DNA from: an uncultured Clostridium sp.
GTDB lineage: Bacteria; Bacillota; Clostridia; TANB77; CAG-508
DNA length: 64,000 bases
NCBI GenBank assembly: GCA_947073285.1
Contig: CAMTJT010000009.1
Span: forward strand, 355-64,354
Reading direction: 5' to 3'
The position numbers were made by a program, and so were the translations under genes. This document shows, piece after piece, positions 1 through 64,000 of this stretch (positions within the stretch are counted from its first letter, which is position 1; every line of letters starts with the position of its first letter). The notes under the pieces were generated by a model. That model had not been told where the DNA came from. It did no database searches and saw nothing but the letters and a program-made list of their open reading frames with translations.

Positions 1-129
1 AGCGGTCCGTTCTTCCATCGTGGAGGCTATTGCAGTAGTGGTTCGGATGCCGGGGCGTTCTTTTTCAGCAGCGACGCAGGCAATAGCTACAGCAGCTACG
101 GTTTCCGCCCTGTCCTCGCCACAACTTGA
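1..129 (+). CDS. 3' end of a CDS truncated by the window edge (C-terminus ...RGGYCSSGSDAGAFFFSSDAGNSYSSYGFRPVLATT); function not recognised
   Basis: Open frame from base 1 to TGA at 127-129. Codons are GC-rich and GC3-rich, unlike the rest of the window. A hairpin follows. Confidence 0.4.
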   Translation, partial: SGPFFHRGGYCSSGSDAGAFFFSSDAGNSYSSYGFRPVLATT

Positions 130-145
130 TGACTTCAAAAAACAT

Positions 146-179
146 AGCCTTAGAACGCAAATATTCACGTTCTAAGGCT
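146..179. terminator. Perfect 12-bp stem hairpin (agccttagaacg / cgttctaaggct) downstream of the GC-rich CDS
   Basis: Inverted repeat read directly. The T-run lies on the minus-strand side only, so the direction is uncertain. Confidence 0.4.
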
Positions 180-520
180 AAAACTAGTGTATCAGGAAAC
201 AAAAATGCCCAAAAAGTTGCAAACGATAAACAGTAGCAAATCTCGTGAGTTTAACATAAATAGGAGATATACATGATTATGAAAATCAATAGCGATAGAT
301 GAAGTATGGGAGGGCATCCCAAAAGGGTACTTGCTTACAGTATTAAGTAACAATAAGCAAGATAAAAAACAATGAATGGAGTATGTGGAAAAATACGAAG
401 ATACTTATTCATAGTTAGCTCTAGCAAATGGAAGAAAGAACAAAACTAGTAACAAAAAACTCTTGCTTTTTAAATTAAAATACGATATGATAAAATAAAA
501 GAAACAAAAGGAGAAAAAAT

Positions 521-688
521 ATGATAGTAGATGGCAAAGGAAGAATGTTCGAAGATAGAAGAAAAAAGCAAGATGATAGAAGAAAAGATGAAACAGATAC
601 TACTGGTGGAAGAAGAAAAAGTGAAAGAAGAAAAGCACCACCACAAATAACTAAAACTGGGTCTAATAAAAAACAAAAAAATAAATAA
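521..688 (+). CDS. Small highly basic protein, 55 aa (MIVDGKGRMFEDRRKKQDDRRKDETDTTGGRRKSERRKAPPQITKTGSNKKQKNK)
   Basis: ATG preceded by aaaggag, and a hairpin terminator follows. Below the size cutoff of the ORF track. The antisense track ORF 470..676 looks spurious. Confidence 0.5.
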   Translation: MIVDGKGRMFEDRRKKQDDRRKDETDTTGGRRKSERRKAPPQITKTGSNKKQKNK

Positions 689-693
689 TGAAA

Positions 694-730
694 ATAGATA
701 GCAGATTTTTTAATTTGCTATCTATTTTAT
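694..730 (+). terminator. Rho-independent terminator-like hairpin
   Basis: atagatagca / tgctatctat stem followed by T-rich tail. Confidence 0.6.
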
Positions 731-760
731 ATATTAGCTAAAAATGATTAATGCTAAGAA

Positions 761-895
761 TTAGCAACAACCACCTCTACCACCATTACCACAGCAGCAG
801 AATAAAATTAGAATAATGAAAATCCAAATGCAACAGTTGTCGCCAAAACCAAATCCGCAACCACAGTCACATCCACAACCTCTATTTTCTGGCAT
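761..895 (-). CDS. Tiny Cys/Gly-rich single-TM protein, 44 aa (MPENRGCGCDCGCGFGFGDNCCIWIFIILILFCCCGNGGRGGCC), YjcZ-like architecture
   Basis: Minus-strand ATG at 895 preceded by ggaggg RBS. A hydrophobic core is flanked by Cys/Gly clusters. A paralog lies 150 bp away. Confidence 0.55.
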   Translation of the reverse strand: MPENRGCGCDCGCGFGFGDNCCIWIFIILILFCCCGNGGRGGCC

Positions 896-1042
896 AAAAA
901 TTCCCTCCTTTCAAGTTAATTAAAATCACTAATTAAGTAGCAAATTTACTAAAAGAATATTTTATGTTTGTTTTTGTAGTATATATACTAGCAAGTAAAT
1001 AAACAGTTAGCCTTTTAGTAGTAATGAAAATGCAATTACAAA

Positions 1043-1153
1043 TTAGCAACCACAGTTGTTGTTACATCCACAACAGTTGTTATTACCACAGCAGAAAAGT
1101 AATAAGAATAGAATGATGAACCATAAAAGTTCTCCGTTATTACCACAACACAT
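1043..1153 (-). CDS. Tiny Cys/Asn/Gly-rich single-TM protein, 36 aa (MCCGNNGELLWFIILFLLLFCCGNNNCCGCNNNCGC)
   Basis: Minus-strand ATG at 1153 preceded by aggaggt RBS. Same architecture as 761..895. It is in a different frame from track ORF 1036..1359. Confidence 0.55.
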   Translation of the reverse strand: MCCGNNGELLWFIILFLLLFCCGNNNCCGCNNNCGC

Positions 1154-1376
1154 TTTTCTATACCTCCTATGAATAGATTTTTAAGTCTTTCGTATGGTAT
1201 ATCATATTCTTTTTTTGAAAAAGTGTTACAAAAAGGGTATACAAAAAAGAAAAAAGAATGATATAATTGGAAACGAAAAGATAGACAAAAGCTAAATAGA
1301 GGGGAGTCTAAAAAAAGGATTATAATAAGGTAATTGTTTTTAGCTAATTGAAACCTCATGAAAGGAATGAAATAAA

Positions 1377-3995
1377 ATGGGAAATATTGTATTATTAGAT
1401 GATAATACTATTAATAAAATAGCAGCAGGTGAAGTAATAGAAAGACCAGCATCAGTAGTAAAAGAACTTATGGAAAATTCTATTGATGCAGGGGCAACAT
1501 CTATCAAAGTAGAAATAAAAAATGGTGGCATTTCCTATATTCGTATTACAGATAATGGAAAAGGTATTGCTACAGATGATATGGAAATTGCCTTTGAGAG
1601 GCATGCAACATCTAAAATTAGACAAGCAGAAGATTTAGAAAAAGTAACTTCGATGGGGTTTAGAGGTGAGGCATTAGCAAGTATTGCAGCAATTAGTAAA
1701 ATTGAAATGGTTTCTAAAACAGCAAATAGTGAACTTGGTTACAAAATAGAAATAGAAGGTGGAAGAATTACTAACAAAGAAGAAGCAGGTTGCCCAAAAG
1801 GAACTACTATTACTATACAAGATTTATTTTTCAACACACCAGTTAGATATAAATTCTTAAAAAAAGATTTTACAGAAGCAGGGTATATAGAAGATGCAGT
1901 TACTAGAATTGCTTTAGTACATCCAGAAATTGCTATACAATTAATCAATTCAGGTAAAACCATTATTCAAACACCTGGTAATAATGATAGCAAAACAGTT
2001 ATTTATAGTATTTATGGAAAAGATGTAGCAGAAAACATTTTAGATGTAAACTATGAATACGAAGATATTAAAATAACAGGAGTTATTGGAAAACCAGTAG
2101 TAGCACGCTCTAATCGTTCTAACCAATTGTTTTTTGTGAACAAAAGATATGTAAAAGATAAAACATTAACAGGAGCAGCAGAGGCAGGCTACAAAGGTTT
2201 AATTACAATTGGAAAATATGGTTTTTTAGTATTAAATCTTGCAGTAAACCCACAAAAGGTAGATGTTAATGTACATCCAGCTAAATTAGAAGTAAGATTT
2301 GAAGAAGAAGGAAAAATCTTTAAAGCAGTATACCATGCTATCAAAGATACTTTATTAAGAGGAGACTTAATAGCAGATACAGAAAGTTTTGGAGAAGAAA
2401 AAACAGTGCCAGCAGTAGCTAGACCAATAGATTTTAATGGTTCTTTTTCAAGTAATAAACCAGAGGCTACTTTAGGTGGTTTATTTAAAAAGATAGTAAA
2501 AGATCAAGAAAGCAATAAAAAACTAGAAGAAACAGCAAGCCTGTTAGAGGTTCAAAAAGCAATTAAAGAACAACAAAATAGTGGAAATATAGAAAGTTTA
2601 TTAGAACAGCAAAATAAACAAAGTGATAGATTAGAAGAACAAAATAATGGAAATATAAAAGGGTTATTTGAAAAAACAAATACTACAATTTTAGGGGATG
2701 CAACTACTAGAATTAGTACAGAAGAAATAAAACAAATAGCAAATACTCCAGATAGTTTCATAGACAAGCAAGAAACAGCAGATGCTAAGATAGATAATAG
2801 TGGGCAAGCAGGTTTAGAAAATAAGCAAACCGGCATAGATATTGGACAAGCAGGTTTAGATAATTTACAAACAGGTGTGAATGAGGGGGATTCAGCTTTA
2901 ACTAGCAACCAAGAGGGGAATGTTAAGCTAGGCATCTTAGACAGTAGCTATCAAAGTGTAAATAATAGAGAAGAAATACAAGATAAAAGCAATTTAATGG
3001 CACAAATTTATACCAATAAATTTGAAGAAACAGATGTAAGTAATATGGTAGCTGAAAATACAGAAGATACAAATTATGAATTACCTGTTACAGGTGGTGT
3101 AAATGAAACAATAGAAAAACCATCTTTCTTAAAAAAATTAGAGGAACAAAAAGAGAAGATGGGTGATACTCAAATGATAAATACCCAAGAGGTAAGCGAA
3201 AAATTAAAAGAAGGAATAAATCAATTAGAAAACTTAAAAATAGAAGAAAAACCAGAAAATTTTGATGAGATGTATATTCGCACTTTTGGGGCAATGCCAT
3301 CAGATGTAAGAAAAGCAGCTGAAGAAGAAAAGAAAAAAGAAGAAAAAACAATGGTAAAACCAGAAGAAATGCAATCAGTAGAAAATATGTCTATTTTTCC
3401 AAAAGAAGAAAAACAAATTGCATCTTATAAATTTATAGGAATTGCCTTTTCAACTTATATTATTTTAGAATTAGGAAAAGAATTATACATATTAGATCAG
3501 CACGCTGCACATGAAAGAATTTTATATGAAAAAGTAAAGAAAAATTATTATAGTAATGATGAAAAAGATTCACAATTAATGCTATTACCAGATATCATTA
3601 GTTTATCACATAAAGAAATGGATATTGCCAAAGAAAATATGGAAATGTTTAGAAAAGCAGGATTTACGTTAGATGAATTTGGCGAAAATACTATCAAATT
3701 AAGTGGTGTTCCTAATATATGTTTAGAACTTGACACCAAAGAATTATTTTTAGAAACCTTAGATGAAATTAACACAGTAGCAAGAACTGCAAAACAAGAA
3801 AAAGAAGAAAAATTTATTGCAACAGTTGCATGCAAGGCGGCAGTAAAGGCAAATATGGCTTTAACTAGAGAAGAAGTAGACCACTTAATGGAACAATTAT
3901 TAGTACTTCCAAATCCATTTACTTGCCCACATGGTAGACCAACTGCTATCAAAATGACCAAAACAGATATCGAAAAGAAATTTTCAAGGAGATAA
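1377..3995 (+). CDS. mutL: DNA mismatch repair protein MutL with an unusually long low-complexity linker
   Basis: N-terminal GHKL ATPase motifs (INKIAAGEVIERPASVVKELMENSIDAG, GFRGEAL). C-terminal endonuclease/dimerisation domain (DQHAAHERILYE, CPHGRP). Confidence 0.95.
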   Translation: MGNIVLLDDNTINKIAAGEVIERPASVVKELMENSIDAGATSIKVEIKNGGISYIRITDNGKGIATDDMEIAFERHATSKIRQAEDLEKVTSMGFRGEALASIAAISKIEMVSKTANSELGYKIEIEGGRITNKEEAGCPKGTTITIQDLFFNTPVRYKFLKKDFTEAGYIEDAVTRIALVHPEIAIQLINSGKTIIQTPGNNDSKTVIYSIYGKDVAENILDVNYEYEDIKITGVIGKPVVARSNRSNQLFFVNKRYVKDKTLTGAAEAGYKGLITIGKYGFLVLNLAVNPQKVDVNVHPAKLEVRFEEEGKIFKAVYHAIKDTLLRGDLIADTESFGEEKTVPAVARPIDFNGSFSSNKPEATLGGLFKKIVKDQESNKKLEETASLLEVQKAIKEQQNSGNIESLLEQQNKQSDRLEEQNNGNIKGLFEKTNTTILGDATTRISTEEIKQIANTPDSFIDKQETADAKIDNSGQAGLENKQTGIDIGQAGLDNLQTGVNEGDSALTSNQEGNVKLGILDSSYQSVNNREEIQDKSNLMAQIYTNKFEETDVSNMVAENTEDTNYELPVTGGVNETIEKPSFLKKLEEQKEKMGDTQMINTQEVSEKLKEGINQLENLKIEEKPENFDEMYIRTFGAMPSDVRKAAEEEKKKEEKTMVKPEEMQSVENMSIFPKEEKQIASYKFIGIAFSTYIILELGKELYILDQHAAHERILYEKVKKNYYSNDEKDSQLMLLPDIISLSHKEMDIAKENMEMFRKAGFTLDEFGENTIKLSGVPNICLELDTKELFLETLDEINTVARTAKQEKEEKFIATVACKAAVKANMALTREEVDHLMEQLLVLPNPFTCPHGRPTAIKMTKTDIEKKFSRR

Positions 3996-3997
3996 TT

Positions 3998-4430
3998 ATG
4001 CTTTTATTTATATACCTTTGTATTTTAGTATTAAATGTAGTAGCTGTGTACTTAGTATACCGATTTTTAGGTACACAATTAGAGAAAAAAGAAAAGTGGA
4101 TTTTTATTATAGCAGGAGTTGCTATTATGTATTTAATAGTAACTGCTGTGTATGGAATAAGTACCAAAGATATCGATTTAGGAAAAGCTGCAAGTACAAC
4201 ACGTAATTTAATTACATTTGCTTTTGTACCTGTAAATCGGAATTCTAATTTTACCATTTTTAGCAAGGTCATATCGCTATTTAAAAGAGGGAAGATTACA
4301 AACTGATAAATTCAAAAATCGTTGTATTTTAATGGCAGTTATTCTAGTGGTATTATTAGTAATAGAGTTTTTCTATTTTAAAAATGTCACTTTAGGGACG
4401 TTGGTTAATGTGACAAAAATGTCACTTTAG
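3998..4430 (+). CDS. Small multi-pass membrane protein, continuous only with a +1 shift at CGG 4238-4240; ends inside a REP-like unit
   Basis: Frame 0 gives ...FAFVPVN then CGG. The +1 frame continues GILILPFLARSYRYLKEGRLQTDKFKNRCILMAVILVVLLVIEFFYFKN..., which has coherent TM segments, to TAG 4428-4430. Confidence 0.5.
4238..4241 (+). other. In-frame CGG at a +1 frame change (AAU CGG A -> AAU c GGA)
   Basis: The upstream ORF frame hits CGG, and the hydrophobic protein continues in the +1 frame. Confidence 0.6.
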
Positions 4431-4450
4431 GGACGTTGCTTGATGTGACA
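4385..4450 (+). repeat. Two direct copies of the 31-bp REP-like unit TGTCACTTTAGGGACGT-N7-TGTGACA
   Basis: Units at 4385-4415 and 4420-4450. The same unit occurs at 18928, 18963, 20335 (inverted), 21744 and 21779 (inverted). Confidence 0.85.
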
Positions 4451-4458
4451 AAAATGTC

Positions 4459-4580
4459 GCACAACCATTTGCAGCCAAGCTGAATATAATGTTGTAAGTA
4501 TTAAAAAGATAGCACAACCATTTGCAGCCAAGTTGCATATAATGGTTTGTAAGCACTAAAGTGCTAACGCAACCATTTAA
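4459..4580 (+). repeat. Tandem ~53-bp repeat (gcacaaccatttgcagccaagYtgMatataatgNttgtaag), two full copies plus a partial third
   Basis: Copies start at 4459 and 4512, with a partial copy at 4569. The module atataatgNtt(t)gtaa recurs next to the REP pair at 19021-19085. Confidence 0.6.
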
Positions 4581-4622
4581 CTTTTGGGGGATGAAAAAAT
4601 AATAAAAAAGAAGGAGCAAAAA

Positions 4623-5543
4623 ATGCAAAAAGTAATTGTAATATGTGGTCCAACAGCTTCAGGCAAAACAGGCTTATCTATAAAAGTAGCTCAGCAAATG
4701 CAAGGTGAGGTTATTTCTTGTGATTCTATGCAAATATATAAGCACATGAATATAGGAACTGCAAAACCTACTAAAGAAGAAATGCAAGATATTAAACATC
4801 ATTTAATAGATTTTGTGGAGCCAAGTAAAAGATATAGTGTAGCAGATTTTAGAAAAGATGCTTTAAAAGCAATAGAGAGTACTTTAAAACAAAACAAAGT
4901 ACCAATTATTGTTGGGGGGACTGGGCTATATGTTAATTGCTTAACTCAAAATATTCAATACCCTACATTAGAAACAGATTTAGAATACAGAAAGTTGTTA
5001 GAAGAAAAAGTAGAAAAAGAAGGATTACAAGTACTTTATGAAGAGGCAAAAAAAATAGACGAAGAAGCAATGCAAACAATCAGTAATAATGACCAAAAAC
5101 GTATTATGAGGGTGCTAGAAATATATCATCAAACTGGTAAAACCAAAACAGAGTTAGAAATAGAATCTAGAAGAGAACCACCTATGTATGAATATATTGT
5201 TTTTGCCATTAATATGGATAGAGAAAAATTATATGAACGTATTAACAAAAGAGTAGACATTATGCTAGAACAAGGATTAATAGAAGAAGTAAAAAACTTA
5301 CTAGAAATGTATAAAGAGTTTCCAACTAGTATGCAGGGGCTAGGTTACAAAGAAGTAGCAAGCTACTTAAATGGAGAGTTAACCAAAGAAGAAATGATAG
5401 AAAAGTTAAAAATGGAAACAAGAAGATATGCTAAAAGGCAACTTACATGGTTCCGCAAAGATCCTAATATAATTTGGTTGGATGGTTTGAAATCTCCAGA
5501 AGAGAATATTAAAATAATTTTAGAGCATTATCAGGAAAAATAA
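4623..5543 (+). CDS. miaA: tRNA dimethylallyltransferase MiaA
   Basis: P-loop ICGPTASGKT, then SCDSMQIYKHMNIGTAKP and YAKRQLTWFR. Start moved to ATG 4623 after RBS aaggag. Confidence 0.93.
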   Translation: MQKVIVICGPTASGKTGLSIKVAQQMQGEVISCDSMQIYKHMNIGTAKPTKEEMQDIKHHLIDFVEPSKRYSVADFRKDALKAIESTLKQNKVPIIVGGTGLYVNCLTQNIQYPTLETDLEYRKLLEEKVEKEGLQVLYEEAKKIDEEAMQTISNNDQKRIMRVLEIYHQTGKTKTELEIESRREPPMYEYIVFAINMDREKLYERINKRVDIMLEQGLIEEVKNLLEMYKEFPTSMQGLGYKEVASYLNGELTKEEMIEKLKMETRRYAKRQLTWFRKDPNIIWLDGLKSPEENIKIILEHYQEK

Positions 5544-5746
5544 GTTGCTAGTTAAGAAGCATACATTTGAAAAATAGATAGGTTGGTAATTAAAAAAAGA
5601 ATGCTTCTAAATAAGTCTAATATATTGAAACATAAAATCATTAAATAGTAATGGTATTACAAGAAACAAAGCAAATAGAAAGAAAAAATAAGTTAAATGT
5701 ATATTAATACAATTTGAAAAAGAAATAAGGTCTTGGAGGAACAAAA

Positions 5747-7030
5747 GTGAAAGAAAAGAAGAAAAAAGTACCACAAGGAACAGGAAAACTAAATAACAAT
5801 TTGCTAAAAAGAGATTTTAAAACAAATAAAGTCTTATTTGTGGTGTCTTTTTTGGTATTAGTGCTAATTATCTTTTTTATATATAAAGCAGTAGTTTTTA
5901 TTCAAAATCCAACAGATACCTTTAGAGTTGAGCAGGGAAAAATTTATCAAGAAGAAAGAGGTATAGGTTATATTATTCGTGAAGAAACAGTAACAAAAGG
6001 GTCAAATTACAAAAATGGAATGGAACAAATAAAGTCAGAAGGAGAAAAAGTTGCAAAAGACGAAGCAATTTTTAGATATTATTCTAGTGGAGAAGATACC
6101 TTAATTAAAAAGATTGAGGACTTAGATGCAAAAATAGAAGAGGCTATGGCAAAAGAAAAACTAGATTTTCCAAGAGATGTTAAATTATTAGATAAACAAA
6201 TAGAAGATAAAATAGTTTCTCTTGAAAAAGTAAATGATATGCAAACTATAAAAGAAACGAAAAGAGAAATAGCAAACAATATTACTAAAAAAGCTAAGAT
6301 TGCAGGAGAACTTAGTCCAGCAGGATCATACTTAAAAAAATTAGTGGATGAAAGAAGTAAATATGAAAATCAACTAAATGAAGGAATTGAAGCATTAAAA
6401 GCCCCTATTAGTGGAGTGGTTTCATATAAAGTAGATGGCTATGAAGAGGTGCTTACACCAAACGATTTTAGTAATTTAAGTACCTCTTTTTTTGAAGACT
6501 TAAATTTAAAAACAGGACAAGTAGTAGCAGATAGCAAAGAAAGTGCTAAAATTATTAATAATTTTGAATGTTATATTGCTTGTTCTTTAAATTCAGAGCA
6601 AGCAAAAACAGCAGAAGTAGGAGATAGTGTTAAACTTAGGCTCCCAAATGATACAGAAGTTACAGGAAAAATAGTACATATTTCTAATGAAGAAGAAAAT
6701 GTGTTAATTGTTTTTGAAATTAATAGACAAGTAAAAGCTTTAGTAGGGTATCGAAAGATATCATTTGACATTGTTTGGTGGAGTGATAGTGGTAAAAAAA
6801 TACCAAATGATGCTATTAATTATGAAGAAAAGGGAGAAAATAAAGTAGCGTATATTACAAGAAAACGAGGAAATTATCAAGATAAAATATGGATTAAAAT
6901 TAAAAGACAAAATGATAAATATGCTATTGTAGAAAATTATACAAGAGAAGAATTAGAAAACTTAGGTTATTCAAATGAAGAAATAAAAGCAAGAAGTACC
7001 TTGAGCTTATATGATGAAATTTTGCAATAG
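5747..7030 (+). CDS. Membrane-anchored coiled-coil protein, HlyD/membrane-fusion-like (tentative)
   Basis: GTG start after ggagg. N-terminal TM segment, a long coiled coil, then a beta-rich C-terminus. Family assignment is by overall architecture only. Confidence 0.4.
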   Translation: MKEKKKKVPQGTGKLNNNLLKRDFKTNKVLFVVSFLVLVLIIFFIYKAVVFIQNPTDTFRVEQGKIYQEERGIGYIIREETVTKGSNYKNGMEQIKSEGEKVAKDEAIFRYYSSGEDTLIKKIEDLDAKIEEAMAKEKLDFPRDVKLLDKQIEDKIVSLEKVNDMQTIKETKREIANNITKKAKIAGELSPAGSYLKKLVDERSKYENQLNEGIEALKAPISGVVSYKVDGYEEVLTPNDFSNLSTSFFEDLNLKTGQVVADSKESAKIINNFECYIACSLNSEQAKTAEVGDSVKLRLPNDTEVTGKIVHISNEEENVLIVFEINRQVKALVGYRKISFDIVWWSDSGKKIPNDAINYEEKGENKVAYITRKRGNYQDKIWIKIKRQNDKYAIVENYTREELENLGYSNEEIKARSTLSLYDEILQ

Positions 7031-7184
7031 GTAATAGGTTATTTAGGTTCGACAATAAATACTAAAAAGTATGTTGGCATAAAAAAATTAAGAAACAAAA
7101 AGACATAAATTTACAAATTAATCTAATGAAATATTACAAAGATGTTACAAACGTGTTAAGTTATGATTACAAACGAAAAAACTA

Positions 7185-7213
7185 TTGACAAGAAGACTAA
7201 AAAGTAAGATACT
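7185..7213 (+). promoter_or_regulatory. Candidate sigma-A promoter upstream of sepF (TTGACA-17-GATACT)
   Basis: Consensus -35 read directly, with a weak -10. Preceded by four TTACAAA boxes. Confidence 0.4.
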
Positions 7214-7261
7214 ATTTACAGAAAAAACAAAAGACAAATATTTTTAGGAGGTTATTGAAAA

Positions 7262-7744
7262 ATGGCAGGAGCAATTATGGAAAAAGTATGGGGATTATTT
7301 GGAATGGACCCAGCAGAAGACAGAGAAGAAGAAGAGATGGAAAACTATGATATAGATGAAGAAATAGAAGAGGAAGAAGAAGAACAAGAAGAAAGAAAAC
7401 TATGGGGAAGAAGAAATAGCAAAGTAGTTAACATGCCACAAATGCAACAAGTAAAAATGGTAATATCACAACCAACTAACTTTGAACAAGCTGCTAATAT
7501 TTGTGATTTACTAAAACAAAAAAAATCAGTTATTGTTAACTTAGAATATGTAAATAAAGATGTTGCAAGAAGAATTATAGATGTTGTTTCAGGTGCAGTA
7601 CATGCACTAGATGGGCATATGCAAAAAATATCTAATTCTATTATATTAATTGCACCATTTAATTATGATATTGAAAATGATATGATGGCAAGAGATGAAA
7701 TAAAAAATAAATTATCAGTTTCATGGTTAAGAAATGCTAACTAA
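7262..7744 (+). CDS. sepF: Cell division protein SepF
   Basis: Acidic N-terminal linker, then the conserved SepF core (VISQPTNFEQAANICDLLKQKKSVIVNLEYVNKDVARRIIDVVSGAVHALDG). Confidence 0.85.
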   Translation: MAGAIMEKVWGLFGMDPAEDREEEEMENYDIDEEIEEEEEEQEERKLWGRRNSKVVNMPQMQQVKMVISQPTNFEQAANICDLLKQKKSVIVNLEYVNKDVARRIIDVVSGAVHALDGHMQKISNSIILIAPFNYDIENDMMARDEIKNKLSVSWLRNAN

Positions 7745-7835
7745 ATCTAAGCTTTTTTACACTTGCATAGCAAGTGTATTAATGATATAATAAAGGCATA
7801 GAATAGAGAAAAGCAAAAAAATAGGAGGAAAAAGT

Positions 7836-8285
7836 ATGCTTACACCTTTAGATATTGAAAATAAAAAGTTTTCAAAACAAATGATGAATGGATATAGCGT
7901 AGAAGAAGTAGATGACTTTTTAGATGACCTAACCAGAGATTATGAAAAAGTATATAAAGAAGTAGCAGAAAACAAAAATAGATTAGAAGAGTTACAAGAA
8001 AGTATTTCAAAATATAAAAACATAGAAAATACTTTACAAAATACTTTAGTAATGGCACAAGCTTCAGCAGATGAAGTAAGAAATTTAGCAAAACAACAAG
8101 CAGAACAAATTGTTAGTGAAGCACAAGCAGATGCAAAACGAGCTGTTACAGAACTAGAGCAAGAACTTATTCTAAAGAAAAAAGAATTAGAAGATTTACA
8201 AAAACAATTTGATGTATATAAAGCAAAAATGGAATCACTTTTAATTTCACAATTAGAATTATTAAAAGAAGTTAATAAGGAATAA
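7836..8285 (+). CDS. divIVA: DivIVA-family cell division protein
   Basis: MLTPLDIENKKFSKQMMNGYSVEEVDDFLD N-terminal lipid-binding domain, followed by a coiled coil. Confidence 0.85.
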   Translation: MLTPLDIENKKFSKQMMNGYSVEEVDDFLDDLTRDYEKVYKEVAENKNRLEELQESISKYKNIENTLQNTLVMAQASADEVRNLAKQQAEQIVSEAQADAKRAVTELEQELILKKKELEDLQKQFDVYKAKMESLLISQLELLKEVNKE

Positions 8286-8314
8286 AGAATAGAGCATAAA
8301 AGTGCTCTATTTTG

Positions 8315-8343
8315 TTGCATTTTACAGAACTTTTTGATATAAT
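8315..8343 (+). promoter_or_regulatory. Candidate promoter TTGCAT-17-TATAAT with extended -10 (TGATATAAT)
   Basis: Read directly. Lies just after the divIVA terminator hairpin (8289-8310). Confidence 0.55.
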
Positions 8344-8350
8344 TTTGAAA

Positions 8351-8436
8351 GAAGGTTTTTATACGACCTTCCGATATTTCGGAAGGTTTAAATAGCCCTC
8401 CGAAATATACAAAAAATATTTAGGAGGAACAAGAAA
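8351..8436 (+). promoter_or_regulatory. Structured 5' leader, copy 1: 9-bp hairpin accttccga/tcggaaggt, then an anti-SD segment ccctccgaaatat able to pair with the RBS atatttaggagg
   Basis: Complementarities read directly. Near-identical copy at 8925-9008. Confidence 0.55.
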
Positions 8437-8694
8437 ATGTGGGTAAGATGCAAAGAGTGTAGAGGCAAAGGGAAAGTCATTTTGGCATATAGCGATATGA
8501 AGACAGACTGCTCAGCTTGTAAAGGAAAAGGTGGGTTTAGAGTTCCCAAAGGTAAGGAAATATGCCCTGATTGTGGAGGAAGCAGACGGGTGGAAGTTCC
8601 TATTTCTTGTATACTAAGTTCTTTGAGAGCAATGGAAGTTTGCAAAAGATGCAATGCCACAGGCTTTATTGACAAGAATCCCACAAGCAAATAA
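8437..8694 (+). CDS. Stand-alone DnaJ-type zinc-finger protein, 85 aa, four CxxCxGxG-like motifs
   Basis: CKECRGKG, CSACKGKG, CPDCGGS, CKRCNATG. Good RBS and a terminator. Contains the only normally read in-frame CGG that I found (8587-8589). Confidence 0.7.
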   Translation: MWVRCKECRGKGKVILAYSDMKTDCSACKGKGGFRVPKGKEICPDCGGSRRVEVPISCILSSLRAMEVCKRCNATGFIDKNPTSK

Positions 8695-8695
8695 A

Positions 8696-8737
8696 TAGTA
8701 AGACCGCTTATCATTTTTAGATAGGCGGTCTTACTAT
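8696..8737 (+). terminator. Terminator-like hairpin (tagtaagaccgc...gcggtcttacta)
   Basis: GC-containing inverted repeat directly after the stop codon. Confidence 0.6.
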
Positions 8738-8887
8738 TGGTTTGCTTGAGAAGAGCAATAGTATTGCAAATTAGTATGGTATAATTATATTAAAAGTAAA
8801 ATAAAAGTTAAATAAGGAGTTTGAAAAGGTAAAAAGTTAATAATAAAAAGCTGAGGCAATAGAATTAAAGAACATTGAGAATAAATA

Positions 8888-8916
8888 TTGTAATTCACAT
8901 AAAACGATGATATAAT
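8888..8916 (+). promoter_or_regulatory. Candidate promoter TTGTAA-17-TATAAT with the same extended -10 TGATATAAT as copy 1
   Basis: Read directly. Part of the duplicated promoter-leader module. Confidence 0.5.
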
Positions 8917-8924
8917 ACAAAAGA

Positions 8925-9008
8925 AGGCTTTTATAAGACCTTCCGATATTTCGGAAGGTTTAAGTAACCCTCCGAAATATACAAAAAAATATTTAGGAGG
9001 AAAAAACA
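8925..9008 (+). promoter_or_regulatory. Structured 5' leader, copy 2 (same hairpin, anti-SD and SD segments)
   Basis: gaccttccgatatttcggaaggtttaagtaaccctccgaaatatacaaaaaaatatttaggagg, almost identical to 8364-8427. Confidence 0.55.
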
Positions 9009-9260
9009 ATGTTGGTAAAGTGCAAAGAATGCAATGGCGAAGGGTTTGTTTTTTCAGAACAACTGAAAATTGCTTTTACCTGCTCTGCATGTAAGGGAAA
9101 AGGTGGATTCGATGTCCCTGAGGGGAAAGAAATATGTCCTGAATGCAAAGGAAGTCGTCATGTTGTAGTTAAAGTAGAAGGCTGTGGGATTGGCATTCAG
9201 CAAAACTGCAAGAACTGCTATGCCACAGGCTTTATTGACAAAGAAACCAACAACAATTAA
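9009..9260 (+). CDS. Stand-alone DnaJ-type zinc-finger protein, 83 aa (paralog of 8437..8694)
   Basis: CKECNGEG, CSACKGKG, CPECKGS, CKNCYATGFIDK. Confidence 0.7.
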   Translation: MLVKCKECNGEGFVFSEQLKIAFTCSACKGKGGFDVPEGKEICPECKGSRHVVVKVEGCGIGIQQNCKNCYATGFIDKETNNN

Positions 9261-9268
9261 ATAATCGC

Positions 9269-9300
9269 AAACCCGCCTATCTTGAATGATAGGCGGGTTT
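9269..9300 (+). terminator. Terminator-like hairpin aaacccgcctatc/gataggcgggttt
   Basis: 13-bp inverted repeat after the stop codon. Confidence 0.6.
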
Positions 9301-9424
9301 ATGTAAAAAAAGATAAAAAATTGTTTACATTTAGAATAACGTGATATATAATACTTATGAATATTACAGAAAAATAACATTATTACAAACACTTTAAAAA
9401 AATATTACAATTATGTTAAATGTA

Positions 9425-9452
9425 TTGACATATTGGCTAAAAGCTATAAAAT
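9425..9452 (+). promoter_or_regulatory. Candidate promoter TTGACA-16-TAAAAT upstream of rsmD
   Basis: Read directly. Preceded by three ATTACA boxes. Confidence 0.45.
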
Positions 9453-9476
9453 AAGGGTATATCATATAGAGGGACT

Positions 9477-10050
9477 ATGAGAGTAATTAGTGGAGTTGCA
9501 AGAGGAACTAAATTAAATTCAATAGAAAGCATTTCTACAAGGCCAACACTAGATAGAGTTAAAGAATCACTGTTTAACATACTACAACCTAAAATTGAAG
9601 ATGCTATTGTGTTAGACTTATTTTCTGGAAGTGGGGCTATTCGGAATTGAATTTTTAAGTAGAGGTGCACAAAAAGCATATTTGTGTGAAAATAATCATC
9701 TTGCCATTAAAATGATATACCAAAACTTAGAAAAAACAAAGTTAACTTCAAAAGCAGTAATAATAGGGAAAGATTATAAAAAAGCTTTACAAATAGCAAA
9801 ACAAGAAAATTTGCAGTTTGATTTTATTTATATAGATCCACCTTATTTAAAAAACTTAGCAGTTGACTCAGTTAAAAAAATTTTATCACTAAACTTACTA
9901 AAAGAAAAAGGAAACCTAATCATAGAAACCGATGATGAGAAACGAGAATTACTCGGATTAAAAGAAATTGAAACAAATATAGAAGTGTATGATATAAGAA
10001 AATACGGAAGAGTGAGTCTTATATTCTTAGCAGAAAAAAGCAAAACTTAA
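9477..10050 (+). CDS. rsmD: 16S rRNA (guanine966-N2)-methyltransferase RsmD, continuous only with a +1 shift at CGG 9642-9644
   Basis: MRVISGVARGTKL...DRVKESLFNIL...LDLFSGSGAI then CGG. The +1 frame continues GIEFLSRGAQKAYLCENN...YIDPPY. The junction restores the SAM motif GSGxxGxE with no gap. Confidence 0.85.
9642..9645 (+). other. In-frame CGG at a +1 frame change (AUU CGG A -> AUU c GGA)
   Basis: The zero frame stops two codons later (cgg aat tga). The +1 frame carries the rest of RsmD. Confidence 0.85.
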
Positions 10051-10086
10051 GAAAAAGTAAGCTTTTAGGTTGAAAGGGGTAAAACA

Positions 10087-10524
10087 ATGGAAATATTCAC
10101 CTTATTAGAAACATTAGAAGATATGTTAGAAAAGAGCAGAAATGTACCTTTTTCTGGTAGATGTGTAGTTGATAAAGAAGAAATGCTAGATATCATTAAA
10201 GAAATTAGGTTAAAACTGCCAGAAGAATTAAAACAAGCAAAATGGGTAAAAGAAGAAAGACAAAGAATATTAGTAGAAGCACAAAACGAAGCAGATGAAA
10301 TTATTAAAGAGGCAGAAAATAGAATTATTTCTATGATAGATGAACATGAAATTACAAGAAAAGCCTACGAGAAAAAAGTAGAAATTATAGAAACAGCAAA
10401 TGAAATGTCACGTGAAATTTCAAAAGGCACAAAAGATTATGCTGATAATGTATTGGCTGGCATTGAAGTTGCACTAGAAGATGCACTAAAAGTAATTCAA
10501 GATAACAGAAAAGAACTAAAATAA
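10087..10524 (+). CDS. Coiled-coil protein of unknown function (ATPase subunit H/b-like helical protein)
   Basis: Good RBS and a long charged helical sequence. No catalytic motif recognised. Confidence 0.5.
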   Translation: MEIFTLLETLEDMLEKSRNVPFSGRCVVDKEEMLDIIKEIRLKLPEELKQAKWVKEERQRILVEAQNEADEIIKEAENRIISMIDEHEITRKAYEKKVEIIETANEMSREISKGTKDYADNVLAGIEVALEDALKVIQDNRKELK

Positions 10525-10705
10525 AGTTTCGGAAAGTCAGTACTCGGAGGTCAAAAATATGGATTTCCAAAGTGCTGATTTTGTTGTAATAGGGAAAAAG
10601 CTGAGGAGTATAAATCTTAGAAAGAATAAATTAGAAATAGTGTAATTAGAATGTTGCAGTTTAATCTATAACAATTGTAACATTAATGCGAGAGGAGTAA
10701 GAACA

Positions 10706-13162
10706 GTGGCTAGTAAAAAAGGAAAAGGAAAGAAAAGAAGAGGGATAGATATTAATATAGCAGTAGTAGTGCTAGTATTACTTAGCATATTACTAATGAT
10801 TTTAATTTATACAAAATCAGGAAGTATTGGAGAGGCACTAAGCCCAGCTTTAGGCGGTATAATGGGATTTATTAAATATATTATTCCAATAGGAATGCTG
10901 ATTATTGCAATTTATATGACACATAATGATAAAGACTATCTTATGGGAAAATTAATTCAATATACCATTTTTTTAATTTGTATTGCAGCTATGCTTAGCA
11001 TTTTTCAAGTAAGCAAAGGTAATTTAAATGCCAATCAAGAATTTTCAAAAATATTAGATAATGCTTATTCTTTAGGAGAAAGAGATATTGGTGGTGGTGT
11101 TATTGGAACAGCTGTTGCGATTCCTCTTATTAATAGCTTAGGAGCAACAGGAGCAGCCATTTTAACAGTTGGTGTTTCTATTATTTTAATTATATTTATA
11201 TTTGGTATTAAACCAGCTGAAATTATCAGTAATTATTTAGATGATTTAGCAGAAAGAAAAGAAGAGCAAAGAGAAGAAAGAAGCAAACGATATGAACAAG
11301 ACAGAAAACAAAGAGAGCTTATCTTAGAAGAAAAGAAAGAAACTAGACGTGAAAAGAAAAATAGAGAAAAGGCAGAAGCAATTAAACTTGCAGCACAAAT
11401 TGGAGAAGAATTAGCAATTAATTTAGAGGAAGAAAAACAAGAACCAGAAGAAATCAAACCAGCAGAAAAAGACGAATTAGAAATTCCATTCTTTGGCAGA
11501 AAAAAAACACAAAAACAAGAAGAAATCATAGAAGAAGTAAAACAACCAGAGCCAGAATCATCACCAGATGTTATAGAGGCAAATTTATTTAAACAAGTAG
11601 AAGAACAAAAAGAAGACAAAGTAAGAGAAGTTTTACAACTAGAACATACAGTTACTATAGATGATGAAAATTATGAATTTCCACCAGTTCAATTATTAAG
11701 TGAACCAGAAAAAAAGGTAAATAGAGGAAACAAGAAAACATTTGATACAGCAGCAAAATTACAAAAAACGCTGTATAGTTTTGGTGTGTCTGCTAAGGTA
11801 GAAAATGTATCAGTAGGACCAGCAATTACAAGATACGAGTTAAAGCCAGCAGAAGGGGTTAGAGTTAATAAAATTGCCAATTTGGCAGATGATATTGCAC
11901 TTAATTTAGCAGCAGAAAGTATTCGTATAGAAGCACCAATTCCAGGTAAACAAGCAGTAGGAATAGAAGTACCAAATAAAGAAAATGAAATGGTACACTT
12001 TAGAGAAATTATTGAATCTAGTAGTTTTGAAGACCATAAATCAAAACTAGCTTTTGGACTAGGAAAAGATGTTGCAGGAGAGGCAGTTGTAACAGATATT
12101 GCAAAAATGCCACACGTTTTAATTGCAGGTGCTACAGGTTCAGGAAAGAGTGTATGTATTAATACATTAATTTCTAGTATTTTGTATAAAGCAAAACCAA
12201 GTGAGGTAAAACTATTAATGGTAGACCCAAAAGTAGTAGAACTTTCTGTATATAACGGAATACCACATTTGTTAATTCCAGTTGTAACAGACCCTAAAAA
12301 GGCAGCAGGAGCATTAGCATGGGCAGTACAAGAAATGGAAAATCGTTATCAATTATTTGCAACCAAAGGAGTAAGAGATTTAAAAGGATATAATGAAACT
12401 GCAAAACAAGAAGAAGGTGCAGGTATTTTACCTCAAATAGTAATTATTATAGACGAGCTTGCAGACTTAATGATGGTTGCCTCTAAAGATGTAGAAGATT
12501 CTATTTGTCGTTTAGCACAAAAAGCAAGAGCTGCAGGTATGCATTTGGTAATTGCAACACAAAGACCATCTGTTGATGTTATTACAGGTATTATTAAAGC
12601 TAATGTTCCATCTAGAATTTCATTTGCAGTATCTTCACAAATAGATTCTAGAACTATTTTAGATATGGTAGGAGCAGAAAAATTGCTTGGAAAAGGTGAT
12701 ATGCTATTTTACCCAGCAGGTAGCCCAAAACCTACTAGAGTGCAAGGTGCATTTGTATCTGATAAAGAAGTAGAAAAAATAGTAGACTTTATTAAATCAA
12801 ACGGAGAAGTAACCTATAATGAAGATATTATAGAACAAATTGAAAATTCAGGAAAATCAGATAAAGAAAGAGATTTAGAATCAGAACAAACAGATGATGA
12901 TGGTGCAGACCCATTTTTAAATGAAGCTATAGAAACAGTTATAGAAACAAGGCAAGCATCTACTTCATTTATACAAAGAAGGTTTAAAGTAGGATATGCA
13001 CGTGCAGGTAGAATTATAGACCAAATGGAAGAAAGAGGCGTTATTTCAGGCTATCAAGGTAGCAAACCACGTGAAGTTCTAATGTCTAAAGAAAGATGGC
13101 AAGAATTAAAAATGACACCAAGTGTAGAAACAGAAGAAAGTGCAACTTCACCTGTAGAATAA
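10706..13162 (+). CDS. ftsK: DNA translocase FtsK/SpoIIIE
   Basis: N-terminal TM segments, a charged linker, Walker [20 protein letters not shown], and a C-terminal gamma winged helix ([22 protein letters not shown]). Confidence 0.93.
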
Positions 13163-13220
13163 TACTATTTTGTTACTTAAATACAATTGTGGTTTATGAT
13201 TACTAGTTTTAACATAATAA

Positions 13221-13256
13221 AAAACCACAATTGCTTGAAAAAGCAAATGTGGTTTT
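13221..13256 (+). terminator. Terminator-like hairpin aaaaccacaattgc/gcaaatgtggtttt
   Basis: Inverted repeat with one mismatch, followed by a T-rich 3' side. Confidence 0.6.
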
Positions 13257-13287
13257 GCATAGTATCAAACTAAAGAAAAGGAAAATT

Positions 13288-15033
13288 ATGGAGAGAAAAG
13301 AAAAAATACTTCGTAAAATAAATTTAAAAGATTATACAAACCGTTTAGAAAAGGTGTTAGAAAAGAAAGATTTTTCTTTGCAATTAAAAAATCTTTTATT
13401 AAGTATGTTTTATAAAATTGAAAATGCTTATTTAGATTATGAAAAAACAAAAGTAGAAGTATGTGAAAAAGGAGAATTTTTAGAAAGAATTATAAAAATT
13501 ATAGAAGAACAATGCAATGAAATTGTTAGTTTTAAACAAGAAGAAACTTTTGTGCAAAATCAAAGAGAAGAAGAAAATAACTTTATAAGAAAAGAAGATA
13601 GTTTCATAAAAGAGAAAAGCCAAAATGATTTTTCACAAGCACAAAATAGGCAAGAAAATGCAGTCCAATTTAATAAAAACAATGTTTTAAATAATAACTT
13701 AGAAGAACCAAATATACAAGAAATTAAAGCTAAAACCAATGAGGGAGAAATTGTAGTAAGAGCCAAAATAGATAAAGAGCAAGGAAAAATAATTGCTTTA
13801 GCAAATGAATTAGTACTATTAGAATCTATTTTAGAAATGAGTAAAAAAGCAATTTGTATTCCAGATGAAGAAAGTTTGATGCAAAAACCACTTACTTATT
13901 TTTTGAATTTAGGTAGTAGAATGCATGAAGAAGAAGTCATACGTGATTTTAATGGATGGTCATGGGATAATAATATAAAAGATATTCCAAATATTGAACT
14001 AAATTTAGTTTTTCAAAATTTTATCTATTTACTTGGACATGAATTTATGATAAATTGGATACAAAATGAAAGTAAATTAGCAGATTATTTGATATTAGCA
14101 TATGATAGGCTAAAACAAGACTTTGGAGAAAAAAAAGCAAAGTCACTTATGGAACTATTTTGCAAATTAGCTATTGAAATAATAGCAAAGCAAGATGAAG
14201 AGCAAAAAGAAATATGGAAAAAACTAAAAAAGCAAAACAATCAAGAACTACGCAAATTAGAAGATAAAAAAGCATATTTAGAAGAAATAACAAAACAAAA
14301 AAAGCTACTTACCAAACAAATTGAAAATATAGATAAGATGCTTAATAATGGAGAGTTGTTACAAAAAGAATATGAACAAAGAAATGAAAAGTTACCAAAT
14401 AAAGAAAAAATTTTTAGTTTAAGACATTTGGTAAATAAAATAGAAATAGAAAGACAAGAATATATAGACAAAATCAAACAATGTAATGTTTTAATTGACC
14501 CAAAAGGTTATGTAGCAAGAAAAGAAGAAATTAAAAACAAGCAAGAATTTTTAGATTTATTAGATTTAGAAGAAAAAGAAGATAAAAGGCAAAGCCTAGC
14601 AAATTTATGTAATTTATTTTTATCTTGTTTTCAAATAAAAATCGCTAAAGCACAAACTAAACAAGAAATAACAGATTATTTTTACAGTTTAAGGTATTAC
14701 TATTTTCTACCATTTGATAGAGATGGGTTAAGACTAAAAGAGTTAGAAATTTTGCAAGAAAGTTTTGAACATACAATAGAATTATTAATAGAAAAAGCAT
14801 ATAAATTAAATATGTTAGATGTTGTGACAGATGATAGTATAGTCAATTACAAAATTATTCGCAATTTATTTGATAGCAAAATGATTGATTTAAATCATAC
14901 TGTAATTGAAACTAAAGTAGAAGATGGTAAACTTTTAGCAGAATATTATGACACAAATATTTTAGAAAGTAGATGTGAAATACAAAGTGAAAAAACAGTA
15001 AAATTAAAGAAAAAAGTAAAATTGTTTGTATAA
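13288..15033 (+). CDS. Large coiled-coil-rich hypothetical protein (about 581 aa)
   Basis: Long uninterrupted ORF. Start moved to ATG 13288, downstream of the ftsK terminator. No family recognised. Confidence 0.6.
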   Translation: MERKEKILRKINLKDYTNRLEKVLEKKDFSLQLKNLLLSMFYKIENAYLDYEKTKVEVCEKGEFLERIIKIIEEQCNEIVSFKQEETFVQNQREEENNFIRKEDSFIKEKSQNDFSQAQNRQENAVQFNKNNVLNNNLEEPNIQEIKAKTNEGEIVVRAKIDKEQGKIIALANELVLLESILEMSKKAICIPDEESLMQKPLTYFLNLGSRMHEEEVIRDFNGWSWDNNIKDIPNIELNLVFQNFIYLLGHEFMINWIQNESKLADYLILAYDRLKQDFGEKKAKSLMELFCKLAIEIIAKQDEEQKEIWKKLKKQNNQELRKLEDKKAYLEEITKQKKLLTKQIENIDKMLNNGELLQKEYEQRNEKLPNKEKIFSLRHLVNKIEIERQEYIDKIKQCNVLIDPKGYVARKEEIKNKQEFLDLLDLEEKEDKRQSLANLCNLFLSCFQIKIAKAQTKQEITDYFYSLRYYYFLPFDRDGLRLKELEILQESFEHTIELLIEKAYKLNMLDVVTDDSIVNYKIIRNLFDSKMIDLNHTVIETKVEDGKLLAEYYDTNILESRCEIQSEKTVKLKKKVKLFV

Positions 15034-15118
15034 GTGATATAGCATTTTTGTGTTTAACGAAACTACATAATAGATGTTAGCTCAAATTTAATAATATAAT
15101 GAAACTAGGAGGAAATCT

Positions 15119-16766
15119 ATGAAAATAACTTTTTTAGGTGCAACTAAAACTGTAACAGGTTCTAACTTTTTAGTAGAAGGTGCAGGAAAAAAATTCTTAA
15201 TAGATTGTGGGATGTATCAAGGTAGTAGTAAAGAAGAAGGTAGAAACCACGAAACTTTTGCTTTTGACATTAAAGAAATAGACTTTATGCTATTAACTCA
15301 TGCACATATAGATCATTCAGGAAGAATTCCAAGACTATATGTAGAAGGATATAGAAATCCAGTAATTACCACAAAAGCAACAAAAGATTTATGCTCTATT
15401 ATGTTGCCAGATAGCCGGTCATATTCAAGAACAAGAAATTGAATGGCGTAACAGAAAAAGAATGAGAGAAGGAAAAGATCCATTACCACCATTATATACA
15501 GCACAAGATGCTTTAGATACTATGGAAATTTTTCAGGCAGTAAATTATGATGAAATTGTAGAAATAGATCCAAATATACATGTACGTTTTAATGATGCAG
15601 GACATATGCTAGGTTCAGCTATTATTGAAGTATGGGTAGATGAAGATGGTAAACGTACAAAAGCAGTATTTACAGGAGATTTAGGAAATAACGACATTCC
15701 ACTTTTATCATCACCAACTATGATAGAATCAACAGATTATTTAGTAATGGAATCTACCTATGGTTCAAGGCTTCACATGAGAAATGATGATAAAGCAAAC
15801 CTATTTTTAAATATTGTATCAGAAACATTAGACAAAGGTGGTACAGTAGTAATTCCATCTTTTGCAGTTGGTAGAACACAAGAGATTTTATATGAATTAA
15901 ATGGACTAAAAGAAAAACAAGATGATGAAAAATTCATGAAAGAATATAAAACATTAATGCAAGCGCCTGTCTATGTAGATAGTCCACTTGCTATTTCAGC
16001 AACAGAAATATTTAGAGAAAACGCCAACTTATTTGATGAAGAAACACAAAAACTAATTCAGGGAGGAGATAATCCACTAGAATTTCCAGGATTGCAATTT
16101 ACAAGGACAGCAGATGAATCCAAAGCTCTAAATGAAAAAAACGAGTCAGCAATTATCATATCAGCAAGTGGTATGTGTGAAGTGGGTAGAATAAAACATC
16201 ATCTAAAACATCATTTATGGGATCCAAATAGCACTATTTTATTTGTAGGATATCAAGCACAAGGAACACTTGGTAGAAAACTAGTAGAAGGTGAAAAAAA
16301 GGTAAAAATCTTTGGAGAAGAAATTGCAGTCAATGCAAGAATTGAATATATTGAAGGTTATTCAGGACATGCAGATCAAGAATGGCTATTAAACTTTATT
16401 TATTCATTTATTACAAAACCAAAACATATCTTTCTAGTTCATGGAGAAGCAGAAGGGCAAGAGATATTAAAAGAGAAAATATTAGAAACTGTGGAAATAC
16501 CAGTTACCATTCCAGATTATGGTCAAACTTATACTTTAGATGAGAACTTAACTATGGAACAAACTGTAAAACCAATAGTAAATAGTATAATTGAAAGAAG
16601 AGATATCCTAGAAAAAATGAGAATTTTAAAAGAAGAATTACAAGATATGGAAGCATTTGTAAAAGAAGAATATCTAGAAGAGGCAAATGACACAAGTATT
16701 CATTTATTAAAACTAAGACTAAATGAAATAGAAGACCAAATAGTAAAGATTGTGGAGAAAAATTAA
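15119..16766 (+). CDS. MBL-fold beta-CASP RNA-metabolising hydrolase (RNase J/CPSF-like), continuous only with a +1 shift at CGG 15416-15418
   Basis: HAHIDHSG motif, then ...CSIMLPDS then CGG. The +1 frame continues GHIQEQEIEWRNRK...ESTYG...HGE. Confidence 0.85.
15416..15419 (+). other. In-frame CGG at a +1 frame change (AGC CGG U -> AGC c GGU)
   Basis: The zero frame terminates 8 codons later. The +1 frame carries 450 further codons of the same family. Confidence 0.85.
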
Positions 16767-16997
16767 AAAACATTAAAGATGAAGACTCTCTAAAAATGGA
16801 AAAATAAAACATACTTTAAGTAAAATGAGGCTAAAGAACACCATAAGCAGTGCTAGTGCTAGTGCTAGTAAAAAGGAGATAGCAATAAGAAAGATTAGGA
16901 TTCCTGCTAATATAAATAAGATTATAGAGTATTAGAGAATACTAAAAATGTAAACTAGAAGCAAATAGTTAGAGAAAAGGTAAAGAAGGGGAAACAG

Positions 16998-18938
16998 ATG
17001 AAAAATAAGTATAATAATGATGCCATTATAGGTGGCAAAAATATTACAGCAAGTTTAACAAAAAAAGGAGAACTCTTAAGAGTTATGTATCCAGCACCAG
17101 ATTATAGAAGTTGGATAGAAGAATTCTTAACAGGTGTAAAAATTAATGATTCTGCCATGATATATTTGCATGATGATATTAATAATACCTATTCACAATA
17201 TTATACAGAAAATACAAATGTATTACATACTGAAATTACCAACACCTATTTTAATCTTTTAATAAAACAAACAGATTTTGCTTTATTAAAAGAAGATATT
17301 TTAGTAAAAAAATATCAATTTGAAAATAAAAACAATATAGAGTTAAAGGTAAATTTTTTAACACATGCAAAACTACTATCAGACTTTAATAACATGGTAG
17401 GAGCAGAAATAAAAGATAATTGCCTAATTCAATATTGCCATGATTATAGTATGTACACCTTTTCAAATTATCCCCTTTTAAGCTATCAACTAAATGATAC
17501 TAAACAAACTATTAGTAGTGGAGAAATTCATGATAAAGACTATATTGGTATGTCTTCAGACTCTAGTATCTCTTATGATATTGGTATCCTAAAACCAGGA
17601 GAAAAAAAAGAACTAGTGTTATATATGTATTTTAGAGATAACAACCAGAAATTTGCAGAAGAAGACCTAAAAAAACAAATTACACAAATTACCAGATTAG
17701 ATATAAATAAAGAGCAACAAGCTATAGAAAAATATTGGAAAAAATATGTAAAAGACCATACTACAAGAGAATTACTTCCAGAAACAAATACATTTAATAA
17801 AAAAGTAAATCAAATTTATCAAAGAAGTATTTTACTATTTCCATTATTAACCAATCAAGAAGTAGGTGGAATTGCAGCAAGTATGGAAGTAGATGAAGGG
17901 TTATCACAATGTGGAAGATATAGCTATTGTTGGCCACGAGATGCTGTATTTATTACAAGAGCATTAGATAAAATAAAAATGAATAAAGAAGCAGAAAAAT
18001 TTTATAAAGTATTTTGCAAAGAAACACAAAATAAAAATGGTATGTGGGAGCAAAGATTTTATACAGATGGCAGGTTAGCACCATGTTGGGGGTATCAAAT
18101 TGATGAAACAGCAAGTGTTATTTATGGAGTTTATGCACATTATGAAGAAACCAAAGAAACAAAATTCCTAAAAGAAACCTATAAAATGTGTGAAAATGCG
18201 ACAAAATTCTTAGGAATTTATATGGATAACATATTAGGAACAAAAGATGAATCAGATGTTGTAAAAAAAGAAATAGAAGAAACTTATCATACAGCAGAAA
18301 GAAATAAACTTCCAGTAAGCTATGACTTGTGGGAAATGCATGAAGGAGTACATTTATATTCACTTAGTTCCATCTATGCAGCTTTTGGAGCAATGAAAAA
18401 AATACATAGTGTTTTAAAGCCAGAATATGAACAAAGCAATCGTTTAAAAGTAGAAGCAATGAATAAATTAGAAAACAAAATGACCAAATATCAAGATGAA
18501 ATAAAAAAATATATGGTAGACAATTTGTATGATGAAAATACTAAAACCTTTTTGAGAAACTTAAATGATAAGCAAACAGATATTAGTGTGGTAGGAGTGG
18601 TTGAACCATTTGCTATTTTTTCACCAAAAGAAAAAAAGGTACAAAATACAATAGAAAAAATAAACATGACCTTAAGAACTTATACAGGAGGTTACTTAAG
18701 ATTTGAAGATGACCACTATTGTGGTGGTAAAAGCCCATGGCCAATAGCAACACTTTGGATGGCAATGTATTATCAAAAAGCGGGTGAAAAGAAAAAAGCA
18801 AATGAATGTATAGAATTTGTAGTAAACACTGCTAACGAACATGGCTTTTTAGCAGAGCAAGTTGACAACCAAACTATGCAACCTAGCTGGGTCAATGGCT
18901 TAGCTTGGTCACATGCAATGTTCATTTTGTCACTTTAG
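16998..18938 (+). CDS. Glycoside hydrolase family 15 protein (glucoamylase/glucodextranase-like)
   Basis: CWPRDAVFITRAL, YDLWEMHEGVHLYS, PWPIATLWMA. The last codons and the stop (tca ctt tag) lie inside a REP-like unit. Confidence 0.85.
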   Translation: MKNKYNNDAIIGGKNITASLTKKGELLRVMYPAPDYRSWIEEFLTGVKINDSAMIYLHDDINNTYSQYYTENTNVLHTEITNTYFNLLIKQTDFALLKEDILVKKYQFENKNNIELKVNFLTHAKLLSDFNNMVGAEIKDNCLIQYCHDYSMYTFSNYPLLSYQLNDTKQTISSGEIHDKDYIGMSSDSSISYDIGILKPGEKKELVLYMYFRDNNQKFAEEDLKKQITQITRLDINKEQQAIEKYWKKYVKDHTTRELLPETNTFNKKVNQIYQRSILLFPLLTNQEVGGIAASMEVDEGLSQCGRYSYCWPRDAVFITRALDKIKMNKEAEKFYKVFCKETQNKNGMWEQRFYTDGRLAPCWGYQIDETASVIYGVYAHYEETKETKFLKETYKMCENATKFLGIYMDNILGTKDESDVVKKEIEETYHTAERNKLPVSYDLWEMHEGVHLYSLSSIYAAFGAMKKIHSVLKPEYEQSNRLKVEAMNKLENKMTKYQDEIKKYMVDNLYDENTKTFLRNLNDKQTDISVVGVVEPFAIFSPKEKKVQNTIEKINMTLRTYTGGYLRFEDDHYCGGKSPWPIATLWMAMYYQKAGEKKKANECIEFVVNTANEHGFLAEQVDNQTMQPSWVNGLAWSHAMFILSL

Positions 18939-18993
18939 GGACGTACTCTTGTGTGACATTTTTGTCACTTTAGGGACGTACTCATGTGTGACA
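18928..18993 (+). repeat. Two direct REP-like units (18928-18958, 18963-18993)
   Basis: tgtcactttagggacgtactcttgtgtgaca and tgtcactttagggacgtactcatgtgtgaca. Confidence 0.85.
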
Positions 18994-19564
18994 TTTGGGG
19001 GTGACTTACCACAGGTCACATATAATGCTTTATAATTGATTTCTAATGCTAAAGATTTAAGTTTATTATAATGCTTTGTAATGGCTAAAACCATAACACA
19101 AGTATGATAATCAATAACACAAGTATTTAATTTTGAAGACACAATTTGAAAGTAAAAATAATTATTAGCAAGTGAGTTATAAGGGGTATTAGAGTGGTGG
19201 TTAATGAAGAACTAATAGAAATTAATCCTGAGACAATATCTTTATTGAAGTCATTAAGTAAAATTAAAGATAAGTAAAGATTTAGTATTTTTAGACATTA
19301 GTTATAATAACATGTGCTTTTGTGTTTTCAAAATGCTGAAACTATAGAAATATATATAAGGAAGAATAACTTAGAAATTTTGAAATCCACAAAGACAAAT
19401 ACTATTAGGTATTAAAAAGTACAAATAAAACGTGAAAGTTTTGTGAAGACTATAGCATATTTAATAAAAGTGTGCTATAGTCTTTGTAGTTTGAGAAATT
19501 TAGGATATATAAATTAGAAAGATAATTTTGGGGGCAAATTAATAATGAAAGTAGGTGTTATAAG

Positions 19565-20377
19565 ATGCCCCGTATGAAAAGGCAAAAATCAAATACAAAT
19601 GTATATCATATTATATTACGTGGAATTAATCAGCAGGAAATTTTTTATGATAATATTGATAGAAGAAAATTTTTAAAAGTATTAAAAGAAACGAAGGAAA
19701 AATATCAATATAATTTGTATGCCTATGTTCTAATGAATAATCATATTCATTTATTAATAATGGATAAAGAAAACAATTTGTCAAAAATAATGCAGTCTTT
19801 AGCAACCAGTTATGCATTATACTTTAATAAAAAATACGAAAGAATAGGGCATGTATTTCATAATCGATTTAAAAGTAAAAATGTAAATACATTATCATAT
19901 TTTATAAATTTGATAAGATATATTCATTTTAATCCTGTAAAGGCAGGATTATGTGAATATTCTAAATATGATTGGAGCAGTTATCAAGAATATTTCAAAA
20001 TAAAAAGACTAGTAGATTCAGAAAAAGTATTAAAAATGGCAGAAATGAATAAACAAGATTTTAGAAATTTCCATGAGGAATACAAAAAGACGAAAGGATT
20101 TATTCTAGAAGACTTCGAAATGGAGAAAAAATGTATAGATGATGAAACAGCAATTAAAATGATAAAGCTAAAGTTCAACATAGATAATTTAGTTGCAATT
20201 CAAAATTTAAAGGTTCAAGAAAGAGATGAAATAATTGCGAAAATAGCAGAGATAGAAGAAATAGAAAGAACTCAACTTGCAAGGATACTAGGTATTAATA
20301 AGAGAATGTTGTATAGGGCAATTAAGAAAAAAAGTGTCACAAATGAGTACGTCCCCAAAGTGACAAAAGGAGAATAA
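19565..20377 (+). CDS. IS200/IS605-like HUH Y1 transposase of the REP-associated (RAYT) type, with a C-terminal HTH
   Basis: HUH motif NNHIHLLI, catalytic Tyr motif RYIHFNPVKAG, C-terminal HTH (TQLARILGINKRMLYRAIKK). The 3' end reads through a REP unit. Confidence 0.8.
   Translation: MPRMKRQKSNTNVYHIILRGINQQEIFYDNIDRRKFLKVLKETKEKYQYNLYAYVLMNNHIHLLIMDKENNLSKIMQSLATSYALYFNKKYERIGHVFHNRFKSKNVNTLSYFINLIRYIHFNPVKAGLCEYSKYDWSSYQEYFKIKRLVDSEKVLKMAEMNKQDFRNFHEEYKKTKGFILEDFEMEKKCIDDETAIKMIKLKFNIDNLVAIQNLKVQERDEIIAKIAEIEEIERTQLARILGINKRMLYRAIKKKSVTNEYVPKVTKGE
20335..20365 (-). repeat. REP-like unit in inverted orientation
   Basis: tgtcacaaatgagtacgtccccaaagtgaca, the reverse complement of the unit consensus. 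Confidence 0.85.
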
Positions 20378-20381
20378 ATAA

Positions 20382-21741
20382 ATGGCAAAAACAAAGACAG
20401 TATTTGTATGTAATAGTTGTGGATATGAGGCAACAAAATGGTTAGGAAAATGTCCAGGATGTAATGAATGGAATAGTTTTTATGAAGAAAAAGTAGCAAG
20501 TGGGGTGGCTAGTAAAACAAAAGAAAAAAAGACAATGACACCAAGGCTTTTAAATGAAGTAGAAGGAAAAGATGCAGTAAGAACGCATACTGGAATTGGA
20601 GAATTAGATAGAGTATTAGGTGGAGGATTGGTAAAAGGTTCTTTGGTTTTAGTAGGTGGAGAGCCAGGAATAGGTAAGTCTACTTTGATTTTGCAACTTT
20701 GTGATAAAATGCAAGGAGAAGGCAAAGTGCTATATGTATCAGGAGAAGAATCAGCAGAGCAAATTAAAATAAGGGCAGATAGACTTCGGAATTCACAATG
20801 AAAATATTTTATTTCTAGGAGAGACAGATATTGAATTAATAGAAAATAATATTTTAGAGTTAAATCCTAAATTAGTGATTATAGATTCTATCCAAACAAT
20901 GTATTCAGATGAAATTTCATCTGCAGCAGGTACAGTGAGTCAAGTTCGAGAAATAACAGCACGTATTATGCGTGTATGTAAAAGTAATGAGATTACTACC
21001 ATTATTATAGGGCATGTTACAAAAGAAGGAAATATCGCAGGACCAAGGGTTTTAGAGCATATGGTAGATACTGTACTTTATCTAGAAGGAGAGAGATATT
21101 TTTCTTACCGAATTTTAAGAGGTGTTAAAAACCGTTTTGGTTCTACCAATGAGGTTGGTATGTTTGAAATGCAAAGTGAGGGAATGGTAGAAATAACAAA
21201 TCCATCTTCTGTACTTATTTCAGAAAGAGAAGATAACCCATCTGGCTCTGTAATTGTGGCAAGTATGGAAGGAACAAGACCATTGTTAATTGAACTGCAA
21301 GCTTTAACTACTCCTACTGTTTTTGGACTTCCTCGCCGAACAGCGAATGGTTTAGATTATAACAGACTTACTTTATTAGTAGCTGTACTTGAAAAGAGAG
21401 CAGGTTTAGCATTAGGCTCACAAGATATTTATCTAAATGTAGTAAGTGGTATTAAAATTAATGAACCATCAGTAGATTTAGGAATGGTGCTAGTATGTGC
21501 TTCTAGCTTTAAAAATGTTGCAGTTGATAAAACTACTGTTATTATGGGAGAAGTAGGCTTGACAGGTGAGGTAAGAGCTGTTAATTTGATAGATAAAAGA
21601 CTAAAAGAAGCGGAAAAGCTAGGATTTAAAACTTGTATTATACCAGAAAGTAATAAAAAACTATTGAAAGAAAAGTATAAATTAGATATAATAGGGGTTA
21701 GAAATGTGAATGAAGCAATGAAAGCAGTAGGATTAAAATAA
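20382..21741 (+). CDS. radA: DNA repair protein RadA/Sms, continuous only with a +1 shift at CGG 20787-20789
   Basis: Zn finger CNSCGYEATKWLGKCPGCNEWNS, Walker A GGEPGIGKST, ...EQIKIRADRL then CGG. The +1 frame continues GIHNENILFLGETDIE...IIDSIQTMY...KNRFG and the Lon-like C-terminal domain. Confidence 0.9.
20787..20790 (+). other. In-frame CGG at a +1 frame change (CUU CGG A -> CUU c GGA)
   Basis: The junction restores the conserved RADRLGI. The zero frame stops 4 codons later. Confidence 0.9.
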
Positions 21742-21743
21742 TT

Positions 21744-21809
21744 TGTCACTTTGGGGACGTACTTATTTGTGACAAAAGTGTCACAAATAAGTACGTCCCC
21801 AAAGTGACA
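21744..21809. repeat. Perfect palindrome made of two inverted REP-like units (31-bp arms, 4-nt spacer) between radA and disA
   Basis: Unit 21744-21774 and its exact reverse complement at 21779-21809. Confidence 0.9.
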
Positions 21810-21824
21810 AACAAGGAGGCTAAA

Positions 21825-22904
21825 ATGATAGCGAGAAAAGAAGATGCTGTAATTACAGAAGTACTAAAGCTAATAGCACCAGGTACACCCATTCGTGATG
21901 GTTTGGAAAATATATTGAAAGCTAAAACTGGTGCTTTGATTGTAATAGGAGATAATAAAGAGGTACTAGATTTAGTAGATGGCGGTTTTAGCCTTGATAT
22001 TGATTATACTTCTTCAAGGTTATATGAACTTGCTAAAATGGATGGAGCTATTGTAATTAGTAATGACTTAAAGAAAATATTATATGCCAATACACAATTA
22101 ATTCCTTCTTCTAATATTAATACAACAGAAACTGGTACAAGGCATCGTACAGCAGAGCGTACGGCAAAGCAAACTGGTAGTTTGGTCATTAGTATTTCCC
22201 AAAGAAGAAGCATTATTACTGTTTTTAAGGGAAATAGCCGTTATGTATTAGAAGATACCTCAAAGGTAATTTCCAAAGCAAATCAAGCTTTGCAAACAGT
22301 TGAAAAATACAAAAAAGTATTTGATAATAAGTTAAGTTTACTAAATGAATATGAATTTAATGATATTGTTACCTTAGAAAATGTAGTACATGTTATTCAA
22401 CGTGCTGAAATGGTAATGAAGGTGGTAGAAGAAGTAAATAGATCAATTTTTGAGTTAGGTGAAGAAGGCAGACTTTTAGAGATGCAATTAGAAGAGTTAA
22501 TAGGCGATTTAGAAAAAGAGGAACTTTTAATTATTAAAGACTATATTGCACCAAGCAGAAGAAAAGCAGCAGAAAAAGTATTATTAGAAATTCAAAGTTT
22601 AGAACATGAAGACTTAATTGTAATGGAGAAAATAGCAAAATTATTAGGATATGAAAATTTTGATAATTATGATGAAGTTGGTGTTTATACAAGAGGGTAT
22701 AGAGTACTTAGTAAAGTGCCAAGAATGCCAAGTAATATTGTAGAAAATTTAGTAAAATCTTTTAAATCTTTCCAACATATTTTAGCAGCAGATATGCAGC
22801 AATTAGATGATGTAGACGGAATTGGAGAGGTAAGAGCACGTACAATTAAGCAAGCTTTAAAACGTATGCAGGAACAATTTGTATTTGACAATTTTATTTT
22901 GTAA
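21825..22904 (+). CDS. disA: DNA integrity scanning protein DisA (diadenylate cyclase)
   Basis: IAPGTPIRDGLENIL, DGAIVIS, GTRHRTAERTAKQT, C-terminal HhH. Start set to ATG 21825 after aaggagg. The track start GTG 21804 lies inside the repeat. Confidence 0.92.
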   Translation: MIARKEDAVITEVLKLIAPGTPIRDGLENILKAKTGALIVIGDNKEVLDLVDGGFSLDIDYTSSRLYELAKMDGAIVISNDLKKILYANTQLIPSSNINTTETGTRHRTAERTAKQTGSLVISISQRRSIITVFKGNSRYVLEDTSKVISKANQALQTVEKYKKVFDNKLSLLNEYEFNDIVTLENVVHVIQRAEMVMKVVEEVNRSIFELGEEGRLLEMQLEELIGDLEKEELLIIKDYIAPSRRKAAEKVLLEIQSLEHEDLIVMEKIAKLLGYENFDNYDEVGVYTRGYRVLSKVPRMPSNIVENLVKSFKSFQHILAADMQQLDDVDGIGEVRARTIKQALKRMQEQFVFDNFIL

Positions 22905-23089
22905 TTATATAATAAAATTGTTAGGTAATTAAAAAGTGAATACAAAAAAATAAGTGGTTGGCTAAAAGTCTAAAAGTAAGAATTTTATAAGGTCAAAAGT
23001 ATTTTATAAAGATTATTTAAAGTGAAAAATTGGTTTATAGGTAGAACCTAGTAAAAAACCTAAATATATTACAAAGGAACGATAAAAAC

Positions 23090-23899
23090 ATGAAAATATT
23101 TCAAAAAATATTATTAATAATAGGAATTCTTTTAGTGATTGCAGGAATTGCATTTGTAAGTTATGGATTTTATAAAAAAATGAATACAAATATACCAAAT
23201 CCAATAGCTACTATGGAAATAGAAGATTATGGAACCGTTAAAATTGAGCTTTACCCAGACAAAGCACCAAATACAGTTGCAAATTTTATTTGTTTAGCAA
23301 ATCGTGGTTTCTACAATGGGCTTACTTTCCATAGAACTATTCCAGATTTTATGATTCAAGGTGGAGATAGAAATGGTAATGGTTCAGGTTCACCAAAATT
23401 AAGTGACATTCAAGATAATGTAGAAACAGATAAAGATTATTGTATAGAGGGCGAATTTATTGCAAATGGCTATAGCAAAAATACTTTAAAACATAAAAAA
23501 GGTGTTATTTCTATGGCAAGAAGTGACTATAGTTCAGCAAGCCCAGCTTTAACTACTTATGGTTATAATTCAGCAGGTTCTCAATTTTTTATTATGACAG
23601 AAGATAATACATCATTAGATGGTGTTTATGCACCTTTTGGACAAGTTATTGAAGGTATGGAAGTTGTAGAAAAAATTGAAAATGTAGAAGTACATTATAG
23701 AAGCTCTGAGCTAAAAGAAGGAGAAACAGCTCCAAAAGATGATGCAGGAAATGAAATTCCATCAGATAAACCAAAAACAAAGGTAGTTATTAAAAGTTTA
23801 ACAGTAGAAACATATGGTGTAGATTATGGAACACCAAAAACAATGGATGTATTTGATTACTATAGTTGGTTAATGCAACAATATAATTTTGGAGTATAA
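23090..23899 (+). CDS. Cyclophilin-type peptidyl-prolyl isomerase with an N-terminal membrane anchor
   Basis: FHRTIPDFMIQGGD, GSQFFIM. Confidence 0.9.
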   Translation: MKIFQKILLIIGILLVIAGIAFVSYGFYKKMNTNIPNPIATMEIEDYGTVKIELYPDKAPNTVANFICLANRGFYNGLTFHRTIPDFMIQGGDRNGNGSGSPKLSDIQDNVETDKDYCIEGEFIANGYSKNTLKHKKGVISMARSDYSSASPALTTYGYNSAGSQFFIMTEDNTSLDGVYAPFGQVIEGMEVVEKIENVEVHYRSSELKEGETAPKDDAGNEIPSDKPKTKVVIKSLTVETYGVDYGTPKTMDVFDYYSWLMQQYNFGV

Positions 23900-24006
23900 A
23901 TAAATTAAAAAGAAATATTTAAATAGGATAAAATGTTATCTTTAAATAAATAGTATTGTTGACCTTTTTAGATTAAACGAGGATAACAGAAAGGGATGAT
24001 AAAACA

Positions 24007-24132
24007 ATGGCAAATAACAAAAGAGATATGAAAAAAATAGCAACTAAAATTATGGCAATTATATTAGTAAGCATGATGTTATTATCAGTTGCCTTTACTC
24101 TAATTTATTATTTAGTATTTATGGGAAAATAG
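24007..24132 (+). CDS. Small single-TM protein, 41 aa
   Basis: ATG after aaaggga. Sequence MANNKRDMKKIATKIMAIILVSMMLLSVAFTLIYYLVFMGK. Coding status uncertain. Confidence 0.35.
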   Translation: MANNKRDMKKIATKIMAIILVSMMLLSVAFTLIYYLVFMGK

Positions 24133-24278
24133 AATATCTTTAGTCAAAAATTTAATAGATAGACTATTAGTTACTATAGCTACTTTGATTTATTACTTAG
24201 TAGTTAAGAAAAAATAGTATTAAACAAAAAACTTAATAGGTAGCGACGAATAACAAAAACAAAAGAGGTAATATAAGA

Positions 24279-25163
24279 ATGTTTAAAAATCTTACCCTAA
24301 GTTTTAATGGTATTGGGCAATCTTTTATGAGCTATATGCAAGAACTTGCCCAAAATCCGTTTAAGATGATAACTTTAATATTAGACGTTTTAATTGTAAT
24401 TTATATAATTTATAAGTTTATTATGTATGCCAAAAAATCTAGAGCGTGGCAGTTATTAAAAGGAATTATATTTATTTTAATTATCACAGCTATTAGTGAG
24501 GTATTACAATTAAAAATATTAAATTACATATTAACTGCATTTATGCCTTATGGTGTTATTGCATTAATTGTAATTTTTCAACCAGAATTACGTAGAATGT
24601 TAGAACAATTAGGAACTAGTAAACTAACAAAGTATTTTGGCTTAGATAAAGACTTAGAAACTAAAACAAAAGAAGATATTTATAAAGTAGTGATAGCAGC
24701 AACAGAGCTTGCTAAAACAAAAACAGGTGGATTAATTGTTTTAGAGCGAGATATTCAAATTAATGATATTATCGATACTGGTGTAAAAGTAGATGCAGAA
24801 GTATCTCCACAGTTGGTTGTAAATTTATTTACACCTAATACACCACTTCATGATGGAGCAGTTATTATTTCAAAAAATAAAATTATGGCAGCTGCTTGTA
24901 TTTTACCACTTGCCAATGATAAAGATATAGCAAAAGAAGTAGGTACAAGGCATCGTGCAGGGCTTGGTATTTCAAAAGAATCAGATGCTATTGCCATTAT
25001 TGTGTCAGAAGAAACTGGCAAAATTTCAATTGCAAAAGATGGTACTTTAATAGCTGATTTAAAAGAAGATACTTTGAAAACAATTTTAATAAAAAATATG
25101 ATTACTAAACGTTTTGGTAATGAAAAGAGAAAAAGCAAAGAAGAAAAAGTAAAAAAGAAATAA
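24279..25163 (+). CDS. cdaA: Membrane diadenylate cyclase CdaA
   Basis: Three N-terminal TM segments, then a DAC domain (LHDGAVII, GTRHRAGLGISKESDA). Confidence 0.9.
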   Translation: MFKNLTLSFNGIGQSFMSYMQELAQNPFKMITLILDVLIVIYIIYKFIMYAKKSRAWQLLKGIIFILIITAISEVLQLKILNYILTAFMPYGVIALIVIFQPELRRMLEQLGTSKLTKYFGLDKDLETKTKEDIYKVVIAATELAKTKTGGLIVLERDIQINDIIDTGVKVDAEVSPQLVVNLFTPNTPLHDGAVIISKNKIMAAACILPLANDKDIAKEVGTRHRAGLGISKESDAIAIIVSEETGKISIAKDGTLIADLKEDTLKTILIKNMITKRFGNEKRKSKEEKVKKK

Positions 25164-25267
25164 AAGTCAAAATAGCTTTAATTCGTAATTTTCAGTAAAA
25201 ATAAGAAACTGTTTAAAATTACAAGTCAAAGCTATTTTTTGTTTTAGAGAAATATATACAATTACTA

Positions 25268-26179
25268 TTAATTCATAAAATGATAAATAGCTTCTGCAAA
25301 TCCACCATCACTTGCAGAATTTTTTGTTGTATAAGTAGCAACCTGCTTAACTGGTTCATAAGCATTGGCAACAGCAATACCTATACCAGAATTTTTTAAT
25401 AAATCAATATCGTTTAAATTATCTCCAACTGATAAAATATCAGAGGTATTTACTTGTAAATACTCTTTTAAGATATTTAGAGCATAGCCTTTTCCAATAC
25501 TTTTAGGTGCAATAGATAAATAGTCATATTCTTTATGAATAATGGTATCTTGAAAATTATTCTTTTTAGAAAAATATTGGATAGCAAAACCAGTTTCTGT
25601 TTCTAACTCTTTTTTTATAGTAAGTAAGTTTTCGGTTTCGCTAGATAAGACAATATTAAAAATAGAAAGTTGTTTTTCTTTAATATATTGTAGCAAATTT
25701 TTGACAATATAAAAAGTGAACCCATTTTCTTTTTTAGTAGTTAAACATAAATTAAAATCAGCATCATATTTTCCAAAAGTAGAGGCAGTAGAATGAAAAT
25801 AAGTCACATAGTTGTGCAAATCCAAAAATTTTAATTCTTCAGTAATAACAAAATTATCTCCGTAAGCATGAATATGTAAATTATATTTTGCAGCAATTTC
25901 ATAGCAAATAGCAAGTTCATCAATAGTAATACTATGATGAAAAATTTCTTTTTGTTTTTTTAAATCTACAATTTGAGTGCCATTGCCAAAAATGCCATAT
26001 TGAGCATCTAGATTATTACAAATTTCTTTAGAAATGGCGTAACTTTTTCCTGTACAAATAGCAAAGGGAATGTTTTTTTCTCTAATGGTTTCCATTGCTT
26101 TTAAATTACTTTCAGGAATGGAATTATCTTGCGCAAGAAAAGTGCCGTCTAAGTCACTAGCAATTAATTTAATAGACAT
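25268..26179 (-). CDS. Cof-type HAD-IIB phosphatase
   Basis: LIASDLDGTFL at the N-terminus and GDNLNDIDLL near the C-terminus. Confidence 0.85.
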   Translation of the reverse strand: MSIKLIASDLDGTFLAQDNSIPESNLKAMETIREKNIPFAICTGKSYAISKEICNNLDAQYGIFGNGTQIVDLKKQKEIFHHSITIDELAICYEIAAKYNLHIHAYGDNFVITEELKFLDLHNYVTYFHSTASTFGKYDADFNLCLTTKKENGFTFYIVKNLLQYIKEKQLSIFNIVLSSETENLLTIKKELETETGFAIQYFSKKNNFQDTIIHKEYDYLSIAPKSIGKGYALNILKEYLQVNTSDILSVGDNLNDIDLLKNSGIGIAVANAYEPVKQVATYTTKNSASDGGFAEAIYHFMN

Positions 26180-26549
26180 TTTTATTACCTTTCATTTTAA
26201 ATGTATATTTCATTATTATGCCGAAAATAGAGCAAAAAGTCAAGTATATTTAACAGGCTGACCATGTATTTTAATAATACATTTAACTTTTCGCTTGACA
26301 ATATATTTTAATAATTATTCATAGATTATATTTCTATGTGCAATTAATAGCTAAACATATGATATTCAAATAGAGAAACAAGCCAAAATGAAAGATTTTG
26401 TACATAATAGTGCTAATGAAAAAAAAGATTTACAAAAATTTCCATATACAAAGTAAGTAAAATTAATAAAAAATTCTTTACAAAAGTAGAATTTTTAATA
26501 TAGACATGATAAAATATAAAAAGATTGATTAAAAACAAAGGAGAAATGT

Positions 26550-27284
26550 ATGAGAAATATTAAATTAACAATTGAATATGATGGAACTCAGTTTGGTGGT
26601 TGGCAAAAACAACCAAATCACTTAAATATACAAGGAGAAATTGAAAAAGCCATACAAACAGTTACAGGAAAAGAAGTAGAATTAATTGGTTCTGGCAGAA
26701 CAGATGCAGGAGTACATGCTTTTGCACAAATAGCTAATTTTAAAATAGATACAGATTTTCCGCTGGAAAAGATGGCAATTGCCTTTAATTCACAACTAAA
26801 AAAGTCAATTCGTATTAAAAAAGTAGAAGAGGTAGAAGAAGACTTTCACAGTAGATATCATTGTCATAAAAAAACATATGGCTATATAATAGACAATTCA
26901 GAACAAGGTACAGCTGTTTACCGAAATATGACATATCATGTACCACAATTATTAGATATAGAGGCAATGCAAAAAGCAGCAAACTATTTAATAGGAGAAC
27001 ATGACTTTAGCAGTTTTAAATCGAGCGGAACAAGTAGTAAAAGTAGTGTTAGAACACTTTACAATGCACAAGTGCTAAAAGAGCAAGAAAGAGTGGTAAT
27101 ACAGTTAACAGGCAATGGATTTTTATATAATATGGTACGCATTATTTCAGGTACATTAGTAGAAATAGGAAAAGGAGAAAAAAAGCCAGAAGAAATGAAA
27201 CTAATTTTAGAAGCAAAAGATAGAAGTTTGGCAGGAAAAACACTTCCACCACAAGGATTATTTTTAATGAATGTTGAGTATTAA
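26550..27284 (+). CDS. truA: tRNA pseudouridine(38-40) synthase TruA
   Basis: YDGTQFGGWQKQ, GSGRTDAGVHA, FLYNMVRII. Confidence 0.93.
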   Translation: MRNIKLTIEYDGTQFGGWQKQPNHLNIQGEIEKAIQTVTGKEVELIGSGRTDAGVHAFAQIANFKIDTDFPLEKMAIAFNSQLKKSIRIKKVEEVEEDFHSRYHCHKKTYGYIIDNSEQGTAVYRNMTYHVPQLLDIEAMQKAANYLIGEHDFSSFKSSGTSSKSSVRTLYNAQVLKEQERVVIQLTGNGFLYNMVRIISGTLVEIGKGEKKPEEMKLILEAKDRSLAGKTLPPQGLFLMNVEY

Positions 27285-27465
27285 ATAGAAAATAGGAAAT
27301 AGAGAGGGGTCTCTTTTCCTATTTTTGTTTTGTAAAAAGAAAGAGCGATCCTTATTTCCTAGTGTGTAACACTTTAAAAAGAGAATGCATAAAATATACA
27401 AAAAACGATAAAAGAAAGGAGCGTATGCTGTATTTAATTTACTAAATATATCATACAACAAAACG

Positions 27466-27900
27466 ATGAATAATTTATTAATATTTTTTGCTCTTCCTGT
27501 CGCAACTGTTATTTTAAGCATAGTATTTCAAAAAATCTTAAAAAATCCTCTATTAGTAGCAGCTACCTTTTTCGCCATTTACTTAATTGTAACTTTTGCA
27601 GCTTTTGATGCTAGCTTTTTAGTATATGCTATTTTATATACTATTTTAGCATATGTAACAGCGGTACTTACAAAAGTAATTTGCAAATTAATAAACATAT
27701 TTTTAAATCAAAATGGAAATTGCTCTCAAAGAACAAATTGTGGAATAGCTAGAATATCAGAAAGACCAATTACAATTAACAATACTAGTCCATGTACTAG
27801 TATTAATCTAGCAAATGAGGCTAATTTATTAGCTAGTTCAAATAACACTCAGGCACATAAAAATAATTGTTGTAATTGCTGTAATTGTTGTAGAAGATAA
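27466..27900 (+). CDS. Membrane protein with a Cys-rich C-terminal tail (..NNCCNCCNCCRR)
   Basis: Three predicted TM segments followed by an Asn/Cys-rich tail. No family recognised. Confidence 0.5.
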   Translation: MNNLLIFFALPVATVILSIVFQKILKNPLLVAATFFAIYLIVTFAAFDASFLVYAILYTILAYVTAVLTKVICKLINIFLNQNGNCSQRTNCGIARISERPITINNTSPCTSINLANEANLLASSNNTQAHKNNCCNCCNCCRR

Positions 27901-28020
27901 AAAATCTAAGTAAATATGACATTTTGATGACAATTGTGTTACAAACTAAAACGAAAGCACAACTTCGCCACAAAATAAGTTCGAAAAGTGGCTTGGGAGT
28001 AAGAAAAAGAAGATGTAAAT

Positions 28021-28062
28021 ATAAAACCTTGCTTTGTAATAAAACAAAAGCAAGGTTTTATA
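28021..28062 (+). terminator. Hairpin taaaaccttgctttg/caaaagcaaggtttta in the intergenic region upstream of the prepilin-like gene
   Basis: 15-bp inverted repeat followed by a T-rich tail. Confidence 0.5.
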
Positions 28063-28228
28063 TTGTTTACTTTTAGGTAATAATATTTTATACTATACGT
28101 GTACAAGAAACTTTATATGAAATACATATCATAGTAACATTTTAAAACTAGAAAGAAGTAATGTATAAAATTGGAAAAATTGAGGCATAATACCAAAGTA
28201 AGTATTATAAAAGGAGACGAAGGAAAAA

Positions 28229-29852
28229 ATGGATACACAAAACTTAAAAAAAGAGAATTTAAATAAGCGGAATTACCTTAATTGCCTTAGTGGTAACCAT
28301 AGTGGTACTTTTGATATTGGCAGGAATCACCATTCAATTACTTATAAATGATGGAGGAATATTTAGCCAAGCACAAAATGCAAAGTTGAAAACAGAAGGT
28401 GCAAAAGCAAGAGAAAAGTTGGAAGTTATATTAGCGAGTGTTCAAATTGAAAAACAAACAAATCAAAAATATAACCAAGATGATTTTTTAGATATATATA
28501 TATTGGATAAACTTAGAGAGGCAGAAGTAGTAGACAATATTGTAATAGTAGATAATTATGCTTTTGAATTAGATAGAAGTGTACCAAAGATAGGAAAATA
28601 TCTAGGAAAAAAAGAGGAACTAATATTTCCAGAGGTAGAAATTAGCATACCAATATTAGCAGAAGATTCTAAAACTGCAACTTATATGATTACGGCGAAA
28701 GAAGAAAAAAATGGTATTAACAAAATAGAGATTATTCAAGATGGACATGTAATAAAGGAATATAATTATGAAAGTAGAAAAGATGAAATAGTTGAAGAAT
28801 ATGTAGCTGATAGGAATGGAAAATATATTGTAAGAGTATATGCAAAGGTATCTACTAAAAGGATAGTAACAGTTAATGGAATTATTATGTTGGTAGAATA
28901 TAGTCCAAACGGAAATAAAGAATATAAAAAGGAACATCAAGTAAGAGTAAATGTAAATGAAACAGATGATAAAGTAACAAGCATGAAATATCAGTGGTTA
29001 AACACAATAACACAACCAACCAAAGAAAGCTTTATACAATCCTGTAATAAAAATGAAATCCTTGTAGGAAAGGATTTTACAGGAGCATATTATTTATGGG
29101 TTTTATTAGAAACACAGAGTGGCAAGACAGAGATAATAAGAAGTGAAGCTTTTTATTTTGATAACGAAGAACCAATAGTTACCCTCACAATGATCCCCTT
29201 ATCTGAGAACTCATTTTCTTTAAAGGCAACTGGAGAAGATATCCAAACAGAAGTAGCAAAATACGAATTTTATATGGATGGAACAATGATAAATAGGGTA
29301 GAAACAAATGAAATGCAAGTAGATTATAATGTAAATGTACCAAATATGGGAGATTATAGTTGCTATGTAGTAGTGACAGATAAACTAGGGAATTCAAAAA
29401 AGGAAGAAATAATTGCCAAAACATATAGCCATATGTGGAATGAATTTATTGCAATAGAGGAAAATGAATATTATGAAGAAGAAGGACCAGTAGAGACGTG
29501 GGTTACTGATTTGGATTTAGGGTGGTATAAGCCAATTTTTAAATCAACATCTGAATTTTATATTGTGGATGATCGATATATTACTAATCCAGGACAGTGG
29601 GATGTTTCCTATCATGAGCGTTTAGTTTTAAAAGGAAATTCTCCATCACAACGACAAGCTATGAAAGTTTCAAGTTGGAATTTTAGGGAGATGACAGTTT
29701 GGGGAGTTGTATATACCATAAAAGAGAGAAAGAAATATTCTAATACAGAAGAACTTAATAAAGTAGTTACTTCTTATAAGCAAGATCAATATCCTAATGA
29801 AGGATATAAGGATGGATTCTATTATGAATATAAAGGAATTGGATTTCAATAA
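28229..29852 (+). CDS. Prepilin-type N-terminal domain protein with a large beta-rich extracellular region, continuous only with a +1 shift at CGG 28268-28270
   Basis: MDTQNLKKENLNK then CGG. The +1 frame continues GITLIALVVTIVVLLILAGITIQLLINDGG..., a class III signal-like G plus hydrophobic helix. Confidence 0.7.
28268..28271 (+). other. In-frame CGG at a +1 frame change (AAG CGG A -> AAG c GGA)
   Basis: ATG 28229 with RBS aaaggag is in frame 0. The pilin-like helix and the 520-aa body are in frame +1. Confidence 0.75.
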
Positions 29853-29906
29853 AAAGAAGAGGGAGTTTAAAAATAGTTAAAGAAATATGATATTTTCATA
29901 ACAATT

Positions 29907-30164
29907 ATGTTACAAGATGGAAGATTGTATAAAATTTTAACTACAAATGTAGTACTTTTAATATTGAAAGGAATTACCATTCAATTACTCATAAACGATG
30001 GAGGGATTTTTAGCCAAGTACAACGTTCAAAAGAGCAAACCAGAATAGGAGAATTACTAGATAAATTTAATGTGTTAGAAGCCACAGTAGCTTTAGAAAA
30101 GTTAGGCAAACAACAAAAGTTCAAAATGCAAGAAAAATCAATCATAGTACTTGCATTTTTGTAA
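29907..30164 (+). pseudogene. Degraded duplicate of the prepilin-like gene 5' region (lacks RBS, start and signal)
   Basis: 29949 onward, VVLLILKGITIQLLINDGGIFSQVQ, parallels 28303 onward, VVLLILAGITIQLLINDGGIFSQAQ. The ORF is short and has no credible start. Confidence 0.55.
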
Positions 30165-30201
30165 AAGTTATAGTAAACTTTTTTACAAGGAGTACAAAAA
30201 A

Positions 30202-30315
30202 ATGACAAAATTTTTAAATGAAAGAATAGAATATCTAAAAGCAAAAGCAATGATTAAAATTGCTATTTTAGCTATTGCATTACTATCTTCATTTGTAAAT
30301 ATAATTTTTATTTAA
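30202..30315 (+). CDS. Small single-TM protein, 37 aa (MTKFLNERIEYLKAKAMIKIAILAIALLSSFVNIIFI)
   Basis: RBS aaggag, with a hairpin plus T-run terminator directly after the stop. Confidence 0.45.
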   Translation: MTKFLNERIEYLKAKAMIKIAILAIALLSSFVNIIFI

Positions 30316-30316
30316 A

Positions 30317-30344
30317 GCACTAACAATATAGTTAGTGTTTTTTC
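30317..30344 (+). terminator. Rho-independent terminator (cactaac/gttagtg plus T7)
   Basis: Read directly. Confidence 0.7.
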
Positions 30345-30440
30345 TTATGTGAACATTTTCACAAAAAGATAAACAAAATAAATAAAAAGTGTCATTGTTT
30401 GTATAAAAAATTTAATAAAAATAAAAGGAGGAATTCTCAA

Positions 30441-31799
30441 ATGGAAGAGAACAAAATGACTTTAGATGTTAACGAAAAACCAGCAATCTGGAAATGGATT
30501 ATTTTAGCAATCCAACACGTATTTGCTATGTTTGGTGCTACTATATTAGTACCAATTTTAGTAAATAGCACAGCAGGTGCAGAGGTACTTACAATACCTG
30601 TAGCATTAGTAACATCAGGAATAGGAACATTACTTTATATTTTATGTACAAAAGGAAAATCACCAGTTTATTTAGGAAGTTCATTTGCTTTTATAGCACC
30701 ACTTGCAGCAGCATATATAAAAGGTGGAATTTCAGGAGCTATGACAGGTGTTATGGTAGTAGGTCTTATTTATGTCTTAGTTGCAACTATCATTCACTTT
30801 GTAGGAAAAAATTGGTTAAATAAATTATTACCACCAGTAGTAATTGGACCAATGATTATGATTATAGGGCTAGGTTTAGCACCAAGTGCAATTAGTCAAA
30901 TAGGCTTAACTTCTGGAATGGAATTTGAATGGAAGACTGTACTAGTTGCAGTAGTATCATTTTTAGTAACAGCAGTTGTTATGACAAAAGCAAAAGGATT
31001 TTTAAAAGTAATTCCATTTTTAGTAGGAATTATATCAGGATATGTGTTAGCAGTTATTTTAGGAATTGTGGATTTTGCACCAGTTATAGAAGCTAAGTTC
31101 TTTAGTATACCACAATTTGTAATCCCATTTGTAAATTATACACCAAACTTTAGTGCATTAATTACGATTGTACCAATTGCGTTAGTAACGCTATGTGAAC
31201 ATATAGGAGACCACACTTCTTTAAGTAATATTATTGGAAAAGACTTAATTAAAGATCCAGGACTAGATAGAACTATCTTAGGAGATGGTATAGCAACTTT
31301 TGTAGCAGGATTTATTGGAGGACCTGCAAATACTACTTATGGAGAAAATACATCAGTAGTAGGAATGACAAAAGTGGCATCTGTATGGGTAATAGGGTTA
31401 GCTGCAATTATTGCTATTATTATTGGCTTTTTAGGTAAATTTACAGCGTTAGTATCTACTATACCAAATGCAGTTCTAGGAGGAGTTTCCTTACTTTTAT
31501 ATGGATTTATTGCAGTAAATGGATTAAAAGTGTTGATTCATAATCAAGTAAATTTTGAAGAGCCTAAAAATGTAGTAGTAGGTGCATCAATGTTAGTTTT
31601 AGGACTAGGAGGAGCTGCTATATCAATTGTTAGCGGAGATTTATCAGTTACTATTTCGGGAATGAGTTTAGCAGCTGTTGTTGGTATTTTACTAAACTTA
31701 TGTATTCCTGCTAATAAAACATCAAAACAAATAGAAGAAGAGAAAAAGCAAAAAGAAACTAAAAAAGCAGAAAAAGCAAAAGAAAAAATGAAAGTATAA
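30441..31799 (+). CDS. Uracil/xanthine permease (NCS2 family)
   Basis: Multi-TM protein with an NCS2-like signature (GATILVP, EHIGDH). Start set to ATG 30441 after aaaggagg. upp lies immediately downstream. Confidence 0.88.
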   Translation: MEENKMTLDVNEKPAIWKWIILAIQHVFAMFGATILVPILVNSTAGAEVLTIPVALVTSGIGTLLYILCTKGKSPVYLGSSFAFIAPLAAAYIKGGISGAMTGVMVVGLIYVLVATIIHFVGKNWLNKLLPPVVIGPMIMIIGLGLAPSAISQIGLTSGMEFEWKTVLVAVVSFLVTAVVMTKAKGFLKVIPFLVGIISGYVLAVILGIVDFAPVIEAKFFSIPQFVIPFVNYTPNFSALITIVPIALVTLCEHIGDHTSLSNIIGKDLIKDPGLDRTILGDGIATFVAGFIGGPANTTYGENTSVVGMTKVASVWVIGLAAIIAIIIGFLGKFTALVSTIPNAVLGGVSLLLYGFIAVNGLKVLIHNQVNFEEPKNVVVGASMLVLGLGGAAISIVSGDLSVTISGMSLAAVVGILLNLCIPANKTSKQIEEEKKQKETKKAEKAKEKMKV

Positions 31800-31916
31800 T
31801 TTAAAAAGAAGGCTAAAGTATAGCAAATAAAATAAACGAAAAAATAGTGAGTTAGTAAAAGTGCTAACTAAAAAGTAAAATATGAGGAAGTTTAAAATAG
31901 AAAAGAGGAAAGACTT

Positions 31917-32543
31917 ATGAAAACAATAGAATTAAATCATCCACTTATTGAACATAAATTAGCAATCTTAAGAGATAAAAAAACAGGAACGAAAGAATTT
32001 AGAGAATTAATTTCTGAAATTGCTATGTTTTTATGTTATGAGGCAATGAAGGATGCTAAATTAGAAGAAACAGAAATTGAAACACCAATTACTAAAATGA
32101 AAACAGGAAAATTAAACGAGGATAAATATGCATTTGTCCCAATTTTAAGGGCAGGAACAGGAATGCTTGATGGTGTGATTAGAGTAGTTCCAAATGCTAA
32201 AATAGGGCATATTGGAATGTACAGAAATGAAGAAACTTTTAAGCCAGTTAACTATTTTTTAAAAGTGCCAAAAGATATTGAGAATAGAGAGGTAATTATA
32301 TTAGATCCAATGCTTGCAACAGGTGGCTCTGCCATTGATGCTATAGAAACATTAAAACAAAAGGGAGTTAAAAAGTTTAAATTCTTATCTATCATTGCAG
32401 CACCAGAAGGATTAAAAAAAGTAGAAGAAGCACACCCAGATGTACAAATTTATTGTGCACATATTGATAGCCATTTAAATGAAAACAAATATATTGTTCC
32501 AGGGTTAGGAGATGCAGGAGACAGAATTTTTGGAACAAAATAA
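31917..32543 (+). CDS. upp: Uracil phosphoribosyltransferase
   Basis: [27 protein letters not shown]. Confidence 0.95.
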
Positions 32544-32565
32544 ATTGTTGAAATTAAAACCCCTA

Positions 32566-32594
32566 AAAGGCACACGAAATTTTCGTGTGCCTTT
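32566..32594 (+). terminator. Terminator-like palindrome aaaggcacacgaaa/tttcgtgtgccttt
   Basis: Read directly after the upp stop. Confidence 0.6.
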
Positions 32595-32815
32595 AGTTGT
32601 AGATAAACTTCTGGCTGTGCCAGTAGTATTATTTCACACATAAAAAACAGTTTCATAATCTACTTGACAGAACACAAACAATTAATTTATACTAAAGGAA
32701 ACAAAAGTGAAATAGCTTATCATATAAAATCTTTAAAAGAAAATGGAGTAATAGAAAGAATAGGTTCTACCAAAAAAGGAACTTGGAAAATAAAAAATAG
32801 AAAGGAATAGAAAAA

Positions 32816-33634
32816 ATGAAAATTACAAAAATAGAAGCATTAGAAAATATAGCAAAAGAAATAAGAAGAGGAGTGATAGAACAAGTCTATGAGGCAAGTT
32901 CAGGGCATCCAGGAGGCTCACTTTCATGTGCAGATATTTTAGCAGTACTATATTTTAATCAAATGAATATAGACCCTAAAAAACCAGATGTAAAAGAAAG
33001 AGATAGATTTGTGTTATCCAAAGGACATTGCTCACCAGCATTATATGCTACATTAGCTAGAAAAGGGTATTTTGACAAAGAATTACTAAAAGGATTTCGT
33101 AAAGTAGAAAGTACTTTACAAGGGCATCCAGATATGAAAAAAGTGCCAGGAGTAGATATGACAACAGGTTCATTAGGGCAAGGCTTATCAGCAGCAGTTG
33201 GAATGGCAATAGGTTCTAAACTAGATAGTGCAGGTTGCAGAGTATATTGCTTAGTAGGAGATGGAGAAATAGAAGAAGGGCAAATTTGGGAAGCAGCAAT
33301 GTCAGCAAGCAAAAATCAATTAGATAATTTATGTGTGATTATAGACCATAATGGTTTACAAATAGATGGAAAAGTAGAAGAAGTAGCAGGATTAATAGAT
33401 ATTAAAGAAAAGTTTGAAAGTTTTGGTTTTAATGTAGTTACAGTAGATGGTCATAATATAGAAGCTCTAATTCATGCTTTTGATAGTTGCAAACATCAAA
33501 AAGGAATGCCAAGTGCTATTATAGCAAATACAATTAAAGGAAAAGGTGTATCTTTTATGGAAAATGAGGCTATCTGGCATGGAAAAGCACCTAATAAAGA
33601 ACAATATAACCAAGCAATAAGAGAATTGGCATAA
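32816..33634 (+). CDS. Transketolase, N-terminal subunit
   Basis: SGHPGGSLS, GDGEIEEGQIWEA. Two-gene split form. Confidence 0.9.
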   Translation: MKITKIEALENIAKEIRRGVIEQVYEASSGHPGGSLSCADILAVLYFNQMNIDPKKPDVKERDRFVLSKGHCSPALYATLARKGYFDKELLKGFRKVESTLQGHPDMKKVPGVDMTTGSLGQGLSAAVGMAIGSKLDSAGCRVYCLVGDGEIEEGQIWEAAMSASKNQLDNLCVIIDHNGLQIDGKVEEVAGLIDIKEKFESFGFNVVTVDGHNIEALIHAFDSCKHQKGMPSAIIANTIKGKGVSFMENEAIWHGKAPNKEQYNQAIRELA

Positions 33635-33782
33635 AAAAGAGAAATTAATTGTAACAAAATTATTATTTTAGTTATTATAAAACATAATAAAAGCTTAGAA
33701 TAAAAATTAAGTGATAATGGTAGAAATTTAGAAGAAGGGAGAAGATACTAGCATAAAAAATAGCTGGTATCTACTAAAAAAT

Positions 33783-34712
33783 ATGAAACAAGAAAATATA
33801 GCAACCAGACAAAGTTACGGAGAAGCTTTAGTAAAATTAGGAGAAGAAAATGAAGAAGTTGTAGTACTAGATGCAGACCTTTCTAGTGCAACTAAAACAA
33901 ATCTATTTGCAAAACAATTTCCAGAAAGATTTAAAAATGTAGGAATTGCAGAGCAAAACTTAATGGGAATAGGAGCAGGTCTTGCTGCTTATGGTAAAAT
34001 TCCATTTGTTAGTACATTTGCAGTTTTTGCTGCAGGAAGAGCCTATGATCAAATACGTAATAGTATTTGTTATCCAAAATTAAATGTTAAAATATGTGCA
34101 ACACATAGTGGTATTACAGTTGGAGAAGATGGAGCAACACATCAAATGTTAGAAGATTTAAGTTTAATGAGAACACTTCCTAATATGCAAGTTATTTCTC
34201 CATCTGATGATATACAAACAAAATGGGTAATACAAGAAATTGCAAAAGAGAAAGGTCCAACTTATGTAAGGCTTGCAAGACTTGAAACACCAGTTATCTA
34301 TGAAAAAGAGCAAACTTTTGAAATTGGAAAAGGGGTTCAGCATGGTGAAGGAACAGATGCAACTATTTTTGCAACAGGTGTTACAGTAGCAGAGGCATTA
34401 AAAGCAAAAGAAGAATTAGAAAAAGAAGGATTTCAAATACGTGTAGTAGATATGTTTACTATTAAGCCAATAGATAGAGAAATAATTGTAAAATGTGCAA
34501 AAGAAACTAAAAGATTAATTACAATAGAAGATCATAGCATTATTGGAGGTCTAGGAAGTAGTATTTGTGAAGTTTTAGCAGAAGAATATCCATGTTATGT
34601 TGAAAGAATGGGTATTCAAGATAGATTTGGAAAATCTGGTAAAGCACAGCAATTACTAAAATACTTTAAAATTGATAGCACTGCTATTGTAAACAAGTTT
34701 AAAAATTTATAA
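33783..34712 (+). CDS. Transketolase, C-terminal subunit
   Basis: GIAEQNLMGIGAGLA, GEDGATHQ. Confidence 0.9.
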   Translation: MKQENIATRQSYGEALVKLGEENEEVVVLDADLSSATKTNLFAKQFPERFKNVGIAEQNLMGIGAGLAAYGKIPFVSTFAVFAAGRAYDQIRNSICYPKLNVKICATHSGITVGEDGATHQMLEDLSLMRTLPNMQVISPSDDIQTKWVIQEIAKEKGPTYVRLARLETPVIYEKEQTFEIGKGVQHGEGTDATIFATGVTVAEALKAKEELEKEGFQIRVVDMFTIKPIDREIIVKCAKETKRLITIEDHSIIGGLGSSICEVLAEEYPCYVERMGIQDRFGKSGKAQQLLKYFKIDSTAIVNKFKNL

Positions 34713-35018
34713 TTTAGAAAATGTATTAAAATAAGAAGGTAGTTTATAGTAAAGAAAAATAATTGTAAATTTTTTGTGAACTCACAAAATTAAGAAATAA
34801 AAAGAAAAGCAGAATATTTGCTAAACAAAAAGCAAAAATATTCTGCTTTTTTCCAAAAAAAACTATTGCAAAGAAAGTTATTTATTGTTATGATTAAATA
34901 GTAAAAGTAAAAAAGTGTCACAAATAGGCAGAAAATTTACAATAATTAAGAAAAAACAAAGCCAAAATGTTGTATTTAAGCTGTCAGAGTGTGGCAACAA
35001 ATGAGGAGTTACAAAAAA

Positions 35019-35705
35019 ATGATAGAATTTAGAAATGTCAGTAAAACTTATGATACTGGCACAGAAGCTGTACATAATGCAAATTTTACAATTGACAAAG
35101 GAGAATTTGCCTTCCTAGTAGGAAGTTCAGGTTCAGGAAAATCAACTCTTATCAAACTTATTCTAAAAGAAGAAGAACCAACTTCAGGAACCATTATTAT
35201 CAATGGAAAAGATACTACTTTTCTAAAACAAAAAAGAGTTCCATTTTTAAGAAGAAGTATGGGAGTAGTATTTCAAGACTTTAGACTTTTACCAGATAGA
35301 ACAGTTTATGATAATGTTGCTTATGCGATGTATATTGTAAGGTCAACACCAAGGCATATTAGAAGGCAAGTTCCTATGGTGTTATCTTTAGTAGGCTTAA
35401 GTAATAAAGCAAAAATGTATCCAAATGAATTATCAGGTGGAGAACAACAAAGGGTAGCTTTAGCAAGAGCATTGGTAAACAATCCTTCTATGCTAATTGC
35501 AGATGAGCCTACAGGAAACCTAGACCCAGAAACTGCATGGGATATTATGACACTTTTAAATGATATTAATAATAGAGGTACAACAGTAGTAGTAGCGACA
35601 CACGCAAAAGATATTGTAGATAAAATGAAAAAAAGAGTTATACAAATAGAAGAAGGCAATATCATAAGAGATGATAAAAAAGGTGGGTATGACAGTGAGG
35701 TATAG
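35019..35705 (+). CDS. ftsE: Cell division ATP-binding protein FtsE
   Basis: MIEFRNVSKTY, GSSGSGKST, LSGGEQQR. Start moved to ATG 35019 after gaggag. Confidence 0.92.
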   Translation: MIEFRNVSKTYDTGTEAVHNANFTIDKGEFAFLVGSSGSGKSTLIKLILKEEEPTSGTIIINGKDTTFLKQKRVPFLRRSMGVVFQDFRLLPDRTVYDNVAYAMYIVRSTPRHIRRQVPMVLSLVGLSNKAKMYPNELSGGEQQRVALARALVNNPSMLIADEPTGNLDPETAWDIMTLLNDINNRGTTVVVATHAKDIVDKMKKRVIQIEEGNIIRDDKKGGYDSEV

Positions 35706-36597
35706 TATTTTTGGTTATTTAATAGGCGAAGGTTTTAGAAATGTATTTAAAAACAAAAAATCAACAATGGCATCTTTTGTTATTATGTGTGCAACTATGT
35801 TTGTATTTGGTTTATTCTTTATTTTAGGTGAAAATGTAAATTATATTGCCAAAACAGTAGAAGAACAACAAGGAATGGAAGTATTTATCAAAGATGAGGC
35901 TACTGAGGCACAAGTTACAGAACTAGGCAACAAAATACGTGGCTTAAGCTATGTAAATACAGTTACCCATAAAACAAAAGAGCAAGCACTAGAACAAGTA
36001 AAATCATGGTTTAAAGAAAGAAAAGCATTACTTTCTACCTATGAAGGAGAAAACAATCCATTTAAAGCATCTTATGTAGTAACACTAACAGATCTTACAA
36101 AATCTGAAGAAGTACAAGCACAAATTAATACCTCAGAAATAGTGTCTTCTATAGAATCAAAACCAGATACCATAAGAGCATTAATCAAAATAACAGATGG
36201 TATTAAAATTATTTCTGGTGTAATTATAGTTATTTTAATATTTATTTCAATTTTCATTATTACAAATACTATTAAACTAACAGTACATGCTAGAAGAAAA
36301 GAAATATCTATTATGAAATATGTAGGAGCAACAAATGGGTTTATCCGTTGGCCATTTATGGTAGAGGGTATGCTTATAGGACTTATATCAGTACTAATTT
36401 CTATGGGAATTTTAGGGTTATGCTATAATACCATAGCAGATAAAATTAATGTTACTTTAATTAGTGAAAAAATAGGTACAGCATTACTTACCTTTAATGA
36501 CATGTTTAGTTCTTTACTAATTGTATATTTAGTTCTTGGTATTGGAATTGGAGCAGTTGGTAGTGCAATATCTATGAAAAAATACTTACAAGTTTAA
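35689..36597 (+). CDS. ftsX: Cell division permease FtsX
   Basis: GEGFRNVFKNKKS, then four TM segments and an extracellular loop domain. Overlaps the ftsE stop. The start could also be 35671. Confidence 0.85.
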   Translation: MTVRYSIFGYLIGEGFRNVFKNKKSTMASFVIMCATMFVFGLFFILGENVNYIAKTVEEQQGMEVFIKDEATEAQVTELGNKIRGLSYVNTVTHKTKEQALEQVKSWFKERKALLSTYEGENNPFKASYVVTLTDLTKSEEVQAQINTSEIVSSIESKPDTIRALIKITDGIKIISGVIIVILIFISIFIITNTIKLTVHARRKEISIMKYVGATNGFIRWPFMVEGMLIGLISVLISMGILGLCYNTIADKINVTLISEKIGTALLTFNDMFSSLLIVYLVLGIGIGAVGSAISMKKYLQV

Positions 36598-36686
36598 TTT
36601 TGAAATCTAATTGTTATTTGGAGCTCTTATATAACAATGATATTTCAAAATTATCCATGTACAAAGTGATAAAAAAGGAGTTACAT

Positions 36687-37868
36687 ATGAAAAGAAAAAT
36701 AATATCAGTTCTATTAGCATTATGTATGGTAATGACTATACTTATTCCAGTGGCTAAAGCAAGTTTAGAAAGTGATAAAAAAGATTTACAAAATAAAGTA
36801 GATGAAGCAAAAGATCAAAAAGATCAAGTATCCTCAGAAAAAAAAGATACTATGTCAGAAATTTCAGATTTAGAAGAATCTATTGCAAAATATGAAGTAG
36901 AATTACAAAAACTAAATGCAGAAATTTCAGAATTAGAAGAAACCATTGAAAGTCAAACACAAGAAATAGAAGAATTACAAAAAGAATATGATAGAATGCA
37001 ACAATTATTAACAGACAGATTAGTAGCAATTTATGAAGAAGGGCAACCTACTTTCTTAGATATTTTACTATCTTCTAATAGTATTTCAGATTATATCTCA
37101 GGAACTACTATGATAGAACAATTAGCAGAAGCTGATAACAAACAAATGGATGAGGTAGAAGAACAAAGAAAAGCAGTAGAAAAAGCTAAAAGAGAAATGG
37201 AAGAAAAGAAAACAAAATTAGATACTGCTAAAAAATCAGCAGATGCAAAGCAAAAACAATTAAGAGTAATGAAAACTTCTAAAGAAACAAAAGTAGCAAA
37301 CTTAACAGCAGAAGAAAAGAAAATTCAAAAACAAATAGAAGCATACCAAGCAGATATTATAGCAATAGAAAAGAAAATTAGAGAAGAGGCACAAAATGCA
37401 AGTGGTGTATATAATGGTAGCTTTTCTGGAACTTTAGGATGGCCAATTTCTTCAAGTTCAAGAAACTATAATATTGTTAGTTCAAAGTTTGGCCCTAGAA
37501 AATCACCAGTAGCAGGTGCAAGTTCAAACCATAGAGGAATAGATATACCAGTATCTACAGGAACACCAGTATATGCAGCAGCAGATGGCTATGTTGTAAG
37601 TGTACAACATACTAGTGCAAGAGGTAAATTTGTATTAGTAAAACATGCAGATGATTTATATACTAGATATCAACATTTAAATAGTAGTGCAGTTTCAACA
37701 GGGCAATATGTAAAAAGAGCCCAAGTAATTGCGTATAGTGGTAGTACAGGTATTGGTTCAGGACCCCATTTACATTTTGAAGTACTTAGAACACCATATT
37801 ATATGACTGAAATAGATCCACTTAATTGTGGTTTAGTAAGTAAACCATCTAATTTGGTTATTTGGTAA
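36687..37868 (+). CDS. Coiled-coil M23 peptidase (EnvC/PcsB-like, likely FtsEX partner)
   Basis: Signal peptide, a long coiled coil, and an M23 domain (HRGIDI, GPHLHFEV). Start set to ATG 36687. Confidence 0.85.
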   Translation: MKRKIISVLLALCMVMTILIPVAKASLESDKKDLQNKVDEAKDQKDQVSSEKKDTMSEISDLEESIAKYEVELQKLNAEISELEETIESQTQEIEELQKEYDRMQQLLTDRLVAIYEEGQPTFLDILLSSNSISDYISGTTMIEQLAEADNKQMDEVEEQRKAVEKAKREMEEKKTKLDTAKKSADAKQKQLRVMKTSKETKVANLTAEEKKIQKQIEAYQADIIAIEKKIREEAQNASGVYNGSFSGTLGWPISSSSRNYNIVSSKFGPRKSPVAGASSNHRGIDIPVSTGTPVYAAADGYVVSVQHTSARGKFVLVKHADDLYTRYQHLNSSAVSTGQYVKRAQVIAYSGSTGIGSGPHLHFEVLRTPYYMTEIDPLNCGLVSKPSNLVIW

Positions 37869-38095
37869 TATGTTTTTTAAAATTTCAAAATTTTGAAAAT
37901 GGCAATAAGATAGTTTGAAGAAAAACGGTAACTTTAGGAGGAAAAACTATAAAAAAATATATACTATTAGAAATTTGTATATAAAAAAGTATAGAATATT
38001 TATATATTAGTATAAAAATTTAAAATAATACTATGAAGTTAAGAGACTTTGTGATATAATAATAAAATATAATGTAAAAAAGGAGGGGGAATACA

Positions 38096-39331
38096 ATGAA
38101 CAAACGAAAAATTCTAAGTATTCTCCTTGTTGTTATTTTATTATCTGGAATTTCAATTTCTTCATTTGCTAGTAATGAAGTTTTAAATAATCAAACACCA
38201 AACAATGAACAAAGTGGTAATCATGAAAATAATCAAAATAATGCCATAAGTAGTAGTTTAGATGTATTAAATCAGCAAAAAGAAGATTCAGAAGCAAGCT
38301 TAGATAGGGTTAGTAAGCAATTAGAATATGTACAAACTGAAATGTCTTCTATGCTATTAGAAGTGCAAAAATTAAATGACGAAATAGCACAATATGAGAC
38401 ACAAAATAAAGAAATGGAAGCTAAAATAAAAAACTTAGAAACATCTATTGAAGAAACAACACAAAACTTAGAAATTGTAACCAGAGAATATAATCAACGA
38501 GAAGAACAATTAAAAAATAGATTAGTAGCTTTATATGAGGCAGGTAATATTTCTTATTTGGATGTTTTATTAACTGCAACTAGTTTATCTGACTTTTTGT
38601 CTATTTACTATGCTATGACTGAAATTGCAGAATATGATAATAGTTTAATTGATAAAGTAGATGCACAAAGAAAACAAATAGATGGGATGAAAACAAAACT
38701 AGAAGAAGAAACAATAGAAATGAAAGCAATAAAGGCAAAATCAGAACAAGCAGGAATTGTTTTAGCCAATAAAAAAACATTACAAGAAGGGTATATGGCA
38801 CAATTATCAGATAAAGAGCAAAAACTAAGTGCACGATTACAAGAATATAAAGAAGAAACAGCAAGAATAGAAAATATTATTACACAAATTAGTATGACAC
38901 AGCAAGAGTTTGAAATTCAATATACAGGTGGTATCATGATTTGGCCAGTAGCTATTTCTGGTACAGGAATTACTTCATATTATGGTACAAGAGAACACCC
39001 AATTGATGGAATTGTTAGATTTCATCAAGGCTTAGACATTGGAAATACAGGTTTTGGTGCGCCAGCAGTAGCAGCATTAGATGGTATAGTTACTTATTCT
39101 GGGTGGTTAGGCTCATATGGTAATTGTGTGATGATATATCATGGAAATGGAATTACTACTTTATATGCACATGGTCAAAGAGTAGTAGCAGAATATGGTC
39201 AAACTGTAAAACAAGGGGATGTGGTACTAGAAACAGGAAGTACAGGAAATTCAACAGGTCCACATTTACACTTTGAAGTAAGAGTAAATGGTACTACAGT
39301 AAACCCATTAAATTATGTAAGAATACCATAA
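38096..39331 (+). CDS. Second coiled-coil M23 peptidase
   Basis: Same architecture (HQGLDI, GPHLHFEV). Confidence 0.85.
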   Translation: MNKRKILSILLVVILLSGISISSFASNEVLNNQTPNNEQSGNHENNQNNAISSSLDVLNQQKEDSEASLDRVSKQLEYVQTEMSSMLLEVQKLNDEIAQYETQNKEMEAKIKNLETSIEETTQNLEIVTREYNQREEQLKNRLVALYEAGNISYLDVLLTATSLSDFLSIYYAMTEIAEYDNSLIDKVDAQRKQIDGMKTKLEEETIEMKAIKAKSEQAGIVLANKKTLQEGYMAQLSDKEQKLSARLQEYKEETARIENIITQISMTQQEFEIQYTGGIMIWPVAISGTGITSYYGTREHPIDGIVRFHQGLDIGNTGFGAPAVAALDGIVTYSGWLGSYGNCVMIYHGNGITTLYAHGQRVVAEYGQTVKQGDVVLETGSTGNSTGPHLHFEVRVNGTTVNPLNYVRIP

Positions 39332-39651
39332 CAAGATATAAAATGGGTAAGATAGTAAGATTTATCTTGAACTAGAAAACAAATAGAAGAACAAAATTGA
39401 AATAGTTTTTAGGCGAAGCCAAAAAAGTATAAGGCTCGCCTCTTCTAATGCAAAATAGTGAAGTTCTAGAATTGTTTTAGCATAAAAAAATAAAAATGTA
39501 ATAAAATTAAAAGATTATGCTAAAAACAATTAGCCAAAGAATGAATCTAATGAAAAAGGTATATAATTTGTATTAAATTATAGGTAATTAACTACAGTAC
39601 AATACAAGTTAAAAAATATAATGTTAGTGAGAAGAAAGGAATAATTGTAAA

Positions 39652-40869
39652 ATGGAAAAAGGTAATGGACAAAGAATATATAAATGGGCGATGCTTACTT
39701 TAATTATTGTAATTTTAACTTCTTTAATTACTGCTTTTGCAACATACCAATATTTAAATACAGAAGGGAAAGCTAGTTTTAGTAAAGAGCCTACTACGTT
39801 AAATGGGCTAGAATATACATTATCTAAATTTAGAAGTGAATTTGAAAAAAAGTATATAGGAGAAATTAATGATGAAGACTTAATTAATGGAGCTATCAAA
39901 GGTTATGTTGCAGCACTTGGTGATCCATATACTTGTTATTATACGAAGGACGAAATGGATGAAATTATGGAAGAAACAAATGGAAATTATGTAGGTATTG
40001 GCATTTATATGACATTAGATAGAGAAAAAAATGCTATTACTATCATTAAACCAATGGAAGATTCACCAGCAGAAAAAGCAGGGTTATTACCAGGAGATAT
40101 TATTACTAAGGTAGATGGGCAAGGTTATTCTGGAAGTGAAATGGATGAAGCATCTAATAGAATTAAAGGGGAATCTGGTACAAAAGTAACTTTAGAAATT
40201 TTACGTGGTACAGAAACAAAAACTTTTGAAATAACAAGAAAAAAAGTATTAATTAGTCATATTGAAACAAAAATATTACAAAATAATATTGGCTATATTG
40301 CAATTTCAGATTTTGATGGAGGATGTGCCGAAGAATTTAAAAGAAAATATGAAGAATTAGCCAAAAAAGGAATTAACAAATTAATTATAGATATTCGTAA
40401 TAATGGTGGAGGAATTGTAGATGAAGCTATTGATATAGCAGATTTAATAACAGAAAAAAATGCTACTTTACTAATCACTAAAGATAAAGAAAATGAAGAA
40501 GAAATTACAAGAGCAAAAAGTAATCCAATTATCAAAATGCCAGTTGTAATATTAACAAATGGATATTCTGCAAGTGCATCAGAAATTTTAGCAGGAGCAT
40601 TAAAAGATAATGAAAAAGCTACTTTGGTTGGAACAACAACTTATGGAAAGGGTGTTATTCAAGAATTACGTAGATTATCAGATGGAAGTGGTTTGAAAAT
40701 TACAACAAATGAGTATTTTACTCCAAAACACAGTACAATTAATAAAACAGGAATTAAGCCGGATGTAGAAATAGACTTATCTGATGAAGCAAAAGCAAAA
40801 TTGCAGTTAACAGAGGAAGAAGATACACAATTACAAAAAGCAATAGAAGTATTAAAATCAAAAAATTAA
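39652..40869 (+). CDS. S41 carboxy-terminal processing protease (CtpA-like) with a PDZ domain
   Basis: PDZ domain (PAEKAGLLPGDIITKVDG), S41 core (GYSASASEILAGALKD, TYGKG). Confidence 0.88.
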   Translation: MEKGNGQRIYKWAMLTLIIVILTSLITAFATYQYLNTEGKASFSKEPTTLNGLEYTLSKFRSEFEKKYIGEINDEDLINGAIKGYVAALGDPYTCYYTKDEMDEIMEETNGNYVGIGIYMTLDREKNAITIIKPMEDSPAEKAGLLPGDIITKVDGQGYSGSEMDEASNRIKGESGTKVTLEILRGTETKTFEITRKKVLISHIETKILQNNIGYIAISDFDGGCAEEFKRKYEELAKKGINKLIIDIRNNGGGIVDEAIDIADLITEKNATLLITKDKENEEEITRAKSNPIIKMPVVILTNGYSASASEILAGALKDNEKATLVGTTTYGKGVIQELRRLSDGSGLKITTNEYFTPKHSTINKTGIKPDVEIDLSDEAKAKLQLTEEEDTQLQKAIEVLKSKN

Positions 40870-40878
40870 AAAATGAAG

Positions 40879-40916
40879 AACTTTGATAAGTGGGAATACT
40901 TATCAAAGTTTTTTAT
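40879..40916 (+). terminator. Rho-independent terminator (aactttgataagt/acttatcaaagtt plus T6)
   Basis: Read directly. Confidence 0.8.
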
Positions 40917-41090
40917 TGTATAGGAAAAATCGTAGATTTTTGCTATACAACAAGGTTAGGTTTCCTTAGGCTGTGCAGTTGCGAAGCAACTTGCACAAGT
41001 GTGCGTCGGAAGCTTTGCTTCCGTTAACGCACATCTTTCTTACTAGGAATATAATTTTGCAACTTTTTTGAAATTTTTTCAAAATATATA

Positions 41091-41119
41091 TTGACAATCT
41101 TTTTAAAATTTAGTATACT
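41091..41119 (+). promoter_or_regulatory. Candidate promoter TTGACA-17-TATACT for the tRNA cluster
   Basis: Read directly, 19 bp upstream of the first tRNA. Confidence 0.55.
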
Positions 41120-41137
41120 TAGAAAGTCATCGGAAAT

Positions 41138-41213
41138 GGGCGCATAGCTCAGCTGGGAGAGCATCTGCCTTACAAGCAGGAGGTCATAGGTTCGAGCCCT
41201 ATTGCGCCCACCA
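41138..41213 (+). tRNA. tRNA-Val (anticodon TAC), CCA encoded
   Basis: Cloverleaf folded by hand: acceptor gggcgca/tgcgccc, anticodon loop cttacaa, T-arm ggttcgagcc. Confidence 0.9.
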
Positions 41214-41280
41214 TTTCTAAAAATATTTAGGAATACTAAATATTTTTTTGCCTAAAAAATACCATATGGTATTGATTTAC

Positions 41281-41357
41281 GGCCTGGTAGTTCAGTTGGT
41301 TAGAACGCTAGCCTGTCACGCTAGAGGTCGACGGTTCGAGCCCGTTCCAGGTCGCCA
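41281..41357 (+). tRNA. tRNA-Asp (anticodon GTC), CCA encoded
   Basis: Anticodon stem ctagc/gctag with loop ctgtcac; T-loop ggttcgagcc. Confidence 0.9.
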
Positions 41358-41422
41358 TTTTTTTATATATACATAAATAAATAGTAGATTATTTACTATA
41401 GTACTAATTTGAATAAATATAT

Positions 41423-41498
41423 GCCTTTATAGCTCAGTTGGTAGAGCAAGGGACTGAAAATCCCTGTGTCGGTGGTTCGATTCCACCTGAAGGCACCA
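41423..41498 (+). tRNA. tRNA-Phe (anticodon GAA), CCA encoded
   Basis: Anticodon stem aggga/tccct with loop ctgaaaa; T-loop ggttcgattcc. Confidence 0.9.
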
Positions 41499-41577
41499 AC
41501 TGAGGAGAAGACCTCAGTAGCGTAACTTTGCTCTTACTTAGAGTAAAGAAGATTGCTGTATAGAAGAATACAGCAAC

Positions 41578-41615
41578 AAATCCCCTGATATGTAACATAT
41601 CAGGGGATTTGTTTT
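41578..41615 (+). terminator. Rho-independent terminator (aaatcccctgatatg/catatcaggggattt plus T-run)
   Basis: Read directly. Confidence 0.8.
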
Positions 41616-41816
41616 AGTTTAAGAAAAAAAGATAGAAGTATAAACAGATAATATATAAGAGGTTGTCATCATACAAGTAGCAACTCCTTTTACATTAATT
41701 TTTAAAATAATTGTTTTTATGCTAACTTTATGATATAAATAAGTAAAATGGAGATTTGTAAGGAAAAAATGAAAGTAATAAAAGTAAAAAGCTACAGAAA
41801 GGAAATGAAGTAAAAA

Positions 41817-43394
41817 ATGAATAAAAAAGCAAAAGAAATCTTAATAGTAGTAGTGATTTTAATACTACAAACTGTATTGTATGTAGTAGCTGGAACACAA
41901 AAAGTATATATTCATATGGATGAAGCTTATTCTTTAGGATTAGCAAGTTATGATAAAACAGAAATACAAGCAAACGATGATTTTTATGATAATTGGCATA
42001 CTAAGGAATATTATGAAGATTATTTAGTAGTTAATGAAGACGAAAGAGGAAACTATAAACCAGTATATGAAAATCAAAAAAATGATGTTCATCCACCGTT
42101 ATATTATTTGCTATTAAGAATTGCAATGGGATTTAATATAGGTCATTATTCAAAATGGCCAGGAATAGTTGTTAATCTTATAATACATTTATTTATTACA
42201 ATATTTATGTATTTGATTTTGCAAAAATTGTTAAAAGGGCATGAAAAAGTAAAAGAAAAATCTATCTTACTAGCATTTATATCTTCAATGACAATCGCAT
42301 CTTTATCAACAGTTTTATACATTAGAATGTATTCTTTAGCAACTTTAAACATTGTAATTACTACTTTTTTACATATGAAATTATATGAAAGTGAAAAAAT
42401 AAATATAAAATTGCTAATAAGCATAGGAATTGCTGCACTAGTAGGAGTTCTAACACATTACTATTATGTATTTTTCTTAGGCATGCTATATATCATATTT
42501 GCAATAAAATATATCAAACAAAAACAATATAAACAATTAATAAGTTATACAGTCACAATGTGTATAGCAGCAGGAGTTTCACTAATTATATGGCCACATT
42601 CTATTACACATATGTTTTTTGGTTACAGAGGGCAAGGCGCAATAGATAATTTAGGAAATATATCAAAATTCTTTATTAATATAGCTAACTATTTAGTAAC
42701 AAAACTTAACTATTTTGGATTTAATAACTTGTTACTATTAATTTTAATTATGTTAGTGGGATTTTATATTTATAAAAGAAAGTCAGGAAAAAAAGAAATT
42801 AAAACAAATAAAAGTGAACTAGCTAAAATAATTGCAATTCCATCTATCTTTTATTTTATTATAGTTTCTATAGCATCACCATGGATAGAATTAAGGTATA
42901 TCATGCCAGTATGTGGGTTAATATTTAGTTTAGTAATTTACTATTTATATACATTAATTAGCAGTATTTATCAAGAAAAAGTAAGTAATATTATTATAGG
43001 GGCTTTGCTAATTACAACTCTAATTTCACCATTCGTTTTTAAAATAGAGCCAGAAGTATGGTTTAGTGATAAAAAAGAAATAGTAAATCAATTAGCAAAT
43101 GAACTAAATGTACCAACAGTATTCTTCTTTAATTCAAGCCATAACAGGTTTTTAGATGATATTCTTTTATTTGCTACAGTGGATAATTCTTATGTAGCAA
43201 AAGACTTAGAATATACACAAGAAAATATACAAAACATACTTAAAAATCAAGATATATCAAAAGGCATAGTAGTTTTTATCAATGGAGGGCAAGAAAATGA
43301 TGCTATATTAAATATTGTCAAACAAGCTATGAACTTTGAAGAAGTAAAATATTTAAAAAGATTAAATGCGTGTGATGTTTATTACGTTAAGTAA
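41817..43394 (+). CDS. GT-C fold membrane glycosyltransferase (GT39/ArnT-like)
   Basis: About 12 TM segments. The first-loop acidic motif (HMDEAYS) and HPPLYY are typical of the family. Confidence 0.65.
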   Translation: MNKKAKEILIVVVILILQTVLYVVAGTQKVYIHMDEAYSLGLASYDKTEIQANDDFYDNWHTKEYYEDYLVVNEDERGNYKPVYENQKNDVHPPLYYLLLRIAMGFNIGHYSKWPGIVVNLIIHLFITIFMYLILQKLLKGHEKVKEKSILLAFISSMTIASLSTVLYIRMYSLATLNIVITTFLHMKLYESEKINIKLLISIGIAALVGVLTHYYYVFFLGMLYIIFAIKYIKQKQYKQLISYTVTMCIAAGVSLIIWPHSITHMFFGYRGQGAIDNLGNISKFFINIANYLVTKLNYFGFNNLLLLILIMLVGFYIYKRKSGKKEIKTNKSELAKIIAIPSIFYFIIVSIASPWIELRYIMPVCGLIFSLVIYYLYTLISSIYQEKVSNIIIGALLITTLISPFVFKIEPEVWFSDKKEIVNQLANELNVPTVFFFNSSHNRFLDDILLFATVDNSYVAKDLEYTQENIQNILKNQDISKGIVVFINGGQENDAILNIVKQAMNFEEVKYLKRLNACDVYYVK

Positions 43395-43547
43395 ATTTTT
43401 TAAATATCTTGCATTTTTTAAAAAAATATGATAGTATACTAAATGTAACTTAAAGAAATTTAGGTAAATTACCTTTTACTTGGTTTAAGGGTAATATACT
43501 CCACTTAAACTCAGTTTTAGGAGAATTAAATTAAAGGAGGAAATACA

Positions 43548-43811
43548 ATGACAAAAGAAAGAAAACAAGAAATCATTAATACTTATAAAAGAGAGGAAAA
43601 TGATACTGGTTCACCAGAAGTTCAAATCGCACTTTTAACAGAAAGAATTAATGAATTAACAGAACACTTAAAAGTACATGTAAAAGACAATCACTCTAGA
43701 AGAGGTCTTTTAAAAATGGTAGGTTCTAGAAGAAACTTACTTAACTACTTAGCAAAAAAAGATGTTCAAAGATATAGAGACATTGTTGAAAAATTAGGTT
43801 TAAGAAAATAA
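43548..43811 (+). CDS. rpsO: 30S ribosomal protein S15
   Basis: [43 protein letters not shown]. Confidence 0.95.
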
Positions 43812-43817
43812 ATAATT

Positions 43818-43852
43818 TTGGACGTTTTGCAAAAAGCGAAACGTCCAATTTT
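43818..43852 (+). terminator. Rho-independent terminator (ttggacgttt/aaacgtccaa plus TTTT)
   Basis: Read directly. Confidence 0.8.
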
Positions 43853-44250
43853 GCATGCTAAACTAATAAAATAGCTAATTAGTAAAAGCATCATTTATTT
43901 TTATGTAATTAAAAAACAAAAATTGTATGGATAGTAATCAAAAAACAAACAAATACTAAATTTAAGATTTCAAATAATACCTAAAATTAGTTAGTTAGCT
44001 TGTACTATGTGCTAAAACGCAATATGTAGTTTGCGTAATTACTTTTTTTAATTTCATAGAAAATTGCATCTTTAACAATATTAAAAGCAACTTTTATGAA
44101 AAAAAGTTAAAAACTTAGAGGTAGCTATCTAAAAAACGAGAAAAATTAGCATATAATAGAGGCTTACGCTAATTTGGTATTATTTAAAATAAAGACAAGC
44201 AGTTTTAAAATGCTATGTCAATTTAAGAAAAAAGAAAGGAAGAAAAAATT

Positions 44251-46365
44251 ATGTTTAAAACTTATGAAACCGAATTAGCAGGAAGAAAACTAACAATAGA
44301 AACAGGCAAAATTGCAGAACTTGCAAATGGAAGTGTAATGGTACGTTATGGAGAAACCGTTGTTATGGTAAATGTAACAGCAGCAAAAGAACCAAAAGAG
44401 GGAATAGACTTTTTCCCATTATCAGTAGATTACGAAGAAAAACTATATTCTGTTGGAAAAATTCCAGGTAGCTTTACCAAAAGAGAAGGAAAACCAGCAG
44501 ATAAAGCAATACTTACATCAAGAGCAATAGATAGACCACTAAGACCACTATTTCCAAAAGATTTTAGAAATGATACTTGTGTAGTAGCAACAGTATTATC
44601 AGTAGAACCAGATAATAGCCCAGAAGTTTGTGCCATGATTGGTGCATCAGCTGCATTATCAATTTCAGATATTCCATTTGGAGGGCCAACAGCAGCAGTA
44701 AATGTAGGTTATGTAGATGACAAAATTGTTATTAATCCAACTTTAGCACAAAGAGAAAAAACAAGATTAACACTTACCGTTGCAGGAACTTTAGAAAAAA
44801 TCACAATGATAGAAGCAGGTGCAGATGAAATATCTAACGAAATTATGTTAGAAGCAATTAAACAAGCACATGAAGAAATCAAAAAGATTTGTCATTTTAT
44901 TACCAAAATAAAAGATGAAATAGGAAAACCAAAATTTGAATATAAATCATTTGCAACAGATAAAGAAGTATATAGTGAAATAGAAACAAATTTCAAAGAT
45001 AGAATGTATCAAGATGTACAAGCAGTAGATAAAACTGTTAGAGATGCTAATATAGAAAAAATTACACAAGACATTACAAACTACTTTATAGAAAAATATG
45101 GTGAAGAAGTAGCAGAAGAAAAGAAAACAGACATCGCAGACAGTATTCATGATTTAGAAAAAGCATGTGTTAGACAAATGATATTAGAAGAACATAAACG
45201 TCCAGATGGTAGAAAGATAGATGAAATAAGACCACTTTCTTGCGAAGTAGGATTACTTCCAAGAGTTCATGGTAGTGGTATTTTTACAAGAGGTCAAACA
45301 CAAGTAATGTCTATTGTAACACTTGGAATGAAAAGTGAAGAACAAATGCTAGATGGCTTAGATGAAGAAGATGCTAAAAGATATATGCACCAATATAACT
45401 TCCCACCATATAGCGTAGGAGAAGCAAGAACATCACGTGGACCAGGAAGAAGAGAAGTAGGACATGGAGCTTTAGCAGAAAAAGCATTAGTACCAGTTAT
45501 TCCATCAGAAGATGAATTTCCATATGCAATTCGTGTTGTATCAGAAGTACTTTCTTCTAATGGTTCAACATCACAAGCAAGTATATGTGGAAGTACTTTA
45601 GCATTAATGGATGCAGGTGTACCAATTAAAAAGCCAGTAGCAGGTATTTCAACAGGTTTAGTAACAGATAAAAATGATCCAAGCAGATATATTATGCTTA
45701 CTGATATTCAAGGAATTGAAGACTTCTTTGGAGATATGGATTTTAAAGTAGGTGGAACTAAAGACGGAATTACAGCAATTCAAGTAGATATTAAAATAGA
45801 TGGTTTAACCTATGATATTATCAAAGAAGCATTTGAAAGAACAAAAGTAGCAAGAGATTATATCTTAGATGAAGTAATGTTACCAGTAATTAGTAAACCA
45901 AGAGAAGATATTTCAAAATATGCACCAAGAATTATGACTGCTACTATTAGCACAGAAAAAATTAAAGATGTTATCGGACCTGGAGGAAAAATGATTAATA
46001 AAATCATTGATGAAACAGGTGTTAAAATTGATATTAATGAGGATGGAAAAGTATGTGTTTATAGTACTGATACAGCAAGTGGTAAAAAAGCAATGGATAT
46101 GATTTTAGATGTTGCTAAAATTATTGAAGAAGGTGGAATATACAATGGAACAGTTACTAGAATTATGTCATTTGGAGCATTTATTGATTTAGGTGGAGGA
46201 AATGAAGGATTATTACACATTTCTAAAATTTCTAGTAAAAGAGTAGAAAAAGTAGAAGATGTATTAAACATTGGAGATGAAGTTACTGTAAAAGTTTCTG
46301 AAATTGATAATCAAGGTAGAATTAACTTAAACATGAAAGATTTAGAAGCTAAAGAAAATAACTAA
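44251..46365 (+). CDS. pnp: Polyribonucleotide nucleotidyltransferase (PNPase)
   Basis: Two RNase PH domains, KH (IKDVIGPGGKMINKI) and S1 (GTVTRIMSFGAFIDL). Confidence 0.95.
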   Translation: MFKTYETELAGRKLTIETGKIAELANGSVMVRYGETVVMVNVTAAKEPKEGIDFFPLSVDYEEKLYSVGKIPGSFTKREGKPADKAILTSRAIDRPLRPLFPKDFRNDTCVVATVLSVEPDNSPEVCAMIGASAALSISDIPFGGPTAAVNVGYVDDKIVINPTLAQREKTRLTLTVAGTLEKITMIEAGADEISNEIMLEAIKQAHEEIKKICHFITKIKDEIGKPKFEYKSFATDKEVYSEIETNFKDRMYQDVQAVDKTVRDANIEKITQDITNYFIEKYGEEVAEEKKTDIADSIHDLEKACVRQMILEEHKRPDGRKIDEIRPLSCEVGLLPRVHGSGIFTRGQTQVMSIVTLGMKSEEQMLDGLDEEDAKRYMHQYNFPPYSVGEARTSRGPGRREVGHGALAEKALVPVIPSEDEFPYAIRVVSEVLSSNGSTSQASICGSTLALMDAGVPIKKPVAGISTGLVTDKNDPSRYIMLTDIQGIEDFFGDMDFKVGGTKDGITAIQVDIKIDGLTYDIIKEAFERTKVARDYILDEVMLPVISKPREDISKYAPRIMTATISTEKIKDVIGPGGKMINKIIDETGVKIDINEDGKVCVYSTDTASGKKAMDMILDVAKIIEEGGIYNGTVTRIMSFGAFIDLGGGNEGLLHISKISSKRVEKVEDVLNIGDEVTVKVSEIDNQGRINLNMKDLEAKENN

Positions 46366-46512
46366 GTTTAGATATATTATCTAAATATTTTCTTAAGAAA
46401 AACTTAAATCCGTAAGAAAAAGTTGCAAAAAAGAAAAGATAATAGTATAATTAATAATGTCAAAAAACAAAGCATACAATATAAAAGCTAGAAATATAAA
46501 AGGAGAGAAAAA

Positions 46513-47760
46513 ATGGAATATTTATACATCATACAACAAGCATTAGTATGGATTATAACAATATTCTGGTTTTATCAATTAGCAATTAGTGTTTGTTCAT
46601 TAGTAAAATTAAAAGACAAACCTATGCTAGTCAATAAAAATCATAGATTCATGGCAATTATACCAGCACACAATGAAGAAAATGTGGTAGCAGAATTAAT
46701 AGAAAGTTTAAAAAGGCAAAAATATCCAAAAGAACTTTTAGATATCTATGTAATTGCAGATAACTGCACAGATAATACTGCCAATGTTGCAAGAAATGCA
46801 GGTGCAATTGTATATGAAAGATTTGATCCAGGTAAAAAAACAAAAGGGTATGCATTAAATTGGTTTTTAAAACAAAAAATTGAAGAAGATGCTCCTTATG
46901 ATGCATTTTGTATCTTTGATGCAGATAATATTGTAGAACAAAACTTTATTCAAAATATGAATAAAAAACTTTGTCAAGGTGAAGACGTTGTTCAAGGATA
47001 TAGAGATATTAAAAACCCTACAGATAACTGGATAACAGCAGGGTATGCAATCTTTTATTGGACAATGAACCGTTTTTACCACTTAGCAAGATACAATGTA
47101 GGGCTATCACCATTAATCAATGGTACTGGCTTTATGGTAAAATTTGATTGTATCAAACCAAATGGATGGGAAACAAAAACCTTAACAGAAGATATTGAAT
47201 TTTCTTTAAAGAGAATTATCAAAGGTAGAAAGTTAGGATGGGCAACAGATGCCATTGTTTTTGATGAACAACCTTTAGGGTTTAAACAAAGTTGGAAACA
47301 AAGAACTAGATGGACAGTTGGGCATATACAATGTATGAAAGAATATACAAAGCCACTAGCAGTAGCTATTAAAGAACACAAAACAGTAATGAATGTAGAT
47401 GGGTTTTTATATATTATTGGTAGTATACCAATGTTTGTAGCAACACTTGTATTATTACTTTTAAACTTTATTATGTATGCAGGTCAAGGAATGACAACTA
47501 CTGACTTTGTAATTAATATTCTAAGATATTTAATACCAACATTTTTGCTACCAATTGGAACAGCAGTATTAATTATGTTATTAGATAAAAGACCAATCAA
47601 ACCAATGGTAAAAGGATTAGTATGTTATCCATTATTCCTAGGATCTTGGATATTAATAAACTTTAAGTGTTTATTCAAAAGAGATACTAGTTGGGAGAAG
47701 ATTGAGCATATTAGAAAAATTGCAATACAAGAAGTATCAGCAGAAAAAGTTGAAAATTAA
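46513..47760 (+). CDS. Membrane-embedded family 2 glycosyltransferase (processive synthase-like)
   Basis: IIPAHNEE, DAD, and a Q-R-x-R-W motif (WKQRTRWTVG), flanked by TM segments. Confidence 0.8.
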   Translation: MEYLYIIQQALVWIITIFWFYQLAISVCSLVKLKDKPMLVNKNHRFMAIIPAHNEENVVAELIESLKRQKYPKELLDIYVIADNCTDNTANVARNAGAIVYERFDPGKKTKGYALNWFLKQKIEEDAPYDAFCIFDADNIVEQNFIQNMNKKLCQGEDVVQGYRDIKNPTDNWITAGYAIFYWTMNRFYHLARYNVGLSPLINGTGFMVKFDCIKPNGWETKTLTEDIEFSLKRIIKGRKLGWATDAIVFDEQPLGFKQSWKQRTRWTVGHIQCMKEYTKPLAVAIKEHKTVMNVDGFLYIIGSIPMFVATLVLLLLNFIMYAGQGMTTTDFVINILRYLIPTFLLPIGTAVLIMLLDKRPIKPMVKGLVCYPLFLGSWILINFKCLFKRDTSWEKIEHIRKIAIQEVSAEKVEN

Positions 47761-47780
47761 TAGAAAAAATAAAAGAAAAA

Positions 47781-47818
47781 GAGAACCTCTCTTGCCAAAA
47801 GAGGACGGTTCTCTTTTT
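47781..47818 (+). terminator. Rho-independent terminator (gagaacc...ggttctc plus T5)
   Basis: Read directly. Confidence 0.75.
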
Positions 47819-47913
47819 ACATAAAGTATAATCAGCATGGTAATTAAAAAATGAAAAATAAAGCAGATAATATAAAGAAAATTTTATAAAGGAAAAATAA
47901 AAAGGAGTAATAC

Positions 47914-48585
47914 ATGAACAAAATGTGGAAGAGGGTATTTATGATAGGAACAGTTAGCATATTAGTTATTTTAATAGTATTATTAACTATTAATTTTTTT
48001 GTAGTTGGTAGCACAAAATCAAAAGTCATTTTGGAAGAAGAGGCAAGCAAGCTAGAAAATGTAGATTGCATTATTGTTTTAGGGGCAGGAATTTGGCAAA
48101 ATAAACCAAGCCCAATGTTAGAAGATAGATTGTTACAAGGAATAGCATTATATCAAAATGGTACTTCAAATAAAATAATTATGAGTGGTGACCATGGGCA
48201 AGAAGACTATGATGAAGTAAATGTAATGAAAAACTTTGCCATAGAAAAAGGCGTTGAATCTGAAGATATATTTATGGATCATGCAGGTTTTTCAACTTAT
48301 GATAGTATTTATAGGGCAAAAGATATCTTTGAAGCAAAAAAGATTGTTATTGTTACACAAGAATATCATTTGTATAGGGCGTTATATATTGCAAAACAAT
48401 TAGGAATAGAAGCCTATGGAGTAAAGTCAAATCCTAGAAAATATTCAGGACAAGTTGTAAGAGAAATAAGGGAAATAGCAGCAAGAAATAAAGATTGGTT
48501 TTCCTGTATTTTTAAACCGACTCCAAAATATTTAGGAGAAACTATACCTGTTAGTGGCAATGGAGATAGTACAAATGATAAGTAG
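47914..48585 (+). CDS. SanA/YdcF (DUF218) family protein
   Basis: N-terminal TM segment, VDCIIVLGAG, IIMSGDHG, VTQEYHLYRALYIA. Confidence 0.75.
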   Translation: MNKMWKRVFMIGTVSILVILIVLLTINFFVVGSTKSKVILEEEASKLENVDCIIVLGAGIWQNKPSPMLEDRLLQGIALYQNGTSNKIIMSGDHGQEDYDEVNVMKNFAIEKGVESEDIFMDHAGFSTYDSIYRAKDIFEAKKIVIVTQEYHLYRALYIAKQLGIEAYGVKSNPRKYSGQVVREIREIAARNKDWFSCIFKPTPKYLGETIPVSGNGDSTNDK

Positions 48586-48667
48586 TAGGAAAATGTATAT
48601 ACTACCATAAATCGAAGAGATTTCATGCTAGATATTTTGGAATTCTATCTTTCGTGAGACAAAAAGG

Positions 48668-48703
48668 AACTCCTATTTTGAAATATGTTTCAAAATAGGA
48701 GTT
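48668..48703. terminator. Bidirectional terminator hairpin (aactcctattttgaaa/tttcaaaataggagtt) between convergent genes
   Basis: Perfect 16-bp stem with T-runs on both strands. Confidence 0.8.
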
Positions 48704-48723
48704 TCTTTTAAACTAATTTTAGT

Positions 48724-49002
48724 TTAAAGTTGGTACGAAAAAACTAGTCGGTAAGTGCCATTGACAGTTGAAAGTTCTGCATATAAATTTCCTGAGCAAG
48801 AGTAAGTACATTCTTTAGAACTTGTAGAAAGATAAAATTTACAAGTATCTTCAGGAATGTTTTTTACCTGTACATCTACTTGGTGAAAATAGCATAAGGG
48901 AAAATCAATTGTTTCGTTAGGCTGAAGTGTAACAGATTGCTCTTTGGGAAGATAGGGAGCAAAAATTTCCAAAACTTGCGATGTTTGGTTTACTAAGTCC
49001 AT
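48724..49002 (-). CDS. Hypothetical 92-aa protein
   Basis: ggagg RBS upstream of ATG 49002. No family recognised. Confidence 0.5.
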   Translation of the reverse strand: MDLVNQTSQVLEIFAPYLPKEQSVTLQPNETIDFPLCYFHQVDVQVKNIPEDTCKFYLSTSSKECTYSCSGNLYAELSTVNGTYRLVFSYQL

Positions 49003-49077
49003 AAATAAGTACCTCCAAAAAGTTATGAAAATATTATACCAAATTTAACATAATATTGCAACTTTAAAAAGTGACAA

Positions 49078-50610
49078 TTAAATTTCTTTTTGCTTTTTCG
49101 TAATATTAAAATTTAAAAACTTTCCTTTAACTGCAATAGAGGCTAATGGAATAAGTACAATGATATAAGGAATGATATATCTTGATTTAGCTTCCCATAA
49201 TATGTGGAAAGCAAAACCACCAATAAAAATAGTTAATAAAAACAATACTTCTAAAGATAAGTTTTTTCTATTTTGCATTAATACAACAATACTACATAAG
49301 CAAATCATTAGTAATAGTACTTTTTGATAAAAAATCAAAGGTTTCGTATAGCTTTGTAAAAGGCTTGGGTTATTACTCCAAATGCTAGAATAAGTATTTT
49401 CAGTCCACATAGAAGAAATTTTAGAACCATAGAAAAAGGCTGTATAAAGTGGATGCCCTATAAGGTAGTTTACACGTTCTTTTAAAGTAATTTTATATTC
49501 TTCTTTTGCTGCTTCAGGATGTTTTAAAGCATATTCTCCAATACTTTCATTATACCAACCGCTTGCTCTATAGCTTTGCTCCATTGCCATAAGAAAATAG
49601 CTAATATTTGGATATGCTTTAGACTTATCCAAATCATACTTATTTAAATAATAATTTTTAACCATAGTAGAAGGAAGAATTGTAATGGCAATATAAATAA
49701 CAATCATAGAAAACTTTAGTAAATTTTCTTTCCAAGTTCTTTTAAAAGTTTCTTTATTTAATAAATCAAATAACAAATACATAGTAGTAGCAATTACAAA
49801 AATTAAAGCATTCATTCTTGCTAAATAACCTATCATAGAGCAAAAGCTTGCCAATAAGCAGAACTTCAATTTTTTAGTTTCTACATATTTCATCATAAAA
49901 TAAACACAAAGTAAGCAAAAAGCTAAACTTGGAAAATCACCATAAATAAAGGTAGATAACATAGGTAGTGGCAAAAAAGTTAATATTAAAATACATAATA
50001 AAACTTTGTTAGTGACATATTTTTTAGCTAATTGATGGCTAATTTTAAAAATAGCAAATACAATAAAAAAAATAGAAATGATATTAAAAACTTTCAAAAA
50101 TTCAATATTATCAAAATGAATAAGTTTAAACAAAAGACTAAATAAAAAAGCTAATGGAATTTGGTGTTGATAACCTTGAATATATTCGCTTAGTGGAATA
50201 TTAACATAAGTATTTTTAGATAGTAGATGCTCATTAGCACTATTATAAAAAACTTGAGCCAAATTGCCTACACAAATTTGATCTGCTCCAACAGTAGGTT
50301 TAATAGTAAGTGTCCACAAAATAGTAAAGGCAATATAAATAGCGCAAACAGAAGTAAGTAGAACTTTTCTTATATGCTTTTTAAAAGGAGTATTTTCTGC
50401 ATATAAATATTTATTTAGTAAATTTGAAATAACAAATAACCCCAATCCTACTAAAGCAAGACCAATAATGTAAAAGAAAGAATTAAGGCTGAAAACAACA
50501 CGTTCAGCAGAGCCTAAATTAGCAGTAAGAAATATATTAAAAACAACAATAGTTACTAAAAATGCTATTCCAATAAAAAAGATTATTTTTTTCAATTTAT
50601 TTTCCCCCAA
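49078..50610 (-). CDS. Polytopic membrane protein, GT-C/ArnT-like glycosyltransferase (tentative)
   Basis: 510 aa with about 12 TM segments. Its architecture resembles 41817..43394. Confidence 0.55.
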   Translation of the reverse strand: MGENKLKKIIFFIGIAFLVTIVVFNIFLTANLGSAERVVFSLNSFFYIIGLALVGLGLFVISNLLNKYLYAENTPFKKHIRKVLLTSVCAIYIAFTILWTLTIKPTVGADQICVGNLAQVFYNSANEHLLSKNTYVNIPLSEYIQGYQHQIPLAFLFSLLFKLIHFDNIEFLKVFNIISIFFIVFAIFKISHQLAKKYVTNKVLLCILILTFLPLPMLSTFIYGDFPSLAFCLLCVYFMMKYVETKKLKFCLLASFCSMIGYLARMNALIFVIATTMYLLFDLLNKETFKRTWKENLLKFSMIVIYIAITILPSTMVKNYYLNKYDLDKSKAYPNISYFLMAMEQSYRASGWYNESIGEYALKHPEAAKEEYKITLKERVNYLIGHPLYTAFFYGSKISSMWTENTYSSIWSNNPSLLQSYTKPLIFYQKVLLLMICLCSIVVLMQNRKNLSLEVLFLLTIFIGGFAFHILWEAKSRYIIPYIIVLIPLASIAVKGKFLNFNITKKQKEI

Positions 50611-50766
50611 TATTCATTATGTAGGAATTATAACATATATAATTAAGAAAAGAAAGTCTGAATACTACAAATCCCCTTGTGTAAAAAAAACGTATATGAT
50701 AAAATGTAAAAAGTTTAAGCAAGAAGTGGATATGATAGTCTAGTAGAATAGAAGGGAGAAAATCAA

Positions 50767-64000: not shown

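Follow-up and report, generated by a model that had tools for sequence, protein, structure and literature searches.

Tandem genes for DnaJ-type zinc-finger mini-proteins in an uncultured Clostridium share a leader with two mutually exclusive folds, a possible default-OFF translational switch

Two neighbouring genes in a 64,000-nucleotide stretch of DNA from an uncultured Clostridium sp. (contig CAMTJT010000009.1; this whole stretch is hereafter the window) encode small cysteine-rich proteins, and the leaders in front of them resemble each other more closely than the genes do. The genes form two tandem monocistronic units (8315-8738 and 8888-9301), each consisting of a sigma-A promoter with an extended -10 element (TGATATAAT, at 8335-8343 and 8908-8916), a leader of about 90 nt, a gene for an 83-85 aa protein with four CxxC pairs, and a terminator-like hairpin. 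A first-pass annotation had described a duplicated promoter-leader module here, and sequence and promoter scan place it in both units; the scan listed the unit 2 promoter only, and the -35 element of unit 1 is a reading of the sequence by eye. The units are laid out as follows:

8315 to 8343, forward strand: promoter of unit 1, with -35 TTGCAT at 8315-8320, a 17-nt spacer and extended -10 TGaTATAAT at 8335-8343 (read by eye)
8437 to 8694, forward strand: CDS 1, an 85-aa zinc-ribbon mini-protein with four CxxC pairs, like the DnaJ cysteine-rich domain (open reading frame, Pfam, PDB profile)
8694 to 8738, forward strand: intrinsic-terminator-like hairpin of unit 1, 19 pairs (terminator scan)
8888 to 8916, forward strand: promoter of unit 2, with TTGTAA at 8888, a 17-nt spacer and TGaTATAAT at 8908-8916 (scan, 10 of 12 matches, TG present)
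9009 to 9260, forward strand: CDS 2, an 83-aa paralog 52% identical to CDS 1 (open reading frame, Pfam)
9268 to 9301, no strand assigned: terminator-like hairpin 3' of CDS 2, made up of A-tract, stem and U-tract (called by the scan on the minus strand only)

Both proteins had been said to consist of four CxxCxGxG motifs; four CxxC pairs are indeed present, but the motif is canonical in only two of them, the third reading CxxCxGS and the fourth CxxCxxxG. Each protein scores 32.6 bits (E 1e-7) against Pfam DnaJ_CXXCXGXG (PF00684), for which the gathering cut-off is 32.7, and PDB profile comparison matched the zinc-finger protein to the DnaJ cysteine-rich domain (1exk, E 3e-7) and also to Ydj1 and Anti-TRAP (3lcz, E 4e-3). 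The AlphaFold model of the CDS 1 product is an all-beta zinc ribbon (pLDDT 88.8) whose best Foldseek match, the zinc-finger region of DnaJA2, is not significant (probability 0.95, E 0.16, TM 0.44). Unlike DnaJ, the mini-proteins carry neither a J domain nor C-terminal domains. Their scores against the Anti-TRAP family PF15777 (18.6 and 26.9 bits) lie below its gathering threshold of 32, and Anti-TRAP, which binds TRAP, has about 53 aa whereas the window proteins have 83-85. The family is rare, with about 35 small representatives in 1.8 billion proteins; a word-indexed search with protein 1 alone returned only itself, and a profile search revealed the family. Related loci (numbered here with the prefix L) were sought with an 8-sequence alignment, the full 32-sequence alignment being too divergent.

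Comparison of the two copies gave 87% identity for the leader, 66% for the coding sequence, 45% for third codon positions, 54% for the upstream region and 56% for the 3' flank, and the core from AAAGAAGG to GGAGGAA is about 94% identical (hand count on the alignment). With up to one mismatch, CCTCCGAAATAT occurs six times in the 64 kb, always within the two leaders, against an expectation of 0.11, and none of 100 shuffles reached that count; the occurrences are the reverse complement of segment 2 (seg2), seg3 and the reverse complement of seg4. Four complementary leader segments had been proposed previously, and all of them lie in both copies where they had been placed. To these we add a fifth, seg0 (AGAAGG at the predicted +1), which pairs with seg1. 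The five segments alternate between purine-rich (SD-like, resembling the Shine-Dalgarno sequence) and pyrimidine-rich (anti-SD-like), with neighbours complementary to each other, and follow the consensus RAAGG (seg0), CCUUYCGA (seg1), UUCGGARGG (seg2), a seg3 beginning CCUCCGAA, and the real SD as seg4. In leader 1, seg2 together with its loop (GATATTTCGGAAGG) is a near copy of the RBS region. The segments lie as follows:

8350 to 8355, forward strand: seg0 of leader 1, AGAAGG, at the predicted transcription start; partner of seg1 in the alternative fold (suboptimal and constrained folds)
8366 to 8374, forward strand: seg1 of leader 1, ACCTTCCGA, anti-SD-like 5' arm of hairpin 1
8379 to 8387, forward strand: seg2 of leader 1, TCGGAAGGT, 3' arm of hairpin 1, able to pair with seg3
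8396 to 8408, forward strand: seg3 of leader 1, CCCTCCGAAATAT, the anti-SD, predicted partner of seg4 (OFF) or seg2 (ON)
8416 to 8427, forward strand: seg4 of leader 1, ATATTTAGGAGG, with SD GGAGG at 8423-8427, 9 nt before the ATG at 8437
8922 to 8927, forward strand: seg0 of leader 2, AGAAGG (suboptimal and constrained folds)
8938 to 8946, forward strand: seg1 of leader 2 (sequence, folding)
8951 to 8959, forward strand: seg2 of leader 2 (folding)
8968 to 8980, forward strand: seg3 of leader 2, the anti-SD (folding)
8989 to 9000, forward strand: seg4 of leader 2, with SD GGAGG at 8996-9000 and ATG at 9009; fold kept in the full mRNA

Folding of both leaders bore out the earlier description of a sequestered SD and mutually exclusive pairings, each of which was found by RNAfold and constrained folds; all energies given here are nearest-neighbour predictions. 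In both leaders the minimum free energy (MFE) structure combines hairpin 1:2 (10-11 bp) with hairpin 3:4 (5 bp, a 1x1 mismatch and 6 bp) and leaves the SD paired, at -27.8 and -29.5 kcal/mol (z -4.36 and -5.56), values equalled by none of 200 shuffles. The full-length mRNAs keep the 1:2 + 3:4 leader fold, with an SD pairing probability of about 1.0 in leader 1. The alternative helix 2:3 comprises 10 bp, an A.C mismatch and then 2-4 bp, and the full alternative fold 0:1 + 2:3, in which the SD is free, lies 3.7 and 5.1 kcal/mol above the MFE in the two window leaders and 2.3-8.6 kcal/mol above it in nine other leaders; in L044 it already is the MFE. As the transcript lengthens, the predicted MFE passes from 0:1 to 1:2, then to 0:1 + 2:3, and to 1:2 + 3:4 once the SD is made, in every leader tested. 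Direct-path barriers between the folds, which are pseudoknot-free and so upper bounds, amount to 12-17 kcal/mol as long as the SD has yet to be transcribed and to 14-21 kcal/mol for the full-length RNA, and this predicted range implies bistability.

The leader also stands upstream of zinc-finger homologs in four other lineages, and those in L005, L017 and L021 were reached through protein similarity alone. It precedes an unrelated family of 208-221 aa proteins at all six protein-fetched loci, that is, in every sampled member, and an 82-aa gene on a predicted viral contig, and it was found in low-GC matches of a metagenome pattern scan, mostly on metagenomic Clostridia-like contigs. In these matches seg0, the SD and the start codon are present although they lay outside the search pattern, and almost every related leader has RAAGG, likewise not in the pattern, 8-20 nt before seg1; seg0 is degraded in L089 and L090 (AAAUG) and weak in L021 (GAAGU). 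The earlier claim that the leader is under selection thus gains from the recurrence of the architecture in the distant homologs L005, L017 and L021 and before unrelated genes. A check for homologs that lack the complementary segments had a divided outcome, with the window-type leader before distant homologs but a type B leader, in which the SD is unmasked, in 6 of the 13 zinc-finger lineages sampled and other leaders in two more; because those six lineages use a non-masking leader, regulation of this kind is not essential to the zinc-finger gene family. Genes of the other leader-bearing families are absent from the window, which has no nucleotide similarity to their loci.

Within the 208-221 aa family, hairpin 3:4 shrinks to 5 bp across a loop of 17-37 nt while seg0 to seg3 stay nearly invariant, which argues that the conserved core is more than a clamp on the SD. 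Hairpin 1:2 is followed there by a U-tract and is terminator-like (relatives L034 and L085). The terminator scan did not call hairpin 1 of the window, which is followed by UUUAAAU or UUUAAGU and no U-tract, so that control in the window would be translational only. On viral contigs the pattern gave one real leader match, L082, which is the same element as L026, and a looser pattern returned GC-rich terminator-like palindromes only. A covariance model (R1) run over the 64-kb window and about 258 kb of related loci found nothing beyond the copies already known and, in L037, a partial variant. A repeat or MITE-like mobile cassette was considered and rejected, with no further copies by model R1 and no blastn match in phage or plasmid collections. 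A literature search found no paper with the segment sequences in a bacterial context.

Helix 0:1 is 100% paired across the aligned leaders with one covarying pair (AU in 5, GC in 5, GU in 2), and helix 1:2 is 95.8% paired, also with one (AU in 4, GC in 4, GU in 4). This covariation is sparse and not significant, the observed values being reached by 72-93 of 500 shuffles; the segments hardly vary, and in the metagenome matches the search pattern itself had fixed seg1 to seg3. Column-wise pairing of 2:3 is 87.5%, depressed by a one-nucleotide register shift in L005, L017 and L033, so this helix was then analysed by hand. Because hairpin 1 is built from SD-like and anti-SD-like sequence, the core complementarity of seg2 and seg3 is automatic, and the only independent evidence for 2:3 pairing is its extension into loop 1. 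Loop 1 changes from U to C and seg3 from A to G between L017 and L033, a double change that keeps 2:3 paired as C-G and 3:4 as G.U (by eye). The G.U pairs in 1:2 (CCUUUCGA:UCGGAGGG) make the DNA palindrome imperfect and the sense-strand RNA helix perfect, a sequence feature that favours an element acting at the RNA over one acting at the DNA level.

The absence of a known riboswitch class, noted at first pass, agrees with a search of Rfam 15 with the window and 15 related loci at gathering and permissive thresholds, in which no family matched the leader at its gathering threshold. The nearest family and only recurrent weak match was caiA (RF02934), at 21.5, 20.6 and 32.5 bits against a gathering threshold of 55.5. 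In the comparable caiA hairpin, which lies about 25 nt upstream of AAGGAGGAA and AUG, a purine-rich arm (GGGGGA) pairs with one that is anti-SD-like (UCCCCC), and the motif aligns to hairpin 2:3 plus the SD; it differs in having no counterpart of seg0 or seg1 and in its sequence outside the SD region. BglG/LicT proteins act by protein-dependent antitermination of the RAT/terminator kind, which resembles the present arrangement in that the weak 5' hairpin 0:1 overlaps the 5' arm of the stronger hairpin 1:2, terminator-like in the 208-221 aa family, but there is neither a RAT consensus nor a neighbouring antiterminator gene. In rpoS-type anti-antisense activation an sRNA pairs with an upstream inhibitory arm and opens the SD; here too such an arm closes the SD, but the arm that would activate, seg2, lies in cis on the same transcript and is in turn covered by seg1. 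The aapA3 type I toxin mRNA forms metastable SD-sequestering hairpins (PMC6733600), and timP is activated by a purely structural switch without processing (PMC13000454). Both share with our leader several anti-SD elements, sequential or alternative folds that set access to the SD, and an mRNA that is silent by default, for our leader by prediction (PMC6733600, PMC13000454). Their products are small toxins, each with an antisense RNA or sRNA as antitoxin, whereas the products here have 82-221 aa, and no toxin family was recognisable in the zinc-ribbon mini-proteins, the 208-221 aa family without Pfam assignment or the 82-aa protein.

We give a probability of roughly 45% to a bistable translational switch that is OFF by default and that a trans-acting factor opens by acting near the 5' end, a reading modelled on the predicted folds. 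The strong sigma-A promoter would yield an mRNA whose five-segment leader of about 90 nt can adopt two exclusive folds. The OFF fold would consist of 1:2 and 3:4, with the SD buried, and the ON fold of 0:1 and 2:3, which would leave the SD and the A-rich RBS unpaired and place a hairpin right at the 5' end. Since OFF is the predicted equilibrium state and the expected product of 5'-to-3' folding, the mRNA would be made translationally silent. A factor, either a protein or a small RNA, may act on seg0/seg1 during transcription, stabilising hairpin 0:1 or occupying seg1, and so leave seg2 free to capture the anti-SD seg3; in this way the chain of segments would carry a decision made at the 5' end some 60 nt downstream, to the SD. 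Where hairpin 1:2 has its U-tract, as in the 208-221 aa family, that decision would govern transcription termination as well. Switching in vivo, the default-OFF direction and the nature and site of the trigger are what we infer from these folds. Among the three mechanisms put forward at first pass, the protein-titrated or trans-factor switch fares best. The zinc-finger product is unlikely to regulate its own synthesis, given that this leader is shared by genes of at least three unrelated protein families.

A static structure, in which hairpin 1, near the 5' end, shields the mRNA from 5' exonuclease, hairpin 2 keeps translation at a constitutively low level, and the 2:3 and 0:1 complementarities are by-products of making both hairpins out of SD-like and anti-SD-like sequence, seems to us rather unlikely. 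It is in keeping with OFF being both the MFE and the expected co-transcriptional product, with an SD that is at least 98% paired at all modelled temperatures, with the non-significant covariation and with our having found no trigger, binding protein or sRNA. It sits poorly with the maintenance of seg0 at differing distances from the -10 box across gene families and its covariation with seg1 (G-C versus A-U), with the complementarity of loop 1 to the 3' extension of seg3, including the double substitution in L017, and with the reduction of 3:4 beside a nearly invariant seg0 to seg3 in the 208-221 aa family. Translation might instead be self-limiting and kinetic with no trigger, a nascent ON-like fold (MFE at lengths 55-76) allowing a few initiations before OFF forms, for which the folding kinetics of the MS2 maturation gene are a precedent. 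The length-dependent MFE flips occur in all leaders, and just before the SD is made [0:1 + 2:3] is 3.3-5.9 kcal/mol better than [1:2]; however, 1:2 forms first, and the barrier of 12-17 kcal/mol to 0:1 + 2:3 would be too slow for the approximately 1 s available unless overestimated, which makes this account improbable. An RNA thermometer, with heat melting 3:4 and exposing the SD of a chaperone-like product, had been suggested and would suit an SD hairpin that has a mismatch within it and is A-U-rich in its distal half, in front of a DnaJ-zinc-finger-like protein. The thermodynamic model speaks against it, leaving the SD of both window leaders and most relatives at most 2% unpaired from 10 to 55 C, with an ON-OFF energy gap that is nearly independent of temperature; in this partition-function scan cold moves the balance towards 2:3 in L023 alone, and in L044 2:3 predominates at every temperature. 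The sequence opposite the SD is CCUCC, neither a fourU nor a ROSE motif occurs, unrelated genes have this leader too, and five segments exceed what a thermometer needs, so we regard heat sensing as very unlikely.

The suggestion of a riboswitch, here a small-molecule sensor of an undescribed class, could draw on a conserved leader before several non-homologous genes, on alternative folds that would serve as an expression platform and on the absence of an Rfam match. Yet a structural alignment of 12 leaders confines conservation to the five pairing segments and shows nothing resembling an aptamer pocket: the loops and linkers, 3 to 37 nt long, differ in length and sequence and share neither unpaired positions nor a junction. 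The genes under leader control offer no metabolic clue, none reaching the cut-off of a Pfam family; a classical metabolite riboswitch is hence highly improbable. We hold the same low opinion of ermC- or cat-type attenuation, in which seg0 would be the SD of a leader peptide, a ribosome stalled on seg1 would open 1:2, and 2:3 would free the SD. In the ermC, cat and cmlA translational attenuators of Firmicutes, 1:2 + 3:4 hides the SD and 2:3 frees it, and such attenuators depend on translation of a leader peptide and on a ribosome that the drug stalls on segment 1. The window leaders share the 1:2 / 2:3 / 3:4 alternatives, segment 4 carrying the regulated SD, and also the succession of complementary segments and an SD-like element, seg0, upstream of segment 1. 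Moreover, AUG, GUG or UUG follows seg0 by 5-10 nt in L017, L021, L022/L034 and L044, with a common frame CCU-UYC across seg1 (by eye). No AUG, GUG or UUG lies between seg0 and seg1 in the window leaders (AUA only), L023, L033, L077 or L085/L087, however, and L077 has GAG where L022 has GUG in an otherwise identical leader; frame and stop are not kept between the window copies, which differ by one A in an A-run. Unlike the attenuators, the leader has no conserved start codon or ORF, has an additional seg0:seg1 pairing and precedes non-resistance genes. Least credible of all is a DNA-level operator, in which a repressor would bind palindromes located 3' of the promoter, or simple gene conversion from one copy to the other. 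TTCCGATATTTCGGAA is a DNA palindrome at about +20 to +35, and the two copies are adjacent, which makes conversion possible; but the arms in relatives differ by transitions that give G.U in the sense RNA only (CCTTTCGA versus CCCTCCGA), and conversion cannot explain an architecture conserved across species and gene families.

Leaders that sequester the SD through alternative pairings are a known form of control; the present one differs in being a conserved sequence family not in Rfam, in its unusually long five-segment chain without a visible sensor domain, and in its range, which takes in three or more unrelated families of orphan genes from gut Clostridia that are little studied and mostly uncultured. 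Beyond the default-OFF switch, one could speculate, though we think it unlikely, that these leaders form a 'relay' riboregulator class controlling a small regulon in low-GC Clostridia, with an RNA-binding factor at seg0/seg1, the Anti-TRAP-like zinc-finger proteins as possible antagonists of that factor in a TRAP/anti-TRAP-like feedback, and termination and SD access controlled jointly in some members. The regulon proposed comprises the zinc-finger mini-proteins, the 208-221 aa orphan family, which adjoins dnaE, and a prophage moron. As nothing but a static clamp, the leader would be a structured 5' UTR of the ordinary kind. A real switch would offer a handle on a trans-acting regulator or signal and on the function of a rare family of free-standing DnaJ-type zinc fingers, and could supply Firmicute synthetic biology with a small, natural, bistable RNA relay.

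In the window (28.9% G+C), the two zinc-finger genes form two tandem transcription units, each self-contained, with sepF-like and divIVA genes on the 5' side (7262-8285; DivIVA by Pfam, the sepF-like gene read from its translation) and an rsmD-like gene, then an ftsK-like gene, on the 3' side (both names read from translations).

Features of the two units (window positions)
8315-8320 (+): unit 1 -35 box TTGCAT, read by eye; absent from the promoter-scan list
8335-8343 (+): unit 1 extended -10 box TGATATAAT, read by eye
to 8436 (+): unit 1 leader, from sequence
8437-8694 (+): unit 1 CDS, 85 aa, from the ORF
8694-8738 (+): unit 1 terminator-like hairpin, 19 bp, from a scan
8888-8893 (+): unit 2 -35 box TTGTAA, the sole promoter of the two units listed by the scan
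8908-8916 (+): unit 2 extended -10 box TGATATAAT, from the promoter scan
to 9008 (+): unit 2 leader, from sequence
9009-9260 (+): unit 2 CDS, 83 aa, from the ORF
9268-9301: unit 2 hairpin

The spacer between the units (8764-8865) contains weak promoter-like sites on both strands, and a minus-strand TTAACT-16-TATAAT (8811-8784) is directed into the unit 1 terminator; an antisense or 3'-overlapping RNA might arise here.

The four leader segments described in the first-pass annotation (seg1 to seg4, the last holding the Shine-Dalgarno sequence, SD) were found where it had placed them in both leaders, and RNAfold forms both of its hairpins: 1:2, with 10-11 bp and a UAUU loop, and 3:4, in which CCUCC/GGAGG, a G.A mismatch and six A-U pairs bury the SD. 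The leader energies of -27.8 and -29.5 kcal/mol (z -4.4 and -5.6) were equalled by no shuffle, and folding of the whole mRNA retained both hairpins with an SD pairing probability of ~1. A fifth, overlooked segment, seg0 (AGAAGG), is complementary to seg1 and lies 7 nt past the -10 box, and therefore at the predicted +1. The proposed alternative 2:3 pairing that frees the SD does exist, with 0:1 added: this ON fold leaves the SD and the A-rich RBS unpaired, has a similar number of pairs to the OFF fold (1:2 + 3:4) and sits 3.7 and 5.1 kcal/mol over the minimum free energy (MFE) in the two leaders. The 12-mer CCTCCGAAATAT (at most one mismatch) has six copies in 64 kb, against 0.11 expected, all inside the two leaders as seg3 and the reverse complements of seg2 and seg4, and seg2 together with loop 1 amounts to a decoy of the RBS region.

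The leaders are 87% identical, compared with 66% for the coding sequences (third codon positions, 45%), 54% for the sequence 5' of the promoter and 56% for that 3' of the stop, which indicates that the leader is constrained much more strongly than neutral sites. The core from seg0 to the SD differs by four substitutions and one extra A (hand count on the alignment), and the proteins are 52% identical.

The encoded proteins belong to a rare family, with 83 representatives at E < 1e-3 among 1.8 billion proteins in a profile search, of which approximately 35 are stand-alone proteins of 70-97 aa. Four CxxC pairs are invariant across the family, and its members carry no annotation beyond 'hypothetical'. 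The profile matches the E. coli DnaJ cysteine-rich domain (1exk, E 3e-7), Ydj1 and Anti-TRAP (3lcz, E 4e-3), while an AlphaFold model is confident and all-beta (pLDDT 88.8); its top Foldseek matches, none significant, are the DnaJA2 zinc-finger region, the lambda Q zinc ribbon and UvrA zinc modules. The earlier label of free-standing DnaJ-type zinc-ribbon mini-proteins is a fair description of the putative products. The window proteins score 32.6 bits for Pfam DnaJ_CXXCXGXG against a cut-off of 32.7, and their Anti-TRAP Pfam score is also under its cut-off.

Zinc-finger loci from other contigs (L numbers) were collected by protein similarity or identity and their upstream regions were then read. 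The window architecture (type A) is kept in L005, L017-19 and L021, and in L033/L047, which were found later; six lineages carry a different conserved leader, type B (L004:1976-2058, L007:2918-3000, L008-10 with L010:160-244, L011:203-283, L012:78-158 and L020:1423-1500). Type B features a 5' hairpin GAUGAAUGG..CCGUUUCAUC, an unmasked SD and a 4-bp covarying mini-hairpin immediately 5' of AAGGAGG, and has no Rfam match; GATGAATGGTTTTTATCTCCGTTTCATCAGTAGG stands at its predicted 5' end, and the mini-hairpin variants are GAGTAattTACTC, GAGCtattGCTC, GTGCaattGCAC and GGCAattGCC. Further leader types occur in L006 and L013-16. The gene family is thus not tied to one leader. Irrespective of leader type, most promoters of zinc-finger homologs contain an exact palindrome, ATTTTAYRTAAAAT, between -35 and -10 at a fixed position about 107-157 nt upstream of the ATG (L004:1951, L007:2894, L010:135, L012:50, L013:777, L021:1386, L033:1692); it looks like an operator, somewhat CodY-box-like. 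The window promoter spacers (8321-8334, 8894-8907) have no match to it within 2 mismatches. The L047 contig, which has a type A zinc-finger gene, also carries an OLE RNA (RF01071, 137.6 bits; L047:1-375, minus strand, clipped by the locus end), which puts its organism with the OLE-bearing anaerobic Firmicutes.

A metagenome contig scan with a pattern from seg1-seg3 (CCTTYCRA N3-6 TTCGGARGG N3-14 CCTCC) gave 59 matches. High-GC matches were dismissed as chance matches or terminators, while all low-GC matches (24-31%) but the partial L037 variant show the complete architecture, including seg0, SD and start codon, which lie outside the search pattern. These leaders stand before a zinc-finger gene (L033/L047), an unrelated family of 208-221 aa proteins and an 82-aa gene (L026/L082). 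The 208-221 aa family has no Pfam or PHROG family at cut-off (weak Pfam matches only, E >= 0.005). As an unbiased check, a homolog search of this family was made and six loci were taken by protein identity; all six have the leader, and their gene order is conserved, with holA and a sleB-like gene before the gene that bears the leader and dnaE after it. The 82-aa gene is located 3' of a lysis module on a predicted viral contig. In L082 (8559-8888; an IMG/VR contig, with the same element in L026) it is an orphan in a moron-like position, following tail-fibre-like and putative lysis genes (roles read from the ORF list). Close downstream of the 208-221 aa gene, within the dnaE 5' region, L034:5024-5094 and L085:3206-3268 have a strong promoter and then a conserved hairpin (AATGTCCAAAAAGAACCGTCCCTTTTGGACATT and TTGTCCATTTGGGGACGG, respectively), which may be another leader element.

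A covariance model, R1, was built on 12 leaders. In the window and ~258 kb of loci, R1 found nothing more save the L037 variant (1372-1439, plus strand), which has a seg2:seg3 hairpin (TTCGGAGGGCattaCCCTCCGAA), then GGAAGGGAG and ATG, is without seg0 or a clear seg1, and reads as a terminator on the opposite strand. Blastn of phage and plasmid collections gave no leader match. It is a regulatory leader of low copy number rather than a repeat.

All 11 folded leaders can take both ON and OFF folds, with an ON-minus-OFF difference of 2.3-8.6 kcal/mol; in L044, ON is already the MFE. On alignment A6, pairing is 100% of cells for 0:1 (one covarying pair: A-U 5, G-C 5, G.U 2), 95.8% for 1:2 (one covarying pair: A-U 4, G-C 4, G.U 4) and 87.5% for 2:3, the last lowered because L005, L017 and L033 are out of register by one nucleotide. 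Pairing falls to 32-75% in slid controls, while shuffle controls gave no significance, the segments being almost invariant. The best single evidence for selection on 2:3 is a double change between L017 and L033 (loop 1 U to C, seg3 A to G, by eye), which retains 2:3 as C-G and 3:4 as G.U. Counter-evidence comes from seg0, which is weak in L021 and degraded in L089/L090. These two loci (L089:~180-265, L090:~120-205) represent one lineage of the 208-221 aa family, in which AAAGG has become AAATG and 0:1 pairing is weakened; the lineage either offers a test case provided by nature or speaks against an essential role of seg0. Zinc-finger leaders have an extended 3:4 helix of 10-12 bp, against CCUCC/GGAGG alone with a 17-37 nt loop in the 208-221 aa family, whose seg0-seg3 are nearly invariant. 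A U-tract follows hairpin 1:2 in that family, where it is called terminator-like (L034:4271-4297, L085:2410-2434), which the window hairpin is not; in those leaders, SD masking and transcription attenuation may work together. Overall, structure and comparison speak for switching, but the statistics are thin.

The first-pass annotation had proposed mutually exclusive SD-masking structures under selection, a reading that stands, and had preferred a heat thermometer, which the modelling does not support: in partition functions from 10 to 55 °C no less than 98% pairing is retained at the SDs of the window leaders, and the ON-OFF balance is nearly constant. For a riboswitch, no aptamer is visible, as only the pairing segments are conserved and loops and linkers vary freely, and the absence of a known riboswitch class was borne out by Rfam 15, which has no family at threshold in the window or related loci. 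The 1:2 / 2:3 / 3:4 scheme is exactly that of ermC, but a leader peptide was rejected, since start codons 3' of seg0 occur in some lineages only and not in the window. The hairpin 1 arms of most relatives (CCUUUCGA / UCGGAGGG) use G.U pairing, which deprives the DNA of a true palindrome and favours a putative RNA element over an operator. Autoregulation by the gene product is unlikely because unrelated genes share the leader.

The simplest reading is a default-OFF bistable latch. With growing transcript the MFE order is 0:1, 1:2, 0:1 + 2:3, 1:2 + 3:4, and direct-path barriers are predicted at 12-17 kcal/mol immediately before SD transcription and at 14-21 kcal/mol for the full-length leader, these being upper bounds because pseudoknotted intermediates were excluded. 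Given this order and these barriers, hairpin 1:2 would form first and should persist, leaving seg3 free to capture the SD once it emerges; OFF would be the kinetic and thermodynamic product alike, and either state would be long-lived after forming. Switching ON would need seg1 to be kept from seg2 during transcription, possibly by a trigger that stabilises the weak 5'-terminal hairpin 0:1 or binds seg1, whereupon free seg2 would trap the anti-SD seg3. The predicted ON fold also puts a hairpin at the extreme 5' end, and a 5'-terminal hairpin is expected to protect mRNA in Firmicutes. The same logic is found in protein-dependent antitermination, where a weak 5' hairpin overlaps a stronger one, and in sRNA anti-antisense activation; the leader differs from both in that two more segments would carry the decision on to the SD and, for the 208-221 aa family, to a terminator as well.

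The sole recurrent weak Rfam match is RF02934 caiA (21.5 and 20.6 bits for the window leaders, 32.5 for L022; gathering score 55.5). Its consensus, a GGGGGA arm paired with a UCCCCC arm ~25 nt upstream of AAGGAGGAA and AUG, aligns to hairpin 2:3 and the SD, an analogous arrangement and not membership. No bacterial paper came up when full texts were searched for the segment sequences. The leader is a new sequence family and a control element of known kind, whose peculiarities are an unusual five-segment relay and several unrelated target genes.

Follow-up and report, generated by a model that had tools for sequence, protein, structure and literature searches.

A probable TIRYT-type Y1 nuclease gene and its 31-bp repeat units in uncultured gut Clostridia

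The Y1 gene and its surroundings

In the window (the whole 64-kb stretch of DNA that was analysed), a gene for a 270-aa Y1/HUH protein is located between a GH15 gene and radA, and no tnpB partner is present among its neighbours. The gene is bracketed by 31-bp units (Table 1). The right unit encodes its last ~14 codons (SVTNEYVPKVTKGE), residues that were not conserved among homologues and were disordered in the predicted model. There is one copy of the gene in the 1.86-Mb assembly. Searches of plasmids and phages for homologues gave distant, partial matches only.

Table 1 Positions of the Y1 gene, the repeat units and the accompanying features in the window.
Feature	Position	Strand	Evidence or remark
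Predicted Y1/HUH tyrosine nuclease gene with C-terminal HTH (probably TIRYT / RAYT-like), 270 aa	19565..20377	+	motifs, Pfam, NCBIfam, model, fold match
Left unit 1	18928..18958	+	pattern match; TAG at 18936-18938 terminates the GH15 reading frame upstream
Left unit 2	18963..18993	+	pattern match; tandem with left unit 1, spacer TTTT (4 nt)
Right unit, inverted	20335..20365	-	pattern match; overlaps the Y1 gene 3' end; master copy
Region between left units and Y1 gene	18994..19564	+	contains the four features listed next
Two copies of the recurrent TATAAT-plus-hairpin module	~19020-19130		within 18994..19564
3'-terminal 27 codons remaining from a deleted AF_0155-family gene	19195-19278		within 18994..19564
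Terminator-like hairpin of the deleted AF_0155-family gene	19450-19485		within 18994..19564
Conserved GGGGGCA box	19530-19536		within 18994..19564; ~30 nt before the Y1 start codon
Inverted doublet (unit +, AAAG, unit -)	21744..21809	.	pattern match, folding; fills the radA-disA spacer
Tandem unit pair upstream of miaA	4385..4450	+	spacer AAAA; found in two other strains too
Two TATAAT-plus-hairpin modules	4455..4590	+	accompany unit arrays; their end, ATTTAACTTTTGGGGG, immediately precedes the miaA ribosome-binding site
Three second-family units: 51642-51669 (+), 51675-51696 (+), 51717-51746 (-)	51642..51746	.	stem TGTCGY/RCGACA, core GGGGACAG
Seven units of the main family (starts)	4385, 4420, 18928, 18963, 21744; 20335, 21779	+ (first five); - (last two)	pattern match

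The protein carries the motifs NNHIHLL (HUH; H60, H62) and RYIHFNPVKAG (catalytic Y119), and it matched Pfam Y1_Tnp (E 1.9e-13). H62 and Y119 were invariant in 38 homologues, H60 nearly so. The presence of a C-terminal HTH is supported by weak Pfam matches to HTH_8 and HTH_17 at residues 235-256, by matches of homologues to HTH_23, HTH_29 and HTH_7, and by a helical C-terminal domain in the AlphaFold model (pLDDT 84 for the model). Sigma-70 region-4-like matches were found in 6 of the 38 homologues. These motifs and the HTH had been named in a preliminary description of this DNA, along with two forward units on the left and an inverted one overlapping the gene's 3' end, and each of them was recovered here.

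In NCBIfam, the protein scored 70 bits against REP_Tyr_transpos and 24.5 bits against IS200, both under the respective cut-offs (80 and 55). REP_Tyr_transpos ranked above IS200, and was the best NCBIfam match, in all 38 homologues. The preliminary description had also considered an ordinary IS200 transposase with many identical copies, against which both the single copy and the two scores argue. The best PDB fold match of the model was 4ER8, the E. coli TnpA-REP with its REP hairpin (E 1.3e-7, TM 0.72), followed by the TnpA proteins of IS608 and ISDra2. At the sequence level, a PDB search with the single protein gave nothing relevant, and a profile search reached 4ER8 at E 0.09, no better.

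The unit family and its turnover between strains

The consensus unit, TGTCAC-TTTRGGGACGT-N7-T-GTGACA, is 31 bp long, with a 6-bp stem, a 19-nt loop and no terminal GTAG. The pattern TGTCACTTTRGGGACGT-N7-TGTGACA had exactly seven matches in the window and none in 100 dinucleotide-preserving shuffles (0 expected). In the whole assembly, ~37 units make up 20 loci, which are spread over 13 of the 59 contigs; these 13 contigs carry 24 exact and 35 near-exact copies. Some units stand singly, and others form 35-bp tandems or perfect inverted doublets (n = 4). Eight genome copies were identical to the right unit beside the Y1 gene, which is the commonest ('master') sequence. Single units are predicted to form weak hairpins (-3.3 to -3.8 kcal/mol), and the radA-disA doublet a perfect hairpin with a 31-bp stem (-39.7 kcal/mol, z -16).

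All units sit at gene boundaries, and in several cases the TAG in TTTAGGGAC ends the reading frame of the gene upstream. In the conserved pairs radA-disA, queA-tgt and pheS-pheT, they lie exactly between the stop codon and the following ribosome-binding site; no T-tract follows the hairpins. Of 11 oriented loci, 9 carried the core on the G-rich strand. Rfam held no family matching the units, the region upstream of the Y1 gene or the accompanying TATAAT-plus-hairpin module. A second family, TGTCGY...RGGGACAG...RCGACA, has ~15 copies genome-wide; there is no second Y1 gene in the assembly.

The preliminary description thus held up for most of the unit family: all seven full units, their place at gene boundaries, the 6-bp inverted termini in a unit that is not a compact GC-rich stem, and a variant family at 51643-51746, which proved real. 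It had asked for a genome-wide count, and this count showed that the unit is not limited to the region. A supposed 16-nt fragment at 34910-34925 was not upheld, since the match covers just 11-12 nt and is too short to be distinguished from chance.

Among strains of the species, array sizes differed in 35-nt steps. The queA-tgt site held a doublet or a single unit depending on the strain, a difference of exactly 35 nt. Contig L075 was left out of this comparison, as its tgt gene was joined to unrelated GC-rich DNA exactly at the unit site, probably a metagenome chimera. Another site (C36) held one unit, two units, or two units and a mini-unit (TGTCACTTTGTGACA). The three sites around the Y1 gene and the pheS-pheT doublet were fixed in all strains seen. 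All differences were expansions or contractions of existing arrays, and no unit insertion at a new locus was caught among the strains compared. Replication slippage, either between direct repeats of TGTCAC or across hairpins, could have produced these differences without the protein.

Two further observations concern the arrays. The first units were shortened in three of them (C2:30807, C20:12732, C34:12177), which a cleavage footprint or slippage would explain equally well. At one locus, C20:12732-12927, a promoter-like module lies between + units and a - unit, an arrangement that resembles an element whose gene has been deleted.

The Y1 protein and its units co-vary across the genus

In the genus, at least 15 species share the gene order GH15, Y1, radA, with identities between species of 41-69% for Y1 and 87-97% for RadA. 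Inverted units flanked every genus homologue examined. The loop core RGGGAC(G/A) remained constant across species while the stem changed in a complementary fashion, giving TGTCAC/GTGACA, TGTCAG/CTGACA, TGTCGC/GCGACA, TGGTAAT/ATTACCA and others, with at least eight fully complementary kinds around RGGGAC. The stems were assessed by a core-anchored scan, in which they were enriched 4- to 7-fold around RGGGAC over control motifs; MAFFT left units of unequal length out of stem register. Some relatives have two or three Y1 homologues at separate loci, and paralogues within one genome bear different unit variants.

Gene and motif were also compared across 51 genomes of the genus, counting as motif-rich those with TTRGGGACGT at least 14 times and as close homologues those at E <= 1e-50. 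A close homologue was found in 18 of the 20 motif-rich genomes and was absent from 24 of the 31 motif-poor ones. The two exceptions among the motif-rich genomes, G055 (53 core motifs) and G056 (22), had no close homologue at this threshold despite their many units. Orthologous spacers differed as well: the radA-disA spacer was filled with units in some species and empty in several, and orthologous spacers held different unit types in different species. The Y1 protein and the unit co-vary between species. Their co-divergence, together with paralogues having their own variants, calls for continued interaction.

Classification, rival explanations and meaning

Probably, this is a TIRYT-type (RAYT-like) system, in which a fixed, single-copy Y1/HUH nuclease with a C-terminal HTH is paired with a 31-bp hairpin unit family of its own. 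Among known classes it comes closest to TIRYT/TIRtron (PMC3733652), which has been equated with TnpA-Y1 subclass 2.1 (PMC6006769). Members of this class are Y1 proteins with a C-terminal HTH, associated with inverted repeats with a GGGGWSAS core (PMC3733652, PMC6006769). REP-like sequences near subclass 2.1 genes were not found by Quentin et al. 2018 (PMC6006769), and Firmicutes examples of the repeats are named in neither paper. As in TIRYTs, the protein described here is RAYT-like and longer than RAYTs through its HTH, the gene lies between inverted repeats (+ 18928, + 18963, - 20335), and these are moderately numerous, standing alone, in dimers or in clusters. Agreement with the TIR core GGGG(A/T)(C/G)A(C/G) is mixed: the main core, GGGGACGT or (A/G)GGGACGT, differs from this consensus in the final two letters, and both the second family (GGGGACAG) and the inner half-units seen in relatives (GGGGACAC) conform to it. 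Unlike in the described class, the host belongs to a low-GC Clostridia lineage, and the repeat is short and discrete, a 31-bp hairpin with a stem that co-varies from species to species.

With TIRYT/TIRtron as the closest class, the system is REP/RAYT-like, being neither a classical GTAG REP system nor an IS200 copy. Of the REP/RAYT arrangement proposed in the preliminary description, the layout (single gene, inverted and dispersed units) thus stands, and the classical GTAG-tagged proteobacterial type does not. REP/BIME-RAYT in E. coli and REPIN-RAYT in Pseudomonas (Nunvar 2010, PMC3116915) share with it a Y1/HUH gene that is single-copy, inherited vertically and bracketed by inverted repeats, and dispersed extragenic hairpin repeats, among which the inverted doublets correspond to REPINs. 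Further likenesses are a master sequence surrounded by mutant neighbours, one repeat family per paralogue, and the best fold match, 4ER8. In contrast to REP/RAYT, the units have neither a 5' GTAG tag nor a compact GC-rich stem, as the conserved motif lies in the 19-nt loop of a 6-bp stem; copies number tens and not hundreds; and the protein has the extra HTH domain and falls under the NCBIfam RAYT cut-off. RAYT Group 1, the widest-spread RAYT group and one that includes Clostridia, has flanking 16-mers occurring ~12 times per replicon, a modest repeat copy number similar to that seen here, and its clostridial repeats were left undescribed (PMC5581495). CGTC-tagged REPs (Di Nocera 2013), suggested by the reverse strand ACGTCCCC, were rejected as a match, for they have 8-9-bp stems, 4-5-nt loops and a terminal tag. 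The Y1/HUH fold, subterminal hairpins recognised as single-stranded DNA and a plausible lagging-strand template bias are shared with IS200/IS605 elements (IS608, ISDra2). These elements, however, are multi-copy, mobile as a whole and often accompanied by tnpB, whereas the gene described here is single-copy, fixed in position and without tnpB, and scores far under the IS200 cut-off.

The nuclease activity and cleavage site are inferred, and a mechanism can be modelled on E. coli TnpA-REP and IS608 TnpA. When its DNA is single-stranded, probably as lagging-strand template, the unit would fold into a hairpin. Specificity would come from the lineage-specific stem, and the HUH/Tyr119 active site would read or cut the constant loop core TT-RGGGACGT. 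Cut units might then be copied or moved into short spacers just after stop codons, giving rise to tandems and doublets. Through its HTH domain, the protein may be kept on duplex DNA, for example at the conserved GGGGGCA leader box (autoregulation), and the Y1 gene itself would no longer be mobile (domesticated). We tentatively propose that the 31-bp hairpins are the missing single-strand substrates of Y1-HTH (subclass 2.1/TIRYT) proteins, with the constant loop read by the active site and the co-varying stem setting lineage and paralogue specificity. The system would be still active in this species, its arrays changing by 35 nt at a time, and would represent a Gram-positive 'resident replicator' of REPIN/RAYT-like kind, inherited vertically and fixed beside radA.

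A fossil system is an unlikely alternative. The Y1 gene would then be inert or kept for another host function, and the units would be relics changing by slippage or recombination. The modest copy number, the restriction of strain differences to existing arrays, the fixed sites around the gene and at pheS-pheT, and the many core motifs kept by G055 and G056 would all fit relics. The ORF is intact, though, its catalytic residues are conserved, and eight units are still identical to the master copy beside the gene. Protein and units have diverged together, down to the variants of individual paralogues, and different unit types fill the same spacers in different species, none of which favours a fossil.

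We regard it as improbable that the gene is an autonomous IS200/IS605-like insertion sequence (a 'TIRtron' moving whole), with the dispersed units as solo ends or MITE-like deletion derivatives. The single copy, the unchanged chromosomal place in at least 15 species beside genes far more conserved than Y1, the low IS200 score, the lack of tnpB between GH15 and radA and the distant plasmid and phage matches oppose it, even though inverted ends bound the gene, the C20:12732-12927 locus resembles an element minus its gene, some relatives have homologues at different loci, and a passenger gene lies within the ends in strains of the species. Least probable is that the units serve the host as regulatory or structural elements (dimeric HTH operator sites, terminators or mRNA stabilisers) and that their adjacency to Y1 is incidental. 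Their position between stop codon and ribosome-binding site in three operon pairs, the very stable RNA or DNA hairpins that doublets would give, and a co-varying dyad symmetry that would also suit a dimeric double-strand-binding protein are compatible with such elements. Against them stand the strong genus-wide association of core motif and Y1 gene, the inverted units around every homologue examined and the lack of T-tracts. Moreover, the operons concerned can do without the units, since many species have nothing in the orthologous spacers.

To our knowledge, REP/RAYT biology comes almost wholly from Proteobacteria, and we know of no biochemistry on the Y1-HTH (TIRYT) branch. No hairpin substrate was recognised for this branch in the 2018 survey (PMC6006769). 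As a TIRYT / RAYT-like system, the locus is a Gram-positive example, from uncultured low-GC gut Clostridia, of a known but little-studied class, and the gain from it is incremental. For annotation, it matters that units provide the stop codons or C-terminal residues of neighbouring genes, occupy operon-internal spacers and break metagenome assemblies. For the Y1-HTH branch, the genus is a compact natural experiment, with one gene at one fixed locus, complementary stems of many species around one loop motif, paralogue-specific units and strain-level array changes, and it offers concrete candidate oligonucleotide substrates and specificity swaps for testing.

The Y1 gene and its flanking units

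The ORF at 19565-20377 (+) encodes a 270-aa protein with the HUH (NNHIHLL) and catalytic Tyr (RYIHFNPVKAG) motifs, as the preliminary description had reported, and with a Pfam Y1_Tnp match (E 1.9e-13). It scored 70 bits with the NCBIfam model REP_Tyr_transpos, below the cut-off of 80, and 24.5 bits with the IS200 model, whose cut-off is 55. The RAYT model was the best NCBIfam match for 38 of 38 aligned homologues. In this alignment H62 and Y119 were invariant, H60 was nearly so, and a C-terminal segment, Q-(L/I)-A-R-I-L-G-x-N-x-R-x-I-Y-R-A, was kept. The top fold match of the AlphaFold model (mean pLDDT 84, residues 260-270 a disordered tail) was E. coli TnpA-REP with a REP hairpin (4ER8, E 1.3e-7, target TM 0.72), followed by the IS608, ISDra2 and IS200 transposases. 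The window is C9:355-64354 of an assembly (1.86 Mb, 59 contigs, 28.6% GC, 94.9% complete) that was searched as a whole and holds no other Y1 gene; this single copy and the model scores do not support an ordinary multi-copy IS200 element. Homologues numbered 596 at E <= 1e-5, nearly all of them metagenomic 'Clostridia bacterium' records and some with matches to HTH_23, HTH_29 or HTH_7; plasmid and phage collections gave distant matches only, each covering part of the query.

The pattern TGTCACTTTRGGGACGT-N7-TGTGACA, which describes the 31-bp unit (stem TGTCAC/GTGACA), matched exactly seven times in the window and was absent from 100 shuffles of it. Both the positions and the proposed arrangement around the Y1 gene were thereby confirmed (see table). 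The TAG stop of the GH15 gene, the 5' neighbour, is part of the first left unit. On the other side, the inverted unit encodes the last ~14 residues of the Y1 protein, a tail not conserved among the aligned homologues.

Positions of the repeat units and of the recurrent module (window coordinates, or contig:position in assembly GCA_947073285.1)
Feature	Position	Strand	Remarks
Unit	4385	+	pattern match
Unit	4420	+	pattern match
Unit	18928	+	pattern match; first of two forward units 5' of Y1 gene
Unit	18963	+	pattern match; second of two forward units 5' of Y1 gene
Unit	20335	-	pattern match; inverted, overlaps Y1 gene 3' end
Unit	21744	+	pattern match
Unit	21779	-	pattern match
Second-family units	C2:18200, C2:22170, C7:14577, C12:50347-50447, C20:10333-10365, C26:184 and others		hairpin units
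Recurrent module	window 4455-4590, ~19020-19130; C2:18259-18335, C34:12300-12360, C20:12835-12895, C35:~4300-4360		

A GGGGGCA box (19530-19536), 25-35 nt 5' of the Y1 start codon, is kept in all genus homologues (L003-L014). The box is similar to the core of the unit; it is a candidate site for autoregulation or for end recognition.

Several further features were seen. In other strains of the species (L052-L054, 9315-9713), the left units are separated from the Y1 gene by a 132-aa gene of the AF_0155 family (Pfam PF27217), a passenger inside the element's ends that was absent from the species relatives. In the window strain and in three more, ~400 bp are deleted, and what remains of this gene is only its last 27 codons (19195-19278) and its terminator-like hairpin (19450-19485). 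A further recurrent module, 60-90 nt long and roughly ...TTGCATATAATGSTTTGTAAG-hairpin-CTAACRCAAnnATTTAACTTTTGGGG, lies just inside unit arrays and is also found next to units in a relative (G002, locus L047); on contig C20 it has + units on one side and a - unit on the other, resembling a miniature element that lacks the gene. It had no match in Rfam and could be an outward promoter and leader, or a small RNA. The radA gene (20382-21741) is apparently split into ORFs of 139 and 288 aa, with the break at an in-frame CGG (CTT CGG AAT, 20787-20790); reading CGGA as one glycine step gives a single 452-aa RadA (ADRLGIHNEN...). CGG codons are absent from the Y1 gene, and radA of several relatives apparently has one-base frame breaks too. 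Three consecutive tRNA genes at 41138-41495 (Rfam tRNA, 67-72 bits) are ordinary.

Unit families in the genome and among strains

The unit is not confined to this region. The assembly contains 24 exact and 35 near-exact units, and nhmmer found ~37 copies, full or partial, distributed over 20 loci and 13 contigs. Eight units are identical to the copy abutting the Y1 gene, and the 7-mer GGGACGT, with only 38 occurrences in the whole genome, lies nearly always within a unit. Units occur as singles, as head-to-tail tandems repeating every 35 bp (31 + 4) and as inverted doublets. The four perfect doublets (unit +, 4 nt, unit -) are all convergent, matching the relative orientation of the units flanking the Y1 gene. 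Overlap with a stop codon is frequent, and very short spacers between stop codon and ribosome-binding site house units (radA-disA, queA-tgt, pheS-pheT). As ssDNA, a single unit is a weak hairpin in which a 6-bp stem closes a 19-nt loop (-3.3 to -3.8 kcal/mol, z ~ -2.7), and a doublet pairs perfectly into one hairpin at -39.7 kcal/mol (z -16). At 9 of 11 net-oriented loci the strand bearing the core was the one richer in G over the surrounding 20 kb. This bias is consistent with the lagging-strand template being acted on, as in IS608, and is confounded with co-orientation with genes.

The variant family proposed at ~51642-51746 proved real: TGTCGY-RGGGACAG-RCGACA has ~15 copies in the genome. 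No second Y1 gene for it was present in the 94.9%-complete assembly; the family is either an orphan, or served by the same Y1 protein, or its own gene is unassembled.

Strains were compared using contigs of other metagenomes that encode identical proteins. The three sites around the Y1 gene, the tandem upstream of miaA and the pheS-pheT doublet were fixed. At queA-tgt, two strains have a doublet and two a single (-) unit, a difference of exactly 35 nt; at the contig C36 site, three strains have one unit, and further variants exist elsewhere. These array-size differences show recent dynamics, for which slippage as well as the nuclease could be the source. In another strain (L083), the C36 site (counterpart of C36:5630-5660) has two units and, with TGTT spacers, a mini-unit of 15 nt, TGTCACAAAGTGACA. 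The mini-unit is a unit minus exactly the 16-nt loop segment GGGGACGTACTCATTT, which lies between two TTT repeats, and is either the product of a microhomology deletion or a loop-cleavage footprint. In contig L075 (ENA ERZ13641599 NODE_3914), tgt is fused to unrelated GC-rich DNA (RraA-like gene) exactly at the expected unit site, a junction that is probably chimeric and due to assembly across the repeat.

Units and Y1 homologues across species

Homologues from at least 15 species of the genus share the GH15 - Y1 - radA placement. Y1 identity among them is only 41-69%, versus 87-97% for the C-terminal part of RadA and 65-86% for that of GH15. Inverted units were found on both sides of every Y1 locus examined in relatives, where the outer full units have the core GGGGACGT and an inner half-unit (5' stem + GGGGACA[C/T/G]) adjoins the Y1 gene. 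Stems are lineage-specific in the genus (TGTCAG...CTGACA, TGTCGC...GCGACA, TGGTAAT...ATTACCA) and differ again in other families of the order (TGAAACA...TGTTTCA, GTGCCA...TGGCAC, TGACCA...TGGTCA, TGTGGTCAG...CTGACCACA); all enclose RGGGAC(G/A). In a scan anchored on RGGGAC alone, perfect inverted repeats of 6 nt or more surrounded the motif in 20% of cases in the genome and 36% in relatives' loci, and control motifs in ~5%. Second Y1 paralogues at other loci have their own unit variants, and the orthologous radA-disA spacer is occupied by units of various types in some species, and in others it is unit-free and just 9-60 nt long.

The copy number of TTRGGGACGT was bimodal over 51 genus genomes (14-73 or <=8; controls 0-7). 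A Y1 homologue at E <= 1e-50 was present in 18 of the 20 rich genomes and missing from 24 of the 31 poor ones, the remaining seven of which use other cores; because the genomes are related, these counts are descriptive rather than a statistical test. Two relatives, G055 (97% complete) and G056 (95% complete), have 53 and 22 core-motif copies; the nearest Y1 homologue has only 29% identity in the former, and none was found in the latter. Their repeats may have been orphaned by loss of the gene, or the gene may be missing from the assemblies.

Proposed mechanism and class

We infer that the HUH/Tyr119 domain would act on the folded single-stranded unit, whose stem would confer specificity and whose loop core would serve as the constant element for reading or cutting. 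The products would be put just 3' of stop codons, giving tandems and doublets. The HTH domain may bind double-stranded DNA, with the GGGGGCA box as its candidate autoregulatory site.

TIRYTs/TIRtrons were defined as RAYT-like genes whose flanking TIRs have GGGGWSAS in common; for some of them the TIRs also form dispersed families of moderate abundance, as dimers and clusters, and the phyla listed for GTAG and CGTC repeats exclude Firmicutes (Di Nocera et al. 2013, PMC3733652). TIRYTs were equated with TnpA-Y1 subclass 2.1, with a C-terminal Bac_DnaA_C, HTH_23 or HTH_28 domain and no REP-like sequences reported nearby (Quentin et al. 2018, PMC6006769). RAYT Group 1 is found in Clostridia too, with ~12 occurrences of the flanking 16-mers (Bertels et al. 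2017, PMC5581495). From comparison with these papers, the Y1 gene and its units are therefore probably a member of the known TIRYT class; the REP/RAYT reading was supported, with the class refined accordingly. Two features add some value here: the repeats form discrete hairpins whose stems co-vary, and the Y1 gene has a fixed place next to radA.
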